Made by a program: the position numbers and the translations under genes
Virus record (IMG/VR): IMGVR_UViG_3300031088_000782
Coordinates: 32,001-96,000 of that record
Length of the DNA stretch: 64,000 nt
From: a virus
Lineage: Duplodnaviria > Caudoviricetes
Direction: 5' to 3' (one strand)
Shown here: positions 1 to 64,000 of the stretch, piece by piece
How positions within the stretch are numbered: the first letter of the stretch is position 1
How the letters are laid out: each line of letters opens with the position of its first letter
The notes under the pieces: generated by a model
What the model was told of the DNA's origin: nothing
The model's input: only the letters and a program-made list of their open reading frames with translations
Databases searched by the model: none

Positions 1-1
1 A

Positions 2-232
2 CCTGAAGTTGTTGAAAGAAAATTGAGAATGAAATTCAATTTCCGTGGTGCTAATTATACTCTTGACTTTTATCCTGACTTGTCTTTCGCTGTTGCTGAA
101 ATTGAATGTTTTGATGAAGCCGCAGAATTAGACTGGGAACTATTCAGTTTTGGGTCTTTGCTTTTTGAACATGATTTAAATATGAGTTTAGATGAATCAG
201 CTTACAGAAAATTTTTAGAGCGTTCTCTCTGA
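2..232 (+). CDS. C-terminal part of a gene entering from the left edge; CYTH-like domain possible
   Basis: Frame is open from base 2 (PEVVERKLRMKFNFRGANYTLDFYPDLSFAVAEIE). The K-x-R...LD-x-Y...AEIE pattern resembles the CYTH C-terminal strands. Confidence 0.4.
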   Translation, partial: PEVVERKLRMKFNFRGANYTLDFYPDLSFAVAEIECFDEAAELDWELFSFGSLLFEHDLNMSLDESAYRKFLERSL

Positions 233-337
233 TTGTTTTTTAGATCAATAGATAATTATTTCGAATCGATTTGAAATGTCTTCTAATTTTATACTTCAAA
301 GCGATTCTGATAACTGTTTGATATTTATAAAAAGGTA

Positions 338-342
338 GATAT
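338..342 (+). promoter_or_regulatory. GATAT upstream motif (first of 14 positionally conserved copies; see findings)
   Basis: 51 nt before ATG 389; the same motif lies 41-55 nt before many other starts. Confidence 0.55.
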
Positions 343-388
343 TGTAACTATAAATAGCAATAACGATAAAAAGAATGGACTCCGAGAT

Positions 389-2260
389 ATGGGATTTTTC
401 AAGAAGAACAACAAGGCAGAACCGCCTAAAACAAGCGTTCCTAAAATAGAATATGCTGACCTTAAAACGTCTTTAGTTGAAGCTCTGAGTGTCGGCTCCA
501 AAGACTCTAAATTTCTTGACGTTTTGACAGAGGATGGAGATCAGATATTCATTTATGCTAACAGCGGAGAAATCAAATACGCTTATAGTAAGAATAACCC
601 TTTAAGATTTAGCGAAAGACTATTTTGGGTGTCCGAAGATTCTCTTTCTTTTGAGAAACGAGAAAAACTTTCTACTCTTGTCAATGATTTTAGTAATGTT
701 AATTTTTATGCTGAAATAATGAAAGAAATTCCTGAATCTAAAGATGTAGTAGATGGAATACTTAGGGATTACACGCTTTCTGTTATTCTTAATTCAAAAA
801 GAGCGAAAATCACAAAGATTTTTACCGAACTTTTATTCCATCCTGAAAATGCTATTGTTGAAAATATTAATTTCTTTGAAAAGTCTATTGATGAACTTAT
901 TGATGAAGTTGAGAAACTTGATAAGGATGAAAACAAATTTCTCCATGCTTTGAGTAAGAATAAAGATGAAAAAGTCTCTATCGCTTTACCAGAGGGTTTC
1001 AACCAGAAGCCAAATAATGATATCGAGTATCTTCTTTTCTCTGCGGCTGAAGCAGAAAGCACAATTGCAGAAGTTCGAGAAGCTTCAACAGGATTTGTGT
1101 TTGCAGAAGTTTTGAGTGTTTTGAATTCTCTTATTTATAACAAGGTTATTACTATTGACGAAATTGGAGATGACGATGATGCTTTGCCAACTTTTCCATT
1201 TGAAGAAACAGCTGAAAAAGAATCTATTGTAGTTTCACCAAAAGATGAAGAAACAGAATCTTCTAATGAAGAGAGAAAAGAAATCCCCATTGATGATTAT
1301 TCAACAGTCATTTCAAATGATTTTGATGTTTTCAAACAAGAACCAGAGAACAAAGATTTAGAATCCACAGAAAGCGATTTGATGGTAGAAAATGTTACTG
1401 AGGAGGTTGAGTCCGATAGTGATGATTCTGATACCCATGACAGCACTCTTCATGGCTCTCATCATATTCATCCAAGTTCTGGCATGTTTGAGGTTGAGGA
1501 AGATGATGAATTTGTTTTCGCTTACCCTCCTAAAGATTCTGCTGATGATTCTGTTGGCTCTGAGGATGATGGCGGATTCGATTTCGAGGTTGTTGAAGAT
1601 GCAGAATCAGCAGGAACTACTGGAGCTTTGGATGATGAAGATTTTGTAAAAGATTTTGAAAAAGTTTTGAAGGATAAAAAGATTTCCGAAGAAAACAGAA
1701 AAGAAGTTCGCTCTCTTGTGGAAAACAATGACAAACTTGAGATTGAATTGAAATCTGTGGAACAGGAAGTTGTTTCTGCGCAAGAAGAATACAATAAATC
1801 AGACAGTTCAGCAGAAAGTGATAGTGATTCTCATGATTCTTTATCTACTCTTTATGAAGTAGAATCCCAGAGACAAGAAATAAATACTGCTCGTAAGTCA
1901 GTTCTTGAGCGATTGTTTATTATTACTGATTCTCTTCCAAGTGACTATGTTCAGGAGATGTTGCATCGAATTACTTTGAAATTGGATGGAATTGAATCAG
2001 TAGTTAATGTTGCTTTCAATGTTTCAGAGCAAGAAGATGTATCAGAATCAGAAGTAACAATTGTTAATGTTACAGAAGAATTCGAACCTATTGAAGAAGC
2101 TGTTGGAATTGATGCAGAAGAGTTTAAAGAAAAAGTTGAAAAAGAATTTCATGATGTTCTTGATTTAACAACTGAAGTTGATTTCAGTGAAGAATCGACA
2201 CCTATATATTCAGAATTAATCAAAACGATGGGATTCAACCCTTCTAACAAGACAAAATAA
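389..2260 (+). CDS. Acidic 623-aa hypothetical protein, N-terminal DUF4388/PatA-like domain possible
   Basis: Long ORF. IFIYANSGEIKYAYS resembles DUF4388-type strands; Asp/Glu-rich middle and a coiled-coil segment follow. Confidence 0.45.
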   Translation: MGFFKKNNKAEPPKTSVPKIEYADLKTSLVEALSVGSKDSKFLDVLTEDGDQIFIYANSGEIKYAYSKNNPLRFSERLFWVSEDSLSFEKREKLSTLVNDFSNVNFYAEIMKEIPESKDVVDGILRDYTLSVILNSKRAKITKIFTELLFHPENAIVENINFFEKSIDELIDEVEKLDKDENKFLHALSKNKDEKVSIALPEGFNQKPNNDIEYLLFSAAEAESTIAEVREASTGFVFAEVLSVLNSLIYNKVITIDEIGDDDDALPTFPFEETAEKESIVVSPKDEETESSNEERKEIPIDDYSTVISNDFDVFKQEPENKDLESTESDLMVENVTEEVESDSDDSDTHDSTLHGSHHIHPSSGMFEVEEDDEFVFAYPPKDSADDSVGSEDDGGFDFEVVEDAESAGTTGALDDEDFVKDFEKVLKDKKISEENRKEVRSLVENNDKLEIELKSVEQEVVSAQEEYNKSDSSAESDSDSHDSLSTLYEVESQRQEINTARKSVLERLFIITDSLPSDYVQEMLHRITLKLDGIESVVNVAFNVSEQEDVSESEVTIVNVTEEFEPIEEAVGIDAEEFKEKVEKEFHDVLDLTTEVDFSEESTPIYSELIKTMGFNPSNKTK

Positions 2261-2277
2261 TGCTATATGAGATATTG

Positions 2278-2316
2278 ATATAGGCACAGCTGAAATGTTA
2301 GATGCTGTGTCTATAT
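2278..2316. terminator. 13-bp inverted repeat (one G-U pair), probable terminator or regulatory hairpin
   Basis: atataggcacagc (2278-2290) / gctgtgtctatat (2304-2316), directly after the 2260 stop. Confidence 0.6.
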
Positions 2317-2345
2317 TTCTTTAATCGAACATATAGCAAAAGAGT

Positions 2346-4781
2346 TTGGTGGTTTGTGTAATGTTATTTCTTTCTTCTGAAGATAAGGATGATGACAACA
2401 ATAAAGGGTTTGTCGGACTCCTTGTTGTGCTGTCAATAATCTTTCTCCCCGCTTTCATTCTCGGATGGGGTTATTATAGTTTGATTCGGTTTTTCAAACA
2501 GCGTTTTTCCGTAATAGCTACTGTTGTCCTCTTTGTTGATTTGATTGCTGTGCTCTACGGATTCTTGTCTCATGCAGTAGAAAGAGCTTTAGGTGTTTTT
2601 GCCAATCTTTTCCAAATTCAAAATTTATGGACTGATTTGATACCTTTTGCTATTGTTTTCAATATTATTTTAGGTGGATTTTTTGGATTATTGCTAGTGT
2701 TTATACAAATACAGCAGATTAAAGCTAGCCCTTATAAACTTAAATTTAAGGGAACATGGCTTTATGAATTCAAGTTTAGAAGAACACCTTTACAATATTT
2801 CCGAAAGAAAAAAATTATTGAAGGTTTAAAAGAAGGTAAATATTCATCACCTGAAAAAGCACCACTAGGATTAGATGAAAACAATGGCGATGTTGTTGCA
2901 TCAATGTATGGTTCAGAGAGTGGTAAGCCTACGTTGATCTCAGGAGCAGCAGGTTCAGGAAAAACTATTACTATGCTTTCAATGATTCACAATAATATTA
3001 AAAATGGGAAACCCTCTGTTGTGATTGATTTCAAGCGAAGTCCAGAACTTTCTTCAAAACTTGCGTCTTGGGCAAAAGAAAACAACAGAAAATTTTATCA
3101 TTTTGTGAACGGAGACCCTGATAGATATGATGTTAAAGATTCTCCTGGTCAAGCTTGTTATGACGCTTTGATTAACGGTGATGCATCTAAGGCAGACATG
3201 GTTTTGGGAATGCGAGAATATGATGTTGCGGCTGAAGTCTATAAATCTAGTATGCGTCAGTTACTACAAGTTCTTTTCTCTATGCTGAAGTATGCAGATA
3301 AAAGTAAGGCTCCAAATGTTGATTGGGATCATGGTGAACTTTATCAAGTTGCCTCTTCAATCACTGGTGGTAATTTTACGGATCTTGTTGGGGCTTGTGA
3401 AGGAACAATTATTCAAGCTAGTGCTGAGGAAGTTGAGATTGGGTTACGTAGCAGAACTTCTAGTTTGCATAAGGCTATGGAGGAACTGCGAGGTCAGATG
3501 AGAACTATCATTTCGTCCGAGTATGGGCGTTGGTTAAAAACTGAAAAAGGCGGAAGGAATATTGACCTTTATAAACTTACGTCTGAATCAGATAGTGATA
3601 GCGTTATTCTATTCTCTCTTAACTCTGATTCTGAGAAAGACTTTTCAAAATATTTGGGATCTTTAATCCTAGCAGATTTGAGTGCAGTATCTGCTAAGCG
3701 CAGAAATAATGGCATTAAGAATCAAATAAGTGTTTATGTTGATGAGTTCCAAGCTGTTCCCCCTACAGCCGTTACAAGCCTTTTGGAAAAATCTCGTGAA
3801 TCCAAAATGGGCATGACTCTTTCCAGTCAGTCTTATGAACAGATTGTTGCAGCTTCTGATAACAATGGTGAAGCTTATTTGATCAGTATTATGGATACTT
3901 GTTCTAACTTCATAGTCCATAACGGTGCTACTGAAAAGTCTGCTGTAAGATTGGCTGAAATTATTGGTAAAGATTTCGAAACTGTTTATTCAGCTTCTAA
4001 TCAGAATGATGGTTTCTTATTCTCTATCAATTGGTTTAATAAGAGGAATCAGATTGTGAAAACAGACGAAGAGGAAAGATGGATCGTACATCCTAAAGAA
4101 TTCATGTCTTTGTCTTCTCCAAGTGAAAATAATGGTTATAAATCTACTGCTGTTATCATTAACAAATCACCTGATGATCCTTTGTTTAAAAATAACGCAG
4201 GCGGTGCTGTTGCTAGACATGTTTGGATGATTCCTAATCAAGAAGTAATCAATGATTATTATATTCCTAAATTAGCTTCTGATGACAGTTACGATGAAAC
4301 CGACCTTCCGCCAGCTCTAGTTGAACTTACTGGTAAAGGGCATAATTCTATTCTTGAAGAACAGGAAGCTCCAAGAGATTATCTTTCTGAAAGACTTGAT
4401 GGACATCGCTCAACAGATTCTATTGTTGAAGAATACGATTATTCAGGTATGGAAGATGAAGATCTTGACGGATCTTTTGGATTTGAAACTATTGAAGAAG
4501 ATGAGGATGACAGCTTCAAAGATGTTCAAAGCATAGATTATCGGAAGGTCATGAATCAAAGAAAAACAAACAATGATGATCTTTTTGAATCTGCTCGACC
4601 AAAAACGAGAAGATCAGCCATTGAATCTGCTTCTTTTGAAAGCTTATTCAATTCAGAGGCAACTCCTGATTTGGTGAGACGTAAAGAATCACCAAAGAGC
4701 AGACTACCCAAAAAACCAGACCCAATTGAGGAAGACCTTTATGAAGAGGAAGCTCTGCCCGATATAGAGGAACTTATGTGA
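2346..4781 (+). CDS. Type IV coupling protein (VirD4/TraD/TraG-like) with acidic C-terminal tail
   Basis: N-terminal TM helices, Walker A GAAGSGKT, VVIDFK, Walker B VYVDEFQ, LLEKSRESKMGMTLSSQS. Real start may be ATG 2361. Confidence 0.85.
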   Translation: MVVCVMLFLSSEDKDDDNNKGFVGLLVVLSIIFLPAFILGWGYYSLIRFFKQRFSVIATVVLFVDLIAVLYGFLSHAVERALGVFANLFQIQNLWTDLIPFAIVFNIILGGFFGLLLVFIQIQQIKASPYKLKFKGTWLYEFKFRRTPLQYFRKKKIIEGLKEGKYSSPEKAPLGLDENNGDVVASMYGSESGKPTLISGAAGSGKTITMLSMIHNNIKNGKPSVVIDFKRSPELSSKLASWAKENNRKFYHFVNGDPDRYDVKDSPGQACYDALINGDASKADMVLGMREYDVAAEVYKSSMRQLLQVLFSMLKYADKSKAPNVDWDHGELYQVASSITGGNFTDLVGACEGTIIQASAEEVEIGLRSRTSSLHKAMEELRGQMRTIISSEYGRWLKTEKGGRNIDLYKLTSESDSDSVILFSLNSDSEKDFSKYLGSLILADLSAVSAKRRNNGIKNQISVYVDEFQAVPPTAVTSLLEKSRESKMGMTLSSQSYEQIVAASDNNGEAYLISIMDTCSNFIVHNGATEKSAVRLAEIIGKDFETVYSASNQNDGFLFSINWFNKRNQIVKTDEEERWIVHPKEFMSLSSPSENNGYKSTAVIINKSPDDPLFKNNAGGAVARHVWMIPNQEVINDYYIPKLASDDSYDETDLPPALVELTGKGHNSILEEQEAPRDYLSERLDGHRSTDSIVEEYDYSGMEDEDLDGSFGFETIEEDEDDSFKDVQSIDYRKVMNQRKTNNDDLFESARPKTRRSAIESASFESLFNSEATPDLVRRKESPKSRLPKKPDPIEEDLYEEEALPDIEELM

Positions 4782-4842
4782 TTTCAGACCGTGATTGATA
4801 TTCTCAATAGTATATGTATGATAATTTGTATGGGAGCTTTAA

Positions 4843-6780
4843 ATGCCAATTCCTAAGAATGCTTCACCAGGAGGAAACTCTAACAGGGGTAACGATTCGA
4901 ACAGAGGTCCGGGTGGAAATCCTCCTCGAAATAACCCTAATCGTTCAAATAACCCTAATATTCCACGCAGACCGCCTGCTGGTGGTAATCAGTCACCTTC
5001 AGTGCCTCATTCCCCGCAAAGAGGGAATGGTAACGCAAGGCAAAATCCTGCAAGGTCAGGACAAAACCCAAATCAAGATCCACGTCAGGCAAGACGTCCA
5101 CAGCAGTTACCGCAGAATAATCCTCCGGTAAGAGGTCAAGGCCCAAGACAATCCACTGCTCAGGCTTCTCATTACGTAGATGACGAATTGGGTTTTGAGG
5201 AAAATCAATCAAATCAGGTTCCTTCCCAAGAAGGCAGAAGAAGACCTCCAAGCTCTCACGTTGAGCAGTATGACTATGATGAACGTTCTTTTGATAATAC
5301 ACCTAATCCCTCTCCAAGAGAAAATTATCAGCGTCCAAATCGATCTTACCCTCAAGACGATCAAGAGAGAGAAGTTCGTGAACCTTTTGTCAATGAATTT
5401 GATGAATATGAAGATGAAACATTCAGCCCTATTTCTATTGATGAACAGTTAAGAATAGAAGATGAAGAAGACAATCGTTCATCAAATAATTCTCGTAATC
5501 GTTCACGTAGAGATGAGGAAGTTTCTTATGAGCCTTCTCCCTTAGATGATTATGAAGATGACGAGGAAAAAGAAGTTTCGGTTCCCCAAAAAGCTCCTAA
5601 GTCAAAGCCTAAAAAAGTAAAGAAAAACCGTAAAGATAAAAAAGGGCAAGATGTTTTTATTGATGAGAAAAAAGGTGTTGTAAAACCTTTCGGTGGAAGA
5701 AAAATTAAAGAGAATGAATTTGATAAGAGAAAGAACATTCGTAAAAACGCAATCGTCATTCAATGGGTTGTTATCAGTCTTATCGTTATTCTTGTCGGAT
5801 TAGGTGTGAAAAATGCTGTTGTTCCGCCAAAAACTCTTGATGAACAAGAAGTAGCTGACATTGCTGCAGTTACAACTGGTGTGACAAATTATCCATTAGA
5901 AAAAGGAAAAGGTTTCGCAACTGATTTCATGAAGGCTTACCTTACTATTAACAATGATGAGGTCGCTTCAAAAGTGTTGGGATACTACTATTCTGGAAGC
6001 TTAACTGTTGAGGATGATAATAGTAACAAAGAGGCAACCAGTAATTACAAACAGACTATCCTTTATGGCCCAACTGTTTATGATTCTTTCGCTTTCAATG
6101 ACTACTCAGCTCGTTATACAATAGGATCTTTGGTCAAGCCAGGAGCAGTAGAGGGTAAAGCTTCAGGAGTAGATCCTCATTGGGTATTCTTTAATGTTAA
6201 TGTATATTACAATTCCGCAGCTGATTCATTTACTATTACTGATGATTCACCAACAGTTGTTCCTTCAGCTGAAGTAGGAAATATTGCGGACCTTCCTGAA
6301 CGACAAGTTTTGGGCACAGGCGAAGCAGATCAAGGTATTGGAGAATCTATCAAATCTGTTGTATTCGGATTCTTACAAGGCTATGCTGAATCTTCTCCTG
6401 CAGATCATTCAAGTCTTGATCAATACATTACTGACTCAAAAGACTCGGAACTAATAAAAGGATTAGACGGAGAATATGAATTCTCAGGAGAAATGAATGA
6501 CGCAGTTCAATTTGAAGCTTTCCCTGTTGATGAATCAGAAAGCCCAACTGAGATAAAAGCTCTTACGAAAGTAAGATGGGCCAACAAAGTTAAGGTTTCA
6601 GATCAAGAAACACGAGTTGATTATACCTCCACTTATGTTATGACTCTTCAAAAAGTTGGAGATAAATATTTGGTATCAAAATTCCAACCACAATATTACG
6701 CCTCTGAGGAAGCCGAGAAGCCTGTTGTTCCTGACTATGAAGAAGATCCAGCCACAGATACTTCTATCGAAGAAGAGTGA
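4843..6780 (+). CDS. TcpC-like (VirB8-like) conjugation protein with long disordered N-terminus
   Basis: About 300-aa P/N/R/Q then D/E low-complexity region, one TM (AIVIQWVVISLIVILVGLGV), then tandem TcpC-like domains (GFATDFMKAYLT; WVFFNVNVYY; VVFGFLQGYA; STYVMTLQKVGDKYLV). Confidence 0.7.
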   Translation: MPIPKNASPGGNSNRGNDSNRGPGGNPPRNNPNRSNNPNIPRRPPAGGNQSPSVPHSPQRGNGNARQNPARSGQNPNQDPRQARRPQQLPQNNPPVRGQGPRQSTAQASHYVDDELGFEENQSNQVPSQEGRRRPPSSHVEQYDYDERSFDNTPNPSPRENYQRPNRSYPQDDQEREVREPFVNEFDEYEDETFSPISIDEQLRIEDEEDNRSSNNSRNRSRRDEEVSYEPSPLDDYEDDEEKEVSVPQKAPKSKPKKVKKNRKDKKGQDVFIDEKKGVVKPFGGRKIKENEFDKRKNIRKNAIVIQWVVISLIVILVGLGVKNAVVPPKTLDEQEVADIAAVTTGVTNYPLEKGKGFATDFMKAYLTINNDEVASKVLGYYYSGSLTVEDDNSNKEATSNYKQTILYGPTVYDSFAFNDYSARYTIGSLVKPGAVEGKASGVDPHWVFFNVNVYYNSAADSFTITDDSPTVVPSAEVGNIADLPERQVLGTGEADQGIGESIKSVVFGFLQGYAESSPADHSSLDQYITDSKDSELIKGLDGEYEFSGEMNDAVQFEAFPVDESESPTEIKALTKVRWANKVKVSDQETRVDYTSTYVMTLQKVGDKYLVSKFQPQYYASEEAEKPVVPDYEEDPATDTSIEEE

Positions 6781-6960
6781 TAAAAGATTAAATAATTGTT
6801 TTTATTAAATATTGTTGTAATTTCTTTTTAGAAAACGATATTAAAGAATAATTATAGAATAAAAAACTATTCTGATATTAAGGGTGTAGTATTTATCATA
6901 AAGCCGGTTTATTAACGAATATTACATCTGATCAGAATACTAAATCTACGGAGTAGGAAA

Positions 6961-7350
6961 ATGGAATTTTTAAACATATTGGCATCATCAAATTTGGTTG
7001 ATATGCACGCAGTGGGCAGTTTTGTTGATATGCACGCAGCAGGTTTGACCGATCTTTGGGGCAAAGTTCTCAAAAACTGGATCACACCACTTTACATTGC
7101 AGCGGTTGCTGTATTTGCTATTATCTTCCTTAAGGATAGGGCATGGATGAAGCTTATTGGATTCGTCGGTATTGCAGCAGTTGTTGGAGTTCTTGTCTTT
7201 GCTGGTTCTGAGATCTTCGGACAAAAGAACAAAGGTTTGACAGGAGTTGCAAAGAAAGCGGCTACTGAGATCAATACAGTGAACGGGCCTTCGCTGGCAA
7301 GCGGTGGGGATAACTCGTTCCTCGGTTCGTCAAGTGCATTCAACAAGTGA
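6961..7350 (+). CDS. TcpD/VirB2-like small membrane protein
   Basis: Two hydrophobic helices separated by FLKDRAW, located between tcpC-like and virB4-like genes; SD ggagtagg upstream. Confidence 0.55.
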   Translation: MEFLNILASSNLVDMHAVGSFVDMHAAGLTDLWGKVLKNWITPLYIAAVAVFAIIFLKDRAWMKLIGFVGIAAVVGVLVFAGSEIFGQKNKGLTGVAKKAATEINTVNGPSLASGGDNSFLGSSSAFNK

Positions 7351-7386
7351 AATTTTAATAATAATTAATTAAAATTAAATAACGCA

Positions 7387-7444
7387 AAATAAAGCAAAAG
7401 AAACAAGGTAAGACACAAAAGACCTTGTTTCTTTTGCTTTATTT
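7387..7444. terminator. Perfect 23-bp inverted repeat, intrinsic terminator
   Basis: aaataaagcaaaagaaacaaggt (7387-7409) / accttgtttcttttgctttattt (7422-7444). Confidence 0.75.
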
Positions 7445-7536
7445 ATTTATATTAAAATTGTTTTTATGGGTGTGCGCTATAAGTTGATATTTAATTTGAG
7501 CAATAGTAGTTTTATTATATTTTTCAAGGAGATACA

Positions 7537-8922
7537 ATGACTGAAAACAAGGAAAAAGAAGTTTCACCAAAGAATAACAGGAAAAGGTTAGACATTGCAC
7601 CAGTAGCAATAATTGATAATCTTGTTTTCAGTAGAACAGAAGTTTTTGCTTATTTTCAAGTAACTAATTCGGTATTCGACTTTCTTTCAAATGATCAAAA
7701 AGTAAATTTGGCACTTCGTATTTCAAACGCTTTTAACAATTTAATGAACGACAAGCAACAACCTGTGGAATGTCACACTATCATCACTTCTGTTCCTTTT
7801 GATGTTGATGCATGGGCTGAACAGGTAAGAGGGGTTTCAGAAGATTGGCCGACTGGACCTGGTTTTGAAAGATACATCAATGAACAGATGTTTTATCTTG
7901 AACAAAAAAGCTTTATGAAAAAAGTGACGTATGTTGGTGTTTCTCTTGGAAAAAGGGGAGCTTTGGATATGTCTAATTTGAATGTCTTTGAGAATGGGGT
8001 CAGAGGAGCTTGGGATGTTGTAAAAGCTTGGGGAAACACAATGCTTCAAGTTCCTACTGCATCAGTATCAAGTAAAGAAGAAGATGATATGCGAAGAAAG
8101 GAAGCAGAACTATTCAGAACACTCTCAAACGGCCATTTACAGGCTTCGAGAGCAACGACTGAGGATTTACTGCTTCTCATCAAAAGACAGCTTTATCCGT
8201 CCATGCCTGCGCCCTATCTTGATGTTGATCACGAGAACAGAGTTGGCCCAGGAGATCTTGATTTAGAATTGGGATCCGCTATCGAAAATAAATATAGATG
8301 GCTTAAAATTACACAAATGTTTGATGATATTGAAATTTCTGGCTACAGAGCAGCTTTGTCTTTTGCTAAATTCCCTAAACATATGGAGTATCCTGGTGCA
8401 GCACCATTTTTGTATTTCCCATCTCAGCTGGGAGCGCCATTCACTTGTTACTCCCGTTTCACACTACATCCTAGTCAAAAGATGAAATTAGAGCTTGAGA
8501 AAAAGAAGAAAGAACAGAAAGACGAACTTGAGAACTTAACAGCAGCTCAGGATCAATACGATTCCGCTGTGGACAGTATGCCTTCGGATATTGTTCAATC
8601 ATTGGAAGATATACGACAAATCGAAAACATGCTTTCGCAGGACAAAACAGCTTGGGTCGAAGGATCTTACCGTATCGTTGTTGAAGCTCCTAGCGAAGAA
8701 AGACTAAGGGAATATTGTTCCAAGTTAAAGCAGTCTTATGATGATTTGGGAATTCTCCTACAATGGACAGCAGGCGATCAAAAGCAGTTACTTTTGGAAC
8801 AAATGCCGGGTGATACTCACAGGGTAAAAGCTTTCCAGCAGATTACCAGCCTTAATATGTTATCTACTTCAGGAATGAATTTTAGTTCTGATGTTGGGGA
8901 TCCGATTTTTAAATCTAATTGA
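7537..8922 (+). CDS. N-terminal half of a VirB4/TcpF/ConE-like protein (no ATPase domain)
   Basis: NLVFSRTEVFAYFQV...FDFLSNDQK matches the ConE/YddE-type N-terminus; ends at NFSSDVGDP with no Walker motifs. Confidence 0.65.
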   Translation: MTENKEKEVSPKNNRKRLDIAPVAIIDNLVFSRTEVFAYFQVTNSVFDFLSNDQKVNLALRISNAFNNLMNDKQQPVECHTIITSVPFDVDAWAEQVRGVSEDWPTGPGFERYINEQMFYLEQKSFMKKVTYVGVSLGKRGALDMSNLNVFENGVRGAWDVVKAWGNTMLQVPTASVSSKEEDDMRRKEAELFRTLSNGHLQASRATTEDLLLLIKRQLYPSMPAPYLDVDHENRVGPGDLDLELGSAIENKYRWLKITQMFDDIEISGYRAALSFAKFPKHMEYPGAAPFLYFPSQLGAPFTCYSRFTLHPSQKMKLELEKKKKEQKDELENLTAAQDQYDSAVDSMPSDIVQSLEDIRQIENMLSQDKTAWVEGSYRIVVEAPSEERLREYCSKLKQSYDDLGILLQWTAGDQKQLLLEQMPGDTHRVKAFQQITSLNMLSTSGMNFSSDVGDPIFKSN

Positions 8923-8984
8923 TGTTTTTAAAAAATCAGATAGAGAAGTATTACGTAATATTGAAAAAGTTTAGGAGAAAGTAA

Positions 8985-9788
8985 ATGGCCCAAAGAAAAG
9001 GACGAAGCGGCGGTGGGTTCAAAGGTTTTTTTGCCAGTGGATTAATCTTAACTCTGTTGGTTTGCGGATTAGTAGCAATTGCAAAAAATAACAATCTTCA
9101 GTCCCCCGCCGATGTTTATGAATACGTAAAAAGTTGGTCTGATAAAGCCTGGAGTTGCGGGGCTGGCGAAGCTGAGTGGGAATGTCGTGGTGGTAAAGGC
9201 AGTCCCGGTGGAGATGGAAGCAAAGAAGGCGATGAGGCAGCTTCTAAAATTAAATCTTCTTCTACTAAAAAAGATGAAGCCTTAGCACAACTTGACAAAA
9301 TTGTTATTCGTGATCGCAAAGAGGTAGCTTACAAGCGTTCAGAATGGAAGCATTGGACAGGAAGCCCTTGTGACACCAGAGAGAAAGTACTCAAATCTCA
9401 AGGGGCAAAAGTGAAAACTGATGATAATTGTAAAGCGGTAAGCGGAACATGGGTGGATCCTTATTCTGGTGACATATTTAAAGATTCATCTAAACTTGAC
9501 ATAGATCATGTTATTCCTCTGTCAGCAGCTGCGCAAAGTGGTGGGCAAGCATGGAATAGCGAGAAAAAAGAAAAATTTGCAAATGACACTTCTCAATTAT
9601 TAGCTGTTTCCGCTGGAGAAAACCGTAAGAAGTCAGACAAGGGGCCGGGAGATTATATGCCACCTAATAAGGATTTCAGATGTGATTATGCAAAACTTTG
9701 GATTGACACTGCTCTCAAATATGAGCTTTCTATTGACAAATCAGATAAAACAGCTTTGACTGCTGCTCTTCGAAAATGCTCCGCGTGA
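8985..9788 (+). CDS. Membrane-anchored HNH nuclease (DUF1524/GmrSD C-terminal-like)
   Basis: N-terminal TM; WVDPYSG, LDIDHVIPLSAAAQSG, FAND..LLAVSAGENRKKSDKGP.DYMP, C.YAKLW motifs. Confidence 0.8.
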   Translation: MAQRKGRSGGGFKGFFASGLILTLLVCGLVAIAKNNNLQSPADVYEYVKSWSDKAWSCGAGEAEWECRGGKGSPGGDGSKEGDEAASKIKSSSTKKDEALAQLDKIVIRDRKEVAYKRSEWKHWTGSPCDTREKVLKSQGAKVKTDDNCKAVSGTWVDPYSGDIFKDSSKLDIDHVIPLSAAAQSGGQAWNSEKKEKFANDTSQLLAVSAGENRKKSDKGPGDYMPPNKDFRCDYAKLWIDTALKYELSIDKSDKTALTAALRKCSA

Positions 9789-9818
9789 GTGAATTAAACT
9801 AAGAAAAGGATTATTATA

Positions 9819-10688
9819 ATGGTTAATACAACAAGCAGCTCACGTTCAAAAAGAATTGCAGAAGAATTCAAACAGAATCAAGAGCAAGCAAAAAATCAAG
9901 ATTATCAAATTGGTGCAGCGCAACTCACTGTTGATGAGAAGTTGAAATTTCTGGAAGAGACTGGTCGGGAAGAAATGATCGATTTGTTCAAAGAATGGAA
10001 GCCTCGCGTATCTAATAGAAAAAAACGCGGTGCCCCTCTTGATCAGCGTGTCTCTATTACAGTAACAAGCCAAGAGCGTGTTTCTTTGGATAGAGAACTA
10101 AAGACTGTCAAAGCATCTGGAGAAAAAATCAGTATGTCTCAATTTATTAGAAACAGAGCTTTGGGGACAGTAGATATCAATGGCTGGAAAGAAATAGCAG
10201 AAAAAGCATTGAACGAAATTGAAGATACTGTAAAGAACCAGTCAGAATTGAGAAAGTCAAAACTTGCCATTGCTGAAATGTTTGACAATGAAGAGGATCC
10301 TGACGAAGCTTCTCTATATGCAAAACAGATTGATGATATCAACCGAAAACTGAATAAACTTGTAGGACAAAATGAAAAAAGAGCTAATCGCCTGTCAGGA
10401 CGTATGAGTATGCCAGAAGCCGAGACTGTTAAATGGCGTGCTCAAAAACTTTGCGTTTCTTCATCGGATTATTTAAGAATGATGATTTTTGCATTGGAGC
10501 CAGATTCTAACGCTGATTCTCATATGAGTTTAGATGCAAAAAGAAGATTTTATTTGTCGATTATGGAGGTCGCTAAAAATGGATGGGGAACACCTCCTAC
10601 TATTTACGAGTGCTCACAATGCCAGAATTATATGGATGAAATCAGAAAACTTCGTCAAGAGAATGAACAATTGAGAAAATTTTCTTAA
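9819..10688 (+). CDS. MobC-like protein with two ribbon-helix-helix motifs
   Basis: RVSITVTSQERVSL...ISMSQFIRNRAL and RLSGRMSMPEAETVKWRAQKLCVSSSDYLRMMIF; C-terminal CSQC plus coiled coil. Confidence 0.6.
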   Translation: MVNTTSSSRSKRIAEEFKQNQEQAKNQDYQIGAAQLTVDEKLKFLEETGREEMIDLFKEWKPRVSNRKKRGAPLDQRVSITVTSQERVSLDRELKTVKASGEKISMSQFIRNRALGTVDINGWKEIAEKALNEIEDTVKNQSELRKSKLAIAEMFDNEEDPDEASLYAKQIDDINRKLNKLVGQNEKRANRLSGRMSMPEAETVKWRAQKLCVSSSDYLRMMIFALEPDSNADSHMSLDAKRRFYLSIMEVAKNGWGTPPTIYECSQCQNYMDEIRKLRQENEQLRKFS

Positions 10689-10753
10689 GATATATAGAAA
10701 AGAGATTACTTGATATTAGTATTAACGATCTTATAAATAGGGAAGTACAGACC

Positions 10754-11329
10754 ATGCTTAAGAAATTAACGAAAAAGCTCAATTCGGACAAAGGCGATTC
10801 TCTTGTGTCTACAATTATCATTTTTCCTTTGATGATTATCATGCTTGTCACAGCAATTGACTTCAGTATATATATGGCTAACCGTGGTCAGATACAAGGC
10901 ATTGCGAGAGACGGGGCACGAACTGTTGCTATCATGGGTGGCAATGGAACAAATAAACAGGGAACGGCAATTGAGGCTAAATACGGTAATGCTAGAAGCG
11001 AATCGTGTGCTGGGTTGGAATCTGAAGCATTCACAAGTAAGTCTACTTCTATAGAATGTAACATTATCAGAAATTTAGAAAATTATAAAGGTTTGGTCAA
11101 TGTTGAGATTAAAGCTGTAAAATGTACTCCACAAAAGGCTAATTTCATTGGACAGCGAGTTTCTTGTGAAATTTCTTGGAAGTATGGCGGAATTCCTGGT
11201 TCTACTATGACTTTGATGAGAAATGCCGCATCGTTCAACTCTGATCCTGCTTTACAGGGATTGAATACGACAGCTGGTTCTTCTGAGTCAGAGGTTAATT
11301 TGAACGGTGTCAGTTTGGTAAATAGGTGA
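10754..11329 (+). CDS. TadE-like pseudopilin
   Basis: KG|DSLVSTIIIFPL hydrophobic helix, AID, ARDGARTVA signature; Cys-containing C-terminal domain. Confidence 0.7.
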   Translation: MLKKLTKKLNSDKGDSLVSTIIIFPLMIIMLVTAIDFSIYMANRGQIQGIARDGARTVAIMGGNGTNKQGTAIEAKYGNARSESCAGLESEAFTSKSTSIECNIIRNLENYKGLVNVEIKAVKCTPQKANFIGQRVSCEISWKYGGIPGSTMTLMRNAASFNSDPALQGLNTTAGSSESEVNLNGVSLVNR

Positions 11330-11940
11330 TGATGAAATTGTTAAATTATTTTATTAGCAAAAACAAAAGTGATCGCGGCGATACGCTTGTCATGTTTATA
11401 GTAAGTATTCCTTTCATTATGATCCTTATGGGTTTTTCCGTAAATATTAATCAACAGATAAACAGCGGAATTGAAAACAAAGCAATGGCTCAAACCTCTG
11501 TTGAAACAGCGGTAAAAAGAGTTGACTCACAAGGTAGTTTAAATACTGCTTCTGTGCAAAGCTTTGTTAATGAGTATCGAATCCAAACGGGTGATTCTTC
11601 AATAAAAAGCGGAAGCACGAGCGAATCTCAAGCATATAGGTCACCTGTATGCAGTAAAGCTGAAGTTGATGGAGTTGAAAGAGAGATGCCTTACATGATT
11701 GTCAAGTTAGGGTCTGAACGCGGAGTTGAAAAAACTCAATCTTCTACTTGGGTGATTGAAGGCTTGAACAATGATGAAGTAGAACAGAGAGATTTGGGCA
11801 ACACTCGTTATCGTGTTATCTCTGCAACAGTATATAACACAACAACAAGTTTGTGGGGTGCAGTTGGATTGTCTGATTGCCAGATGCACAAATCGGAAGT
11901 TTCAGCTATTGCCTTCGGAAGCAATGCTGACTTGAATTAA
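11326..11940 (+). CDS. TadE/TadG-like pseudopilin
   Basis: RG|DTLVMFIVSIPFIMILMGFSVN prepilin-like N-terminus; overlaps the preceding pilin-like gene by 4 nt. Confidence 0.55.
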   Translation: MMMKLLNYFISKNKSDRGDTLVMFIVSIPFIMILMGFSVNINQQINSGIENKAMAQTSVETAVKRVDSQGSLNTASVQSFVNEYRIQTGDSSIKSGSTSESQAYRSPVCSKAEVDGVEREMPYMIVKLGSERGVEKTQSSTWVIEGLNNDEVEQRDLGNTRYRVISATVYNTTTSLWGAVGLSDCQMHKSEVSAIAFGSNADLN

Positions 11941-11949
11941 TATTTTTTA

Positions 11950-11986
11950 AAAAAAGAAGTTTACATCACTTCTTTTTTGATAGAAT
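11950..11986 (+). promoter_or_regulatory. Short hairpin followed by an extended -10 (TG-A-TAGAAT) upstream of phoH2
   Basis: aaaaaagaagt / acttctttttt inverted repeat; TAGAAT at 11981-11986 preceded by TGA. Confidence 0.45.
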
Positions 11987-12153
11987 GATTTCAAATTGAA
12001 TATAGTAAGTTTTAATTATTATTAGTTTTCAACATGAAAGGAGATGGCTGTCAAAGGTTATCTCTTTTTGTGTTTTGAATTAGAAAAGGTATATAAGAAC
12101 GCTATTCCGAAAAGCGGTTTAGCTGTACCGAGTAATAGATAGGATAACTAAAA

Positions 12154-13581
12154 ATGGTGAATGATTCCAGAAATATAACAGTCCCACTATCGGAATCTCT
12201 CAAAGGTAAGTATGTTGTTGCTGATACATCCTCACTTTTGATGGCTGGAACAGGAATGTTGAGCATTATGAAGGGATGCTTTTTGATTATTCCAGCAATT
12301 GTTGTTCAGGAACTTGAAGATAAAAGAGCGCATTCAACTATAGGATTTCTTGCAAGAGAATGGTTGAGGTTACTGGAGGACAATCGAGTAAAACACGGTT
12401 TGGAGTTATCCAAAGGAATTGATCTTGAAGATCATGGATTATCTATTCAAGTTGAACCGAACCATTCTAATCAAGGGTCTCTCCCTGTTCATCTTCAAAA
12501 TGGAACGCATGACAGCACTGTTCTTGCTGTAGCGAACAACCTTTTGCAAGAAGGTAAAGAGGTCGTTCTTTTGTCCAACGATATGCCTATGCGACTTCAT
12601 GCCACTTTGGACTTAAAGATCGATGCTTATGAATTCAATGCAACACAGATTATTGGAGCGAAAGATTTCGATGGTCGATACAAAGTTTCTCTTACTGATG
12701 AAGAATATGCTGAAATTTGCGAAAGTGGAACTCGACATAACCAAGATCTTCACGAAGCTGTAATGAAAAAGTTGCCGAAAAACCACTCTAAGAATGCTTT
12801 TATCGAAGTTGTTCTTGAAGGAAATAGCGTTTTGTTTGAAATGATTTTGACAGACGAAAGGCTATCTGAAGTTGGACATAAAGGTAAGGCTTTCGGTATC
12901 ACTGCAAGAACTCGTGAACAAGACGTTGCTCTGGAGTACTTAAAGAAGTCAGCTAAAGATCTTCCTATTGTTTCTATCGGTGGTGGAGCCGGAACAGGAA
13001 AGACTCTTCTGACTATTGCGAATGGGCTTGAACAGTTGAAAGCTGGAGCTTACCAAAAAGTTATTGTATTCCGTTCTCTTCATGAGATGGGTGCAGGACA
13101 GGAAATGGGATTCTTACCAGGTGGTGTTGATGAAAAGATGAATGCTTGGGCTGGAGCAATTTATGATGCTCTTGATGTTTTAGCGGCAAAGAAAAAACCA
13201 TTGAAAAAGAATTCTGGCGTTCATGGACAGGTAGCTCAGAAAGAAGAAGCTGAAAAGCTTCGTGACATGATTGAAATTTCTCCAATTACCTATCTACGTG
13301 GTCGTTCTTTGGCAAACACTTACATGGTTTTGGAAGAAGCTCAAAACTTCTCTCGTTCTGAGATTCTGAATATTCTTTCTCGCGCTGGAGAGGGGTCAAA
13401 GATTATTCTTACTTTCGATGCCGCTCAGGTAGATAACAGATTCTTGCAGGCAGGTAAGAATGCTGATATTTGGTCAGTGATTGAAACCCTTAAAGACGAA
13501 AATCTTTTTGCCCATATTACACTGAAAAAGACTGAACGATCACAAGTTGCTGAACTAGCTTCTCGTATTCTTGAAAAATAA
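12154..13581 (+). CDS. phoH2: PhoH2-type PIN ribonuclease plus PhoH ATPase fusion
   Basis: PIN YVVADTSSLL...VVQELE...DSTVL...LLSNDMPMR; Walker A GGAGTGKT; MGFLPG; YLRGRSL; LEEAQN; LSRAGEGSK; D..QVDN. Confidence 0.9.
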   Translation: MVNDSRNITVPLSESLKGKYVVADTSSLLMAGTGMLSIMKGCFLIIPAIVVQELEDKRAHSTIGFLAREWLRLLEDNRVKHGLELSKGIDLEDHGLSIQVEPNHSNQGSLPVHLQNGTHDSTVLAVANNLLQEGKEVVLLSNDMPMRLHATLDLKIDAYEFNATQIIGAKDFDGRYKVSLTDEEYAEICESGTRHNQDLHEAVMKKLPKNHSKNAFIEVVLEGNSVLFEMILTDERLSEVGHKGKAFGITARTREQDVALEYLKKSAKDLPIVSIGGGAGTGKTLLTIANGLEQLKAGAYQKVIVFRSLHEMGAGQEMGFLPGGVDEKMNAWAGAIYDALDVLAAKKKPLKKNSGVHGQVAQKEEAEKLRDMIEISPITYLRGRSLANTYMVLEEAQNFSRSEILNILSRAGEGSKIILTFDAAQVDNRFLQAGKNADIWSVIETLKDENLFAHITLKKTERSQVAELASRILEK

Positions 13582-13610
13582 TTTTTGAATAAAGTCAAGT
13601 AGTTCATTTT

Positions 13611-13654
13611 CGGGCTGCAGTTGATATTCTTCATAGGATATCAACTGCAGCCCG
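13611..13654. terminator. 20-bp GC-rich hairpin terminator after phoH2
   Basis: cgggctgcagttgatattct / aggatatcaactgcagcccg with a 4-nt loop, followed by cagtttttt. Confidence 0.8.
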
Positions 13655-13715
13655 CAGTTTTTTAGAAAAGCTTGTGCAAGAGTTTTAATAGTCATATATG
13701 ATTGTGGAGTTATGA

Positions 13716-16700
13716 TTGATGAGTAAAAGACTTGATTCTTCTTATATAGAGAATGAGAATAAAATAAATGCCGCTATGGTGAATAACCGAAAGGCTCCTT
13801 TTGCTGTCGCAATTTCAGCATCTCTTGCTTTTGCTGTACTTATGATGATGTTCCAACCATTCTTAATGACTTTATTCAAAAATGATTCTACAACACAAAA
13901 CAACAGTATAGTAACAACTAACTCTACTCTTGCTGAAGCCGGTGAACCAGGATGGTTCTGCAGTGATAAATTCGGCGGAGGAATGAATTCTAAATCAACT
14001 TGGGAAGGCCCATTAGACATTAAAGTATATCCTGAAAAGGGAAGCCGAGAGGTCACTATTCAAGAAGCTTTAGGTGCTGGTTTAGCATTTGTCACTTATG
14101 ACGGCGAAGGCGAAGCCAAAGATCGCATGTTTGTTAAGGGAAAAGAAAAACCAAAACCTGGTGATAAAGTTTTCGGCAGCAGTGAAGCTAAATTTGACAA
14201 ACTCTTTGAAAAGAATAAATCAAAATTAGAAAAGGAAAGAACTCTTGGTAAATGTTTGGGCGGAGTCTTTGTTCCTAACATAGCAAATGCTGTTATGTGG
14301 GTTTCAAGTAGTGTGACAAAAATTGCTCAGTTTACAGCTGTTATGGTATTCAACGGTAATTTGATCTGCGAAAAACCAGGTAAGGGTGGAGCGTGTTTGG
14401 ATCTTATCGGAATTATTGGTGGTAAAGGTTCAAGTGACGGAGGAATTATTGGTGTTCTTACATCAAGCATCTACTACCCTCTGTTGATTATAGCTGTAGC
14501 GATCACAGGTTTGTGGGTCTTGAAGAGAGGTCTTGTTGACAGGAAGCTTCGAGAATCCTTATTTGGCGCATTATGGATGTGCTTGTCGGTGATTATAGGT
14601 CTTGCATTGTTGTTGAATCCACTTCTTATCACTAAAGCTCCAATGGCTGTTTCAAATGTCGTTTCAACATGTGTTATTGGGGCTTTTAATGGTAAAAACT
14701 GTTTTGACTCAAGCGGTGGAAATTCTGTCAAATATGAAGATGGAGATTCAACTTCTGAAAAAGTTTGCCGAAGCAGTTCAGATCAGGCAAGTATTAATGA
14801 ACAAATGACATTCACTACTTCATCTATTACTTGTAGTATTTGGCGAGCATTCATTCTTGAGCCATATGCACAGGGTTCTTTTGGAACTTCATTCAATGAT
14901 CTTGATGTCAAAGCTAATCCACAATTGAATAAATTGATTAAAGATCAGGGGCTTGATCCTAACATTTTCTGTGTTAATCTTGCAACTACAAAATCTTTGG
15001 ATTCTATGAATGGTAAATACATTCAATTGAATAGTACCAAAAACAAGGTATGCAACCTTGCAGCTTACCAAATGTATTTGAAGACACAAGCAACAACAAG
15101 TGGCGATAAGAACGTCTCTGATGTGGATTACAAATGGTACAGAGTTATCATGGTAGCAGCTGCTGATGAGGGATTGTGGGCTAACTGGACTAACACAGCA
15201 GGATCTGCATTCAATAAAATGACAGTTTCAAGCATTTCTCTGTTTGCATCAGGATTGGGAACATTTATTATTTTCATTACATCAATTTTTGCTCTTGTTT
15301 ATTACATTTCCTCAATCCTACTTATGGCTTTTGCTCCAGTATTCTTCTTAATGGGTGTTCATCCCGGTAGAGGAAAGAGGATTCTTTTGGGATGGCTTGA
15401 AAAAGTTATTTCAAATGTTCTGAAATATATGGCTTCTGCGGTGTTCCTTATTGTTACTATCTCGATTTATGGTGGAATTCTGTCATCTATCAGCAATATT
15501 GGATTAACTTTGATTTTCATTATCATCGTTACTATGGCTTTGTTTATGTATCGCTCTGAACTTATTGATTTAATAGGAAGGGCAAATATGGGAGGAGAGA
15601 AGATTTCTAGCTCTCTTTCTGAGAAGCTTGGTAACTCCACTAAGGGTGCCTTGAAGTTTGCTGGTTCAACTGCGGTTGCTGGAGCTGGTGGTGTTGCTGG
15701 CGCAGCTTTGACAAGCGATGGAATGAAGGTTAGCAATCCATTCAAGAAGGGTGGGTTCGAAGAACTTAGGAAAAACAGCAGTGAGCTTCGAAAAGACATG
15801 TCTGCTGGCTTTAAAGATGGTATTAAACGTGAAACTAAGCGTAATCCAGGATTCATTGGAAATGTTGCTCGACAATATGACCGTAACACTGTTGACAACA
15901 AGCAAGACTTGAGAAGCAAGAGGGATCGTGCTGCTGAAGCTGAAGAAGCTGCGGAGAAAGCATATAATGAGAAACGTGATGATTACCAAGAAGTCTTGGA
16001 CAGACAATCCAAGTTCAATTTTGACTCTAATGCGGATAAAGCAGATTTGAAATCTCTTGAAGACAGCCATGAGAACATTAAGAATGTAGAGAATAAAACC
16101 CTTAATGATTTCAGGGGCAAGGCTGACAGAAATTATGCTCAAGAAAAACAAAGAATTGACAGATCTGATATGCTTGATGAAGACAGAATAAAACATCTTA
16201 ACAATATTGCTATCCAAAGAGATGAAAGCCATAATTTTGCTCAACTTCAAGAATTAGTCAACGCTATGCGAGACAATAAGATTCAACTTGACGTAGCAGT
16301 TCGAACAGGTAATGTTGATGAGCAGAATAGACTTAAATCTGAAATTAATTCTCAACAAAGTCAAGCAGGTGAGCTTCGTTCAAAGATTTCTGAAAGAAAT
16401 TACAACCGATTCACAAGAGAATATGGTAATGCCATGAACACTCAAAGAGACATTGGTGCTATTGACACTCTTGATGATGATATGAAGAACGATTTGGCAA
16501 CAAAGAGAGCAGCAGCTTTAACTTACGAAGATAGACGCAATGAAATTGCTCAACAGCTTAACTACGCAGAAAATGAGTTGTCTGAAGCTGAGGCAAGACT
16601 TGACAAAGAGAGTCTAGCTAGCAAGCTATATGATGAAAAGTATATTGGTCATCGTCCAGGTGAGGGATTGAACGACAAGAAAGTCAACAAGATTGAAAAA

Positions 16701-17360
16701 GAGCTGAAGCAACATCAGAATGTCTATAATGACAGAAGGGATAGAGAAATTGCTGCGAATCAAGAAAAGTATGAGAAAACTGTGAATGGAGAAAATGAAT
16801 CACAATCATCTAATTCTTCATCTGGTTCATCAAGAGGGTCGAACAATGAAAACTATTTTGATAAAAATGATGTTGATTTAGTCGAAAAACAGGATATTCG
16901 TCAAATTGTGACTCCACCTAAACCTAGTTCTTCTCCGACAAACCATTTGCCAGATAAGCCTAGCTCTGCTCCAACTAATCATATTCCAAATAAGCCGACT
17001 AAAGCACCAACTAATCATTTGCCACCTAAACCTACTAAGGAACCGGACGCACATAAAATTCCACCTAAGCCTACTAACTTACCTTCTGCTCCAAGAGGGC
17101 AAGATGCAGATAACGTTAGAAGGGCTGAAGCCAGAATTAATAAGGATGACAGTTTTTCAAGAAAAGACAGCAGTAAATCCAACTTTGAAAACAAATTGTC
17201 AAACAAAGAAAACGACAAAGGCAGCGGTAAAGGCGGAAATGGAAACAGGGGAAGCAATTCGTTAGCAGATATTGCCAAACGAAGAGAAGAGATTAGAAAT
17301 AAAAATAACCCCAGTTCCCGACCTGATGACAATGGTAGCGGAAACGGGAATAAGTTCTGA
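13716..17360 (+). CDS. Giant VirB6/TcpH-like polytopic membrane protein, paralog 1 (1214 aa)
   Basis: Multiple TM clusters; SIWRAFILEPYAQGSFG; MAFAPVFFLMGVHPGRG; long coiled-coil cytoplasmic tail. Confidence 0.65.
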   Translation: MMSKRLDSSYIENENKINAAMVNNRKAPFAVAISASLAFAVLMMMFQPFLMTLFKNDSTTQNNSIVTTNSTLAEAGEPGWFCSDKFGGGMNSKSTWEGPLDIKVYPEKGSREVTIQEALGAGLAFVTYDGEGEAKDRMFVKGKEKPKPGDKVFGSSEAKFDKLFEKNKSKLEKERTLGKCLGGVFVPNIANAVMWVSSSVTKIAQFTAVMVFNGNLICEKPGKGGACLDLIGIIGGKGSSDGGIIGVLTSSIYYPLLIIAVAITGLWVLKRGLVDRKLRESLFGALWMCLSVIIGLALLLNPLLITKAPMAVSNVVSTCVIGAFNGKNCFDSSGGNSVKYEDGDSTSEKVCRSSSDQASINEQMTFTTSSITCSIWRAFILEPYAQGSFGTSFNDLDVKANPQLNKLIKDQGLDPNIFCVNLATTKSLDSMNGKYIQLNSTKNKVCNLAAYQMYLKTQATTSGDKNVSDVDYKWYRVIMVAAADEGLWANWTNTAGSAFNKMTVSSISLFASGLGTFIIFITSIFALVYYISSILLMAFAPVFFLMGVHPGRGKRILLGWLEKVISNVLKYMASAVFLIVTISIYGGILSSISNIGLTLIFIIIVTMALFMYRSELIDLIGRANMGGEKISSSLSEKLGNSTKGALKFAGSTAVAGAGGVAGAALTSDGMKVSNPFKKGGFEELRKNSSELRKDMSAGFKDGIKRETKRNPGFIGNVARQYDRNTVDNKQDLRSKRDRAAEAEEAAEKAYNEKRDDYQEVLDRQSKFNFDSNADKADLKSLEDSHENIKNVENKTLNDFRGKADRNYAQEKQRIDRSDMLDEDRIKHLNNIAIQRDESHNFAQLQELVNAMRDNKIQLDVAVRTGNVDEQNRLKSEINSQQSQAGELRSKISERNYNRFTREYGNAMNTQRDIGAIDTLDDDMKNDLATKRAAALTYEDRRNEIAQQLNYAENELSEAEARLDKESLASKLYDEKYIGHRPGEGLNDKKVNKIEKELKQHQNVYNDRRDREIAANQEKYEKTVNGENESQSSNSSSGSSRGSNNENYFDKNDVDLVEKQDIRQIVTPPKPSSSPTNHLPDKPSSAPTNHIPNKPTKAPTNHLPPKPTKEPDAHKIPPKPTNLPSAPRGQDADNVRRAEARINKDDSFSRKDSSKSNFENKLSNKENDKGSGKGGNGNRGSNSLADIAKRREEIRNKNNPSSRPDDNGSGNGNKF
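16920..17090 (+). repeat. In-frame tandem repeat of about 36 bp encoding KP(S/T)xxPTNH(L/I)Px
   Basis: KPSSSPTNHLPD KPSSAPTNHIPN KPTKAPTNHLPP KPTKEPDAHKIPP KPTNLP. Confidence 0.8.
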
Positions 17361-17414
17361 AAGATGATTGAATTTTGAAAAATATTATTAAGATTAAACA
17401 ATCATCTTTCAGAA
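17355..17414. terminator. Perfect 16-bp inverted repeat with a 28-nt spacer
   Basis: ttctgaaagatgattg (17355-17370) / caatcatctttcagaa (17399-17414). Confidence 0.6.
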
Positions 17415-17433
17415 CACAAAACAAGGAGTAAAA

Positions 17434-19128
17434 ATGGCGGAAGAAAAGCCTACTGGACAGGGTCAAGGGAACGAATCATCTAAAAATAATGATAACACTA
17501 ATAAGCAACCCCAAAGTGGCTCTCCTTCTGCTAAAAACAACAATCCAAATGGCACAAATGGCTCTGAGGGCAACATAAAGGCACCAAGAAACGCTTTTGA
17601 TGTAGCTAAACAAGCAACATCAGATCCGGCAGACGAAAAAGGCTCAGAGGGGCAAAAAGGGAAAACTGACATATCTAAAAATATGAAAACAACAGCAGAC
17701 ATTGCTAAAGATCCTAAAAAGGGATTAACAAATGCTGTTAAAGATAAAGGTATGGAAGTTGCTAAAAAAGCGGGCCAAGGAGCAGCTCCCGAAAGCGTTC
17801 AAAAGGGTATGGAAGTCGCTCAAAAAGCTACAGACATTGCCATGAAAGCGAAAAGCGCTTTTCTTGCAACAAAAGGTGGTATTGCTATTTTCGCCGCAAC
17901 AGTAGCGGATCCTATTTTCTGGATTATCGTTCTTGTCATTCTTGTTATTATTATTTTGATTATTGGCATTGTAGGAACTGTTCAAGTTGTCGGCAGAACC
18001 GAAAATGGTGATGGCTGTGGCGTGGCTGGAGATAGTGGTGATGGAGTTGAAGCAAAAGATACGGGAAATTGGCTTGAAAACGCAAGTTCAGCCGCTAATT
18101 GGATGATGTCTACGAAGTTCAAATTCTTAGGCGACAAACCTATGACTTTGAATCAAGCTGCTGGCATTATTGGTAACTGGTCACAAGAATCTCGTGTCAG
18201 TCCAAAAATTGTGCAAGGTGGATCTGGGTTGTCTACCGATATGTCAAACGAAGCTCTTATGGGAGTCAGCGGCGGCGGAAAAGCTGTTGGACTGGCACAA
18301 TGGGATGGAGGACGTAGAACAAATTTGGCAAAGTTTGCGAAAAGTCAGGGAAAACACTGGACTGAAATGACTGTTCAACTTGAATTCTTCAAAACTGAAC
18401 TTGAAGGATACGAAGGTTCAAGTCTTGTTGCCGGAGGATTTAATGACCCATCCAAATCAGCTAAAGATTTAGTGCTGATTTTCGAAGAGAAGTTTGAGCG
18501 TGCTGGAAAACCTGCTATGGAAAATCGTTATAAGGGAGCTGAAGATTTCTTGGCTAACTTCAAAGGTGGAGGAAATTACAGCGAAGACACAGGAGGAAGT
18601 TGCCTTACCGCTGGTGAAGGAGATGTTGATACTTCAGATTTGGTAAACCTTGCTATTTCACTCTCCTATCCGACATCTGCAGAATCAAAAGTTGGACCTG
18701 GTGATTCTTATGGACAAAAGAAAGCAAAACCTGAATATAAGTCTGCAAAAGCCGAAGCCGAAAAGGTTGGCGGTAAAGACGGTATGGCTCTTTATGCATC
18801 ATGCGACCGTTTTGTTGCTACTGTGATAAAGCTAACTACAGATAAAGACATTCCTTGGGGATCAACAGCAGAACAAGGAACTTATCTGAAAAATAGCCCT
18901 AAATGGAAGCAATACACAAAGAAATCAGATGCTAAACCTGGCGATATTTGGATTACAAAAACACGAGGACACGTTATTCTTTATTTAGGAAACGTTAAAG
19001 GTAGAGATACCATTGCTCACGCTTCTTATCTTTCTCGTGTGGCTGCTTTGGGTGATGCTAATTATCTTTCAGCTAATCTTGTTGATACTGGTGGTAGAGC
19101 ATATTACGGATATACTTTTGTAGGATAA
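17434..19128 (+). CDS. VirB1/TcpG-like peptidoglycan hydrolase: phage-tail-lysozyme domain plus NlpC/P60-CHAP-like domain
   Basis: TM anchor; AAGIIGNWSQES...GLAQWDGGR..L (phage tail lysozyme type); ASCDRFV and PGDI...GHVILYLG (Cys-His peptidase). Confidence 0.8.
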   Translation: MAEEKPTGQGQGNESSKNNDNTNKQPQSGSPSAKNNNPNGTNGSEGNIKAPRNAFDVAKQATSDPADEKGSEGQKGKTDISKNMKTTADIAKDPKKGLTNAVKDKGMEVAKKAGQGAAPESVQKGMEVAQKATDIAMKAKSAFLATKGGIAIFAATVADPIFWIIVLVILVIIILIIGIVGTVQVVGRTENGDGCGVAGDSGDGVEAKDTGNWLENASSAANWMMSTKFKFLGDKPMTLNQAAGIIGNWSQESRVSPKIVQGGSGLSTDMSNEALMGVSGGGKAVGLAQWDGGRRTNLAKFAKSQGKHWTEMTVQLEFFKTELEGYEGSSLVAGGFNDPSKSAKDLVLIFEEKFERAGKPAMENRYKGAEDFLANFKGGGNYSEDTGGSCLTAGEGDVDTSDLVNLAISLSYPTSAESKVGPGDSYGQKKAKPEYKSAKAEAEKVGGKDGMALYASCDRFVATVIKLTTDKDIPWGSTAEQGTYLKNSPKWKQYTKKSDAKPGDIWITKTRGHVILYLGNVKGRDTIAHASYLSRVAALGDANYLSANLVDTGGRAYYGYTFVG

Positions 19129-19180
19129 TTTTGATTTTTGATATAATTAAAATTATTAAGCAAAAAGTCAAGGGGAAAAA

Positions 19181-20002
19181 ATGGAAAATGATGAAATTAA
19201 TAGCAAAACAGAAAAAAAGCGAATGATAATGCTTATTGCTGGCATTTTCGCTGTTCTTGCTGTTGTTTTAAGTCTTGCATTTGCGTTCATTCCTGATAAT
19301 TCTGACCAAGAAGAGGATATAAAAAGCGAAGTCGTTGTCTCTAAAGAAGATCAACTTATAATAGAAGAACTCTCTTCTTCTATTATGGAAGATATAGGAA
19401 ATTTTGGGGTTGTCACTGACTCTCTCACAGCTGAAAACGCTTTAGATGTTGAATACATTATTGCGCAAACTCCTAATAGCGGAGGAGAGTTTTATACTTC
19501 CAGAAAAAATTCTTATGACAAGATAAGAGAAGACATTCTTAAAGGCTCTCCTATTGATTACTCACCGAAAGTCGCTTCTGAGTGGATTAACGAATCTGAA
19601 ACAGATGGGCTTATTTCCTATGAAATGATTTCTCAAAATTCAACTGCTGTTGAAAAAGGAAGTTATTTGAATTTTAACGGGACAGATGAAGCAGCTGCTT
19701 ATGTTGATGTTAATTTCACCAGTAAAGAAACTATTAGACAAGCTACAGCGGATGATTCAAGTTGGGATGGAAGTTATGACATTCTTGAAAAAACTTTTCC
19801 AAACAATACTTTGCGCATGACGTTTCTCAAAGATGCTAACAATGAATGGAAATTATATTCTTTGATTAATTTGGAAAACAAGTTCCTTTTGTCTACTTGG
19901 GAAACTCCTTCATCTTTTGATACTTATGCAACAACACAATATGATTTCAAAAAAGTCGGAAAGCTTAACAGAGAAAAACCACTTTCTCCGCCTGAAGATT
20001 GA
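19181..20002 (+). CDS. Bitopic membrane protein, possible NTF2/VirB8-like extracellular domain
   Basis: Single N-terminal TM; LRMTFLKDANNEWKLYSL hairpin. Confidence 0.4.
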   Translation: MENDEINSKTEKKRMIMLIAGIFAVLAVVLSLAFAFIPDNSDQEEDIKSEVVVSKEDQLIIEELSSSIMEDIGNFGVVTDSLTAENALDVEYIIAQTPNSGGEFYTSRKNSYDKIREDILKGSPIDYSPKVASEWINESETDGLISYEMISQNSTAVEKGSYLNFNGTDEAAAYVDVNFTSKETIRQATADDSSWDGSYDILEKTFPNNTLRMTFLKDANNEWKLYSLINLENKFLLSTWETPSSFDTYATTQYDFKKVGKLNREKPLSPPED

Positions 20003-20122
20003 TTATATATTATTTTTAAATTTTGGTCAGTAGTCGATATTTTCAGTAGATGAAATATTGAATTGGTATTTTTGAGTAAATTTTTGGTAATATTCTAGAA
20101 TAGGTATTTCTTAGAGAAGGAT

Positions 20123-20923
20123 TTGATTGTGGCAGATGAGAAAGAAACCGTTGAGAACAACAATAGCATAGATGACATTATTGATTCTGTAGTGGATGAA
20201 GTAGAAAATTCAGAAGATAATTCTAATTCTGTTATAAGTGTATCTGATGACAATAATGTTGATGATAACAATTCTGACGAACCAAAAACTACTGAAGAAG
20301 AAAATGATGAGTCAAAAAGCTTAGATGAAGAGACTATTGATGATCTTTCTGTTGATGATAATTTGTCAAAGGTTAATGAAGAGAATGAAAAAATTTTGGA
20401 AAGTGACACTACCGAATCTGAATTAGATAATTTTGACGAAAAATTTGCATCTGAAGTCAATAGAGATTATTTCGATGATGATGAAGAGTTTCTTGCTGGT
20501 GATGATGCAGAAATTTATGACGAAGATGCTCTTTCTATGTTTCAGCAATCAGATAAAGTTGTTTCAGTTGAGGTTTTGAATCTTTACACACCAGAGGGGA
20601 ATTTGAGAAATCGTTTGTCTTTAAGATCGGATCCCCCTATTCTTGAAATTAAAAGCAACGATGGTCAGACTGCTCAATTCATTTTGACAAAGAATTTTTC
20701 CTATGGACTGTTAGGAAAAATTGATGATGCATATAGTGCTTATTTCGGAATTCAGTCTAAGACTTCAAAGAATAAGAAAAAGATAAAAGACAAAGAAGAA
20801 GATGAAAAATTGACTTTTCAAGATAGAGTGAATAACGGTTTGAATTGGATGCAGGATAATAAAGGAAAAACCTTTATGGGTATTATTATTGTGTTTTTGG
20901 TTATTTTCGGACTGGTCTTCTGA
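20123..20923 (+). CDS. Acidic hypothetical protein with C-terminal TM anchor
   Basis: D/E/N-rich N-terminus; TFMGIIIVFLVIFGLVF at the end. Confidence 0.55.
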   Translation: MIVADEKETVENNNSIDDIIDSVVDEVENSEDNSNSVISVSDDNNVDDNNSDEPKTTEEENDESKSLDEETIDDLSVDDNLSKVNEENEKILESDTTESELDNFDEKFASEVNRDYFDDDEEFLAGDDAEIYDEDALSMFQQSDKVVSVEVLNLYTPEGNLRNRLSLRSDPPILEIKSNDGQTAQFILTKNFSYGLLGKIDDAYSAYFGIQSKTSKNKKKIKDKEEDEKLTFQDRVNNGLNWMQDNKGKTFMGIIIVFLVIFGLVF

Positions 20924-20953
20924 TATATATAATGGTATTTAAAATAGGCTTAA

Positions 20954-21595
20954 ATGGAAGGTTTATTAATGGCTGTTTTCAACAAAAAACCAAAGAAGGC
21001 TGTTAAGCCTAAAAGTCGCTCTCCACAAATAAGGGTGACTCATAAGGCGTATACTAAAATTGTTTTCAAAAGATTGGTGAAAGTCTGTTCGGTTGTCGTT
21101 ATCCTTCTTATGGGGCTGTATGTAGTTTTTGCGGCGACATTGCTGAGAGCTGTTCCTACTACGAACATCGGATTTGTCCCGGTTAAGAATGTTACATATA
21201 GTGGGGGTATTGTCCCTAAAGATGCACAGGTTCTTGTCAATATGGATAAGAAACAAGGGATAGAATTTATGGATAGATTGAAGCAGAGTTTTGTTCCTAC
21301 TTCTGATGCAGCTATTATACAGGTTGTTGCAGGGCCATACGGAAAAATGCATTGGACCGAACCTGATATTCTCAGTGTTGATGGATACCCTACAAATGTT
21401 TCTCTTGCACCTGAAGAAGGGGAAAAATCTCCTTTGGAAAGCAGAGAAAGTGAATATCTTGAAGATGAGTATTTGGCAATTTGCGTTAAGGGTGCCTGCG
21501 GTGAAGCTGGAAGCGGACTGATTATATCTAAAGATAATATTATGGGATCGCCTTTGAGTAAAGAAACCGTTGATAAAGTAGTAGCGGGAGAATAA
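20954..21595 (+). CDS. TM-anchored protein weakly resembling the S26/TraF peptidase fold
   Basis: TM, then IIQVVAGPYG and EYLAICV...GLIISKDNIMG recall S26 boxes; no clear catalytic Ser/Lys. Likely start ATG 20969 (gaagg SD). Confidence 0.35.
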   Translation: MEGLLMAVFNKKPKKAVKPKSRSPQIRVTHKAYTKIVFKRLVKVCSVVVILLMGLYVVFAATLLRAVPTTNIGFVPVKNVTYSGGIVPKDAQVLVNMDKKQGIEFMDRLKQSFVPTSDAAIIQVVAGPYGKMHWTEPDILSVDGYPTNVSLAPEEGEKSPLESRESEYLEDEYLAICVKGACGEAGSGLIISKDNIMGSPLSKETVDKVVAGE

Positions 21596-21837
21596 TGGGT
21601 AAAATGTTTGATGACTTCGATCAAGTCAAAAAGATGAAAGATCCAGAAGCAAGACAAGTAGAAGATCTGAAAAGGTCAAAGAAGAAGCTTCGTGGATACA
21701 GAAAGCAGAGCAGTTCTGTCAGTATGAAAGCTGTTAATTTCAGCTTGATTGTTGTAAGTATTGTTGCAGGTCTTGCAGTTGCAGGAGTAGTAGCATATGG
21801 AGTTTATTTTGGTATTCAACTGTATTTAAACGGTTGA
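21595..21837 (+). CDS. Small membrane protein
   Basis: Coupled ORF with a C-terminal hydrophobic helix. Confidence 0.55.
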   Translation: MGKMFDDFDQVKKMKDPEARQVEDLKRSKKKLRGYRKQSSSVSMKAVNFSLIVVSIVAGLAVAGVVAYGVYFGIQLYLNG

Positions 21838-21852
21838 TCAGATAGGAGTAAA

Positions 21853-22341
21853 ATGACTAGGTCTTTCCTAGAGTTGCTATCAGATCTTCGTGTAGCTGAA
21901 ACTCATGATGAAATAGAAAGTTTAACGAATTCTTTGAGTGAAATCCTTGAAGAAGATGATAAGCACGCCAATTTTTTCCTATATTCAATGTTCAAAGAGA
22001 TAGCTGAAAGTGCATCTTCGAAAAGTTTTTCTTCCGCAGCTAACAGTGAATTTTATACAGTGAAAATAAATTCATACATTGATGATGAAGATGAAATGTT
22101 TAGAACTAAAATATTTGTCAACATGGCTTTCTTGCAAGATAACGGAAATCATGAAGATAATCTTGATGAAAAGATTTTAGATACTATTATTGAATATTTA
22201 AAAAAGAACAATTTAAACATACTGGTAAATGATATTTCAGTAAATACTGTACAATTCAGAAATGGAAAAAAGTTTGAATTAGATTCTTATAGGGGGAAAC
22301 ATGTTTTTCAAGAAGAAGAAACAAGCGGAGGAGAAATCTGA
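21853..22341 (+). CDS. Hypothetical protein
   Basis: SD aggag upstream; 162-aa ORF in the operon. Confidence 0.55.
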   Translation: MTRSFLELLSDLRVAETHDEIESLTNSLSEILEEDDKHANFFLYSMFKEIAESASSKSFSSAANSEFYTVKINSYIDDEDEMFRTKIFVNMAFLQDNGNHEDNLDEKILDTIIEYLKKNNLNILVNDISVNTVQFRNGKKFELDSYRGKHVFQEEETSGGEI

Positions 22342-22729
22342 TTCTCGCTTCCTTCCAAAAGCAGATATTAGTGATTTCGTGCCTCCTGTTGACCCAGCGA
22401 TTGAGCGGATAAATAATTCTGATGCTAATGTTCTAAAAAGTTTACAAAGTGAGCTTGTCAAATCTGGAGTTGTTGATGACAATACAGATAAAGTAGATCA
22501 TGGAACGCAAAAAATTGATGAATTGTTAAATATTATGAAAGATGCTAATAATAACGCGAAAAGCGAAAAAGATTTTAATAGCGAATTTTATGATGCTGAT
22601 GTTGATTTGTATTTTGATAATGATGAAGAATTAAGAAGCCGAAGTGATTTTGATAATCCTGTCCTAGATGGAGTTGACGATTATGGAAATCAGGTGTATG
22701 ATGATAGTAGAAATAAAAGGTTCATCTAA
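22301..22729 (+). CDS. Hypothetical acidic protein
   Basis: 142-aa ORF with SD gggg upstream; overlaps the previous ORF by 41 nt. Confidence 0.5.
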   Translation: MFFKKKKQAEEKSDSRFLPKADISDFVPPVDPAIERINNSDANVLKSLQSELVKSGVVDDNTDKVDHGTQKIDELLNIMKDANNNAKSEKDFNSEFYDADVDLYFDNDEELRSRSDFDNPVLDGVDDYGNQVYDDSRNKRFI

Positions 22730-22853
22730 ATTATTATTCTACTGAAAGAAGTAATTTTATATTAATTTTCAATCACGATAATTAAATATAAATTGTTATA
22801 AAAAACTTCATTTTTCGGGAATGTTTGCATTGATGCTTGAGTTACAATAAAGC

Positions 22854-23837
22854 ATGTGCTTATTCTCGAAAGTGGAGTTAGCGGCATTTGTAAGTAAAAG
22901 TATAAGATTAGTGAGGAAAAATATGAGCAAAGACAAGCATTTGGACAAAGAAGAAGAGCTGCGTTTAGGGTTTCTGATTCAAGATATGCTAAAATCTCGG
23001 GAAATATTGAAAAATAACGAGTTTGAGTTGACAGAGAATGAAGTGTCCATTATTAAAGATAAAATCATCCTGGGAGAGAACGCAGTCGCAAAATTAGTTG
23101 AAGCTTATACAGGATTAGTTCATAATAAAGCAAGAATCTTCAAATCAAAGTATCCAGGTGCACCCGATCTTGATGACATTATTCAAGATGGTATGGCAGG
23201 ATTGCTGAATGGTATTTATCATTATGATCCAACACGCGGAAATAAAGTTTCTACAGTAGTTTCATATTGGATTTTTCAGTCCATTACCCGCTGGACAAAC
23301 AAAACCGGAAGATTAGTTAGACTTCCAGAAAATCGCGTCTCGGATTTTAGTAAAATTTCAGAAATGAGAGCCTCCCTTGACTTCAAAGGCTACACCCCCA
23401 AAGAAGCTGATGAAAAAATTATGAAAGATCTTAACCTTTCTGAAGAAGATCTTTATTACATTACGAATGCCGCGTCTACCCCAGCAAGTTTGAACAAAGT
23501 CGTTTCTTCCGATGAGTCTACAACAAAAGAGCTTATGGATATTGTGACAGAAGATCAAACCTCTGAATCATCCGAAGATCTTGTGATGAAGAATGCCGTT
23601 TATGACATTCTTTCTGACTGTTTCGAAGATCTGAGCGAACTTCAGGTTGATACTGTTGCGTCTACATTCATGTTAGACGGATTTGAAAGCGGACAAATGA
23701 ATGCCAAACAAGTTCGAGAAAAGCATGGTGTATCCCCCACAAAATTTAAAAAACAACTTGGGGAAGCATTGAAGATAATTAAGGTGAGACTTGATGAAAT
23801 TGGAATTAGTTATCAAGACTTTTTTGAGCACAGTTGA
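22854..23837 (+). CDS. Sigma-70 family RNA polymerase sigma factor
   Basis: Region 1.2 KHLDKEEELRLG; region 2 LVEAYTGLV...DDIIQDGMAGLLNGIYHYDPTRGNKVSTVVSYWIFQSITR; RLVRLP; SLNK; C-terminal HTH. Likely start ATG 22923. Confidence 0.9.
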   Translation: MCLFSKVELAAFVSKSIRLVRKNMSKDKHLDKEEELRLGFLIQDMLKSREILKNNEFELTENEVSIIKDKIILGENAVAKLVEAYTGLVHNKARIFKSKYPGAPDLDDIIQDGMAGLLNGIYHYDPTRGNKVSTVVSYWIFQSITRWTNKTGRLVRLPENRVSDFSKISEMRASLDFKGYTPKEADEKIMKDLNLSEEDLYYITNAASTPASLNKVVSSDESTTKELMDIVTEDQTSESSEDLVMKNAVYDILSDCFEDLSELQVDTVASTFMLDGFESGQMNAKQVREKHGVSPTKFKKQLGEALKIIKVRLDEIGISYQDFFEHS

Positions 23838-23867
23838 TCTTGAATAATAATTAAATATAGAATGATC

Positions 23868-23922
23868 AATAAAAGAACCTGCTTTGTTATAATAATATTT
23901 GTAACCAGCAGGTTCTTTTATT
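23868..23922. promoter_or_regulatory. 16-bp inverted repeat enclosing an extended -10 (TG-T-TATAAT)
   Basis: aataaaagaacctgct / agcaggttcttttatt; TATAAT at 23888-23893 lies in the loop. Confidence 0.55.
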
Positions 23923-23953
23923 TTTTCGATTTGATTTTAGGTAGAATACGAAC

Positions 23954-24286
23954 ATGAGCATATTAAAAAAATACGAAACAGACAACAGCCTTTATTTATT
24001 CATAGCTTTTCACAATTCATATGATGATTCAGTACAGGCATCACAAGCAAAACTTGAAAAACTAATGAAAGAAATTTTCAAAAATGATGAAAGATACCAT
24101 TTGATGTCTTCAGGTGAAGAAATAGAAGATAATGAGATTATTTATCGTTTTCAAAAACCACTCATGGCTTCTGAAAGAGAAACACTTGCTTTTTTCACAA
24201 AACTGAAATTAGTTTTTCAAATGACTTCAGAAATGTCGCCTCATTTCACTCAAATGACCGCAGAAGACAAAGGAGCTAATAAATAA
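23954..24286 (+). CDS. Hypothetical protein
   Basis: 110-aa ORF translationally coupled to the next gene. Confidence 0.55.
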   Translation: MSILKKYETDNSLYLFIAFHNSYDDSVQASQAKLEKLMKEIFKNDERYHLMSSGEEIEDNEIIYRFQKPLMASERETLAFFTKLKLVFQMTSEMSPHFTQMTAEDKGANK

Positions 24287-25572
24287 TGAATGCATTATTT
24301 ACTAAAGATAATTTAAAGAAACAATCAGCTGATTTTAGAATTGGTGCTATTATTTCTGATGGTATGTGGTATTCGCTCCCTAAGTGGAGAAAATTAGCTA
24401 AAGTTTCAGAAGAAGAAATTAACAAATGGATTGATGAAAAACTTGATGAAGGAGTTTTGATACAATCTCCCACAGGTGCAAAATCATATCGTTTCCCTTT
24501 GACTGAAATTTACAAATGGTATGACGAACATGAACTTCCTTTGGGTGTTCAACTGATTGATTCTATCTTCCCTCCACGAATTTGGGACGAAATGACAGAG
24601 ACAGAAGGTTTTCTTTCTGCTCCATTGAGGAAAATAGGAATCGTTTCTTTTTCTTGCGGCTCTGATGTTGCATTAGAGATAACTCAGGCATTAAGAGGAA
24701 TAGCAAAGATTAGAGAAACTGATCCCGGAAGATATAAAGCATATTCTTTAAGCTCATCTTATGTAAAAGAAATTATTGAAGATATCTTAAAAAAGCATGA
24801 GCCAATTTCTGCGAATAGAAAAATTTATTCAAGAGCTGAGTCGAAGCGAAGAGAGATGGTTGATTTTACTCCTGATTTCGCTCATGGTTTAGTAATGTTC
24901 TACAAGCAATTTGCAAAAACTTTGGTAAAGAAGTTTATGGATACAATTCAGATTTTTGTTCCTGATCCTGAAGATCAAGAATCTCAAATTCTCATTTGGG
25001 TGATTGCATCTATTGAAAAATTTGATGAATCAGCATCGGTTCCTTTCAGTGGCTATCTCAACAGTGTTCTTAACAGGAGACCTTTTGATCTTCCATCAGA
25101 TCATCTTGGCAAAGAATTAAGCTCGTTCCAAAGAAATCGTTCTCGTAGCATTAATGCCATGAAGAAACGTTTTGGTGAGGATAAGAACTTCACTAATGTG
25201 GAGATAGCTTCAGAGATGGGTATGGCACAGATCAAATTTAACGATTTGGAAGAAAAGCACAGAGTGTGGACACGATCAAGAAATACAACAACTCTTACTT
25301 GGGATGAGAATGCTGATGAGAAATCTATCGAATCTAATCTTTCTGGAGATTTCAGCGGTTCGGGTGATTCTGATATATTACTTGCAAACAAACTTTCACA
25401 ATCGGTTATACAAACAGCTATCAACACAGGTCTTTATGAAGATGCTTTTGCAATTATCAGCCAAATAGATCTTTCTGAAATCAATGTCAGTAAAATACAG
25501 TCGATTTCCGAACCTTTCATTCAAGAACTTGGATTTGTGTTAGGAGTTGAAGGAGAACAGCAAAATGGCTAA
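24286..25572 (+). CDS. Divergent sigma-70-like protein with an extra N-terminal HTH
   Basis: N-terminal WYSLPKWRKLAKVSEEEINKWI...SYRF HTH; region-2-like DQESQILIWVIASIEKFDESASVPFSGYL; region-3-like FTNVEIASEMGM. Confidence 0.6.
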   Translation: MNALFTKDNLKKQSADFRIGAIISDGMWYSLPKWRKLAKVSEEEINKWIDEKLDEGVLIQSPTGAKSYRFPLTEIYKWYDEHELPLGVQLIDSIFPPRIWDEMTETEGFLSAPLRKIGIVSFSCGSDVALEITQALRGIAKIRETDPGRYKAYSLSSSYVKEIIEDILKKHEPISANRKIYSRAESKRREMVDFTPDFAHGLVMFYKQFAKTLVKKFMDTIQIFVPDPEDQESQILIWVIASIEKFDESASVPFSGYLNSVLNRRPFDLPSDHLGKELSSFQRNRSRSINAMKKRFGEDKNFTNVEIASEMGMAQIKFNDLEEKHRVWTRSRNTTTLTWDENADEKSIESNLSGDFSGSGDSDILLANKLSQSVIQTAINTGLYEDAFAIISQIDLSEINVSKIQSISEPFIQELGFVLGVEGEQQNG

Positions 25573-26134
25573 AAGAGAACTAAACGATGAGCAGAAACAG
25601 TTCATAGAGGACACATTGAAATCACATGAGGATCTTGAGATGGCTGTGTCTGAAGGCAATTCTGACAAAGAGAAAGTTAAAATTGTCAAAGTTAAAAAAG
25701 AACGAGTTCCAGGATACAAAAATCCTGTTCACTGGCTTATCGCTGTTACCTCTCTCCCCGTTCTTCTCGTTATCGGATTCTTTGCTCTTTTGATGAGAGC
25801 AGAGCAATATCTTGGCGGAAAAGAAACCTTAGATTACCTTGTAGAGCATAACAAAGGCGAAGAAGGTAGAATGATAAGAGAAGTTGCTGTACAGGCAGGG
25901 CAAGGGTGGCTTCCAGGTTTTCTTACGGTCTATGAATACAGAACTGCTATTGTTGCAGCTCTTATCGCGCTATTTCTTGTAATAATTATTATGTTTGTAC
26001 TTATTGACAACAAAATTCATACTAAAAAAGATTCTGCTGTTGATGATAATAAAGAAAATGAAAATTTGGATTATTCAGAAGATCATAAAGAAAATACTGA
26101 AGAAGATTTTGAGACAAATGATAAAGAAAACTAA
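25547..26134 (+). CDS. Two-TM membrane protein
   Basis: Two hydrophobic helices; likely start ATG 25565 after aaggag. Confidence 0.55.
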   Translation: MKENSKMAKRELNDEQKQFIEDTLKSHEDLEMAVSEGNSDKEKVKIVKVKKERVPGYKNPVHWLIAVTSLPVLLVIGFFALLMRAEQYLGGKETLDYLVEHNKGEEGRMIREVAVQAGQGWLPGFLTVYEYRTAIVAALIALFLVIIIMFVLIDNKIHTKKDSAVDDNKENENLDYSEDHKENTEEDFETNDKEN

Positions 26135-26145
26135 TTGGAGAATGT

Positions 26146-26808
26146 ATGTTTGACAAAATAACCACTGGCAGAAAGAGATTACTAATAGTCCTGGGTATTG
26201 CTTTGATTCTTATTTTGGGAACAGGTGGATATTTTGCATGGTCTGCTTATTCAAATGATAAAAGCCAAACCGAAACTATTGAAAAAGAATCTGCTGATGG
26301 AAATGAATCCGCTAAGCAGGCAAAGAAAACCGTGAGTGGAAAATCTGCAAATCAAGACCGCAAAGATGCTTTGGAAGCAGCTGGTGAAATTCTGACTCTT
26401 GCCGCTAAATCAGACAAAGACATGACACCTGAAGAACGCGCTGAAGCTCTTGACAAGGGAGACACTTCAGTTGTTGACAAATCTTTGAGCAAAAGAATTA
26501 GACTCGCTGATGTGTATTCTGAAGAGGATATGAAAATCAATGTTTATCAGGCTTTGATTGCAATGACTAAGTATATTGCTGTAGATGGTAAAGTCAAACC
26601 TATTTCAGAAGATTCATGGCAAAACGTTTATGTCGATTCAGAAATTGGGGTCGCATATGTTCCTCTAACAACTTTCTATGAGAATGGAACAGTTTTTAGT
26701 TTCGAAATGGTTTATGTAGATGGAGAATGGAAATTCGCTCCATACTCCTTCATGGATATTGTCAAACTCTCAGCAAGCCTTCAAGATTCAGAAGAAAGTA
26801 GCGAATGA
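26146..26808 (+). CDS. Bitopic membrane protein, possible NTF2-like C-terminal domain
   Basis: N-terminal TM; FSFEMVYVDGEWKF hairpin; SD ggag. Confidence 0.45.
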   Translation: MFDKITTGRKRLLIVLGIALILILGTGGYFAWSAYSNDKSQTETIEKESADGNESAKQAKKTVSGKSANQDRKDALEAAGEILTLAAKSDKDMTPEERAEALDKGDTSVVDKSLSKRIRLADVYSEEDMKINVYQALIAMTKYIAVDGKVKPISEDSWQNVYVDSEIGVAYVPLTTFYENGTVFSFEMVYVDGEWKFAPYSFMDIVKLSASLQDSEESSE

Positions 26809-26852
26809 GAGCCTATTTTTGAAGCATTAAAAGCTCTTTAAATTTCGTCCTG

Positions 26853-26903
26853 TAACGCTATACGAAAACATAGCATAAAACCTAACGTTTTCGTATAGCG
26901 TTA
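26853..26903. repeat. Perfect 17-bp inverted repeat with a 17-nt spacer
   Basis: taacgctatacgaaaac (26853-26869) / gttttcgtatagcgtta (26887-26903). Confidence 0.8.
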
Positions 26904-27068
26904 TTGTGTTTTTCGAGAACTTTTTTGGAAAATTGCTTTTATAGTATCACCTATCATATTTTTGTTATTTTTCTCTCAAAATCCTTTCTGTGCTTTTTTA
27001 AACTCATTTTGAAAATTTGATTTTTGAAATTATTGCATAAGAAATTGATAAAATAAAAGTAACTGCCT

Positions 27069-29372
27069 ATGACGAAAAGGATAAGTATGAGCATCAAATT
27101 AAAAAGAGTTGAACTGTCTAATTTCAGAACACATGATCATATTGTGTTTTCACCTGAAAATGATGGAATAACAGCTATCAGTGGTCCTAATGGGTCGGGG
27201 AAATCTACTATTGTCGATTCTGTTGTTTGGGCTTTGTATGGAGTCAAGCCCCAAGGAGTAAGCAAAAATTCAGACTTAACAAAAAGTGATGTTAAATTAG
27301 AGAAAAATGGAAAAGAAGCTTTTGTTAGTGTCAATATTGTCATAGATGGCCAAGAACTGAAAATTAAAAGATTCTTCACTGATGGCGGAAAGCATGTGCA
27401 ATGCACTGTCTCAGAAACAGGAGTTGATGATAAAGGCATACCTTATGAAAATAAAAAAGCAGGAGATGCTGTTTCTGATGCTGAATCATACATTAGACAA
27501 ATTATGAAAATGGACAAAAAAGGATTTCTTGCGGCTATTCTCGTTCAGCAGAAACAAGTTGATAATCTTATTGCAGCAGGATCAAAAGAACGTGCACAAG
27601 TTATTGAAAAATTGATTGGTGTATCATCAATCACTAAGGCGTTAGATTCAGCAAGAGAGCATAATCGTGAACTTAAAAAAGAATTTGATTACATTGATGT
27701 AAATGAAGAAGATTTCGAAAAATTAAAAAAAGAAAAAGAAAAATCAGATAAAGACTTTGAAAAGAATCAGAAAATTCATGCAGACTTAAAAATCAAACTT
27801 AAAGAAATTATTGAAAAAACGAAAGAATCTAGAGAAAAACTAAATTCAGAAACTTCAAAAATAAATTCCGTAGAAGAATTTAATCAAATAGTTGTCACTT
27901 TGCAGGCTCAGATCAAAGCTCAGGAAGAAACTCTGGAAGCCGTCATAGTTGAGAAGAATAGCAAAAAAGAGCAATTGTCTCGTGCAGAAGCAGGAGCATC
28001 TATTGATGAACTCGAACCGCAAGTTCAAGAGCATAGAAGAAAGATAAGACAACTTGAGAACGAAAAATCATCTATGCAAAAAGATCTTGATGAAGCTAAA
28101 AAAGAATTGAAAAATGCTCAGGATTTGATTGAAAAATCTTCTATAAAAACTACCGAAGAAGCTGAGAGTGGATTAGCAAAGAAAGAAGCACAGCTCATTG
28201 CTATGATCAATAAATTAAACAATTCTCGTGCTGAAATCCTATCTTCTGATTCCGAAGTTAAAAAACTTGATAAAGCAATCAAAGTTTTGTCTAATGGTGA
28301 TGGGACATGCCCTACTTGTCTTCAGCATGTTGAAGATGTTTCGGATGCAATTAAGGTTCTCAACTCTCAAAAAGATGAGTTGTTGAGAAAAAAAGAAGAA
28401 GAAAAAGCCAATGTTGAAACATATGAAATCAATATTGAGAAAGTTAATCAAATTATTGAAAAATTTAATCAACTTATCGAAGCTATCAATATTGATGAAG
28501 TTCTTGCTGAAAGCATTACGGAAGATGAAAAAGAAATTCAAAAGCATTCAAGCATGATAAAGGTTTCAGAATCAGAATATGCTGCTTTTGACAAGGTTTA
28601 TCAAGCTGCGAAACGTAAAAGCGAGACAAAAGAAGAATATGACAGACTTCTTTCTCGTTCAAAGAACATCAGTAATGATATAAACACGAAAAACAAAGAG
28701 CTTGAGGAAGCACAAAAAGCCATCAAAGAGTCTGGTGTTATTAGTTCGTCTGCTTTGGAAAAACTTCGCAAAAATTTTGATGAATATTCAGCGAAATATA
28801 ATGATATCCGAGAGAAAGAAGGCAATGTCAGAGTTGACTTGAATGTTTCTGCTGAAAGATCGAAAAATCTTCAGGAAAAAGTTAACGAATACAAGAAACG
28901 ATTAGATCTTCATAGTGAGTTAGTAAAAACTTATGAAATTGCTACAACTACCACCAAAGTTCTTGAAGAATTCAGATCTGATAGAATAGATAATTCCATT
29001 CCAGTTATCGAAGTTTACGCTTCTGATTTGTTAAACCGTTTCACTGATGGAATGTTTACTAGATTGAAAATTGATTCAAAGTTCAATACCAAAGTCGTTC
29101 GATCTGACGGCAGGGAAGTTGCGGTAGGTTTGCTTTCAGGTGGAGAGCTTTCAGCAACAGCAATTGCTTTAAGATTGTCAATTTCAATGTTGTTGAATGG
29201 AGGAGGATCGGAAAATTTGATAATTCTTGATGAAGTTTTGGTTTCCCAAGATGATAACAGAGCAAGTCTTATTCTATCTACTATCAAAGAGGTTTGTAAA
29301 GGTCAAGTTATTCTTGTTGCCCATAATAGTGTAACTGACGAAATTTCAGATAAAGTGTTTGATTTGAGATGA
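27069..29372 (+). CDS. sbcC: SbcC/Rad50-like SMC-family ATPase
   Basis: Walker A GPNGSGKST, Q-loop, coiled coil with CPTC zinc hook, LSGGE signature, ILDEV Walker B, H-loop VAHN. Confidence 0.85.
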   Translation: MTKRISMSIKLKRVELSNFRTHDHIVFSPENDGITAISGPNGSGKSTIVDSVVWALYGVKPQGVSKNSDLTKSDVKLEKNGKEAFVSVNIVIDGQELKIKRFFTDGGKHVQCTVSETGVDDKGIPYENKKAGDAVSDAESYIRQIMKMDKKGFLAAILVQQKQVDNLIAAGSKERAQVIEKLIGVSSITKALDSAREHNRELKKEFDYIDVNEEDFEKLKKEKEKSDKDFEKNQKIHADLKIKLKEIIEKTKESREKLNSETSKINSVEEFNQIVVTLQAQIKAQEETLEAVIVEKNSKKEQLSRAEAGASIDELEPQVQEHRRKIRQLENEKSSMQKDLDEAKKELKNAQDLIEKSSIKTTEEAESGLAKKEAQLIAMINKLNNSRAEILSSDSEVKKLDKAIKVLSNGDGTCPTCLQHVEDVSDAIKVLNSQKDELLRKKEEEKANVETYEINIEKVNQIIEKFNQLIEAINIDEVLAESITEDEKEIQKHSSMIKVSESEYAAFDKVYQAAKRKSETKEEYDRLLSRSKNISNDINTKNKELEEAQKAIKESGVISSSALEKLRKNFDEYSAKYNDIREKEGNVRVDLNVSAERSKNLQEKVNEYKKRLDLHSELVKTYEIATTTTKVLEEFRSDRIDNSIPVIEVYASDLLNRFTDGMFTRLKIDSKFNTKVVRSDGREVAVGLLSGGELSATAIALRLSISMLLNGGGSENLIILDEVLVSQDDNRASLILSTIKEVCKGQVILVAHNSVTDEISDKVFDLR

Positions 29373-29460
29373 TATAAGTGAATTTTATAGGTTTTATCTG
29401 ATCTTTTCGGTGTTTGATATTAATATTTAAACACACAGTCCGTTTATTTGAGGAGTTTTA

Positions 29461-32274
29461 ATGTACAATATTTCTGAGTGGCCTGAATGGAATGCATGTC
29501 TCAATATTCTTTTGGATCCAGAGGTTTCCGAAATAGCAAGCAATGGGCCTAACAGTTTCTTCGTTGTGAAAAACGGAAAAAGAATAAAGTTAGACATTAA
29601 AGTTGCTTCCGAAGAGAAATATGCTGAAGGTGTTGAAAAAGGGCTTGTTCCCAAAGTAAAGACAACCAGGGACTTTGACATCAATGGTTATCTATTTGAA
29701 GGTAGGCTCACTTACAGCGCAGGTGGTACTGAAGTCATCGCTCGTTGTCACATTGGACTTTCTCCTTCAACTGTTACTCCACAAGTTTCCATTGCGAAAA
29801 AGAGTGCATCTTTACGTAATCTTGATTCAATTGCTTCACAAGGATCAATGAGTACAGAGATGATGAACTTTTTGAAAATGACTGTGGATGCGGGGTTGAC
29901 AACAGTGCTTTCAGGTGGAACCGGAGCCGGGAAAGAGGTACATAAAAATACTCTTATTCCAACCCCTTCAGGAATGCGAAAAGTTGATGATTTGAACATT
30001 GGTGATACAATTTTTGATGAAGTTGGTAAAAAAACCAAAATTGTTAACAAATATTCACCAAAAGATCCTAAACATTACAGATTGACATTCAATGATGGAA
30101 CAACTGTTGATGCGGGTATGGGGCATTTGTGGAAAGTATATGCACTGAACGAAAAAGTGAATTTCGGCCATAAATCTCATCCTATTCTTGATGAATCTCA
30201 AGTTGCTAATTTAAACAATATTCTTAATGAAGAAGAAGAATTTATTACTTTTTCTGAACTTAGAGAAAAAATTGGTGGAAATATCGACAAAACTGGATCT
30301 ATAAGAGAAACAGTCAAAGGTTTTGGCACAAAAGCAATTGATTTTTTTAATTTTGAGAAAGATTCAGTTGTTGAAAAAATCAAAAAATCAACAATCAATG
30401 AAAAAGATAAGAATGAAATCCTGAAAAGATTTAATACTGTTCAAGAGTCTTCTTTGTCTTTGAGAAAAGTGAAAGAACTTGTTGATAGCAGATATTTCGT
30501 TTCTAAGATTCTCCCCACTGAGCACAAAATTTCACAAGAAACAGTGTTTGTAAAGAAAGAAGTTGCTACACATCTTTTGAAAGATGACGAATTAAGAAAA
30601 GAAGCAAGAAAAAATCTTGACAAATCTTATCAAAGTGCTACTCGCCCTGTGAAAGTGATGACCACTCAAGAATTGGTTGATTATGGAGTAGTTAATAAAA
30701 AAGGGCGTTTAAATTTTGCTGTTGAAAGCTTACAGAATCCTGTTGAATACGATAAGCAAGATCTTCCTATTGATCCTTATACTCTAGGTGCCTGGTTAGG
30801 TGATGGATATTCAGCAACCGGAAGTATTTGCGGAATAGATAAAGAAGTTATTGAAAAAATTTATGAAAATGGGTTTAACTACAAAGAAAGACAGGATTTT
30901 AACGAAAGACAGAATATTCCTCTGAGTATTTGGACAGTTGAGGGTTTGAGTAAACTTCTCAGAGAAAACAATTTGAAGAACAATAAGCACATTCCAGAAA
31001 TTTACAAATATTCTTCTGTTAAACAAAGAATTCAATTACTTTCAGGATTGCTTGACACCGATGGGACTTTGGATTATCGTCGTGGAACAGTTCATGTTGG
31101 AATGACTGTTGAAAGCATTGTTAAAAACATGAGAGAAATAGTTTGCTCTCTCGGATGGCACGCTACTCCTGTTATTTCTCGTGAGAGAAGCTACAAAGCT
31201 GCTGACGGAACTAAAGTTGAGTGCAAGGATAGTTACGGCTTCAGTTTTGTTCCTGATGTTCAATTGTTTAATATTTCAAGAAAAGCGAAACTTCTGCATG
31301 AAAGATTAGGTAGAGATATTTCTCAGCAAGACAGACGAAACAGGCACTATATCAAAGATATTCAGTTGATTGAAGACGCTAAGGCCGAGGACTATTACTG
31401 CTTTGAAGTAGATTCAGCAACTCATATGTTCTTGTGCTCTGAGTCTTTCATTCCTACTCATAACACTACTATGCTTGAAGCCATGACTAAATTGTTCCCG
31501 AATGATTATAGAATTGCTGTTGCCGAGGATATTCCTGAACTTGTTCTTGTCCAGCCTAACGTCACTTATTGGGAGGCTGTTCCGTTTGTTCCTGGTATGG
31601 ATCCGAATGAAGTTGCCACTTTGCAGTGGGTTGTGAAGCAGTTCCAGCGTAATAGAAATGACAGAATCATCATTGGTGAGACTCGTGGCGCTGAGTTTTC
31701 TGAATTCTTAGTCGCTGCTAACTCTGGTAAAAACGGTTCTTTGACAACAATCCACGCTGATGATCCTGTATCATGCTTGAGAAAGATGACAAATTTTGCT
31801 ATTCAAGGTTTCGGAGGATTGAACATTCGTTCTGTTAACACTGAATTATCTACTGCTGTAAATATTATTGTACAGTTGAATAGGTTCCCTGACACTGGAA
31901 GGCACCGTGTGACTCAAATTCAAGAAGTTACACAAACTTTGAGTAATCAGGAGAATGCTCAAATTTCTACTCAACCTTTGTATTCTTATGATCCGTTGAG
32001 TGACACTTTCCAGAAAGAAGAAAATATGACTGATGGGCTTCGCAATCTTTGTGCTCAGAGGGGCGTTGACATTAGCGAATTCCTGAAGTCAAGATTGCAT
32101 GAGCCTACCCCTGGTCATAATAGCTCTGGAGGCGCTGGTGGGCGAAATAACCCGACTTCAGGCAATAGGACATTAGGTAGTCCATTATCTGATTCTGGAG
32201 CGTCTGAGGGGGCTTCTAAGCGCAGGAGACTTCCTACTGCAAATCCTTTCAGTAAAGGTGGTAGAAACATATGA
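29461..32274 (+). CDS. tadA: TadA/CpaF/VirB11-family secretion ATPase interrupted by an intein
   Basis: After removing the intein: SGGTGAGK|TTMLEAM, IAVAEDIPEL, DRIIIGETRGAE, GSLTTIHADD. Confidence 0.85.
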   Translation: MYNISEWPEWNACLNILLDPEVSEIASNGPNSFFVVKNGKRIKLDIKVASEEKYAEGVEKGLVPKVKTTRDFDINGYLFEGRLTYSAGGTEVIARCHIGLSPSTVTPQVSIAKKSASLRNLDSIASQGSMSTEMMNFLKMTVDAGLTTVLSGGTGAGKEVHKNTLIPTPSGMRKVDDLNIGDTIFDEVGKKTKIVNKYSPKDPKHYRLTFNDGTTVDAGMGHLWKVYALNEKVNFGHKSHPILDESQVANLNNILNEEEEFITFSELREKIGGNIDKTGSIRETVKGFGTKAIDFFNFEKDSVVEKIKKSTINEKDKNEILKRFNTVQESSLSLRKVKELVDSRYFVSKILPTEHKISQETVFVKKEVATHLLKDDELRKEARKNLDKSYQSATRPVKVMTTQELVDYGVVNKKGRLNFAVESLQNPVEYDKQDLPIDPYTLGAWLGDGYSATGSICGIDKEVIEKIYENGFNYKERQDFNERQNIPLSIWTVEGLSKLLRENNLKNNKHIPEIYKYSSVKQRIQLLSGLLDTDGTLDYRRGTVHVGMTVESIVKNMREIVCSLGWHATPVISRERSYKAADGTKVECKDSYGFSFVPDVQLFNISRKAKLLHERLGRDISQQDRRNRHYIKDIQLIEDAKAEDYYCFEVDSATHMFLCSESFIPTHNTTMLEAMTKLFPNDYRIAVAEDIPELVLVQPNVTYWEAVPFVPGMDPNEVATLQWVVKQFQRNRNDRIIIGETRGAEFSEFLVAANSGKNGSLTTIHADDPVSCLRKMTNFAIQGFGGLNIRSVNTELSTAVNIIVQLNRFPDTGRHRVTQIQEVTQTLSNQENAQISTQPLYSYDPLSDTFQKEENMTDGLRNLCAQRGVDISEFLKSRLHEPTPGHNSSGGAGGRNNPTSGNRTLGSPLSDSGASEGASKRRRLPTANPFSKGGRNI
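29935..31464 (+). mobile_element. 510-aa class 3 intein with LAGLIDADG homing endonuclease in the tadA P-loop
   Basis: Block A EVHKNTLIPTPSG; block B GHLW (W at 30130); LGAWLGDG and LLSGLLDTDG endonuclease motifs; block F YYCFEVDS (C at 31399); block G IPTHN followed by T+1. Confidence 0.9.
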
Positions 32275-33374
32275 AAGAACCTATAAGCGGAGCTAAACCA
32301 GTTCGAAAGAATACTAATGACAGAATCACTTTGGAAGCTTTAAAATATTACGTTCCTTTGTTTCATATAGGGGATGAGGCTTCTTTAAGAATTTTGGAAG
32401 ATGATGTTTCTACGGGGGAAAGAAACTTTTTGCAATCAAGAATCCTTTTGAAGCAAATGACTGTTGATAAGATAGCCTCTTTGTCTGGCCCTCTAATTAC
32501 TCGTGAGATAAATAAACTCATCAAAAATTCTCATTTGAATGGGCGTGATGATCTTTTTGACATTCTTTATTACGCTGGAATTAATGGAATGATTAAAGGT
32601 TTACGACACTTCGATGTGAATAAGATGAACAAATCTTCAACAAATTATCTTTTTCAATGGATTGTGACATATGCGAAAAAAGAGTTAGCGGTTATTGAAG
32701 CTCCTTTTGGTGTTGCGCCTTCTCGTTTTCAAAGATATAAAAAGATTTCTGCTGTAAGAAAGAAACTTTCTGAACAGTTAGGTCGTTATGCAAACAATGA
32801 AGAAGTTTTAGAATATTTTGTAAGTGGTAAAGCTGACATTAAAACTATGAGTGGTCGTTTGGATAAAAGTAACGAACCTTATGCTGTGAATAAGAACATG
32901 AGTTTGGGACTTATAGAAGAACAAGAAAATTTTGAAAAGAATTTGAATTATGTAAATCTTTTGGATCCACTGGAAGATTACAATACAGAAGTAACCTTGT
33001 CTCATAATGATGTTCCTCCTTTCAGTCAGACTTTATTTGGTATATTTGTAGAGGCTTATAATTTTACTGTTGAGGCTGTTTCTGTTCTTGTTTCTGAGTT
33101 GAAACATCCTGATGTTAAACCAGAATACGTAGCTTGTGCTTCTGATATGTCAACATCTGAGTATAAAAATCTTTCTTTGAAATGGAAAGAGCTTATGCGT
33201 GATGTAAATGGTCCTTTTTACTCTTTTTTGAGCGAAATGGAAGATAATAATTTTGATCAGTTCAATATTCCTGAAACGAAAAGAAATATTGAAAACTATG
33301 GGAAAAAAATCAAGTCTGAAAAATACTTGTCTCTTTTTGAAAATAAAAAGATAAAAAGGAAAGTTAAAATATGA
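32271..33374 (+). CDS. Divergent sigma-70-like protein
   Basis: DILYYAGINGMIKGLRHFD...STNYLFQWI (region 2); RKKLSEQLGRYANNEEV (region 3); NLLDPL. Confidence 0.65.
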   Translation: MKEPISGAKPVRKNTNDRITLEALKYYVPLFHIGDEASLRILEDDVSTGERNFLQSRILLKQMTVDKIASLSGPLITREINKLIKNSHLNGRDDLFDILYYAGINGMIKGLRHFDVNKMNKSSTNYLFQWIVTYAKKELAVIEAPFGVAPSRFQRYKKISAVRKKLSEQLGRYANNEEVLEYFVSGKADIKTMSGRLDKSNEPYAVNKNMSLGLIEEQENFEKNLNYVNLLDPLEDYNTEVTLSHNDVPPFSQTLFGIFVEAYNFTVEAVSVLVSELKHPDVKPEYVACASDMSTSEYKNLSLKWKELMRDVNGPFYSFLSEMEDNNFDQFNIPETKRNIENYGKKIKSEKYLSLFENKKIKRKVKI

Positions 33375-33754
33375 TGATTAATATTTTGATTGCTATTGAT
33401 TTCATGTTGAAGCAATACATTGTTATAGGTTCAATTGTTGCCTTGGGGCTAGTTGTTCTTCTGGTTGCTTTTACAGTTGTAAAATCATATAGAGATAAAT
33501 CTACTTATGAAAACGAAAGTCTACCTTCTCTTGTTGAGGTTGGTTTGGCTGATTTTGAAGAGGTAGAAGAAGAGGATAATGAGGATGACAGGATATCGGC
33601 ATTCGACTTTGAAGATGAAGAAGAATCTTCTTTCCAAGATGACAGTGCAAACAGTATTCTGGCTGACGCTAACAGAACAACTCAGATAGAAAACGAAAGA
33701 AGAACAAAACAAAGAATTGGCTTGTTCGGTAAAAACAAATCAAACAAGCACTGA
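33371..33754 (+). CDS. Small bitopic membrane protein with acidic tail
   Basis: One TM followed by a D/E-rich segment. Confidence 0.55.
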   Translation: MMINILIAIDFMLKQYIVIGSIVALGLVVLLVAFTVVKSYRDKSTYENESLPSLVEVGLADFEEVEEEDNEDDRISAFDFEDEEESSFQDDSANSILADANRTTQIENERRTKQRIGLFGKNKSNKH

Positions 33755-33838
33755 ATCGTGTTGCCGATATAAATAAGACAACATTTTTAAAATAAAAATA
33801 TAAAGATAAGGCGCAAGCCAAGAAAGTTAGGAGATACT

Positions 33839-34132
33839 ATGCCAGTATTAAACAAGCCGGATCTGATTGCAGAAATCGCTGAGAAAACCGGGGAGTCAAA
33901 GGCAGCTACTGAAAGATTTTTGAATGCTTTTCAGGAAACAGTAGTTGATTCAGTAGTTGACGGAGTTGAGGTGAAGATCAGCGGTTTTGCAGCTTTCTCC
34001 CCTTCCACTCGTTCTGCAAGAATTATGAAAAATCCACGAACAGGAGAGGACATCGAAGTTCCTGAAACAAAGACTGTGAGAATGAGAGTTCTTAAAGCAT
34101 TTAGGGATAGAATCTCTGGTCGAGACATGTAA
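33839..34132 (+). CDS. hup: HU family DNA-binding protein
   Basis: LNKPDLIAEIAEKTG...VKISGFAAF...RSARIMKNPRTGEDIEVP; SD aggag. Confidence 0.92.
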   Translation: MPVLNKPDLIAEIAEKTGESKAATERFLNAFQETVVDSVVDGVEVKISGFAAFSPSTRSARIMKNPRTGEDIEVPETKTVRMRVLKAFRDRISGRDM

Positions 34133-34144
34133 AAATATTTTCGT

Positions 34145-34186
34145 AGAAATAGCCGTAAGATAATAAAAAATCTTACGGCTATTTCT
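34145..34186. terminator. Perfect 17-bp hairpin plus T-run; the downstream TG-G-TAGAAT (34190-34198) is a likely -10
   Basis: agaaatagccgtaagat / atcttacggctatttct then tttt. Confidence 0.75.
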
Positions 34187-34231
34187 TTTTGGTAGAATCT
34201 TTAAAGACCCTAACAGAGAAGAAGGAATACT

Positions 34232-34681
34232 GTGAAAAACAATAACAAAATGATCATTCATTTAAATCTTGATAAAAACTTTATTGAAAAAATTAAAGAA
34301 GAAATGTATAAAGAAATTGAAATTGCATCTAAAAAGTGGAGTGTTTCTTTGAATACTGATGATGAAGATTTGATTATTTCTCATTCTGTCAAACAAGTTA
34401 GACGAAAAACTTCTGAAAACATAAGAACTAATTGGGATTTGTCGGATACATTAACTGTTAAAATTAATTCTATTCATAAAAATGTAGAGATCACTCTTCC
34501 TGCTCCAGAAGCTTCTTCTTCAACCTCATCTCTTATTTATACGAGAGATGGATGGGAGATAGATACTGAAAAAAGAGATGAATCTGTGAGATTGCCTGAT
34601 TTTAGGGATTATATTCAAGATCAGATTATGCAATGGGCAAGAACTGCTGTGTTTTATGGAGTAGCGTCTTTCTCATCCTGA
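34232..34681 (+). CDS. Hypothetical protein
   Basis: 149-aa ORF with GTG start and SD gaagga. Confidence 0.5.
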   Translation: MKNNNKMIIHLNLDKNFIEKIKEEMYKEIEIASKKWSVSLNTDDEDLIISHSVKQVRRKTSENIRTNWDLSDTLTVKINSIHKNVEITLPAPEASSSTSSLIYTRDGWEIDTEKRDESVRLPDFRDYIQDQIMQWARTAVFYGVASFSS

Positions 34682-34702
34682 TTTACAGAAAAAGAGGTAA
34701 AA

Positions 34703-35167
34703 ATGTCTAAACTCACTCGAAGAGAGCTTATTTCCAAAATTTCTCAACACACAAATATTCGAAAAGACGCTGTTGAAGAAGTAGTCAATGGGTTAATTGA
34801 TGTTGCTGTTGAAGAAATTATTAACGATGGAGAATTCAATATTATTGAACTTTTTTCAATTACTTCGAAAGATTGGAAAAAATCGTATTCAATCAATGGG
34901 GAACAAGAAGTTCCTACTCGTCCAAGATTGATAATAAAATTGAGCAGGCGTGTGAGAGACCTGTGGAAGATGCGTATAGATGTTCTCAAAGGCGAAAAAG
35001 GCGTTATTACTAAGGATAACTGGCGAGATGCAAGCAAATACTTAATTGAAAATAAAAAGCCTCTCAAATCCGATTTAAATGCACCTAAAAATATAAACAA
35101 ATCAGCAGTTGAGAAAGAACAAAAAGATAAAGATGACTACAATCCTTTCATTGATGATGAGGATTGA
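34703..35167 (+). CDS. Second, divergent HU/IHF-like protein
   Basis: LTRRELISKISQHTNIRKDAVEEVVNGLIDV...GEFNIIELFSI...VPTRPRLIIKLSRRVRD; the beta-arm NPxTG motif is missing. Confidence 0.7.
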   Translation: MSKLTRRELISKISQHTNIRKDAVEEVVNGLIDVAVEEIINDGEFNIIELFSITSKDWKKSYSINGEQEVPTRPRLIIKLSRRVRDLWKMRIDVLKGEKGVITKDNWRDASKYLIENKKPLKSDLNAPKNINKSAVEKEQKDKDDYNPFIDDED

Positions 35168-35256
35168 TTTTCTGTAATTTGAATATAGTTATTTAGAGAG
35201 AATGAATGATATTAGTATTTAATAATAACTATGCTACAAATTAGGAAGAGAGTAAA

Positions 35257-35808
35257 ATGAGTTCAAATCTGACATACGCATCTTTGCCGATTGAAATTAA
35301 AAAGATCGCCAATGAATCTTTAGGGCTTGGTGTTCTGAAATCATTGTTCAATTATTCTCATACTTACCATTTGATGATAAAAATTTCTGATGGTATATTT
35401 ATTGGATTTGCTCTTTATCATTTTCAGAAAACTCGCTTGAAAAACGGTAAAACTTATGTCACCGGAATTATTGATTGCGTTTCTGTGGCAACAGCTTATC
35501 GTTGTGAAGGTTTTGGAACTTTGCTAACTTTCGGAGTGCTGAGAAAAATGTCAGCTTATGGTGCAGATAGAGTTGAAATAATGTTAAAGACACCTTCTGT
35601 AGATGATTATGATTCTTACCCTGGAGTCCCTGTTATCGGAAGCGAAGATCTTCTTTATTGTTTAGGGTTTAGAAAAATCAGAGTTTACGACAAATACTAC
35701 GAACATAAATCTAAAAAATATGGCTATGATTGTGCGTTTTGTGGAAATAGACCAGATATATGTATGGGAATGTTGTATGCGATAAACGATACTGATTCTT
35801 CAGGATAA
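35257..35808 (+). CDS. GNAT-family acetyltransferase with Cys-rich C-terminus
   Basis: FIGFALY, IDCVSVATAYRCEGFGTLL (motif A), LLYCLGF, CAFC...C. Confidence 0.75.
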   Translation: MSSNLTYASLPIEIKKIANESLGLGVLKSLFNYSHTYHLMIKISDGIFIGFALYHFQKTRLKNGKTYVTGIIDCVSVATAYRCEGFGTLLTFGVLRKMSAYGADRVEIMLKTPSVDDYDSYPGVPVIGSEDLLYCLGFRKIRVYDKYYEHKSKKYGYDCAFCGNRPDICMGMLYAINDTDSSG

Positions 35809-35972
35809 AAATTTTTAAAAGAAATTGATGAAATATTGAATTCTATAATGAAGATGAAGTAATTTTCTCTGTATCTATTCGCATTGATTGTTATAGAAAA
35901 AGTTTTACGAAATAGACACTCAGGCGATATTTCATTGTGATAATTATGAGTGCAAACATATGGAGATTATAA

Positions 35973-38900
35973 ATGAAGTCATTGCGAGAGCGACAGGATT
36001 CGCAATATTTAACTAAAAGCAAAATGGTTAATATGGCAAAAACCAATAACCCTCGCTTCAAGACTTCATTTTTTACTATCATTTCTGCTTTTTTGGCTTC
36101 TGTCTTTCTTTCCATAGCTGTTCTGTCTTTATTCTCATCTTATGATTCTTTTACTGCTTTTGCTGATGATGAAGAAGATTCAAAAGAGGAAATTGATAAA
36201 CTTGCTGATGATTATATTGTTGACAAAGATGATGGAGATCCTTTTTGGGGAACAGTAGATAAGTTCAACAAAGAAGGAAATCCCGCTGCTAAAAAAGATT
36301 TCAGTTCAGTTATGGCTCGTCTTTTCACAACTCAGTATATGAATGATACTCATAAAGGATCTGCTCAGTCAGGGACACAAAACGGTATTGGAAATTCAGG
36401 TAGAAACTGTAAAGTTGATGCTAAGGGCAAAGGAACTCCTTTGTATCATAACTGTGATGTTCCAAATATTGTGACAGAATTAGTTCAAGACGCATCTTCT
36501 TTAATTATGCAAAGTGGCCCAAGTAATGCTGAAATTCAGAAATCAACTCTTATGTGGGGAGCTTTTGGCCTTCCCTCTAAAATTCCCGGAAAGGGAGCCC
36601 CAGTCGATGCTTCTGAAAGGTCTGTCAAATACACAGCATTAGAGCTTTATGGTTATAATCTTCGATACACAAGCTATGCTGGTGAATGGGATCACATCAA
36701 AGTTATGACAACAGCAAGAGCTTTGGCTAACTATGGCTGGATGGATAATATTAAAATGTCTGTTACTGCCGTTTTCCAGGGTGTTGCAACTGGAATGGAA
36801 GTAGCGAGCGATAATTTCACTGACGAAATTTCAACAGGAAATGTTTTCGGTGCTATTGGCGGATTCTTCACAGGGTTTTTTGAGGGTGCTGCAGCTGGCG
36901 GAATTCACTCTATTTTAGATACATCAGATTTGAATGTTTTCAATACTTATGCATGGTATCGTGTAGGTTATGGGGGAACTCTATATAACGCAAGAGAGCT
37001 TACAGGAACAGAGGTAGCTGCAAGAGCAAGAGCTGAAATGATGAATATGATCACATCCGGTCAGCCTGATGATGCTAAAGTTCCAGAAGATCTTGAAAAA
37101 ATCAAATCCGGCCCTGATTACCCTAAAGAAGCTATCTCGAAATGTGTTTTGTTAAGAGGTAAACTTAAAGATGTTTCTTGGGGAGCAGGAAAAACTCCTC
37201 CTGGTGTCACAGAGAACAGATGTGCTTCTATTGCTAAAAGTCAATATGAGATAAGACAGGCTAGTGACAACCCTCCTAAAGGTGACAACGCTGACTACAA
37301 ATGGACAGAAGATGGAAACCAAAAACAGGAGTCATTAGCTTCTTGGAAGAAACGTCATGTTAAAACTTTTGAAGCTGCCAAAAAATACGGCATTAATTGC
37401 AAAATGGGCAAAGATGGCAAAGATAGAGCAAAGAGCATATCTGCTTTTAAATCTTGTTGGCCTGATGAATACGCTGGAGCCGAATCTGAAGCATTAAAGC
37501 ATGATCAAACCGAAAGAAATGAAGAATGGGTTAAGAAAAAATTAGGCCCAAACGCTTTGCAAGAGTGGGTTGCAGCTGATCCATCAAGAAACTTTAACGC
37601 TCCTTGGAATCGCTTCGTGTGTACAACTGCCAGTGGAAAAGATAAGAAAAAAGACGGCCAACTTGTCATGCTATATAATGCTCAGGGAAAGCACAATGAT
37701 GAGTGTGGAGAAGTCAGACCACCAATTCAGGATGGGCTTTTTGGAAATGGTTATCTATCAGATCAAAAACAACCAGGGCTAGACACTCGAAACAAAGTAG
37801 CAACTTCATCTTTCCTCTCAGTCCTAATGCCTTTCGATGCTGACATAACTTCTATTTCTAATATTGGATTAGGCTTAGCTACTTTCGCTACCAGAATTTC
37901 AAACACAGTTATTAATTTAACTTTCAGTCCTGTTTTTGAAAGTTTAGGAATTGACACAATTGTTGTTAAACTTATTAAAGAATTCAGAGATAGCATTTTC
38001 TTCCCTCTTGTCGCTTTAATGGTCGCTATAACTGGTGTTATGGCTCTTTGGTCGGCAGGAAAAAATAAAGACTATAAGAGACAATTCACAAGTATTCTTC
38101 TTATGGCTGGAGTTATATTATCGGGCGTATTCTTGATGTATAAACCAGATATGACATTAAAAGCTGTTGATGAAGTTCCTGCTGAAATTGAAAAAGCTAT
38201 TATTGGAACTATTTTCGCTGTTGGTAGCGATCCGGGGGATCAGTTGTGCACTTCGACTGGAACGGTATCTGGGAAGAAGGGAACTGGTCTTGACGGGAAG
38301 CGATTAAGCTATAATCCTAATGATAGTGCCAGATCATTAATGTGTGAAAACTGGAGAGCATTTGCCTTTAATCCTTGGGTATATGGTCAATGGGGAACGG
38401 ATATGAGTAATTTGTATTCTAAAGGCTCTGGCTCCGCTAGTACTATGAACAACACTAATGGCGATTTGGTCGGAAGTGCTTCTGTCAATATGGGTGGCGG
38501 AAAGAAAATGAAGAATTGGGCTGTTTATCAATTGAACACTATGTCATCAGGAACAGCTTCTTATGTTGATGAAAATCGTCCAACAGGTAGAATAGATAGA
38601 AACTTCTCTCGCCTCATTGACTTGCAAGCTGGGCCAGAGAATGGAAAAGGAACAGATTCTCGCTATTTCGAAACTTGGTCAGGAAGTAATTGGGGAGATA
38701 GGCTTACTGTGTCATTTATGGCACCGATTGTCGCTGCTTTTGGCGCAGTCACTGTTATCGTTTATTCTATTACTAAAATTCAGATTGCTTTTGCTACAGT
38801 CATTATGCTCCTTTTCTTGCCTTTCATTTTCTTGATTGGTATTCATCCAACAATGGGTAGAACAAAACTTAAAGCATATACAGGAACTATTGTGGGATTA

Positions 38901-40055
38901 ATGATTCAAAGAGTTCTGCTTGTTCTTGTCATGGCTGTTATGTTCAAAGTTGTTGTAGGATTCACAACAGCTTCAGGAAGTTATTTGATTAATTCGCTTG
39001 CTGCTATCGCAGCTTGTATTGCTTTCTTGGTTATGCGCAAGCAATTCTTAGATTTTGTCTTTTCAACTGTGAGTTCAAAGATGGGAGCACCTATTGGTGG
39101 ACAGTTTGTGAGCGACCCCGAGAAATGGCAGAGAGAAAAAGTTATCAGACCTAATGGTTTCCTTGCAAACAAGTCTGAAGTGGCTCTCAAAGGAGCGCAA
39201 ACTATTGCGGCTGGTGGAATTGCTGGATTTGTTAGTGGCGGCGTTTCAGGGGCCTACAAGAATGCGGCACAGGCAACTAAGATTGAACGAGACAACCTCC
39301 TTAACAGGCAACGACGTAGAGGTTATGGTCCGCTTCAAGGACTTGTTGAATCAACCAGTGCTGGTAAGAAAAATGCCCAAGAAAAGATCCTTAATGATGA
39401 TAATGTGAAAGCCTCTGAAAGAGAAGCTGTCAAGAGAACTTCCACATATAGGACATATGAAAAGAAGATGAAAGAGTATGAAGAATTTGATGGAGTAGAA
39501 CAGATCGAAAAAGATCCTTCTGGTAGAGAAATCACTGTGAAAGTGGCTAACAACGGCAAGGATATGGTAAAGCCAATTGAACCTACAAAATTGAAGAGTA
39601 GAAATTCTTCAGCTCAAACAAGGCAATTGAAGAACATGGTTTATAAGGGCAGAATTTATGATCACTTAGAGGGTGCTGCAGAGCAAGATTATTATAATGA
39701 TGATGTTGCAAGGGCTGATTATGAAACACGTAAAAACGAATTTGATAATCTTAATGAGGATCGTAAAGCTCAGGATGAACTCATGAAAGAAAGAGCCTCT
39801 AATAATCAAGAAGAAATTGAACAGGAAGAGGATGAGAAGAAGGAACACTTAAATCAGATAAGGAAAGCTCGTAAATTTGAGGAAAACAAGATTCAGAAAG
39901 AAATTAATATAGTCGAACGTCTGGATAATATTGTTGACAAGAGAAAATTCATGAAGGAAAAAATTAAGGAATCACACAGAAAATCCGAAATGGCCAAAGA
40001 GAGAAACCGTAAGGCTAGAGAAGAAACAGAACAAAACGAAAGAGGGGGAATCTGA
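35973..40055 (+). CDS. Giant VirB6/TcpH-like polytopic membrane protein, paralog 2 (1360 aa)
   Basis: Large Cys-containing extracellular N-domain; CENWRAFAFNPWVYGQWG; FLPFIFLIGIHPTMG; coiled-coil tail. Confidence 0.65.
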   Translation: MKSLRERQDSQYLTKSKMVNMAKTNNPRFKTSFFTIISAFLASVFLSIAVLSLFSSYDSFTAFADDEEDSKEEIDKLADDYIVDKDDGDPFWGTVDKFNKEGNPAAKKDFSSVMARLFTTQYMNDTHKGSAQSGTQNGIGNSGRNCKVDAKGKGTPLYHNCDVPNIVTELVQDASSLIMQSGPSNAEIQKSTLMWGAFGLPSKIPGKGAPVDASERSVKYTALELYGYNLRYTSYAGEWDHIKVMTTARALANYGWMDNIKMSVTAVFQGVATGMEVASDNFTDEISTGNVFGAIGGFFTGFFEGAAAGGIHSILDTSDLNVFNTYAWYRVGYGGTLYNARELTGTEVAARARAEMMNMITSGQPDDAKVPEDLEKIKSGPDYPKEAISKCVLLRGKLKDVSWGAGKTPPGVTENRCASIAKSQYEIRQASDNPPKGDNADYKWTEDGNQKQESLASWKKRHVKTFEAAKKYGINCKMGKDGKDRAKSISAFKSCWPDEYAGAESEALKHDQTERNEEWVKKKLGPNALQEWVAADPSRNFNAPWNRFVCTTASGKDKKKDGQLVMLYNAQGKHNDECGEVRPPIQDGLFGNGYLSDQKQPGLDTRNKVATSSFLSVLMPFDADITSISNIGLGLATFATRISNTVINLTFSPVFESLGIDTIVVKLIKEFRDSIFFPLVALMVAITGVMALWSAGKNKDYKRQFTSILLMAGVILSGVFLMYKPDMTLKAVDEVPAEIEKAIIGTIFAVGSDPGDQLCTSTGTVSGKKGTGLDGKRLSYNPNDSARSLMCENWRAFAFNPWVYGQWGTDMSNLYSKGSGSASTMNNTNGDLVGSASVNMGGGKKMKNWAVYQLNTMSSGTASYVDENRPTGRIDRNFSRLIDLQAGPENGKGTDSRYFETWSGSNWGDRLTVSFMAPIVAAFGAVTVIVYSITKIQIAFATVIMLLFLPFIFLIGIHPTMGRTKLKAYTGTIVGLMIQRVLLVLVMAVMFKVVVGFTTASGSYLINSLAAIAACIAFLVMRKQFLDFVFSTVSSKMGAPIGGQFVSDPEKWQREKVIRPNGFLANKSEVALKGAQTIAAGGIAGFVSGGVSGAYKNAAQATKIERDNLLNRQRRRGYGPLQGLVESTSAGKKNAQEKILNDDNVKASEREAVKRTSTYRTYEKKMKEYEEFDGVEQIEKDPSGREITVKVANNGKDMVKPIEPTKLKSRNSSAQTRQLKNMVYKGRIYDHLEGAAEQDYYNDDVARADYETRKNEFDNLNEDRKAQDELMKERASNNQEEIEQEEDEKKEHLNQIRKARKFEENKIQKEINIVERLDNIVDKRKFMKEKIKESHRKSEMAKERNRKAREETEQNERGGI

Positions 40056-43000
40056 TGACAGCATATATTAGCACTCCCGCTCACTCTACACGCCTCAAAT
40101 CAAAGAAAGTGAAAGTTTCTGTATCTCTTATTTTAGCTTTCCTTGTAGCTCTTGTTGGAACCGGAATTTTAGCAATTGCAGCAAATGCCAAAAAAGCAGA
40201 AGCATTTGATGTTACTCAGTATGTCATGTGTGATGTTCTTCCTGCTCCTGCGCCGCAGTTTTACCAAAGCACACAAAGTGATGATATGCACTTTTTAACA
40301 AGATCAAAAAGTGCAATTACTGGTGGAAACAATGATGTTGAAATCGGATTAAACTGGATTCTTGACTTGTTTGGTCCTGGCTATAAAGAAATTAATCAAG
40401 ATATTACTGGACAATCTTTGGATATTGTGGCACCTGATAAGGAAGAAGAAGGTGGCAACAATAATGGGGATGATGAAGGAAACAGCGGAGAAGACGGCGA
40501 AGAGAAGAAGAATTACAATAAGGGTGTTAAAGTAACTCCTTTTGATCGTTTTGGTGTTGCTGGACTTAACTTCACGGCTTATTCAGGAGAATGGAAATAT
40601 ATTGTCATTGATGCTTGCAATGCAGATGGAGAGCCATCAGACCCTAAAGCCGGAGTGTATTATGATGATCGTTTAGAACCTCGTTCAACATGGGATGATA
40701 TGGATAATTCGAAAGATATTCGAACAATTCAATTCACTAAAGGATTAGGTGCTCAACTTGTATCATCGTTTAATGATGTTATGGCAAATGCAGTTTTCAG
40801 TGTAACAAAAACTGTTGTTGTTATCACTATAGGAGTTATTAACTTTGCCTTCTCAGATGTAACTAAAGCTATAGGAATGGACCAACTTATCGGTGATAAA
40901 GGTGGAATCTTCGACATGATCTTCAAAGGAGTATTTACTCCATTGATTGCCATGATTTTTGTTATCACAGCAGCCAATATTTTCTATTTAGCTGTTGTTA
41001 AAAGACAGTTCAGAAACTCTTTGGGGATTCTTGTAAGATCGATTGCTTTGTTCCTTATTGCTATTATTATCTCAACTAATCCTGGTTTTTGGATTAGTAT
41101 TCCTAATAAGATAGCTGTGATGGGGCAATCTATTATTATCACTGCTTTGAATACTAACATGACTACTGGGGATGGATTGTGCGCAACTGACATAGGTTCA
41201 AAAAAGATAGACTTGGTGACAAAGAAGAAAACTAAGAATGAAGCAGATCTTTTAACAAAGACTTCTGAAAATATGCGCTCTGCTATTGGGTGTACATTCT
41301 GGGACACTTTCTTGATGACTCCTTGGGTAGAGGGACAGTTCGGAACAGAATGGAATAAGTTGTGGGCAAAAGGAAAGACAGCAAAATGGGCACCTGAAGG
41401 TTCTTCTGAGCTGAAAAACGGAAACGGCAAAATGGTCGGAAATGCTGAAGTTCCTGTTGGTGACGGAAAGGTTATCAACAATTGGGCTTTGTACCAGATA
41501 AGTACCCAAACTAATGTTCATGTTCCAACAGGACATGAAGGCGAAAAAAGCAAATACACTTCTGGTATTGCCAATGACTGGTGGAGAATTGTTGACGCAG
41601 TGTCCAATTATGATGAAGAAAAAATTTCGGAAACTGTTGCCGGAACAGGTGAGCATGGCACAGATCAAGAGATTGAGTATACTGTTCCTAAAGAAAGCTC
41701 CAAACCAACAAAATATTGGGATGATTGGTCTGGTAACAATACTTGGAATAGAGTTACTACCGCACTGTCATCTTTGGTTATTGCTTCGATAGGAACCGCA
41801 TTACCATTGTTCTTCGGTTTAATGTCTGCAGTATATGCTTTCGGAATTGTTCTGTTGATGATGTTTGCCCCTATTATGCTCTTACTTGGATGTTGGGGCG
41901 GAAGAGGCTGGGAAATTTTCAAAGGATGGGCTGAAATATTAGTCAATACTTTAAGTAAGAGAATCGCTACTGGGCTTCTCTTGGGATTATCGATTACTTT
42001 CATTGTGAAGATTATCAAACTTATGGAAGACATTCCTTGGTGGCAGGGTATTACTTTGCTTATCTTGATTACTGTTTTGTTGTTCAAAGTAAGACATAAA
42101 ATATACGACATTTTCGCTTCGTTCCGATTCTCTACTACTAATTTCGGAGAGACTGCTTCTCGTTTGAATAAGAATTTATCTAGTAAAGCCTCTGCCTATT
42201 CAAAGAATGCTGGAAAGATAGCTTTAGGTTCTGTTGGTGGAGGTGCAGGTTCAAAATTTGCTGGAGGAAGTTTCAAATCTGGAGCCATGTCTGGGTTTAA
42301 GAAAGAATTTGAGAATATGACATTCAGATCAAACAGTAAGTTCCTCAGTCATGCTCGAATGACGAAAGATTCATTCAGAGCAAATGAAGCTGGTGGAGAT
42401 GATGAGCTATTCCGTGGTAGTAAGTATTGTGGAATTTGCGGAAAGTTGATCGCTACAGAAGAGGATCAGAAGGGCACACAGTTGTTCCACGGTGGGCGAC
42501 GAGCTGATGGAACGCTCATCTGTTTAGAGTGCTATCAAGATGGAGTAGATCCTGATGCATCTGAAGTAATCCAAAGAAGCAAGCCTGATAAGAATGAAAA
42601 ACTTAAAGATCCTAAATTGCTAGCACAAGATAAGAAAATTCAATCTAATTATCGCAGAATATTTAGCAAAGAAAGTACTATTAAACATGGTTCAAATCAG
42701 CAGATTCTCAATGATTTGGAAAATGAGAAGGGTGTAGATGGAAAGAATGCTGTTCCTCTTACTATGAAAGAACGTTCTAAGAAAATTACTCAGCTTTCGA
42801 AGTTTGTTTCAAAGGATATTCTTCTTTACATAGAATCCGATACTAAGGAAATTCCTGAAATTCCTGATTTTTTGAAGCCTTATTTAAATGATAGAGATTT
42901 GAAGTTTGGTTGGGAACAGGGTGATTATGAATACATTCAGGCTATGTATGCAGGTGCAATTGTTACATGGTATAACCAAAACTTTGATTTAGAAAACGAT

Positions 43001-43114
43001 GCCAATATCAACACTTTGCGAGCTTCTATGCAAAATGTCCTTACAAAAGGACAGAATAAAGGTCGAATTCCAGAGAAAAATAAAGATCAAAAAGATGACA
43101 GAAGGAATGAATAA
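40055..43114 (+). CDS. Giant VirB6/TcpH-like polytopic membrane protein, paralog 3 (1019 aa), with cytoplasmic CxxC-CxxC finger
   Basis: CTFWDTFLMTPWVEGQFG; FAPIMLLLGCWGGRG; CGIC...CLEC near 42428-42532. Confidence 0.65.
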   Translation: MTAYISTPAHSTRLKSKKVKVSVSLILAFLVALVGTGILAIAANAKKAEAFDVTQYVMCDVLPAPAPQFYQSTQSDDMHFLTRSKSAITGGNNDVEIGLNWILDLFGPGYKEINQDITGQSLDIVAPDKEEEGGNNNGDDEGNSGEDGEEKKNYNKGVKVTPFDRFGVAGLNFTAYSGEWKYIVIDACNADGEPSDPKAGVYYDDRLEPRSTWDDMDNSKDIRTIQFTKGLGAQLVSSFNDVMANAVFSVTKTVVVITIGVINFAFSDVTKAIGMDQLIGDKGGIFDMIFKGVFTPLIAMIFVITAANIFYLAVVKRQFRNSLGILVRSIALFLIAIIISTNPGFWISIPNKIAVMGQSIIITALNTNMTTGDGLCATDIGSKKIDLVTKKKTKNEADLLTKTSENMRSAIGCTFWDTFLMTPWVEGQFGTEWNKLWAKGKTAKWAPEGSSELKNGNGKMVGNAEVPVGDGKVINNWALYQISTQTNVHVPTGHEGEKSKYTSGIANDWWRIVDAVSNYDEEKISETVAGTGEHGTDQEIEYTVPKESSKPTKYWDDWSGNNTWNRVTTALSSLVIASIGTALPLFFGLMSAVYAFGIVLLMMFAPIMLLLGCWGGRGWEIFKGWAEILVNTLSKRIATGLLLGLSITFIVKIIKLMEDIPWWQGITLLILITVLLFKVRHKIYDIFASFRFSTTNFGETASRLNKNLSSKASAYSKNAGKIALGSVGGGAGSKFAGGSFKSGAMSGFKKEFENMTFRSNSKFLSHARMTKDSFRANEAGGDDELFRGSKYCGICGKLIATEEDQKGTQLFHGGRRADGTLICLECYQDGVDPDASEVIQRSKPDKNEKLKDPKLLAQDKKIQSNYRRIFSKESTIKHGSNQQILNDLENEKGVDGKNAVPLTMKERSKKITQLSKFVSKDILLYIESDTKEIPEIPDFLKPYLNDRDLKFGWEQGDYEYIQAMYAGAIVTWYNQNFDLENDANINTLRASMQNVLTKGQNKGRIPEKNKDQKDDRRNE

Positions 43115-43116
43115 TA

Positions 43117-43431
43117 ATGAGGTTAAGTATTGTTGATGAAGCTGTTTGTGAAAAAATAGCTGCAATTAAAAAAGTTTTCACCGCACACAATAAGTTAACT
43201 GAAAGGTTATCTAATGATGTTGAAGGGTTTTTCCCTGAAGAAATTCTGTCTAATTCTGATAACATTTCTATGCTGGAAAGCTACTGGGAATTTCAAAAGT
43301 ATGACCTTATTCTGCAAGAGTATGTTTCTATATGGATTCGATTCTATGAATATGTCTATGATGAAGAAACTGCTTTTTCTGAGGAAGATTTTATTAACGG
43401 AAAAGTTCAGGGATACTTAAATATTATTTAA
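43117..43431 (+). CDS. Hypothetical protein
   Basis: 104-aa ORF starting 2 nt after the previous stop. Confidence 0.5.
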   Translation: MRLSIVDEAVCEKIAAIKKVFTAHNKLTERLSNDVEGFFPEEILSNSDNISMLESYWEFQKYDLILQEYVSIWIRFYEYVYDEETAFSEEDFINGKVQGYLNII

Positions 43432-43530
43432 AATTTTCATAACAATTTCAACATTAGAGAATTTTAAAAATATTGATTAATGCTGATATTGTTACTACAA
43501 GTTTTTATTACATGATGATAAGGAAACAAA

Positions 43531-44916
43531 ATGGGATTCCTCGATAAAGCTAAAAGTACAATCAAAAAGACCACAAAAAACATTGGCGAAGAAACTGTTA
43601 ATGTCGTTGACTATGATGAAGTTTACGAAAAACAAGAAAGAGCAAAGAAACAACGTTTTCCTAAACAAAAAGCGCCTACTGAGGAGCTTGAGCCTGTTGA
43701 TTATGACAACGAACTAGAATCAGAAGAAGAAGAAGAATATTACGACTATGATCATGAGAACGATAACAGAATGTCATCACATGAGGACATCCCTATGGTT
43801 GAAGAAACAGCTTTTGATATAGACATTAGCGAAACAAAAGATTTTATTGCTGAAAAGCAAGAAGTCGAAAGAAGCGAAAGGCATCCTGATAAAAAAGGTA
43901 AGGAAGAAGTTGTCAAAGACATTTTAGAAGTTTTAAACATTCCTATTACTTTTGAAATTGAGAGTGATGTGTATCTACCAGAAGATTTGAAAGATATATC
44001 ATTTGATTTACAAGTTCCTCAAGGTTATGAAATTGGAGAAGTGAACACTTTTGTTTCTCGTGTAAAAGTTTCGATCAACAGATTGGTCGATTTGTTGAAG
44101 CAGAGAAACGAACATGTCGCAAAACTTGCTAGCATGGTAGACAGATTGCAGGTTGATGTCAATAACATGAAGTTCCAGAATGAAGTTGCGAATGGAATTA
44201 ATGTTATGCCTACTTCTTCTTCTGAAAGCGAAGACATTGAAAATGAAAACTTTGAACTTCGTCTTGCTGTGAAACGACTTCAAGAGGAACTTGACAATGT
44301 ATATAGAGAGAACAAGAATTCTTCCGCTTCAAATGGCGAATTGTCTGAATCTCAAAGAGAAAAATTTGATGAACTTCAAGATGAATTGTCTCTTGCACAA
44401 AGAGAAAATGAAGAACTTCGTGATGAAATCTATGACCTGAAAAATCAGAATGCTATTCTTATTGAAAATCAAGATATGCTTGAAGAACAGCAATACGATC
44501 AACAGTATGATTATGATCAGTCAAACAACCATTCGTCTGCTTACGATTTTGATGACGCAAATTCAAACACCATTGTTTATGAAGAAGATGAAGAATTAGA
44601 ACTTCCACAAGAAGAGCTAGAGAATCTTTCCTCTTATGGCAATGACTCACATATTCCTGATCCAGACCAAAATTCTCTATTCTATGATGAAGATTCTGAA
44701 TCTACAGATGATTTCTTATTGAATAATGCTGAATATTACGATAGAGATCTAAGCGAAAATCCACAAAATGATGACTTCTTTGTTTATGACAATGATGATA
44801 GTAATAACGAGAATAATAATACTTACGAAACAGAAACAGACGGAAATTTCACATACTATGAAGATGATGACAGTGATGATGTTCTGAATAATCTTCAGGA
44901 TTGGAAGAATAAGTGA
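43531..44916 (+). CDS. Protein with internal DivIVA-like domain, coiled coil and acidic tails
   Basis: LPEDLKDISFDLQVPQGYEIGEVNTFVSRV matches the DivIVA/GpsB N-terminal signature and is followed by heptad repeats. Confidence 0.7.
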   Translation: MGFLDKAKSTIKKTTKNIGEETVNVVDYDEVYEKQERAKKQRFPKQKAPTEELEPVDYDNELESEEEEEYYDYDHENDNRMSSHEDIPMVEETAFDIDISETKDFIAEKQEVERSERHPDKKGKEEVVKDILEVLNIPITFEIESDVYLPEDLKDISFDLQVPQGYEIGEVNTFVSRVKVSINRLVDLLKQRNEHVAKLASMVDRLQVDVNNMKFQNEVANGINVMPTSSSESEDIENENFELRLAVKRLQEELDNVYRENKNSSASNGELSESQREKFDELQDELSLAQRENEELRDEIYDLKNQNAILIENQDMLEEQQYDQQYDYDQSNNHSSAYDFDDANSNTIVYEEDEELELPQEELENLSSYGNDSHIPDPDQNSLFYDEDSESTDDFLLNNAEYYDRDLSENPQNDDFFVYDNDDSNNENNNTYETETDGNFTYYEDDDSDDVLNNLQDWKNK

Positions 44917-45473
44917 TCACTACTACAGATTTTTCGTTTCTGGAATTATTCGCTTTGCATCTTTTTCCTTTAATAATCGGACTAATTATTGTCAAACTTG
45001 TAAAAATATCTTTAGCAAAGTTTATTCCAATATACTTTTCACTTGCGACTGTAAGTATTTTACTGAAACAATTTTATTATTCAAGTGAATACTTATGGGT
45101 TAGTGTTATTACAGTAGTTGCAGGCTTTGTTGTTTTAGTGATAATGAGTGGATTTGTAGGAAATAAACTATCGTCTGTCAACTATGAATCTATTCTTTTA
45201 TCACTTGGTTTGTTCCCTTGGCTTTTGGATTGGAGAATGTCTGTTGCTTTTATAGTCATTTTTGGATTTGTTATTATGGTTCATTCTTTAATAAAACAGA
45301 AAAAAGCATTTAAAAAGATCGAAGCTCAATATATGTCTTTGAAAGAAGCTAAAATAAAGCTTTCCAAAGAGAAATATGAAACTTTCAGAAAATCCGCTGG
45401 GGTTATCTATGCTGTTCCTATGATTATAGCAGCACTTATTTCTACTTTAATGTTTTCTACAAGCTTCATTTAA
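44913..45473 (+). CDS. Polytopic membrane protein, possibly a degenerate A24 (TadV/CpaA) prepilin peptidase
   Basis: 5-6 TM helices; SSVNYESILLSLGLFPW sits where GGGD-K-L..LG is expected; C-terminal IYAVPMIIAA. Confidence 0.3.
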   Translation: MITTTDFSFLELFALHLFPLIIGLIIVKLVKISLAKFIPIYFSLATVSILLKQFYYSSEYLWVSVITVVAGFVVLVIMSGFVGNKLSSVNYESILLSLGLFPWLLDWRMSVAFIVIFGFVIMVHSLIKQKKAFKKIEAQYMSLKEAKIKLSKEKYETFRKSAGVIYAVPMIIAALISTLMFSTSFI

Positions 45474-45666
45474 TAAAAGTTTAAAATATTCCTTTGTTAT
45501 TTTTTTTAATCCATTTCAATACACTATATAAATTTTGTGTAACTGATATAATATTCCTTGTTTAATGGAATAGTCATATTAAGTTATGACAATTAGAACA
45601 GTTCTAACTTGATAGTTGATATTTCTATTGTAAAGTTTGAAGACTATTTAGTGTTAATGGAGAATT

Positions 45667-46728
45667 ATGGGAACAGATAATAACAATAATTCAGATTTAT
45701 TTGATTTGAATGATGATTCCTTTCAATCCTTAGATGATTTGATTGCTGATGATAACAAAGCAAAAGATGACGCGGATGAGATTATTAATAGAGATAAAAA
45801 AAGATCGTTGATCAAAAAAGTTTCTATTATTGGTGGATCTGCTCTTTTGGTGTGTCTTCTTACTGGAAGCTTGTTTTTAATTAATCCTTTCGGGGGAGAT
45901 CAGAATGTCGGTAAGGATGACAAAAAAACAGTAGCTATTGATAACGATAGTAAAACTACAAAAATTTCAGCTGAAGATGAAGAAGTTAATGAGGATGAAT
46001 TCTACCGTGAAAAGGGAAAAAAGTACCCAAATAAATTAGACAAATGGCAAACAGTTTCTCATGATGAACAGAAAAAATCAGAATTGAATGATGAAATAAT
46101 TAAAAAAGAATCTGGTTCATCTTTAGGTAACGATGCTAATATCCTTCCCTCAGAGAGTATAGGATATACTTCTGATGACTCAAAAGAATTCTTAAAGGAT
46201 GGGAGTATCAATCCTGATTACAGTTATTGGACTTCAGAAGTTTATACATCTGAAGCGGGAGAACATATTGAAAGATTATTAAATCCGACATTTGGAGATT
46301 GGGGGCGAGCGCAATATTCTTCTTATCCTGGTAACAAATATTTTGAAATTGGAAAAATCAGCGATATGTTCACATCTGATTGGATGAAAGAAAATAACGG
46401 AAAGAAGTATTCTGAATTCGTTCCTGTTTATGCTGATTGGAATGGAAATGACTACAATATGGAAGATAGGCTTTTGTCTTCTGGGCCAAGATGGTATGGG
46501 GAAGTGACAAGCAGCACTTCTGATTTCAAGTTTGATGAAGAGGTTCAGCAATACACAGTAGATTACAAAGCGAAAGTTAAATTTACAGCATGGGCTAAAG
46601 ATCAGAGTAAGTTAGAAAAGACAGGAACATTAACTTTACAATTTGTGTCTGATAACAGCAGTCCAAATGATAGTGGTAGCAAATACAAGGTTTTGATTAA
46701 CAAATCAAACCTAAAGGTGGATAAGTAA
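45667..46728 (+). CDS. Bitopic membrane protein with large extracellular domain
   Basis: Acidic N-tail, single TM, beta-rich C-terminus. Confidence 0.55.
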   Translation: MGTDNNNNSDLFDLNDDSFQSLDDLIADDNKAKDDADEIINRDKKRSLIKKVSIIGGSALLVCLLTGSLFLINPFGGDQNVGKDDKKTVAIDNDSKTTKISAEDEEVNEDEFYREKGKKYPNKLDKWQTVSHDEQKKSELNDEIIKKESGSSLGNDANILPSESIGYTSDDSKEFLKDGSINPDYSYWTSEVYTSEAGEHIERLLNPTFGDWGRAQYSSYPGNKYFEIGKISDMFTSDWMKENNGKKYSEFVPVYADWNGNDYNMEDRLLSSGPRWYGEVTSSTSDFKFDEEVQQYTVDYKAKVKFTAWAKDQSKLEKTGTLTLQFVSDNSSPNDSGSKYKVLINKSNLKVDK

Positions 46729-46729
46729 A

Positions 46730-48847
46730 ATGAAAAATTCTAAGTTCGGAAAGATTTTGGGAACAACAGTAGCTTTAGTTACCGCCCTTACTCTGGCTGC
46801 TCCATCTACATCTTTCGCTGCTAATGGAGGCGGAGATACTGGTGGTGGAACTGGCGGCGGTGGCAATGGTGGCGGAAGCCAAACAAGTGTGCAATGGGCC
46901 TCCATTACTAACAAAAATGCTGGTAAGGCATACAGTAAATTTCTTGGGAAAACAGGATTACCTAAAGCTAACGTTGAAAGAGAAATTAGAAAGCGTGTTG
47001 GCGACCTCAATGTTTGTAAGCGTTCAAATGTTATTTGGTTCATAAAATCAGGCGGGAACTGGACATTCAACTACACTGGAGCTACTCATGGAAAAGCATG
47101 GAATGGTAGGGGAACAATCGAGAACCCTAAAACAAAGTATGGTTCTCGTGGTCCTACTGATGCTGAAATAAGAGCCTTCAAAGTGTGGGACAAAACCGAG
47201 AATAAAACTAAAATCAATAAGAAACCAGGATACACAATTATCTGCTCTGGTGCATTCAGTATGCCCGACAAAAAGTGGAAAGAAGTCAGCAAATCTTCAA
47301 ATACAACAAGTAAAGATAAAAAATACACTAATCCTTACACTTGGACAACTGACATTAAACGACAGAATATCCAGAAAAAAGCGAAAGGCACAATAAATAA
47401 AGATCTGATTGGAGAAGAGAACTTAACAGATCAGAAAGGAACTCCTGTAAAGAGCAACTTCGGTAAATTGTGGGATAAAGTAAAAGCAGGCAAATACAAA
47501 AATTTGAAAACTTCTGAATTGAAGAAAAAAGTTGATGCAGCTGTAAAGAAAGATGAAAGCAAAGCACATGGAACAGTCAATCTTAATGCAAAAAATAAAG
47601 CTGGAATGGCTGAGGGTGGAGTTCTTAACGTTTATGAAAGAACACTTCCTGCAACTATTACTTCTACTGAAAAAGTCACTACTGTAACTACAACAACTTG
47701 TAATTTTACTCAAAAATGGGATATGAAGAAAGGCAAATATAAGGATCCTACAAAGAAATGTAAAGATACTAAAGCGAAATCATCTAAGTTCTCTGTTTCT
47801 GCATCAAAAGCTACACAGCAGAACACAGGATTTTGGCAAATGCTTTCGGTTCATTGCAACAAAATCGAACTTGAAGCATTGTTGAAAGCTGATAAGAGTA
47901 TTAAAGTTGTTGATACAGGAGACTCCACTAAGGGAATTGCCGCTGTTGTCTACAGTAAGAAATACAAACAACAACCAGCTGAATTAGATTTTGGTGACGC
48001 CGAAAACAGCAACAAAGCGAAAGCTGCAACAGGTCTATTAGGATTCTATGATAAAGAATGCCCATTCGACTGTACTCCAAGCTCAAATTCAGGAGACGGA
48101 GCAAGTAATGCTAATGGGGCAACAAAGAACAAGGGAACAAATTCAGAAAATGTTGTATCAGGTGGAAAATATGGTGCAACATCTGACGGAAAGAGCAATA
48201 ATTTCTTTGAATTCTTCCGTGATAATGAAGAGAAAGCTGTATCTGTTGATGTTTGGTATCCAAAGAGTTCAGGTGTTGTGAAATATGATAAGAAAGCACC
48301 GAAAACTACAACAATCATCCGAGATCCTGAAGGTACGCCTGGTGTTACAGGAAAAGATGGTGGTAAATTCACCATGAAAACCAAAGGCGGAACAGAGCTA
48401 TTCACAAAAGCACAAGATGCGAAAACTCAAAAGAATTGGAGTGAAGATATATTCTCAAACTCTAATGCAACAATTCTTAAAGGTTTGGAAAGAGAATTCC
48501 TTGTGAAAGCAACTTGGGCTTCAGATACGAATAAACCACAGGTTATCAATACCAAATGGGAATACGATGCTGATGTATCTACTAAGTTCTTTGGAAAAAA
48601 TGTAGGTTTCGGAGCTAAGAGTGCACAGAAAACAGGAAGTGTTGTGACAGCATCAACACCAATTGAAGGAAAATGTTACTCAAACTTTGGAACAAAATCA
48701 CAGTTTGATACAAGTAAATTGTTCAACACCAACACAGGAACAGGAACAACAAACGGTCTAGATAAGAATGTTCTTGAAAAGGCAACAAAGCCACAAGAGA
48801 AACAAACTAATCTTGTGTTCAACTTTGTTCGCTCAACCACAGAGTGA
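46730..48847 (+). CDS. Secreted Lys/Gly/Thr-rich surface protein (adhesin-like)
   Basis: Sec signal peptide ending in SFA-A, Gly-rich linker GGGDTGGGTGGGGNGGG, paired Cys, strongly basic. Confidence 0.55.
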   Translation: MKNSKFGKILGTTVALVTALTLAAPSTSFAANGGGDTGGGTGGGGNGGGSQTSVQWASITNKNAGKAYSKFLGKTGLPKANVEREIRKRVGDLNVCKRSNVIWFIKSGGNWTFNYTGATHGKAWNGRGTIENPKTKYGSRGPTDAEIRAFKVWDKTENKTKINKKPGYTIICSGAFSMPDKKWKEVSKSSNTTSKDKKYTNPYTWTTDIKRQNIQKKAKGTINKDLIGEENLTDQKGTPVKSNFGKLWDKVKAGKYKNLKTSELKKKVDAAVKKDESKAHGTVNLNAKNKAGMAEGGVLNVYERTLPATITSTEKVTTVTTTTCNFTQKWDMKKGKYKDPTKKCKDTKAKSSKFSVSASKATQQNTGFWQMLSVHCNKIELEALLKADKSIKVVDTGDSTKGIAAVVYSKKYKQQPAELDFGDAENSNKAKAATGLLGFYDKECPFDCTPSSNSGDGASNANGATKNKGTNSENVVSGGKYGATSDGKSNNFFEFFRDNEEKAVSVDVWYPKSSGVVKYDKKAPKTTTIIRDPEGTPGVTGKDGGKFTMKTKGGTELFTKAQDAKTQKNWSEDIFSNSNATILKGLEREFLVKATWASDTNKPQVINTKWEYDADVSTKFFGKNVGFGAKSAQKTGSVVTASTPIEGKCYSNFGTKSQFDTSKLFNTNTGTGTTNGLDKNVLEKATKPQEKQTNLVFNFVRSTTE

Positions 48848-48882
48848 TATATAGTTTATAATAATTGATATTACTTTAAACC

Positions 48883-48918
48883 GATGAGGGTATCTTGTCT
48901 CGGCAGGATACCCTCATC
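48883..48918. terminator. 15-bp hairpin terminator
   Basis: gatgagggtatcttg / caggataccctcatc then ttattt. Confidence 0.7.
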
Positions 48919-48952
48919 TTATTTGTAGACAGATGACAACATTGAGGAATAA

Positions 48953-50098
48953 ATGACAGATAGTATTGAAATTGATGCAACAGTAAAGGAGGAAAGCGAA
49001 GAAGAAACTGTAGAAGAAACTCCTGGAAACAACAGAAAAAAGAAAAGAAGAAAAAGAGATGTAATAAAGAAAACCATTAAAGAAGATTCTGGTTTATCTC
49101 TTTTAAAAGTAAGTATAACCGTATTGACAGCTGTTTCAATGGCTCTTATATCTTCTAAATTGACAGGTTTTGTCAACAGTTTAATGTTGGTCGCTTTAGT
49201 TTCCATAGGTTCAGCTGTCATGACTGAATTTTATAGAATCATCCTGTCTCTTACCAGCCTCAGTGCGAAAAAAGTCATTCTTCCAGTTGTCAAAATAAAT
49301 CCAGATGGAACAACCAAAGAAATAGAATTAGAAACAACAGAAGAAGAAATGTCTTCAGAAGACCATAAAAATAACACTACTTCCGAAACAAACAACGAAA
49401 AAACATTAGAAACTAAAAAGCCTAATCCTGTTAAACAATATTTACACAATTCTCCATTAATGAAAATGACTTTGTTGTTCATGGTCATATCTTTGTTGAC
49501 TATTGGAGCGAATTATTTTATAACAACTCATAATGATAAAAACGCAAAGGTTGAACACACAACAACAACTGTACACACAACAGAACAAGAAAGATTATCA
49601 GATAAAGAAAAAGAATCTATAATAGATTCTGCTGTTAATGAGTCAAAAGGTGCAAATCCAAGTCAGACTGAATCAAAAAACAATAAAGATACTAAAAACA
49701 ACGAAGATAAAACTAATACCTCTTCTAATAGTTCAACATCTAACACAAAAGAAAATAATAATGATAAAACTGAAACTGAAAAAGAAACTATCATTGAAAA
49801 AGAGGTTTCAAACAAATCTCTCCCGCAGCAAATAAAGGAACTTAAAAAACAAAATAAAGAACTTCAGGATAGAATTGACTCTTTGGAAAAATCGAACAAA
49901 AACAAATCCTCTTCTTCTAGTAATAATTCATCAAACCCTGACACTAAGCTTATACAGTCATTACAAGATCAAATAGATACTCTACAAGATACTATTGATT
50001 CTCTTCAAAAGCAAATAGATGACATGGAAGAAAAAAATGATAATCAAGCACAAAAACTCAGTCCTAATTCAGCGAAAAGTTCAGCAGAAAGCAAATAA
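48953..50098 (+). CDS. Membrane protein with extracellular low-complexity region and coiled coil
   Basis: Three hydrophobic segments; N/S/T/K-rich linker; LQDQIDTLQDTIDSLQKQID heptads. Confidence 0.55.
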   Translation: MTDSIEIDATVKEESEEETVEETPGNNRKKKRRKRDVIKKTIKEDSGLSLLKVSITVLTAVSMALISSKLTGFVNSLMLVALVSIGSAVMTEFYRIILSLTSLSAKKVILPVVKINPDGTTKEIELETTEEEMSSEDHKNNTTSETNNEKTLETKKPNPVKQYLHNSPLMKMTLLFMVISLLTIGANYFITTHNDKNAKVEHTTTTVHTTEQERLSDKEKESIIDSAVNESKGANPSQTESKNNKDTKNNEDKTNTSSNSSTSNTKENNNDKTETEKETIIEKEVSNKSLPQQIKELKKQNKELQDRIDSLEKSNKNKSSSSSNNSSNPDTKLIQSLQDQIDTLQDTIDSLQKQIDDMEEKNDNQAQKLSPNSAKSSAESK

Positions 50099-50535
50099 TC
50101 CTATTGCTATACCTGCAATTTTTTCCATTTTATCTAAATGCTTTCAATCTTATAGAATATTGTTAAAAATTTTAAATAAAAAACATTTTAAAATACAAAT
50201 GAGAACGCACCCTGAAAAGGTTAGATTGTAAGCCTATTTTTCAAGGTAGTTTCGTGTATTTTGAACGCAATTTTTTAAAAATCATGTTTTGAGTATCCCT
50301 GTATTAAAACAATTTTTATTTTCATCAAAAACGATTCTGACAACAAGATTTGATTTTTGCTATCAGATTCTATGATGTTTTATGTTTAACAATATTGTTA
50401 GAATGATATTAGAAGGTTATAGATAGATTATCTAATTTATCTATACGTCCTTGATTTTTCAGGAGGTGATAGAATTTTTGAAAACTGATAATAGATTGCG
50501 AAAAATTCTGTAAAAACCATAATGATAAAGGATAG

Positions 50536-50769
50536 ATGATTATGAAAATAAATAGAAAATCTGAAAACAATGAAAACAAACGTTTCAACAGAATGCTAGT
50601 CAAGATTTCTCGGGGAAGAAAAAGAAAACCCGAATACGAAGAAAAGAAAGAGATCAGAACAGCCCTCAAGCATTATCACGGCGGACAGACTGAAGCAACT
50701 AATCGCAAAACAGAAGAACATGAGGCATTACATTATGAAGAAAATGCAAATGGATTAGTCCTCACATAA
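50536..50769 (+). CDS. Small basic hypothetical protein
   Basis: 77-aa ORF with SD aagga. Confidence 0.4.
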   Translation: MIMKINRKSENNENKRFNRMLVKISRGRKRKPEYEEKKEIRTALKHYHGGQTEATNRKTEEHEALHYEENANGLVLT

Positions 50770-50789
50770 CAATGAAAATAAACAAATAT

Positions 50790-50838
50790 TAACAAATTGC
50801 GGAAGAGTTGAATAAGCTCTTTCGCAATTTGTTATAAT
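50790..50838. terminator. 18-bp hairpin whose right arm overlaps TG-T-TATAAT
   Basis: taacaaattgcggaagag / ctctttcgcaatttgtta; TATAAT at 50833-50838. Confidence 0.6.
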
Positions 50839-50917
50839 ACTCGGAGAGAACTGTTTGATAGGTGACTCACAAATACAGAAACTTTAAAAATTTGTAAGCA
50901 ATTTAGGGAGTAAAACT

Positions 50918-52579
50918 ATGGGAAAAAGAAAGAAGACTCTTAAAGAATATAAGGAACAAGGCAAAAGAGCACCTTGGATTCCTTATCTTTACGACAGAAC
51001 TTTCCCATATTTCGTTGTTTTAATGACTCTTTCCGCTGTTGTTGGATCATATCTTTTCATCAAAGAAGGATTTGACAGTTTCAACAGAATGCAAGAAAGC
51101 CCGAAAGCCGTTTCACCCTATCAAAATATTACAGCTTCAAATTCTCCTGGAATGAATTGGGGTAGTAAACTTATTACAGAAAAACCTCCCACAGTATCGA
51201 AGTGGCAAAGCACAGGAACCACTAAACCTCAACATGCAGTGGAACCTAAAAACTGCGCTTACATAAAAGATATTCCCACAAGTCTTTTATCAACATATGT
51301 TTCTTCAGGAAGTGGAGTAGAAACACGAATTCAAGTATATGGAGCAGGTCAAGCAGCAAAAAATTTCAACGCATATATTTCAGCATTGGAAAAGTGCGGA
51401 TCTGTTGAAACAGCTTCAGATGATACTGCTGGAGTTGCCAAATATGACGATAATTTCATCATGACAATTGGTGATTCAATAATTTCAGCAACAACACAGA
51501 ATTCAGAAGATAGAGAAAAAGTACTTAAATTCTATATGAAAGAAGCAGAATCGACTCTTAAAGATTCAGGATGCTTGGCTCTAAATGTTACAAAAGAAGA
51601 TGCAAACAGGAGTTTCTTCTATGATTCAAAATCTTATACAGGATTAAAAGAGTCCAAAAAGCTTGAAACAGATGTCAAAATCGACAATCTTCCCACTCCT
51701 ACCTCCATCAAAAGACTGACTATCAAGAACAAATATGCCAGTGAGCCAGAATCTCCTCTTCCAAAAGATTTTCCAGAACTTCCATCAGAAAAAGAAAAGC
51801 CAAATCTTCCTGATGAAGTAAAGAATGAAACTGCTTTTGAAGGGACCGCTGTCTATAAAATCATGGACGAAAATGGTCCCGGATGTGGATGGAAATGGTC
51901 AGCACAGAACACCCCACAGTATGATGAAAAAGATATGCTTGACAATGAGAAAAGAACAATTGCGGACAAGCAGAAAGAGATCGATGACAAAGCTTCAGCT
52001 TATGTAAACAAAAAACTCGAATGGGCTTTCAGTATTGGACTTACTGCTCCAAAAATTGACGAATGGAATACCTATGTTAATAAAGTTAACAAAGTTCACA
52101 AAAAATGGACATGGCTTGATAATGAAAGAGAAAAACTGAGAACTCCTTGGTATAACTATGTTGATGCTCACAGAGATTGGGAAACTTTCGATGACAGAAA
52201 AGACAAAGCATCAGACCAGTATGACAAAAAACTTGAAGAATGCCAAGCAAAACAAGATGAACTTGATGAATGGGAAGATAAGTGGGGAGACAAAGCCAAA
52301 GAGGACAAAAAGGATAAAGAGAAAAATGACAACGGAAACTCTGATGATGACACAACAGAATCTCCAGAAGATCCAGACAATCCTAACCCAACAGAAGAAC
52401 CGGAGCCAGAGCCAACAGAAACACAGGAACCTCCGAAAGAAAACATTCCTGACAAACCGGAAGGGTGTAGCAATCTCCCCCAAAAGCCTGCTATCATCAG
52501 CCAAGAAAAACCGCTTGAACCGAAAGCACCTAAAATTCCTGAAGGTGTAACAATTCCCGACTCTTGGCCGAAAGTTTAA
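50918..52579 (+). CDS. Bitopic surface protein with coiled coil and Pro/Glu-rich tail
   Basis: One TM, several Cys, Trp-rich coiled coil, PEDPDNPNPTEEPEPEP tail. Confidence 0.55.
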   Translation: MGKRKKTLKEYKEQGKRAPWIPYLYDRTFPYFVVLMTLSAVVGSYLFIKEGFDSFNRMQESPKAVSPYQNITASNSPGMNWGSKLITEKPPTVSKWQSTGTTKPQHAVEPKNCAYIKDIPTSLLSTYVSSGSGVETRIQVYGAGQAAKNFNAYISALEKCGSVETASDDTAGVAKYDDNFIMTIGDSIISATTQNSEDREKVLKFYMKEAESTLKDSGCLALNVTKEDANRSFFYDSKSYTGLKESKKLETDVKIDNLPTPTSIKRLTIKNKYASEPESPLPKDFPELPSEKEKPNLPDEVKNETAFEGTAVYKIMDENGPGCGWKWSAQNTPQYDEKDMLDNEKRTIADKQKEIDDKASAYVNKKLEWAFSIGLTAPKIDEWNTYVNKVNKVHKKWTWLDNEREKLRTPWYNYVDAHRDWETFDDRKDKASDQYDKKLEECQAKQDELDEWEDKWGDKAKEDKKDKEKNDNGNSDDDTTESPEDPDNPNPTEEPEPEPTETQEPPKENIPDKPEGCSNLPQKPAIISQEKPLEPKAPKIPEGVTIPDSWPKV

Positions 52580-52821
52580 TAAAAAGAAACAAAAAGGCTT
52601 AAAAAACTTTCGCTAATTTTTTAAAAAAAAATAATATAGAAAAATGAATAATGCAACATCAATCTTGGTAGAATGGTAGTGACCTTGAAAAATATGAGTT
52701 TTGAAAGAATTGAATATTTTTTAAAAGACTTATAGAAATCAATATGGGTCACGCTCAAAGCCATGAGTAAAAGAAACAAATAAGACAATATAAAAAATAC
52801 GTAAGTAAAGGATGTATAAAA

Positions 52822-53343
52822 ATGGCTTCAGTAATCGCAGAAGTAACAGTAGTAGGACAAGTCGGAAAAGTTTACGAGCTTCGCCGCACAAAAGATGATC
52901 GTGCAAATATTGATTTCAGCGTAGCAGTAACAACACGCAAAAGAGATGATAGCACAGGCAAGTGGGAAGACGGAGACACCACTTGGCACAACATCAAAGC
53001 ATGGGGAAAAATTGCTGAAAATGTTGAAAAATCACTTCGTTCAGGAGACCGAGTAATCGTTAAAGGTTACTACACTCTCCGTAATGAATGGACAAAAGAC
53101 GATGGAACAGTTGTGCCAGCAAGAAACCAGTTCGTAGCAACGCACATCGGAGTTGAAATCGGATTCGATCCTGCTCACTCAGATCGTCAACCAAAAGGTG
53201 GAGGATCTTCATCTTACAACGGCAACGGGAACAATTCAGCATCACAGGAAAAAGCTTCCAAGCCAGAGCCAAAGGCATCTAATAACACAGACAGCCTTGA
53301 TGACCTTGATCTCGACCTTGATCTTGATGATCAGCCATTCTGA
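52822..53343 (+). CDS. ssb: Single-stranded DNA-binding protein
   Basis: OB-fold VVGQVG...FSVAVT...TTWHNIKAWGKIAENVEKSLRSGDRVIVKG; acidic tail ending DDQPF. Confidence 0.92.
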   Translation: MASVIAEVTVVGQVGKVYELRRTKDDRANIDFSVAVTTRKRDDSTGKWEDGDTTWHNIKAWGKIAENVEKSLRSGDRVIVKGYYTLRNEWTKDDGTVVPARNQFVATHIGVEIGFDPAHSDRQPKGGGSSSYNGNGNNSASQEKASKPEPKASNNTDSLDDLDLDLDLDDQPF

Positions 53344-53358
53344 AAATAATTGAATAAA

Positions 53359-53402
53359 AATAGTAAAGGCAGCAGTTGTCAAAGATTGCTGCCTTTACTA
53401 TT
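53359..53402. terminator. 18-bp hairpin terminator after ssb
   Basis: aatagtaaaggcagcagt / attgctgcctttactatt. Confidence 0.75.
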
Positions 53403-53492
53403 GCTTAAAAACTTCGCCAAATCATTCGTCAAAAGTGTTCAAACAATTGGTAAAATAAATGATGAATGAAAAGAAAATGATATTAGTAAAAA

Positions 53493-54257
53493 ATGATAAT
53501 GACAGGAGTATCAGCTGTGGATAACAACAGAAATAACTCATATGAAGAAGAGTCAGGGTTTGATCTTACCGAAGGTGAAGAAATCGGAACTGACAATATT
53601 ATGCGCGACCCCACAGACTATACCGATTATGCTGAAAAAGCGCAAACAAGAAAACTCTGGAAAGTCATCTTCATCTTCCTTGCAGTAGGAATAATAGGAA
53701 TAGCTTTATTGTTCGGAACCTTATCAATAATGGACAATAAAGAAGAACAAAAAGAACCTGAAACAGAACAAAGTCAAAGCCCCCAACAAACCCGACCAGC
53801 CGAAGATTCAACAAATCCAATAGCCGAATTGTCAAAAAGCGCACCAGAAGTAAAAGTATCAGAAAGCAAAGTGACAGCAAAAGGAACAGAATTTAAAACC
53901 ACTGATAAAATAACTCTCAACATTAAAGGCTCCAAACTAAAAGAAACCCAAGTAGAATGCAAAGTCAAAAACGCAACAGATTTTTGTCTCGCCGGATATG
54001 CTGAAGTAAGAGATATAAAAATGAACGTCTACTATCTCAAAGACGCAGCACACTCCAGAATTTTTGAATCAACAGAAAACTTCACACCCCAAAATGTTGA
54101 AGGGGCACTCACAGCTGGATCCATGACTATCAACCTATCGGGACAAACGCCAGTCATCACAGTAGTAGCGAAAAACAGTTCAGGATTCATCATCACACTA
54201 CCAGATGACAAACCAGAAACAATAGACACAATTGTTACATCACTCAAAATTTCATAA
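53493..54257 (+). CDS. Bitopic membrane protein
   Basis: Acidic N-tail, one TM, extracellular domain with a Cys pair. Confidence 0.55.
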   Translation: MIMTGVSAVDNNRNNSYEEESGFDLTEGEEIGTDNIMRDPTDYTDYAEKAQTRKLWKVIFIFLAVGIIGIALLFGTLSIMDNKEEQKEPETEQSQSPQQTRPAEDSTNPIAELSKSAPEVKVSESKVTAKGTEFKTTDKITLNIKGSKLKETQVECKVKNATDFCLAGYAEVRDIKMNVYYLKDAAHSRIFESTENFTPQNVEGALTAGSMTINLSGQTPVITVVAKNSSGFIITLPDDKPETIDTIVTSLKIS

Positions 54258-54273
54258 CATTTGAAAAATAAAC

Positions 54274-54318
54274 AATAAATCAGCTATCGTTTTTTTATAG
54301 AATGATAGCTGATTTATT
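54274..54318. terminator. 18-bp hairpin
   Basis: aataaatcagctatcgtt / aatgatagctgatttatt. Confidence 0.65.
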
Positions 54319-54428
54319 CTCCCCCTGACAAATAATTCAAATATATAAAAATAGACATTATTTAATAATTGCAGATATTCGTATATTAGAGAACTTTGAA
54401 AAATATTTAACAAAAGTAAGGAACTTCA

Positions 54429-55853
54429 ATGCAATTAGTCATCATACTTGCCTTAGTCTATGTTATAGCTATGCCAATACTATTTCGTCTGATAGCACTG
54501 CTGCATAAAAAACTCGTTACAGACAGAGCAGCACAAAAAGCAGGGAATAATAAAGCCTTACAAAACAAAGTTCCACAACCAATATGGCGAATATGGAAAG
54601 AAAGAATCAGTTTTACCTTCAAAGACAAAAGAGACGCGAAAATAGGAAAGAAACAACTCAACCTACAAAACAGACAACTCTTTTTTATAATCTGGGGAAT
54701 AGGTCTAGCAGCAGTAGCATTAGGAGCATTCTTAGGGAACTGGAAAATTTATGTGCCATCCTACCTCATCTTCTTCTTCGCAATGGGATATGCAATAACA
54801 GCATCCAAAGACATACTCCAAAAACGAGAAAAAATGTATCGAAGAATGTTTGAAATTGCGCAATCGAAACTCGGAATATCTTCAGAATATTCCGAAAACC
54901 CACAAGCAGTCATCAGAGTATTAGAATGGGCTGACCCACTCAAACCAAACAAAGTTCAATTCGATGTGCCAACAACATTCGGACAAGAAGGCGAAGAAGG
55001 ATTCTTGCGCCAATTTAACCAAGTATTCGGAAACGAGACAGCCTGGGTGCCATTTGATGATGCAGAAAACGGAGTTCCCGGATGGAACTACGAAGAAGGA
55101 ACCGCAACATTCAGGGCTGTCCCGCCTTTGCCAACAATGGCACCGTGGGATGAACATTATGTATTGGGAGAAGGAGTTGCCTGGTCATTCTTTCCGATAG
55201 CCTTGGGCGTAGAGAACGGTGTCTCATTACCAAACCCACAAACAGGCGAAGTAGAGAATGTTTTAGGATTTGATTTATCTGGCGAACAAGTAAAAATTGG
55301 CAAAAAAGCTGGATTAGCAGTTGGGCCAGAGATTACCACTTCCCCAATGTGTTTAACAGGAGATACAAAAGTTGTTTTGGCTGATAACTCTGCAATAACT
55401 TTAAAAGATATGTCTGATTCAAATATTTCAGAATTTTTGGTAAAGAGTAATGAAAATGGAATTATTAAAAACAACATAATGAGAAGTATAATAAAAACAA
55501 GAAGCAATGCTGAAACATTAATTATTGAATTAGATGATGAGGGAATAATTAAGTCTACTTATGATCATTTAATTTATACTGACAAAGGATATGTTAAAGC
55601 TAAAGATTTAAAAACATTTGATAAAGTATTTTGTTTAGATGAAACTTATTCAACAATTATTAATATTAGTAAAGGAGAAGTTGTTGATGTATATGATGGA
55701 GAAGTAGATAAAGCTCATAACTTTTTCATCAAAACGGAGGGGCATTTAGATAATGCAGTCCAGGTTCACAATTGCTTTATCGGCGGGGGAACAGGCGGAG
55801 GAAAAAGTTTATCGGTGGATACACTGGTTGAAATTATCAATAAAGAACAGTAG
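54429..55853 (+). CDS. N-terminal gene of a fractured FtsK/SpoIIIE/TcpA-like ATPase (cis mini-intein plus split-intein N-fragment)
   Basis: TM helices, VQFDVP/FPIALGV FtsK-alpha-like region, then SPM|intein|CFIGGGTGGGK|SLSVDTLVEIINKEQ-stop. No Walker B or motor body in this ORF. Confidence 0.75.
   Translation: MQLVIILALVYVIAMPILFRLIALLHKKLVTDRAAQKAGNNKALQNKVPQPIWRIWKERISFTFKDKRDAKIGKKQLNLQNRQLFFIIWGIGLAAVALGAFLGNWKIYVPSYLIFFFAMGYAITASKDILQKREKMYRRMFEIAQSKLGISSEYSENPQAVIRVLEWADPLKPNKVQFDVPTTFGQEGEEGFLRQFNQVFGNETAWVPFDDAENGVPGWNYEEGTATFRAVPPLPTMAPWDEHYVLGEGVAWSFFPIALGVENGVSLPNPQTGEVENVLGFDLSGEQVKIGKKAGLAVGPEITTSPMCLTGDTKVVLADNSAITLKDMSDSNISEFLVKSNENGIIKNNIMRSIIKTRSNAETLIIELDDEGIIKSTYDHLIYTDKGYVKAKDLKTFDKVFCLDETYSTIINISKGEVVDVYDGEVDKAHNFFIKTEGHLDNAVQVHNCFIGGGTGGGKSLSVDTLVEIINKEQ
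55350..55772 (+). other. 141-aa class 1 mini-intein (no endonuclease)
   Basis: C1-LTGDTKV block A; IKSTYDHLIYT block B; VYDGEVDKAHNFF block F; QVHN followed by C+1. Confidence 0.9.
55806..55850 (+). other. 15-aa split-intein N-fragment (block A only)
   Basis: SLSVDTLVEIINKEQ directly after the Walker A Lys, matching the x-L-x-x-D-T-x-V block A pattern, then TAG. Confidence 0.75.
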
Positions 55854-55854
55854 T

Positions 55855-55917
55855 TTATTCTCCTCTTAAAAGTTGATATAATAAGATATAGAAACTTTTA
55901 AATTAAGGAGAAAATAA
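55855..55917 (+). promoter_or_regulatory. Hairpin sequestering the SD of the endonuclease gene, with a promoter element in its loop
   Basis: TTAAAAGTT (55866-74) pairs with AACTTTTAA (55893-901); TTCTCCT (55858-64) pairs with AGGAGAA (55906-12); TGATATAAT at 55874-82. Confidence 0.6.
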
Positions 55918-55919
55918 TT

Positions 55920-56891
55920 ATGGCTAAAGAAAAATATTATGGCTTTGACAAAAAATACACCGAAAAAGATGTTTGTGAAGAATATAAAAAAGGAAAATCT
56001 TTAAGTCAAATTTATAAAGACATAGGGGTAGCTCAAGTTACAACTAAAAAAATATTAAATAAACACAATATTCAAGAAAGGCAATTTCAAGTAGAATATA
56101 AAGAAGTAATTAAAGAGCTTGAAAAAGTAAGTATTGGGAAAAATGAGATATATGATTTTTATATTGTTCAAGGAAAATCTCAAAAGTTTCTGAAAGATAT
56201 GATTTTTGAGAAAACATCTATCAAAGTTGGAGACAAGGTTATTAATTCTCTTCTTAAATATTTCGAAATCAAAAAGAGTCCTGAACAAATAAAACGAGCA
56301 CAAGGGAATAAGTCTTTAAGCGAAAAAGCTTATAGTTATTCAATGCTTAAAAAAGCTGGATTTAATTCTACAAAAGAGCTTGCCGATTTTTATACAAATA
56401 ATTCAAATATGACTTATAGCGAAATTTGTGAATTATTGAATAATAAAATAGGAAAAGATGTGTTCACTCCACGTTGGCTTGGTAGGCATATGGCGAAAGA
56501 AATTGCAGAAGAAAATAAGGCTAAATCTTCTGTGTCTGAAAGGAGTTTAATGAAATATGTTGATTCAATTTATTCTGGTGAAATTTTGAAAAACAATTAT
56601 AACATTATCCCTCCAAAAGAATTAGACATTTATATTCCTGAATTTAACATTGCTATTGAATTTAATGGATTGTATTGGCATAGTGATAAGTTTATTGTTG
56701 CTAATCATGATATGACTTCTTATGACTATCATTATCAAAAATGGGAATTATGTAAGGATAAAGGAATTCAGCTTCTTTTCGTTTGGGAAGATGATTGGGA
56801 AGAGGATAAAGAAATTATAAAGAAAGCTCTTCTAGATGCTCTTAGCTTAGACAATAGAATTTTTAACCCTAAACTGTTTAGACTCGAATGA
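55920..56891 (+). CDS. Free-standing Vsr/PD-(D/E)xK-type (Hef-like) endonuclease with N-terminal HTH-like repeats
   Basis: SERSL...PKELDIYIPEFNIAIEFNGLYWHSD...YHYQKWELCKDKGIQLLFVWEDDW. Confidence 0.75.
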   Translation: MAKEKYYGFDKKYTEKDVCEEYKKGKSLSQIYKDIGVAQVTTKKILNKHNIQERQFQVEYKEVIKELEKVSIGKNEIYDFYIVQGKSQKFLKDMIFEKTSIKVGDKVINSLLKYFEIKKSPEQIKRAQGNKSLSEKAYSYSMLKKAGFNSTKELADFYTNNSNMTYSEICELLNNKIGKDVFTPRWLGRHMAKEIAEENKAKSSVSERSLMKYVDSIYSGEILKNNYNIIPPKELDIYIPEFNIAIEFNGLYWHSDKFIVANHDMTSYDYHYQKWELCKDKGIQLLFVWEDDWEEDKEIIKKALLDALSLDNRIFNPKLFRLE

Positions 56892-56971
56892 CTGACTATT
56901 ACTAAAAAAAAGAATATTGTTAAAATACTATTACTTGTGAAATTAATTTAAACAGTTAAAAAGGATGGATA

Positions 56972-59239
56972 ATGACTATTAATCTTGATAAAGAGATTAT
57001 TGAAATGTATATAGAGACAAAGAGTTTAACAAAAGTTTCGAAACATTTTAAGAGGTCTCCTGCTACTGTGAAAAGAATTTTAAGAAATAACAACGTTGCT
57101 TTAATTCCTCCTCCTTTGACTGTTCGACAAATTAATGAATTATTGGAGAAGAATAATATAACTGTGAGTGAAATTGAAAAACAGTATTCGAATAAAAGTT
57201 CTAAAGAGTTGAGATTGTGGTTGTCTGATAAAGTTGATTATTCTATTAGTCAGTCTATGATTGAAAGATTGCTGAAATTCTTGAGTATAAATAAGCCTTT
57301 TCAAAGTTTAACAACTGTTGTTGATGAGCGTTCTCAAATTTTGTTGAATGAGTGGGATTACACTAAAAACAATTGCGATATATCAGATGTTTCTATTGGT
57401 TCAAGTAAGGACTTTTGGTGGATTTGTTCTTTAGGTCATAATTTTGAAGCGAATGTTTATGATCGTTATTCTTTAGGTTATGATTGTTCTGTTTGTGCCG
57501 GAAAGATTGTTGTTGCTGGTTTTAATGATCTGCTATCAAATAATCCTGTTGTTGCTTCTGAATGGAATTATAAAAAGAACGATGATTTAAGCCCTGATAT
57601 GGTTACTACGGTTTCGGGGAAAAAGGTTTGGTGGGTTTGTAGTAAAGATAATACGCACGAATGGGAAGCTAAAATTTCTGCAAGAACGAATAAAACTACA
57701 TCTACTGGTTGTCCTTATTGCACAAATCAAAGAGTTGTAGTTGGAAAAAATGATCTGCAAACAAATTTTCCTAAAATTGCCGAAGAATGGGATTACGAAA
57801 AGAATAATGAATTAAAATCTAATCAAGTTTTTTCTAATTCTAACAAAGAGATTTGGTGGATAGGTAAGGATTGTGGGCATAGTTGGAAAAGTAGAATTTC
57901 CGATAGAATGCTTAACAGTTATGGATGTCCTTATTGTAGTGGGAAAAGAGTCTTGAAAGGGTTTAATGATCTAAGAACTACTCATGTTGATTTAGTAAAA
58001 GAGTGGGATAACGAATTAAACAATGAAAGTTTTGAAGAATGCTCATCTGGTTCTCATAAAAAAGTATTTTGGAAATGTTTTGAGAACCATTCATGGAGTG
58101 CTTCCATTAAAGATAGGGTTCGTGGGAATAATTGCCCTGTTTGCTCAGGTAGAAAACTTGTTGTTGGAGTTAATGATTTAGCTACTGTTAATCCTGATCT
58201 TGCTCTTGAGTGGGATTATGACAAGAATGGCGATTTAACGCCTCAAAATGTTACTGCTGGTGCTGATCGTAAAATCTGGTGGAAGTGCGAAAAAGAGCAT
58301 TCGTGGATCTCTGGTTTAACTAGCAGAAATTATTATCAAACTTCTTGCCCTATGTGTTCTCATTCTGGTGTTTCAAAAATGGAACAAGATTTTGGCAAAT
58401 ATTTGAAAAAGATCTACTCAGGAAACATTATTCAAAGCGACAGAACGATTTTAATGCCTAAAGAATTGGACTTTTATCTTCCTGCTTTGAATATGGCTTT
58501 TGAGTTTAATGGTCTTTATTGGCACAGTGAAGCTTCTGGCAAAGATAAAAACTACCATTATGATAAGTGGAAGAAATGTCATGATAAAGACATTCAACTG
58601 ATTACTATTTGGGAGGATGACTGGAATTTGAATCGTTCTGTTGTTGAGAAAGTTTTAGCTTATAAATTAGGCGCGTCAGAGGCAGAAAAAATTGGTGCGA
58701 GAAAGACTTATGTTGATTCCGATGTTCCTTTTAAAGATGTTGAGGAATTGTTGAATAATAATCATATTCAGGGTTCTATTTCTGGTTCTGATTATATTGG
58801 GTTGCGTTCTAAGGTTGATGATTCTTTGGTGGCTGTTATAGTACTTAGACGCTCTTTTAAGGCGACCGGAGAGCTTGATGTTGAGATTGTTCGTTATGCT
58901 ACTTCTCAAAGCGTTCAGGGCGGTTTTACTAAGCTTTTGAAACATGTTGCGAAAGAGTTTGATCCTGTGACTGTTTCTACTTTTTCTGATAATGAGATCA
59001 GTGATGGTGGATTGTATGAACGTCATGGGTTTGAAAAGGTTTATGAATTGAAACCGGATTATAAATATATTCATAATGGAGAGCGTAAGCATAAGTTTTT
59101 ATTCCGAAAAGATCGTTTTAGAGTTAATCCTGATTTATTGTTTGAAGATGGCTTAACTGAGAGTGAGCTTGCTGATTTGAATGGGTTATATAGAGTTTAT
59201 GATTCTGGAAAAACAAAATGGGTTTTAACAGAAAAATGA
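56972..59239 (+). CDS. Hef-like endonuclease with five treble-clef zinc-ribbon (DUF4379-type) repeats
   Basis: 5 copies of EW(D/N)xxxN...W(W/K/I)C..GH.W....R.....CPxC (one copy degenerate); PKELDFYLP..EFNGLYWHSE..IWEDDW; C-terminal EIVRYAT..GGFTKLLKH..GLYRVYDSGK.KW as in T4 Hef-like proteins. Confidence 0.8.
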   Translation: MTINLDKEIIEMYIETKSLTKVSKHFKRSPATVKRILRNNNVALIPPPLTVRQINELLEKNNITVSEIEKQYSNKSSKELRLWLSDKVDYSISQSMIERLLKFLSINKPFQSLTTVVDERSQILLNEWDYTKNNCDISDVSIGSSKDFWWICSLGHNFEANVYDRYSLGYDCSVCAGKIVVAGFNDLLSNNPVVASEWNYKKNDDLSPDMVTTVSGKKVWWVCSKDNTHEWEAKISARTNKTTSTGCPYCTNQRVVVGKNDLQTNFPKIAEEWDYEKNNELKSNQVFSNSNKEIWWIGKDCGHSWKSRISDRMLNSYGCPYCSGKRVLKGFNDLRTTHVDLVKEWDNELNNESFEECSSGSHKKVFWKCFENHSWSASIKDRVRGNNCPVCSGRKLVVGVNDLATVNPDLALEWDYDKNGDLTPQNVTAGADRKIWWKCEKEHSWISGLTSRNYYQTSCPMCSHSGVSKMEQDFGKYLKKIYSGNIIQSDRTILMPKELDFYLPALNMAFEFNGLYWHSEASGKDKNYHYDKWKKCHDKDIQLITIWEDDWNLNRSVVEKVLAYKLGASEAEKIGARKTYVDSDVPFKDVEELLNNNHIQGSISGSDYIGLRSKVDDSLVAVIVLRRSFKATGELDVEIVRYATSQSVQGGFTKLLKHVAKEFDPVTVSTFSDNEISDGGLYERHGFEKVYELKPDYKYIHNGERKHKFLFRKDRFRVNPDLLFEDGLTESELADLNGLYRVYDSGKTKWVLTEK

Positions 59240-59247
59240 CATTATAG

Positions 59248-59997
59248 AATTATGTTTTAATTTTTGTTGAGCCACTTGGATTGTCTAGCACAGGAAATAG
59301 CTCTACAGCTGGAAACATTGCGGCTGGGTTTGTTGATGGATTAATTGGGTTCCCTGTTGTTGAAAAAATTAGTAATTATATTTCTCCTGGTAGCGTTGAT
59401 AATTGTAGTGATGCCTATAAATATAGTGGATATGCTGGTTTTGCAGCTGGATTCATAATACCAGGTGGAGCACTTGTCAAAAGTGTTTCAGTAGCGGGTA
59501 AGATAGGTGTATTAGCTAGTAAAATAGGATCAAAAGTATCTTCTTCAATTAGCAAACGTATTGCTTTAATGAATGAAGATGGCTTTATACTAATAAAATT
59601 TAGTAAAAAAGATTTTGACAGATCTAAAATGAGCGATTTACAAGAAATAAGTAAACTAACGAGAAAAACAACGAATCAAATGAACCGAGAAATAAGAAAA
59701 AATGGTGGTAGTATATCTAATATAACTAGAGTAGACAATCCTAAAGAAATACTTGGACATAAAGAACTGCCACATGTAACATTTAAAAAGTTTAAAGATC
59801 ACGAAGTGGCTTTAAACATAGATGGATCATGGAAACATAATAAAGGAAACTACAAACCTACTAATAAGGAAATTAAATGGCTTAAAAATATGGGTTCTTA
59901 CCACCTGAAAAATAGAAACTTTGGAGACATAAATGAAAATTTTTTTACTAAGTTTTATGGATTTAATGTATGCAATATATTTCATATTAAAGTTTAA
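59248..59997 (+). pseudogene. Orphan Rhs-type C-terminal toxin remnant
   Basis: In-frame upstream of the TTG: NYVLIFVEPLGL (like the Rhs core end DPxGL). Then AAGFVDGL..VDNCSDAY pre-toxin linker and PHVTF..ALNIDGSWKH..WL tip. Probable 1-nt deletion near 59894. Confidence 0.55.
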
Positions 59998-60802
59998 TTA
60001 TAAAAAAGAGGAGATCCTTATAACTCACATAACAGAAGATAGAATTTTAGATATATTTAAATCCAATACTGATATGAGAAAAAGATATTTTTCAAATTTT
60101 AGATTAATGTTAATTGAAGATTTTTATGTTTTAACTACCATTAATACTTCTAATAATATAAAAAAAACTTACTTTAATAAAAATATAAGAAAAGAAAAGA
60201 ACTTTATTTTAGGTTCAATCGAAAAAGAATATGGTACTATCTCTCTTTACAAAAAAAACGAAAATTCTAAATTTTCGCTACATACGAGATTAAATAATAT
60301 TGATAACATTAACTATACAATTTTAGATAGAGTTCAAATGATTTTTGCGGGGGAATGCATTGACGATTTAACTTCTGATTTAGAAAGAAATCTATTTGAA
60401 TACAATTTAGATGTTTATTTTGGAAGTGCTGGGGAATGGTTGAATATTTATCCTAGTGAGATTGTTAAGGAAGAAATTGTTGAGCATAAAGATCTTATTA
60501 TTGATTTTTGCGATAAAAGAGATTTAGTGTTTTGTTATTCAGAAAAATATGAATATGACAAAAAACTTAAAAAACATGTTCAAAAAATTGATTCTATTGA
60601 TCCAAAGTTAGGATTCATTAAAAAAGAATCATTTGATGACTGGATTTCAATGGATGTATTCACACCAAAAACTATAACAAATGATGGAATTTTTTATCAA
60701 TATAGAACAGTTAGAGAAAAAGAAAAAGATGAATTTTTAATAGAACATATTTTTGTTCAACAGTTTAAAAACTTTAAAACAAAAATTAAAAACATTGAAT
60801 AA
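59933..60802 (+). CDS. Very AT-rich hypothetical protein, candidate cognate immunity protein by position
   Basis: SD ggaga at 59923; immediately follows the toxin-like tip; no recognisable motif. Confidence 0.4.
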   Translation: MKIFLLSFMDLMYAIYFILKFNYKKEEILITHITEDRILDIFKSNTDMRKRYFSNFRLMLIEDFYVLTTINTSNNIKKTYFNKNIRKEKNFILGSIEKEYGTISLYKKNENSKFSLHTRLNNIDNINYTILDRVQMIFAGECIDDLTSDLERNLFEYNLDVYFGSAGEWLNIYPSEIVKEEIVEHKDLIIDFCDKRDLVFCYSEKYEYDKKLKKHVQKIDSIDPKLGFIKKESFDDWISMDVFTPKTITNDGIFYQYRTVREKEKDEFLIEHIFVQQFKNFKTKIKNIE

Positions 60803-60863
60803 ACAAATACGAATGGTTGTTGAAAAAATTAGAAAATAGTTCAATAACCATTCGTATTTGTTT
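60801..60863. terminator. 24-bp hairpin, bidirectional terminator between convergent genes
   Basis: aaacaaatacgaatggttgttgaa / ttcaataaccattcgtatttgttt, with A/T runs on both sides. Confidence 0.8.
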
Positions 60864-60934
60864 TTTTAAAATAAGATTATAGATATGGGATGTTTTTATC
60901 CATTTGTTTTATTGTATGTGAAAGTTGATTTTTT

Positions 60935-61120
60935 TCAATTGGAGAATTTTTGATTTTTTAATCCGCCTTCTTCTCTGCAATCTTTTGTTGAAAGTTTTGA
61001 ACTGCTGATGTTGGTTTTATCATTGGAATTAATGGATGAAGCAGTTGCTTGTTGTATAGAAGAATTTGTCAATGTTAAGGATAGTATTATCAGTGATGTT
61101 ATTTTAATAATATTCTTCAT
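60935..61120 (-). CDS. Small secreted peptide (61 aa), the only credible minus-strand gene
   Basis: Strong SD AAAAGGAG on the minus strand; signal peptide MKNIIKITSLIILSLTLTNSSIQQATA-S. Confidence 0.6.
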   Translation of the reverse strand: MKNIIKITSLIILSLTLTNSSIQQATASSINSNDKTNISSSKLSTKDCREEGGLKNQKFSN

Positions 61121-61252
61121 TGCGAAAAACTCCTTTTATGATTAGAGAAACAAGATGAATAATATTTTTATATCGTTATATTTTAATTCACGTTCGATAA
61201 TTCATTTAGAAAAGATTTCATAATTGTTTAACAAATCGGTAGGAGAATAGTA

Positions 61253-62521
61253 ATGACTAAATTTCATGTGAATGTTGAGACTGGTGCCATTGGTAGGTGC
61301 GAAGCTGAAGCTGGAAACTGCCCTGTTACGGGTGAAAGCAATCATGGAGGAAATCTGCAGGAAGCGAAGCAGATTCTCGAAACTCGAATGAAAGAGAAGC
61401 ATGGTGGAAGTTTCGGGAACTCTTTGCAAAAGAAAGATAGAATTGCTGCTGTTAAGACTCGCAAATCTGTTGATGTGACTACTGATGAAATCGCAGGGCA
61501 GAAGCTTTCTAAAAGAGAAGCCGAATTCAGGTCTCGTTTTGCTGAAATGTCTGCTGATGTTGTTGCTTTGAGGGCAAAATTAGGAGATCTTTCTGTTGAT
61601 CAGGAGAAGGGGGATCCAGTTAGAGCACAAGAGTCTCTGAGAAATGCTATTTCTTTTGCTACTACTCGTGGAAACACTCATATCATGGAAAAATTGGCAA
61701 AAGCAAAAGCTATGACAACTAGTGTTATTCGCACAAACAGCGGCGATAAAATTTACTCTGATGATCTGTCTGATGTTGATAGGGCTGTGAAACACATTGA
61801 AGATGGTAGAGAATCTATCCAAGCTTCTGTTATGGCTTTGACTGATGCTCCTGTTGGAAAATATACTGAGAAAACAAAAGAGGGGACTTTCAGTATCACC
61901 GTTTCTGATGATGGAGTTAATAAAGATGAGTTTGACAAGCTTCCAGAAGATGTGAGGCAGCAGATTTCTAAGCCGAGAGAGAATTTGAGTATTGATTTAG
62001 CGCGAGATAATTTGTCGCAGGAAGATTATAATAAAATTGTTAGTCAAATTCAGGTTTTGGATTATGTAAATGGTCGACCTCGTGACATTGGATTGCAGAA
62101 TGTTCCTGTTAAAACGCAACTGTCTGGTAGTAATGACGCTGAGAAAGCACAGGATGGGGCAAGAAGTTTGGCTAATCTTTATGGAGCTTCTAAAAAACAG
62201 TTCGGGGCTAATTTCAAGGATCTGAAAAAGCAGAAAGACGAAATGTCTACTACTGTTAAACAGGCAGCTATGATCAACAGCCAGACAGAAAACACTTACA
62301 TTCCTGGTCGTTCCCGTCACAATGGTTTGATTGTCAGCGGGAGACAGAACATCAATACTAAGGTTGCTCGTGAAGTTCTGTCGAAAGAAAAACTCGATTC
62401 TATCACTAACGTCAGCCATGTCCCTGATATTGAAAAAGCAAAAGAAGTTCTTTCTGCAGAAACTTTTGATAAAATATTTAAGAATAGGAAAGTTTCTTTG
62501 AGAGTCACTGAGGCTTCTTGA
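61253..62521 (+). CDS. Hypothetical protein with N-terminal H-C-C-H motif and internal helical repeats
   Basis: FHVNVETGAIGRCEAEAGNCPVTGESNH; repeats LSIDLARDNLSQEDYNKI / INTKVAREVLSKEKLDSI / PDIEKAKEVLSAETFDKI; SD aggag. Confidence 0.65.
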   Translation: MTKFHVNVETGAIGRCEAEAGNCPVTGESNHGGNLQEAKQILETRMKEKHGGSFGNSLQKKDRIAAVKTRKSVDVTTDEIAGQKLSKREAEFRSRFAEMSADVVALRAKLGDLSVDQEKGDPVRAQESLRNAISFATTRGNTHIMEKLAKAKAMTTSVIRTNSGDKIYSDDLSDVDRAVKHIEDGRESIQASVMALTDAPVGKYTEKTKEGTFSITVSDDGVNKDEFDKLPEDVRQQISKPRENLSIDLARDNLSQEDYNKIVSQIQVLDYVNGRPRDIGLQNVPVKTQLSGSNDAEKAQDGARSLANLYGASKKQFGANFKDLKKQKDEMSTTVKQAAMINSQTENTYIPGRSRHNGLIVSGRQNINTKVAREVLSKEKLDSITNVSHVPDIEKAKEVLSAETFDKIFKNRKVSLRVTEAS

Positions 62522-62550
62522 TTTATCAATTATCGTGAAAGTTATGAAAG

Positions 62551-62820
62551 GTGAATGTTATGGAAAATGATGCATTTGTGAAGACTCTTGTTTATGATTA
62601 TGTAGATAATGGGTATGGTGAAAAAGTTGATGATTCCACTATTCGTTCTTCAGTGAATGATAATGAGTTGTCTTTTGAACCACTTGCTGATGAGGATGGA
62701 AAGACTGTTGGTATTAATGTGTTTACTAATGGTGTTATGACTGTTTCGGCTAAATACACCGATAAAGATTTTGTAGAGACAGTAAATCTTTCAGTTCTTT
62801 CAGATTTGGGTGTTCTCTGA
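62551..62820 (+). CDS. Small acidic hypothetical protein
   Basis: 89-aa ORF, SD aaggtg, likely start ATG 62560. Confidence 0.5.
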   Translation: MNVMENDAFVKTLVYDYVDNGYGEKVDDSTIRSSVNDNELSFEPLADEDGKTVGINVFTNGVMTVSAKYTDKDFVETVNLSVLSDLGVL

Positions 62821-62845
62821 CATTCCTGATTGTGTTATATTTTTT

Positions 62846-62891
62846 ATTCCCTCCGTAGATATTATTTTTATATAGTATTTGCGGAGGGAAT
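62846..62891. promoter_or_regulatory. 16-bp hairpin containing the GATAT motif upstream of the IntC operon
   Basis: attccctccgtagata / tatttgcggagggaat; GATAT at 62858, 46 nt before ATG 62904. Confidence 0.55.
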
Positions 62892-62903
62892 TTTAGGTTT
62901 AGA

Positions 62904-63767
62904 ATGAAATATTTACCGTGGAATAGATTACAGCTTGATTCTCAGCTGAACAATGGGAATCGTGTGTCTAAGCAATCTGTAAGTTTCAGTGTTTATCGAA
63001 CTTTTAAAAAGAAAATGAGCTGGACTCCGATGATTATGAACAATGGTGCAGTTTTTTATGGAGAAGATGAGACACAGATTGATGATTTTCTTGAAACTAT
63101 CCTTTCTCAATCGAAAAAATTTGAAGAGTCTGTAACGATAGCCTTATATGACTTGCGAGAGCATCAGAATAACGCTTTTGAGGCTTTAGAATCGAAGTAT
63201 CGAGTATTTGAGTATCATCCTTATAAAAGCGATTTAAAAACGCTGATAAAGGATTTTGTAATTTTCAGAAATGAGATAAAAGAGAAGACTCAGGCGTTGG
63301 GATTGGTTGAATCTCCACATAGAAAAATTTTGATTCCTATATTTTTGTTGGATAATGATCAAGTTTCTGTTTTGAGTAACGACAAGTTAAGTAAAATTTT
63401 TCAACATTTTTTAACAGAATCTTCTTTTGAGCGAATTTTTCCTTTTGTTATTGCTCCTTTTGCTGAATCTTTTCCTGAAGATATTGTTAAAGCTTTTCAA
63501 TGGTCTGCTTTTTTGGGTTCAGATAACGCTTCTGTGTGCAGAAAAAAAATATATCCTGACAAAGAGGATAGTTTTTACAGTATTCGGCAAATAGTTATTG
63601 GAACTCTTTACACACGTTTGACTGCACGATTGACAGTTATTCATCCTTATAAGTTTACTCCGTCTGAATATTATTTCAAAAAGGAGCAGCAACTCAAAGA
63701 TGAGGACGAAAATTACAATAAGTTTCTTGATATGTTAGATGATGGAACAGTTAGAGATAGGGTTTGA
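62904..63767 (+). CDS. Hypothetical alpha/beta protein, possibly a degenerate FtsK-like P-loop domain
   Basis: GAVFYGED, IALYDL, ILIPIFLLDND, RIFPFVIA follow RecA-like strand order without intact Walker motifs. Confidence 0.35.
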   Translation: MKYLPWNRLQLDSQLNNGNRVSKQSVSFSVYRTFKKKMSWTPMIMNNGAVFYGEDETQIDDFLETILSQSKKFEESVTIALYDLREHQNNAFEALESKYRVFEYHPYKSDLKTLIKDFVIFRNEIKEKTQALGLVESPHRKILIPIFLLDNDQVSVLSNDKLSKIFQHFLTESSFERIFPFVIAPFAESFPEDIVKAFQWSAFLGSDNASVCRKKIYPDKEDSFYSIRQIVIGTLYTRLTARLTVIHPYKFTPSEYYFKKEQQLKDEDENYNKFLDMLDDGTVRDRV

Positions 63768-63769
63768 AA

Positions 63770-64000
63770 ATGAGTATGAAAAAGTTTGGGGATTTAGAGG
63801 TCGGTGACGTTATTCTTGGTGCTGATAATCAAGATGTTGAGGTTGTCAAAGTTTATGATGAACATATTCCCGAAAAAATGTATGAGATTGAACTGGATAA
63901 TGGTGAGGTTGTTAAAGCTTCTGGAAATCATCTCTGGTATGTTGAAACAGATTTTGATAAAAGTTTTCATAGAGAGCGAAAAAGGCTGGGCAAAAAACAT
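63770..64000 (+). CDS. Start of the split-intein C-fragment gene (partial; not in the ORF track)
   Basis: Own translation: MSMKKFGDLEVGDVILGADNQDVEVVKVYDEHIPEKMYEIELDNGEVVKASGNHLWYVETDF..., i.e. intein N2 region and block B with no block A; open to the window end. Confidence 0.8.
   Translation, partial: MSMKKFGDLEVGDVILGADNQDVEVVKVYDEHIPEKMYEIELDNGEVVKASGNHLWYVETDFDKSFHRERKRLGKKH

Follow-up and report, generated by a model that had tools for sequence, protein, structure and literature searches.

Natural inteins are known only as the products of one or two genes (bioRxiv 10.1101/2023.01.30.526203). AceL NrdHF is the only naturally split class 3 intein reported, and its two pieces, of 98 and 48 aa, are divided at the canonical split site (PMC7891396). 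AceL-TerL and GOS-TerL are natural, atypically split class 1 inteins with a short N fragment (25 and 37 aa, respectively) and a remainder of ~104-115 aa on the C-extein (PMC11766414). Three-piece inteins appear in published work only as engineered tools, built from Ssp DnaB (Sun, Yang and Liu 2004) and from Npu DnaE and gp41-1 (bioRxiv 10.1101/2023.01.30.526203). In fractured genes, both halves lie in one locus and flank the endonuclease (Dassa et al. 2009, PMC2677866). Neighbouring intein sites in a single host have been described for haloarchaeal MCM (PMC10643990) and for DnaB, where sites a and c are two residues apart (PMC4760082). Our limited literature search returned no host in which two sites 11 (or 9) residues apart are occupied at the same time by inteins of different mechanistic classes, one in cis and one in trans.

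The locus described here lies in a window of 64,000 nt, the whole stretch of viral DNA that was analysed; all coding features given with window coordinates are on the plus strand. An ORF of 474 aa (54429-55853) reads, in order, ...TTSPM, CLTGDTKVV...AVQVHN, CFIGGGTGGGK, SLSVDTLVEIINKEQ and a stop codon. Taking our best explanation as a whole, we consider it likely that the product of this ORF, the N gene, is the N-terminal third of a membrane-anchored FtsK/SpoIIIE-type ATPase whose Walker A loop is bracketed by two unrelated inteins. In the literature searched, we found no description of a P-loop placed between a recent, mobile mini-intein and the start of what appears to be an old three-gene intein, here in a giant uncultured element that occurs in phyllosphere-type samples.

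The N-extein (54429-55349, 307 aa) was delimited by the ORF, by its homologues and by alignment to L004, an intein-less relative that is 93% identical at the DNA level and whose match ends exactly at 55349. Three hydrophobic segments at the N-terminus precede a conserved soluble domain that ends in ...TTSPM. More than 190 homologues were found, at 42-97% identity. Pfam did not recognise the ATPase from the N gene alone, and related-locus searches gave no match either with the N-extein as a single query against viral contigs or with alignment A1 against genome contigs. The 11-aa segment between the two inteins, CFIGGGTGGGK (55773-55805), which the earlier note had pointed out, comprises the end of a strand and the Walker A motif up to its Lys; G-G-T-G-G-G-K is invariant in alignment A4, and where intein-less alleles are concerned, the Cys position is taken by Ala or Val. 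The remaining ATPase is encoded 115 kb downstream of the N gene (G000:C1:202050-203198), in a C gene that was located by its Pfam FtsK_SpoIIIE match and has several hundred homologues. Its product starts MKIKSI...FVTHN, the C piece of the second intein, and continues with Ser into a C-extein that matches positions 53-136 of PF01580 (FtsK_SpoIIIE, E = 3.7e-13). The Walker A, Walker B and FtsK-domain elements of an FtsK/SpoIIIE ATPase are divided between two genes, with GGGTGGGK on the N gene and the FtsK domain, containing VMVDEAGELL and ATQRPD, on the C-extein.

The first intein spans 141 aa (423 nt, 55350-55772) and has no endonuclease domain. It begins with Cys1 (TGT, 55350-55352), carries the block B motif T-x-x-H (in STYDH), block F (DVYDGEV..HNF) and block G (VHN), and ends with Asn141 (AAT, 55770-55772) immediately before Cys+1 (TGC, 55773-55775). 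In an HMM scan of the kind that the earlier note had proposed, the Pfam PT-HINT profile matched with 35.5 bits (E = 1.4e-8), above its cut-off of 27.7 bits, and a PDB search matched the Spl DnaX mini-intein (E = 4e-4). The AlphaFold (AF2) model, with a core pLDDT >90, matched the Ssp DnaB and Mtu RecA mini-inteins (1mi8, 2in0) in Foldseek at E = 2.9e-9, with TM scores of 0.85-0.87 and an rmsd of 1.8-2.1 Å. C1, T, H, N and C+1 did not vary among 21 homologues that were 30-92% identical, and the penultimate residue in relatives was H, S or K. On the combined evidence of Cys1, TxxH, the C-terminal Asn with Cys+1, the modelled HINT fold and its precise absence from orthologues, we conclude that nt 55350-55772 encode a complete class 1 mini-intein that is predicted to be active in splicing. 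The profile, PDB and Foldseek matches and the invariant residues bear out the earlier proposal of a canonical Cys1...His-Asn/Cys+1 mini-intein at this place.

Related alleles showed that this element comes and goes. It is absent to the codon from P0004, P0005 and P0006, which read SPM-A/V-F-I/V-GGGTGGGK, and contigs of runs X2 and X3, from two other metagenomes, skip 55350-55775 and have GCA (Ala) there instead. The exteins of intein-plus and intein-less pairs are nearly identical (97.2% for the window and P0004, 99.7% for P0001 and P0005, 99.0% for P0002 and P0006), and the mini-inteins of these lineages are 90-92% alike. An ordinary FtsK insertion, which the earlier note had named as the alternative to an intein at 55350-55772, is ruled out by this precise absence from near-identical alleles. 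The note's observation that the mini-intein is more AT-rich than its host gene also held: its GC content is 0.265 (GC3 0.149), compared with 0.416 (GC3 0.349) for the N-extein, and only 3.5% of 423-nt windows in the 309-kb record have a GC content that low.

The mini-intein forms the 5’ edge of a low-GC variable island (55350-61182), which was mapped by blastn against L004 and by composition. Identity to L004 is 93% before the island, falls to 76-82% or to no match inside it, and returns to 94% from 61183; the recombination breakpoint, where identity to L004 breaks at 55349, coincides exactly with the 5’ edge of the mini-intein. Directly after the N gene, the island carries two free-standing homing-endonuclease genes of 323 and 755 aa (55920-59239; GC 0.28-0.34), which match PHROG 3339 'homing endonuclease' at E = 1.3e-34 and 1.2e-87. 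The 755-aa protein contains five DUF4379 zinc-ribbon repeats (Pfam E = 4.9e-83), and the L004 counterparts of the two genes are only 72-82% identical. The AT-rich composition, the presence/absence alleles and the breakpoint at the 5’ edge of a variable island together indicate that the mini-intein was acquired separately from its host gene, as the earlier note had suggested. These data support the view that the mini-intein is a recent, mobile arrival, which appears to behave as a selfish invader and not as a fixed regulator. It probably spread by co-conversion with the neighbouring homing-endonuclease island, a route that we infer because the mini-intein lacks an endonuclease of its own. The population data record the movement, from allele to allele, of an endonuclease-less mini-intein on the margin of a homing-endonuclease island, which bears on how such inteins spread.

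The second intein starts immediately after the Walker A Lys. Its N piece, SLSVDTLVEIINKEQ, consists of 15 aa that form block A (55806-55850; 55806-55853 with the stop codon). Among the best 120 homologues of the N gene, 105 stop 11-37 aa (median 17) after GK with a tail of the form [S/A]L..DT.V, in which residue 1 is Ser in 77 and Ala in 28, consistent with the non-nucleophilic residue 1 of class 3 inteins. Contiguous class 3 inteins from the P-loops of two other ATPases of the same genome, and the site-c inteins of relatives, align with the N piece at their first residues. The tails differ between intein-plus alleles (LVEIINKEQ) and intein-minus alleles (FVKLSNNEK), a point against our best explanation, under which a similar middle piece has to accommodate either tail.

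The middle piece is a stand-alone ORF of 210 aa without an extein (63764-64396, running past the window end at 64000), which we recognised from homologue clusters, profiles and a structural model. It contains blocks N2 and B (SGNHLW), a helical insert of ~120 aa and a closing strand (GRIMNT), and it lacks blocks A, F and G. Stand-alone, full-length homologues fall into ~100 clusters; of 74 middle pieces, all have His B:10 and 53 have Trp B:12. The middle-piece profile aligns to gp41-1, MchDnaB-1 and Msm DnaBi1 from their residue 15-16 onward (E = 4e-9 for gp41-1 and 1.8e-6 for MchDnaB-1). Its AF2 model (pLDDT 94.8) found no Foldseek match in the PDB at E <= 0.001; partial matches over 55-59 residues were to class 3 and gp41-1 inteins, and the best structural match, to residues 20-99 of Npu DnaE IntN, was modest (Z 5.6, rmsd 6.5 Å, 69 residues). 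The helical insert had no convincing structural relative, as non-intein rows scored Z <= 4.9 and looked like generic helical matches; in alignment, it gave us the impression of a decayed LAGLIDADG half-domain. The start of the middle-piece gene overlaps the stop codon of a 287-aa ORF (62904-63767) that appears, from Atlas features and structure, to have an FtsK-like fold without Walker A, and the pairing of the two ORFs is conserved. The FtsK-like reading rests on these two sources; hhalign detected no similarity between the 287-aa ORF and the C-gene family.

The C piece, of 40 aa, is fused to the remaining ATPase domain and supplies the block F Cys and the S/T-His-Asn end, followed by Ser+1. 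Cys F:4 is conserved in 61 of 61 sequences and S/T-H-N-S in 62 of 62, with G:5 being Thr in 28 and Ser in 34 of the 62. Its similarity to MchDnaB-1 (E = 8e-4) includes the common motif RC[IV]EVD: Cys16, in RCIEVD, aligns to the RCVEVD of MchDnaB-1 and Msm DnaBi1.

These three parts supply every HINT block once, colinearly, in one frame and in the order of contiguous class 3 inteins, for which the P-loop inteins of DnaB-like and TadA-like genes of the same genome and the site-c inteins of relatives served as references. This genome has class 3 inteins in three further ATPase genes, and in at least two of these the P-loop is the insertion site. The Trp-Cys-Thr triplet that marks this class is present here (NHLW, RCIEVD, VTHN), and it is not strict in the family, because 21 of 74 middle pieces have another residue in place of Trp B:12 and 34 of 62 C pieces have Ser at G:5. 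Since the Trp-Cys-Thr signature assigns the intein to class 3, Ser1 of the N piece should not be the nucleophile, and the block F Cys (Cys16 of the C piece) is predicted to initiate the reaction. The N tail and the C piece together lack blocks N2 and B; because these sit on the separate 210-aa ORF, this is not an ordinary two-piece split intein. The earlier note had placed the N-fragment of a split intein directly after the 11-aa extein. A real intein start is found there, although it consists of block A only and belongs to three pieces instead of two. The ORF at 63764 was also considered as the C half of a two-piece split and was rejected, as it has neither blocks F and G nor an extein.

The N, middle and C genes were all present in the three related records that were sufficiently complete (G001, G002 and G004), with the middle gene 1-5 kb and the C gene 90-118 kb from the N gene; the middle gene was also syntenic in L005-L007. 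All three intein parts remain intact across more than 60 to 100 diverged relatives. The anatomy of the locus, the homology, conservation and co-occurrence of its parts and the mobility of the mini-intein at the DNA level are direct observations. A fused form, sought as longer proteins containing the N gene, was not found, the sole match being an unrelated intein-bearing protein; this is weak evidence. A complex prediction, with the tail as the partner, for residues 430-474 of the N gene product, the middle piece and residues 1-80 of the C gene product scored 0.21 against a mark of 0.32 and, run without controls, speaks neither for nor against binding. By the sequences of its parts, and again taking the best explanation as a whole, the second intein is probably an old intein of class 3 whose coding sequence is spread over three genes.

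The anatomy suggests a route to an intact ATPase. After translation, the mini-intein would excise in cis, through a Cys1 thioester, transfer to Cys+1 and cyclisation of Asn141, joining ...SPM to CFIGGGTGGGK. The N tail, the middle piece and the C piece would assemble into one HINT fold, in which the block F Cys of the C piece would attack the Lys-Ser1 bond; the N-extein would then pass to Ser+1, and Asn cyclisation would free the intein. The expected product, GGGTGGGK-S-VVQRN..., would have a complete P-loop in a polypeptide of ~660 aa. With the P-loop segment lying between two inteins, one cis-splicing event and one trans-splicing event of three components are therefore most likely required before the P-loop can work; we infer the occurrence of both reactions as well as their order. 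Against this route, a folded mini-intein as near as 11 residues to the junction might hinder assembly of the second intein. The pairing of one cis with one trans event had been anticipated in the earlier note and is implied by the anatomy, but the trans event would need the product of a third, extein-less gene, and the C half is encoded 115 kb away.

The earlier note had further seen in this arrangement a possible two-step post-translational switch, for which we found no support; the mini-intein comes and goes between 97-99.7% identical alleles. A regulatory AND-gate, with both inteins kept to tie P-loop completion to two separately controlled events and thereby gate DNA translocation, would account for an insertion site in a catalytic loop, which must leave the unspliced forms without activity. 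Translational coupling ties the middle piece to a conserved FtsK-like partner ORF and could place the supply of the middle piece under separate control, and conditional splicing of P-loop inteins is documented for RadA and DnaB (PMC4513877, PMC6195587). However, the mini-intein is dispensable, because it is missing both from these near-identical alleles and from co-occurring strains; it has a foreign composition and sits on a recombination breakpoint. P-loops are, moreover, general intein hot spots (PMC4760082), and three more ATPase genes in this genome bear class 3 inteins. We therefore regard a maintained gate as unlikely; that two selfish elements have accumulated in one intein hot spot is a simpler reading than a designed switch. 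It is similarly improbable, in our judgment, that the middle piece, co-translated with a degenerate FtsK-like partner, is a diffusible licensing factor for a working three-piece intein, with the mini-intein as a second gate in a natural AND-gate on a DNA translocase. If this were true, the P-loop of the motor would be completed only where and when the middle-piece operon is expressed.

Residue 1 being Ser or Ala, and the lack of strictness at Trp B:12, could instead point to a dead split intein, whose three parts would act as a non-covalent zipper for the N and C proteins so that the ATPase works as a complex. Yet S or A at position 1 is what is expected of class 3, and 62-74 diverged sequences show no variation in the residues that serve the chemistry only (His B:10, Cys F:4, His-Asn and Ser+1). 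Such a complex would also leave Walker A without a covalently attached Ser/Thr after its Lys, and the P-loop Ser must come from the C gene, because 28 of the 105 N genes have Ala in that position. A dead intein is thus doubtful. The AT-rich island with two homing-endonuclease genes directly after the stop codon raises the further thought that the N gene is a decaying FtsK remnant, broken by that island and left with an intein-like tail. This is highly improbable and already contradicted by conservation: the open frame, its end point and a conserved block A are shared by more than 100 N-gene homologues with identities as low as 42%; 43 columns of the N-extein alignment are invariant; and all sufficiently complete relatives have intact middle and C genes to match. 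A pseudogene was rejected as well.

As a probable three-gene class 3 intein, the second element shares Trp B:12, Cys F:4 in RC[IV]EVD and Thr/Ser-His-Asn with MP-Be DnaB, Msm DnaBi1 and MchDnaB-1 (PDB 6bs8, 6rix), along with a non-nucleophilic residue 1 (Ser/Ala), the GK|S P-loop site and sequence homology. It differs from them in its division over three genes, in the ~120-aa helical insert between block B and the last N-lobe strand, and in an FtsK-like host in place of DnaB. Like AceL NrdHF, it places a class 3 mechanism on separate polypeptides of metagenomic, phage-like origin, but it is broken once more, after block A, and includes a piece with no extein, its halves lie 115 kb apart, and it represents a large family and not a single case. 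The very short N fragment, holding little beyond block A and attached to the N-extein, recalls AceL-TerL and GOS-TerL, whereas here the remainder is cut again, is mostly a free protein and is of class 3. In layout, with a free middle piece between a short N piece and a C piece and with breaks near the S1 and canonical sites, it resembles the synthetic three-piece inteins, whose pieces come together again to splice; those are laboratory constructs, unlike this natural, conserved, class 3 form. As in fractured genes, the element is phage-like, and free-standing homing-endonuclease genes (Vsr-like/PD-(D/E)xK-type) lie where the split intein is broken; in contrast to fractured genes, the endonuclease genes follow the N gene while the C gene lies 115 kb away (90-118 kb in relatives) with its own flanking endonuclease-like ORFs, and the intein has three parts. 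It would be the first natural three-gene intein and, after AceL NrdHF, only the second split intein of class 3 from nature. Its 15-aa conserved N piece, its free middle piece and the putative Cys nucleophile of its C piece make it interesting for peptide ligation and for logic-gated assembly of proteins.

The insertion sites at this locus are clustered in an ATPase motif, with neighbouring inteins in one host, as in haloarchaeal MCM and DnaB. If both reactions run, the N-gene product would be a naturally occurring precursor with two inteins, distinct in mechanistic class, that act in cis and in trans no more than 11 residues apart on a Gly-rich catalytic loop, and would offer a direct test bed for tolerance or interference between neighbouring inteins. 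The class 1 mini-intein agrees with those of Ssp DnaB, Mtu RecA and Spl DnaX in length (~140 aa), in Cys1, TxxH, His-Asn and Cys+1, in HINT fold and in a site beside the P-loop; it differs in its FtsK-like host, in a site one strand before Walker A, in clear recent mobility despite the lack of an endonuclease and in lying 11 residues from another intein. A variant of the mini-intein that is shifted by two residues occurs in P0032, P0033 and P0053.

The N gene (ORF 54429-55853) encodes a 474-aa protein with three hydrophobic N-terminal segments followed by a conserved soluble domain that runs to TTSPM. Beyond this motif come CLTGDTKVV ... AVQVHN, the segment CFIGGGTGGGK and SLSVDTLVEIINKEQ, and then a stop. 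Re-reading of this ORF bore out the coordinates and residue counts in the earlier note. The first insert extends from Cys1 (55350-55352) to Asn141 (55770-55772), Cys+1 (55773-55775) opens the 11-residue segment (55773-55805), and the 15-residue tail occupies 55806-55850. The ATPase that hosts the inserts is membrane-anchored and belongs to the FtsK/SpoIIIE family.

The first insert, previously claimed as a mini-intein, is a complete class 1 mini-intein. A Pfam scan matched it to PT-HINT (35.5 bits, E 1.4e-8; cut-off 27.7 bits), and a PDB sequence search matched it to the Spl DnaX mini-intein. Its AlphaFold model, built from 21 homologues, is HINT-like, with a core pLDDT above 90 and similarity to the Ssp DnaB and Mtu RecA mini-inteins (TM 0.85-0.87, rmsd 1.8-2.1 A). 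None of these 21 homologues (30-92% identity) departs from Cys1, the Thr and His of block B, the final Asn or Cys+1. Neither the 11-residue segment nor the tail is ordered in the model (pLDDT < 50), in keeping with a loop and with an intein fragment that lacks its partners. In three homologous proteins (P0032, P0033 and P0053), a homologous mini-intein lies two residues further on (SPMAL, then C...N, then CAGGTGGGK), leaving only 9 residues before the split-intein junction; this reflects either intein 'sliding' or independent invasion.

The P-loop is kept near the C-terminal end in 105 of the best 120 N gene homologues, 20 of which (20/105) contain the mini-intein. Three extein lineages each occur with and without it; extein identity between the two forms is 97.2% (window/P0004), 99.7% (P0001/P0005) and 99.0% (P0002/P0006), and the inteins of these lineages are 90-92% identical to one another. 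Alleles without the mini-intein read SPM-Ala/Val-Phe-Ile/Val-GGGTGGGK, and the Ala/Val at the Cys+1 place indicates that Cys+1 arrived with the mini-intein. Contigs of two other metagenomes skip exactly 55350-55775, with GCA in its place, and mini-intein-bearing contigs are co-present in both samples. Compared with the intein-less relative L004, the window shows 93% DNA identity over a 5.2-kb stretch that ends precisely at 55349; identity drops to 75.6% in the 3' extein tail and is back at 94% from 61183. The mini-intein is indeed more AT-rich than its host gene, as noted earlier (GC 0.265 and GC3 0.149, versus 0.416 and 0.349 for the N-extein), and its GC resembles that of the adjoining endonuclease genes. 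A tblastn search of the rest of the 309-kb record found no paralogue of it. The separate acquisition suggested by the earlier note is thus well supported by allele presence and absence, the breakpoint and composition, and the mini-intein is mobile and recently acquired. It lacks an endonuclease domain; its most parsimonious route would be co-conversion with neighbouring free-standing homing-endonuclease genes (PHROG 3339). Throughout the variable island (55350-61182), the window either has no counterpart in L004 or is merely 72-82% identical to it. Inside this island, two overlapping, very AT-rich ORFs (59281-60802; GC 0.22-0.31) gave no family match above noise.

Scanning the full record (G000:C1) with Pfam FtsK_SpoIIIE located the missing part of the ATPase 115 kb downstream, in the C gene (G000:C1:202050-203198). 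The first 40 aa of this gene's product are an intein C piece (MKIKSI ... RCIEVD ... FVTHN), after which the sequence continues with Ser and VVQRN; the extein begins at model position 53, directly past the Walker A positions. The 15-aa tail and the C piece alone cannot make a HINT domain, because blocks N2 and B are absent. These blocks were found on a 210-aa ORF at 63764-64396, the middle piece, which lacks blocks A, F and G and any extein. By sequence, then, the tail is identified as block A of a second intein whose remainder is encoded elsewhere.

The middle-piece profile aligned to gp41-1, MchDnaB-1 and Msm DnaBi1, starting at their residue 15-16. Its AlphaFold model (pLDDT 94.8) had as best structural match residues 20-99 of the Npu DnaE N fragment, a modest match (Z 5.6, rmsd 6.5 A over 69 residues). 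Contiguous class 3 inteins of the same genome match, successively and in a single frame, the tail, the middle piece and the C piece, with a gap of just a few residues between the tail and middle matches. They lie in the P-loops of a DnaB-like gene (G000:C1:105591-106439) and a TadA-like gene (genome 61908-63467, window 29908-31467). Inteins that are contiguous at the host family's third site align in the same order. The helical insert of the middle piece recurs in the intein of the TadA-like gene, at 25% identity over 198 aa. The record holds one more contiguous class 3-type intein, at G000:C1:240984-242321.

This arrangement recurs among relatives. N genes end 11-37 aa past GK with [S/A]L..DT.V, stand-alone full-length middle-piece homologues form about 100 clusters (50% identity), and His-Asn-Ser is kept in 62/62 C pieces. 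All three genes occur in the related records G001 (345 kb), G002 (438 kb) and G004, with the middle gene 1-5 kb from the N gene and the C gene 90-118 kb off; the middle gene and its upstream 290-aa neighbour are syntenic in loci L005-L007. No fused N-plus-middle or full-length form was found among the homologues searched, a weak negative. Some middle-piece homologues carry N-terminal extensions (P0144, 314 aa; P0142, 492 aa; P0214, 320 aa). That of P0144 ends in a block A-like stretch (GDTYIDEKG...) right before the core, so the intein may be cut elsewhere or partly re-fused in some lineages.

The tail had been read implicitly as part of an ordinary Ser1 split intein, a reading at odds with the residues observed. 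Among 105 N genes, 77 have Ser and 28 have Ala at residue 1; tolerance of Ala after GK indicates that this residue is not a nucleophile. Because an extein Ala there would spoil Walker A, the Ser of that motif has to come from the C gene, as its +1 residue. The middle piece has Trp two residues past the block B His (NHLW). The C piece supplies the Cys at position 4 of block F, its RCIEVD lining up with RCVEVD in both MchDnaB-1 and Msm DnaBi1, as well as a Thr ahead of His-Asn (VTHN). Across the family, Cys F:4 is present in 61/61 members, Ser/Thr at G:5 in 62/62 and Trp B:12 in 53/74. This signature assigns the second intein to class 3.

The anatomy and the known chemistry of both classes suggest a most likely mechanism. 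The mini-intein would fold within the 474-aa precursor and splice in cis by class 1 chemistry, giving a ~333-aa product whose C-terminal end is the P-loop followed by the 15-aa tail. This tail would then assemble with the free middle piece and the C piece; Cys16 of the C piece would attack the Lys-Ser1 bond, the N-extein would pass to Ser+1, and Asn40 would cyclise, releasing a full ATPase of ~660 aa. Both inteins are real, and the earlier inference that one cis- and one trans-splicing step are needed is supported, but the trans event would be three-component and class 3. We found no support for the two-step regulatory switch also proposed.

Natural inteins are described as the products of one or two genes, with three-piece forms being synthetic (bioRxiv 10.1101/2023.01.30.526203); such synthetic forms are credited to Sun, Yang and Liu 2004, as cited in PMC11766414. 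AceL NrdHF is the only natural split class 3 intein reported, found after none of 1701 class 3 inteins proved split (PMC7891396). Natural short N fragments span 25-37 aa (PMC11766414), whereas the tail here has 15; in fractured genes the two halves share a locus (PMC2677866), whereas the C gene here is 115 kb from the N gene. Intein sites separated by two residues are known (PMC4760082), as is interaction between neighbouring inteins during homing (PMC10643990). In a limited literature search, no published case emerged of two occupied sites that are separated by 11 residues and differ in class and splicing mode. The main interest lies in a putative natural three-piece class 3 intein and in how unusually close it sits to a mobile class 1 mini-intein.

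The host family is an intein hot spot. Relatives have a third class 3 site after Walker B (GVK, then A/S-L...THN, then T/S-DEGK; class 3 signature), absent from the window's genome. Its intein is contiguous (154-276 aa) in the C genes P0294, P0302, P0313, P0317, P0350 and P0375 and split in P0378 and P0386, where the ATPase would come from three extein-bearing genes.

A 287-aa ORF (62904-63767) has a stop that overlaps the middle-piece start. An FtsK/EssC-like fold is suggested both by Atlas features (0.94-0.95) and by structure (TM 0.60-0.65); no Walker A was seen in this ORF, and hhalign found no similarity to the C-gene family. The gene pair is conserved in L005 (36-38% identity).

IMG/VR classes the record as a provirus. 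A protein identical to the C gene product (P0271) lies on a 681,645-bp contig, with relatives on contigs of 670-727 kb, so the 309-kb record may be part of a far larger element. Large Cys-rich endonuclease-like ORFs flank the C gene on both sides, one of 631 aa (L003:6076-7971, G000:C1:200076-201971, minus strand) and one of 664 aa (L003:9265-11259, G000:C1:203265-205259, plus strand); both break ends of the host gene thus carry such genes. The downstream 664-aa ORF matches DUF7487 and a Mom-like domain.
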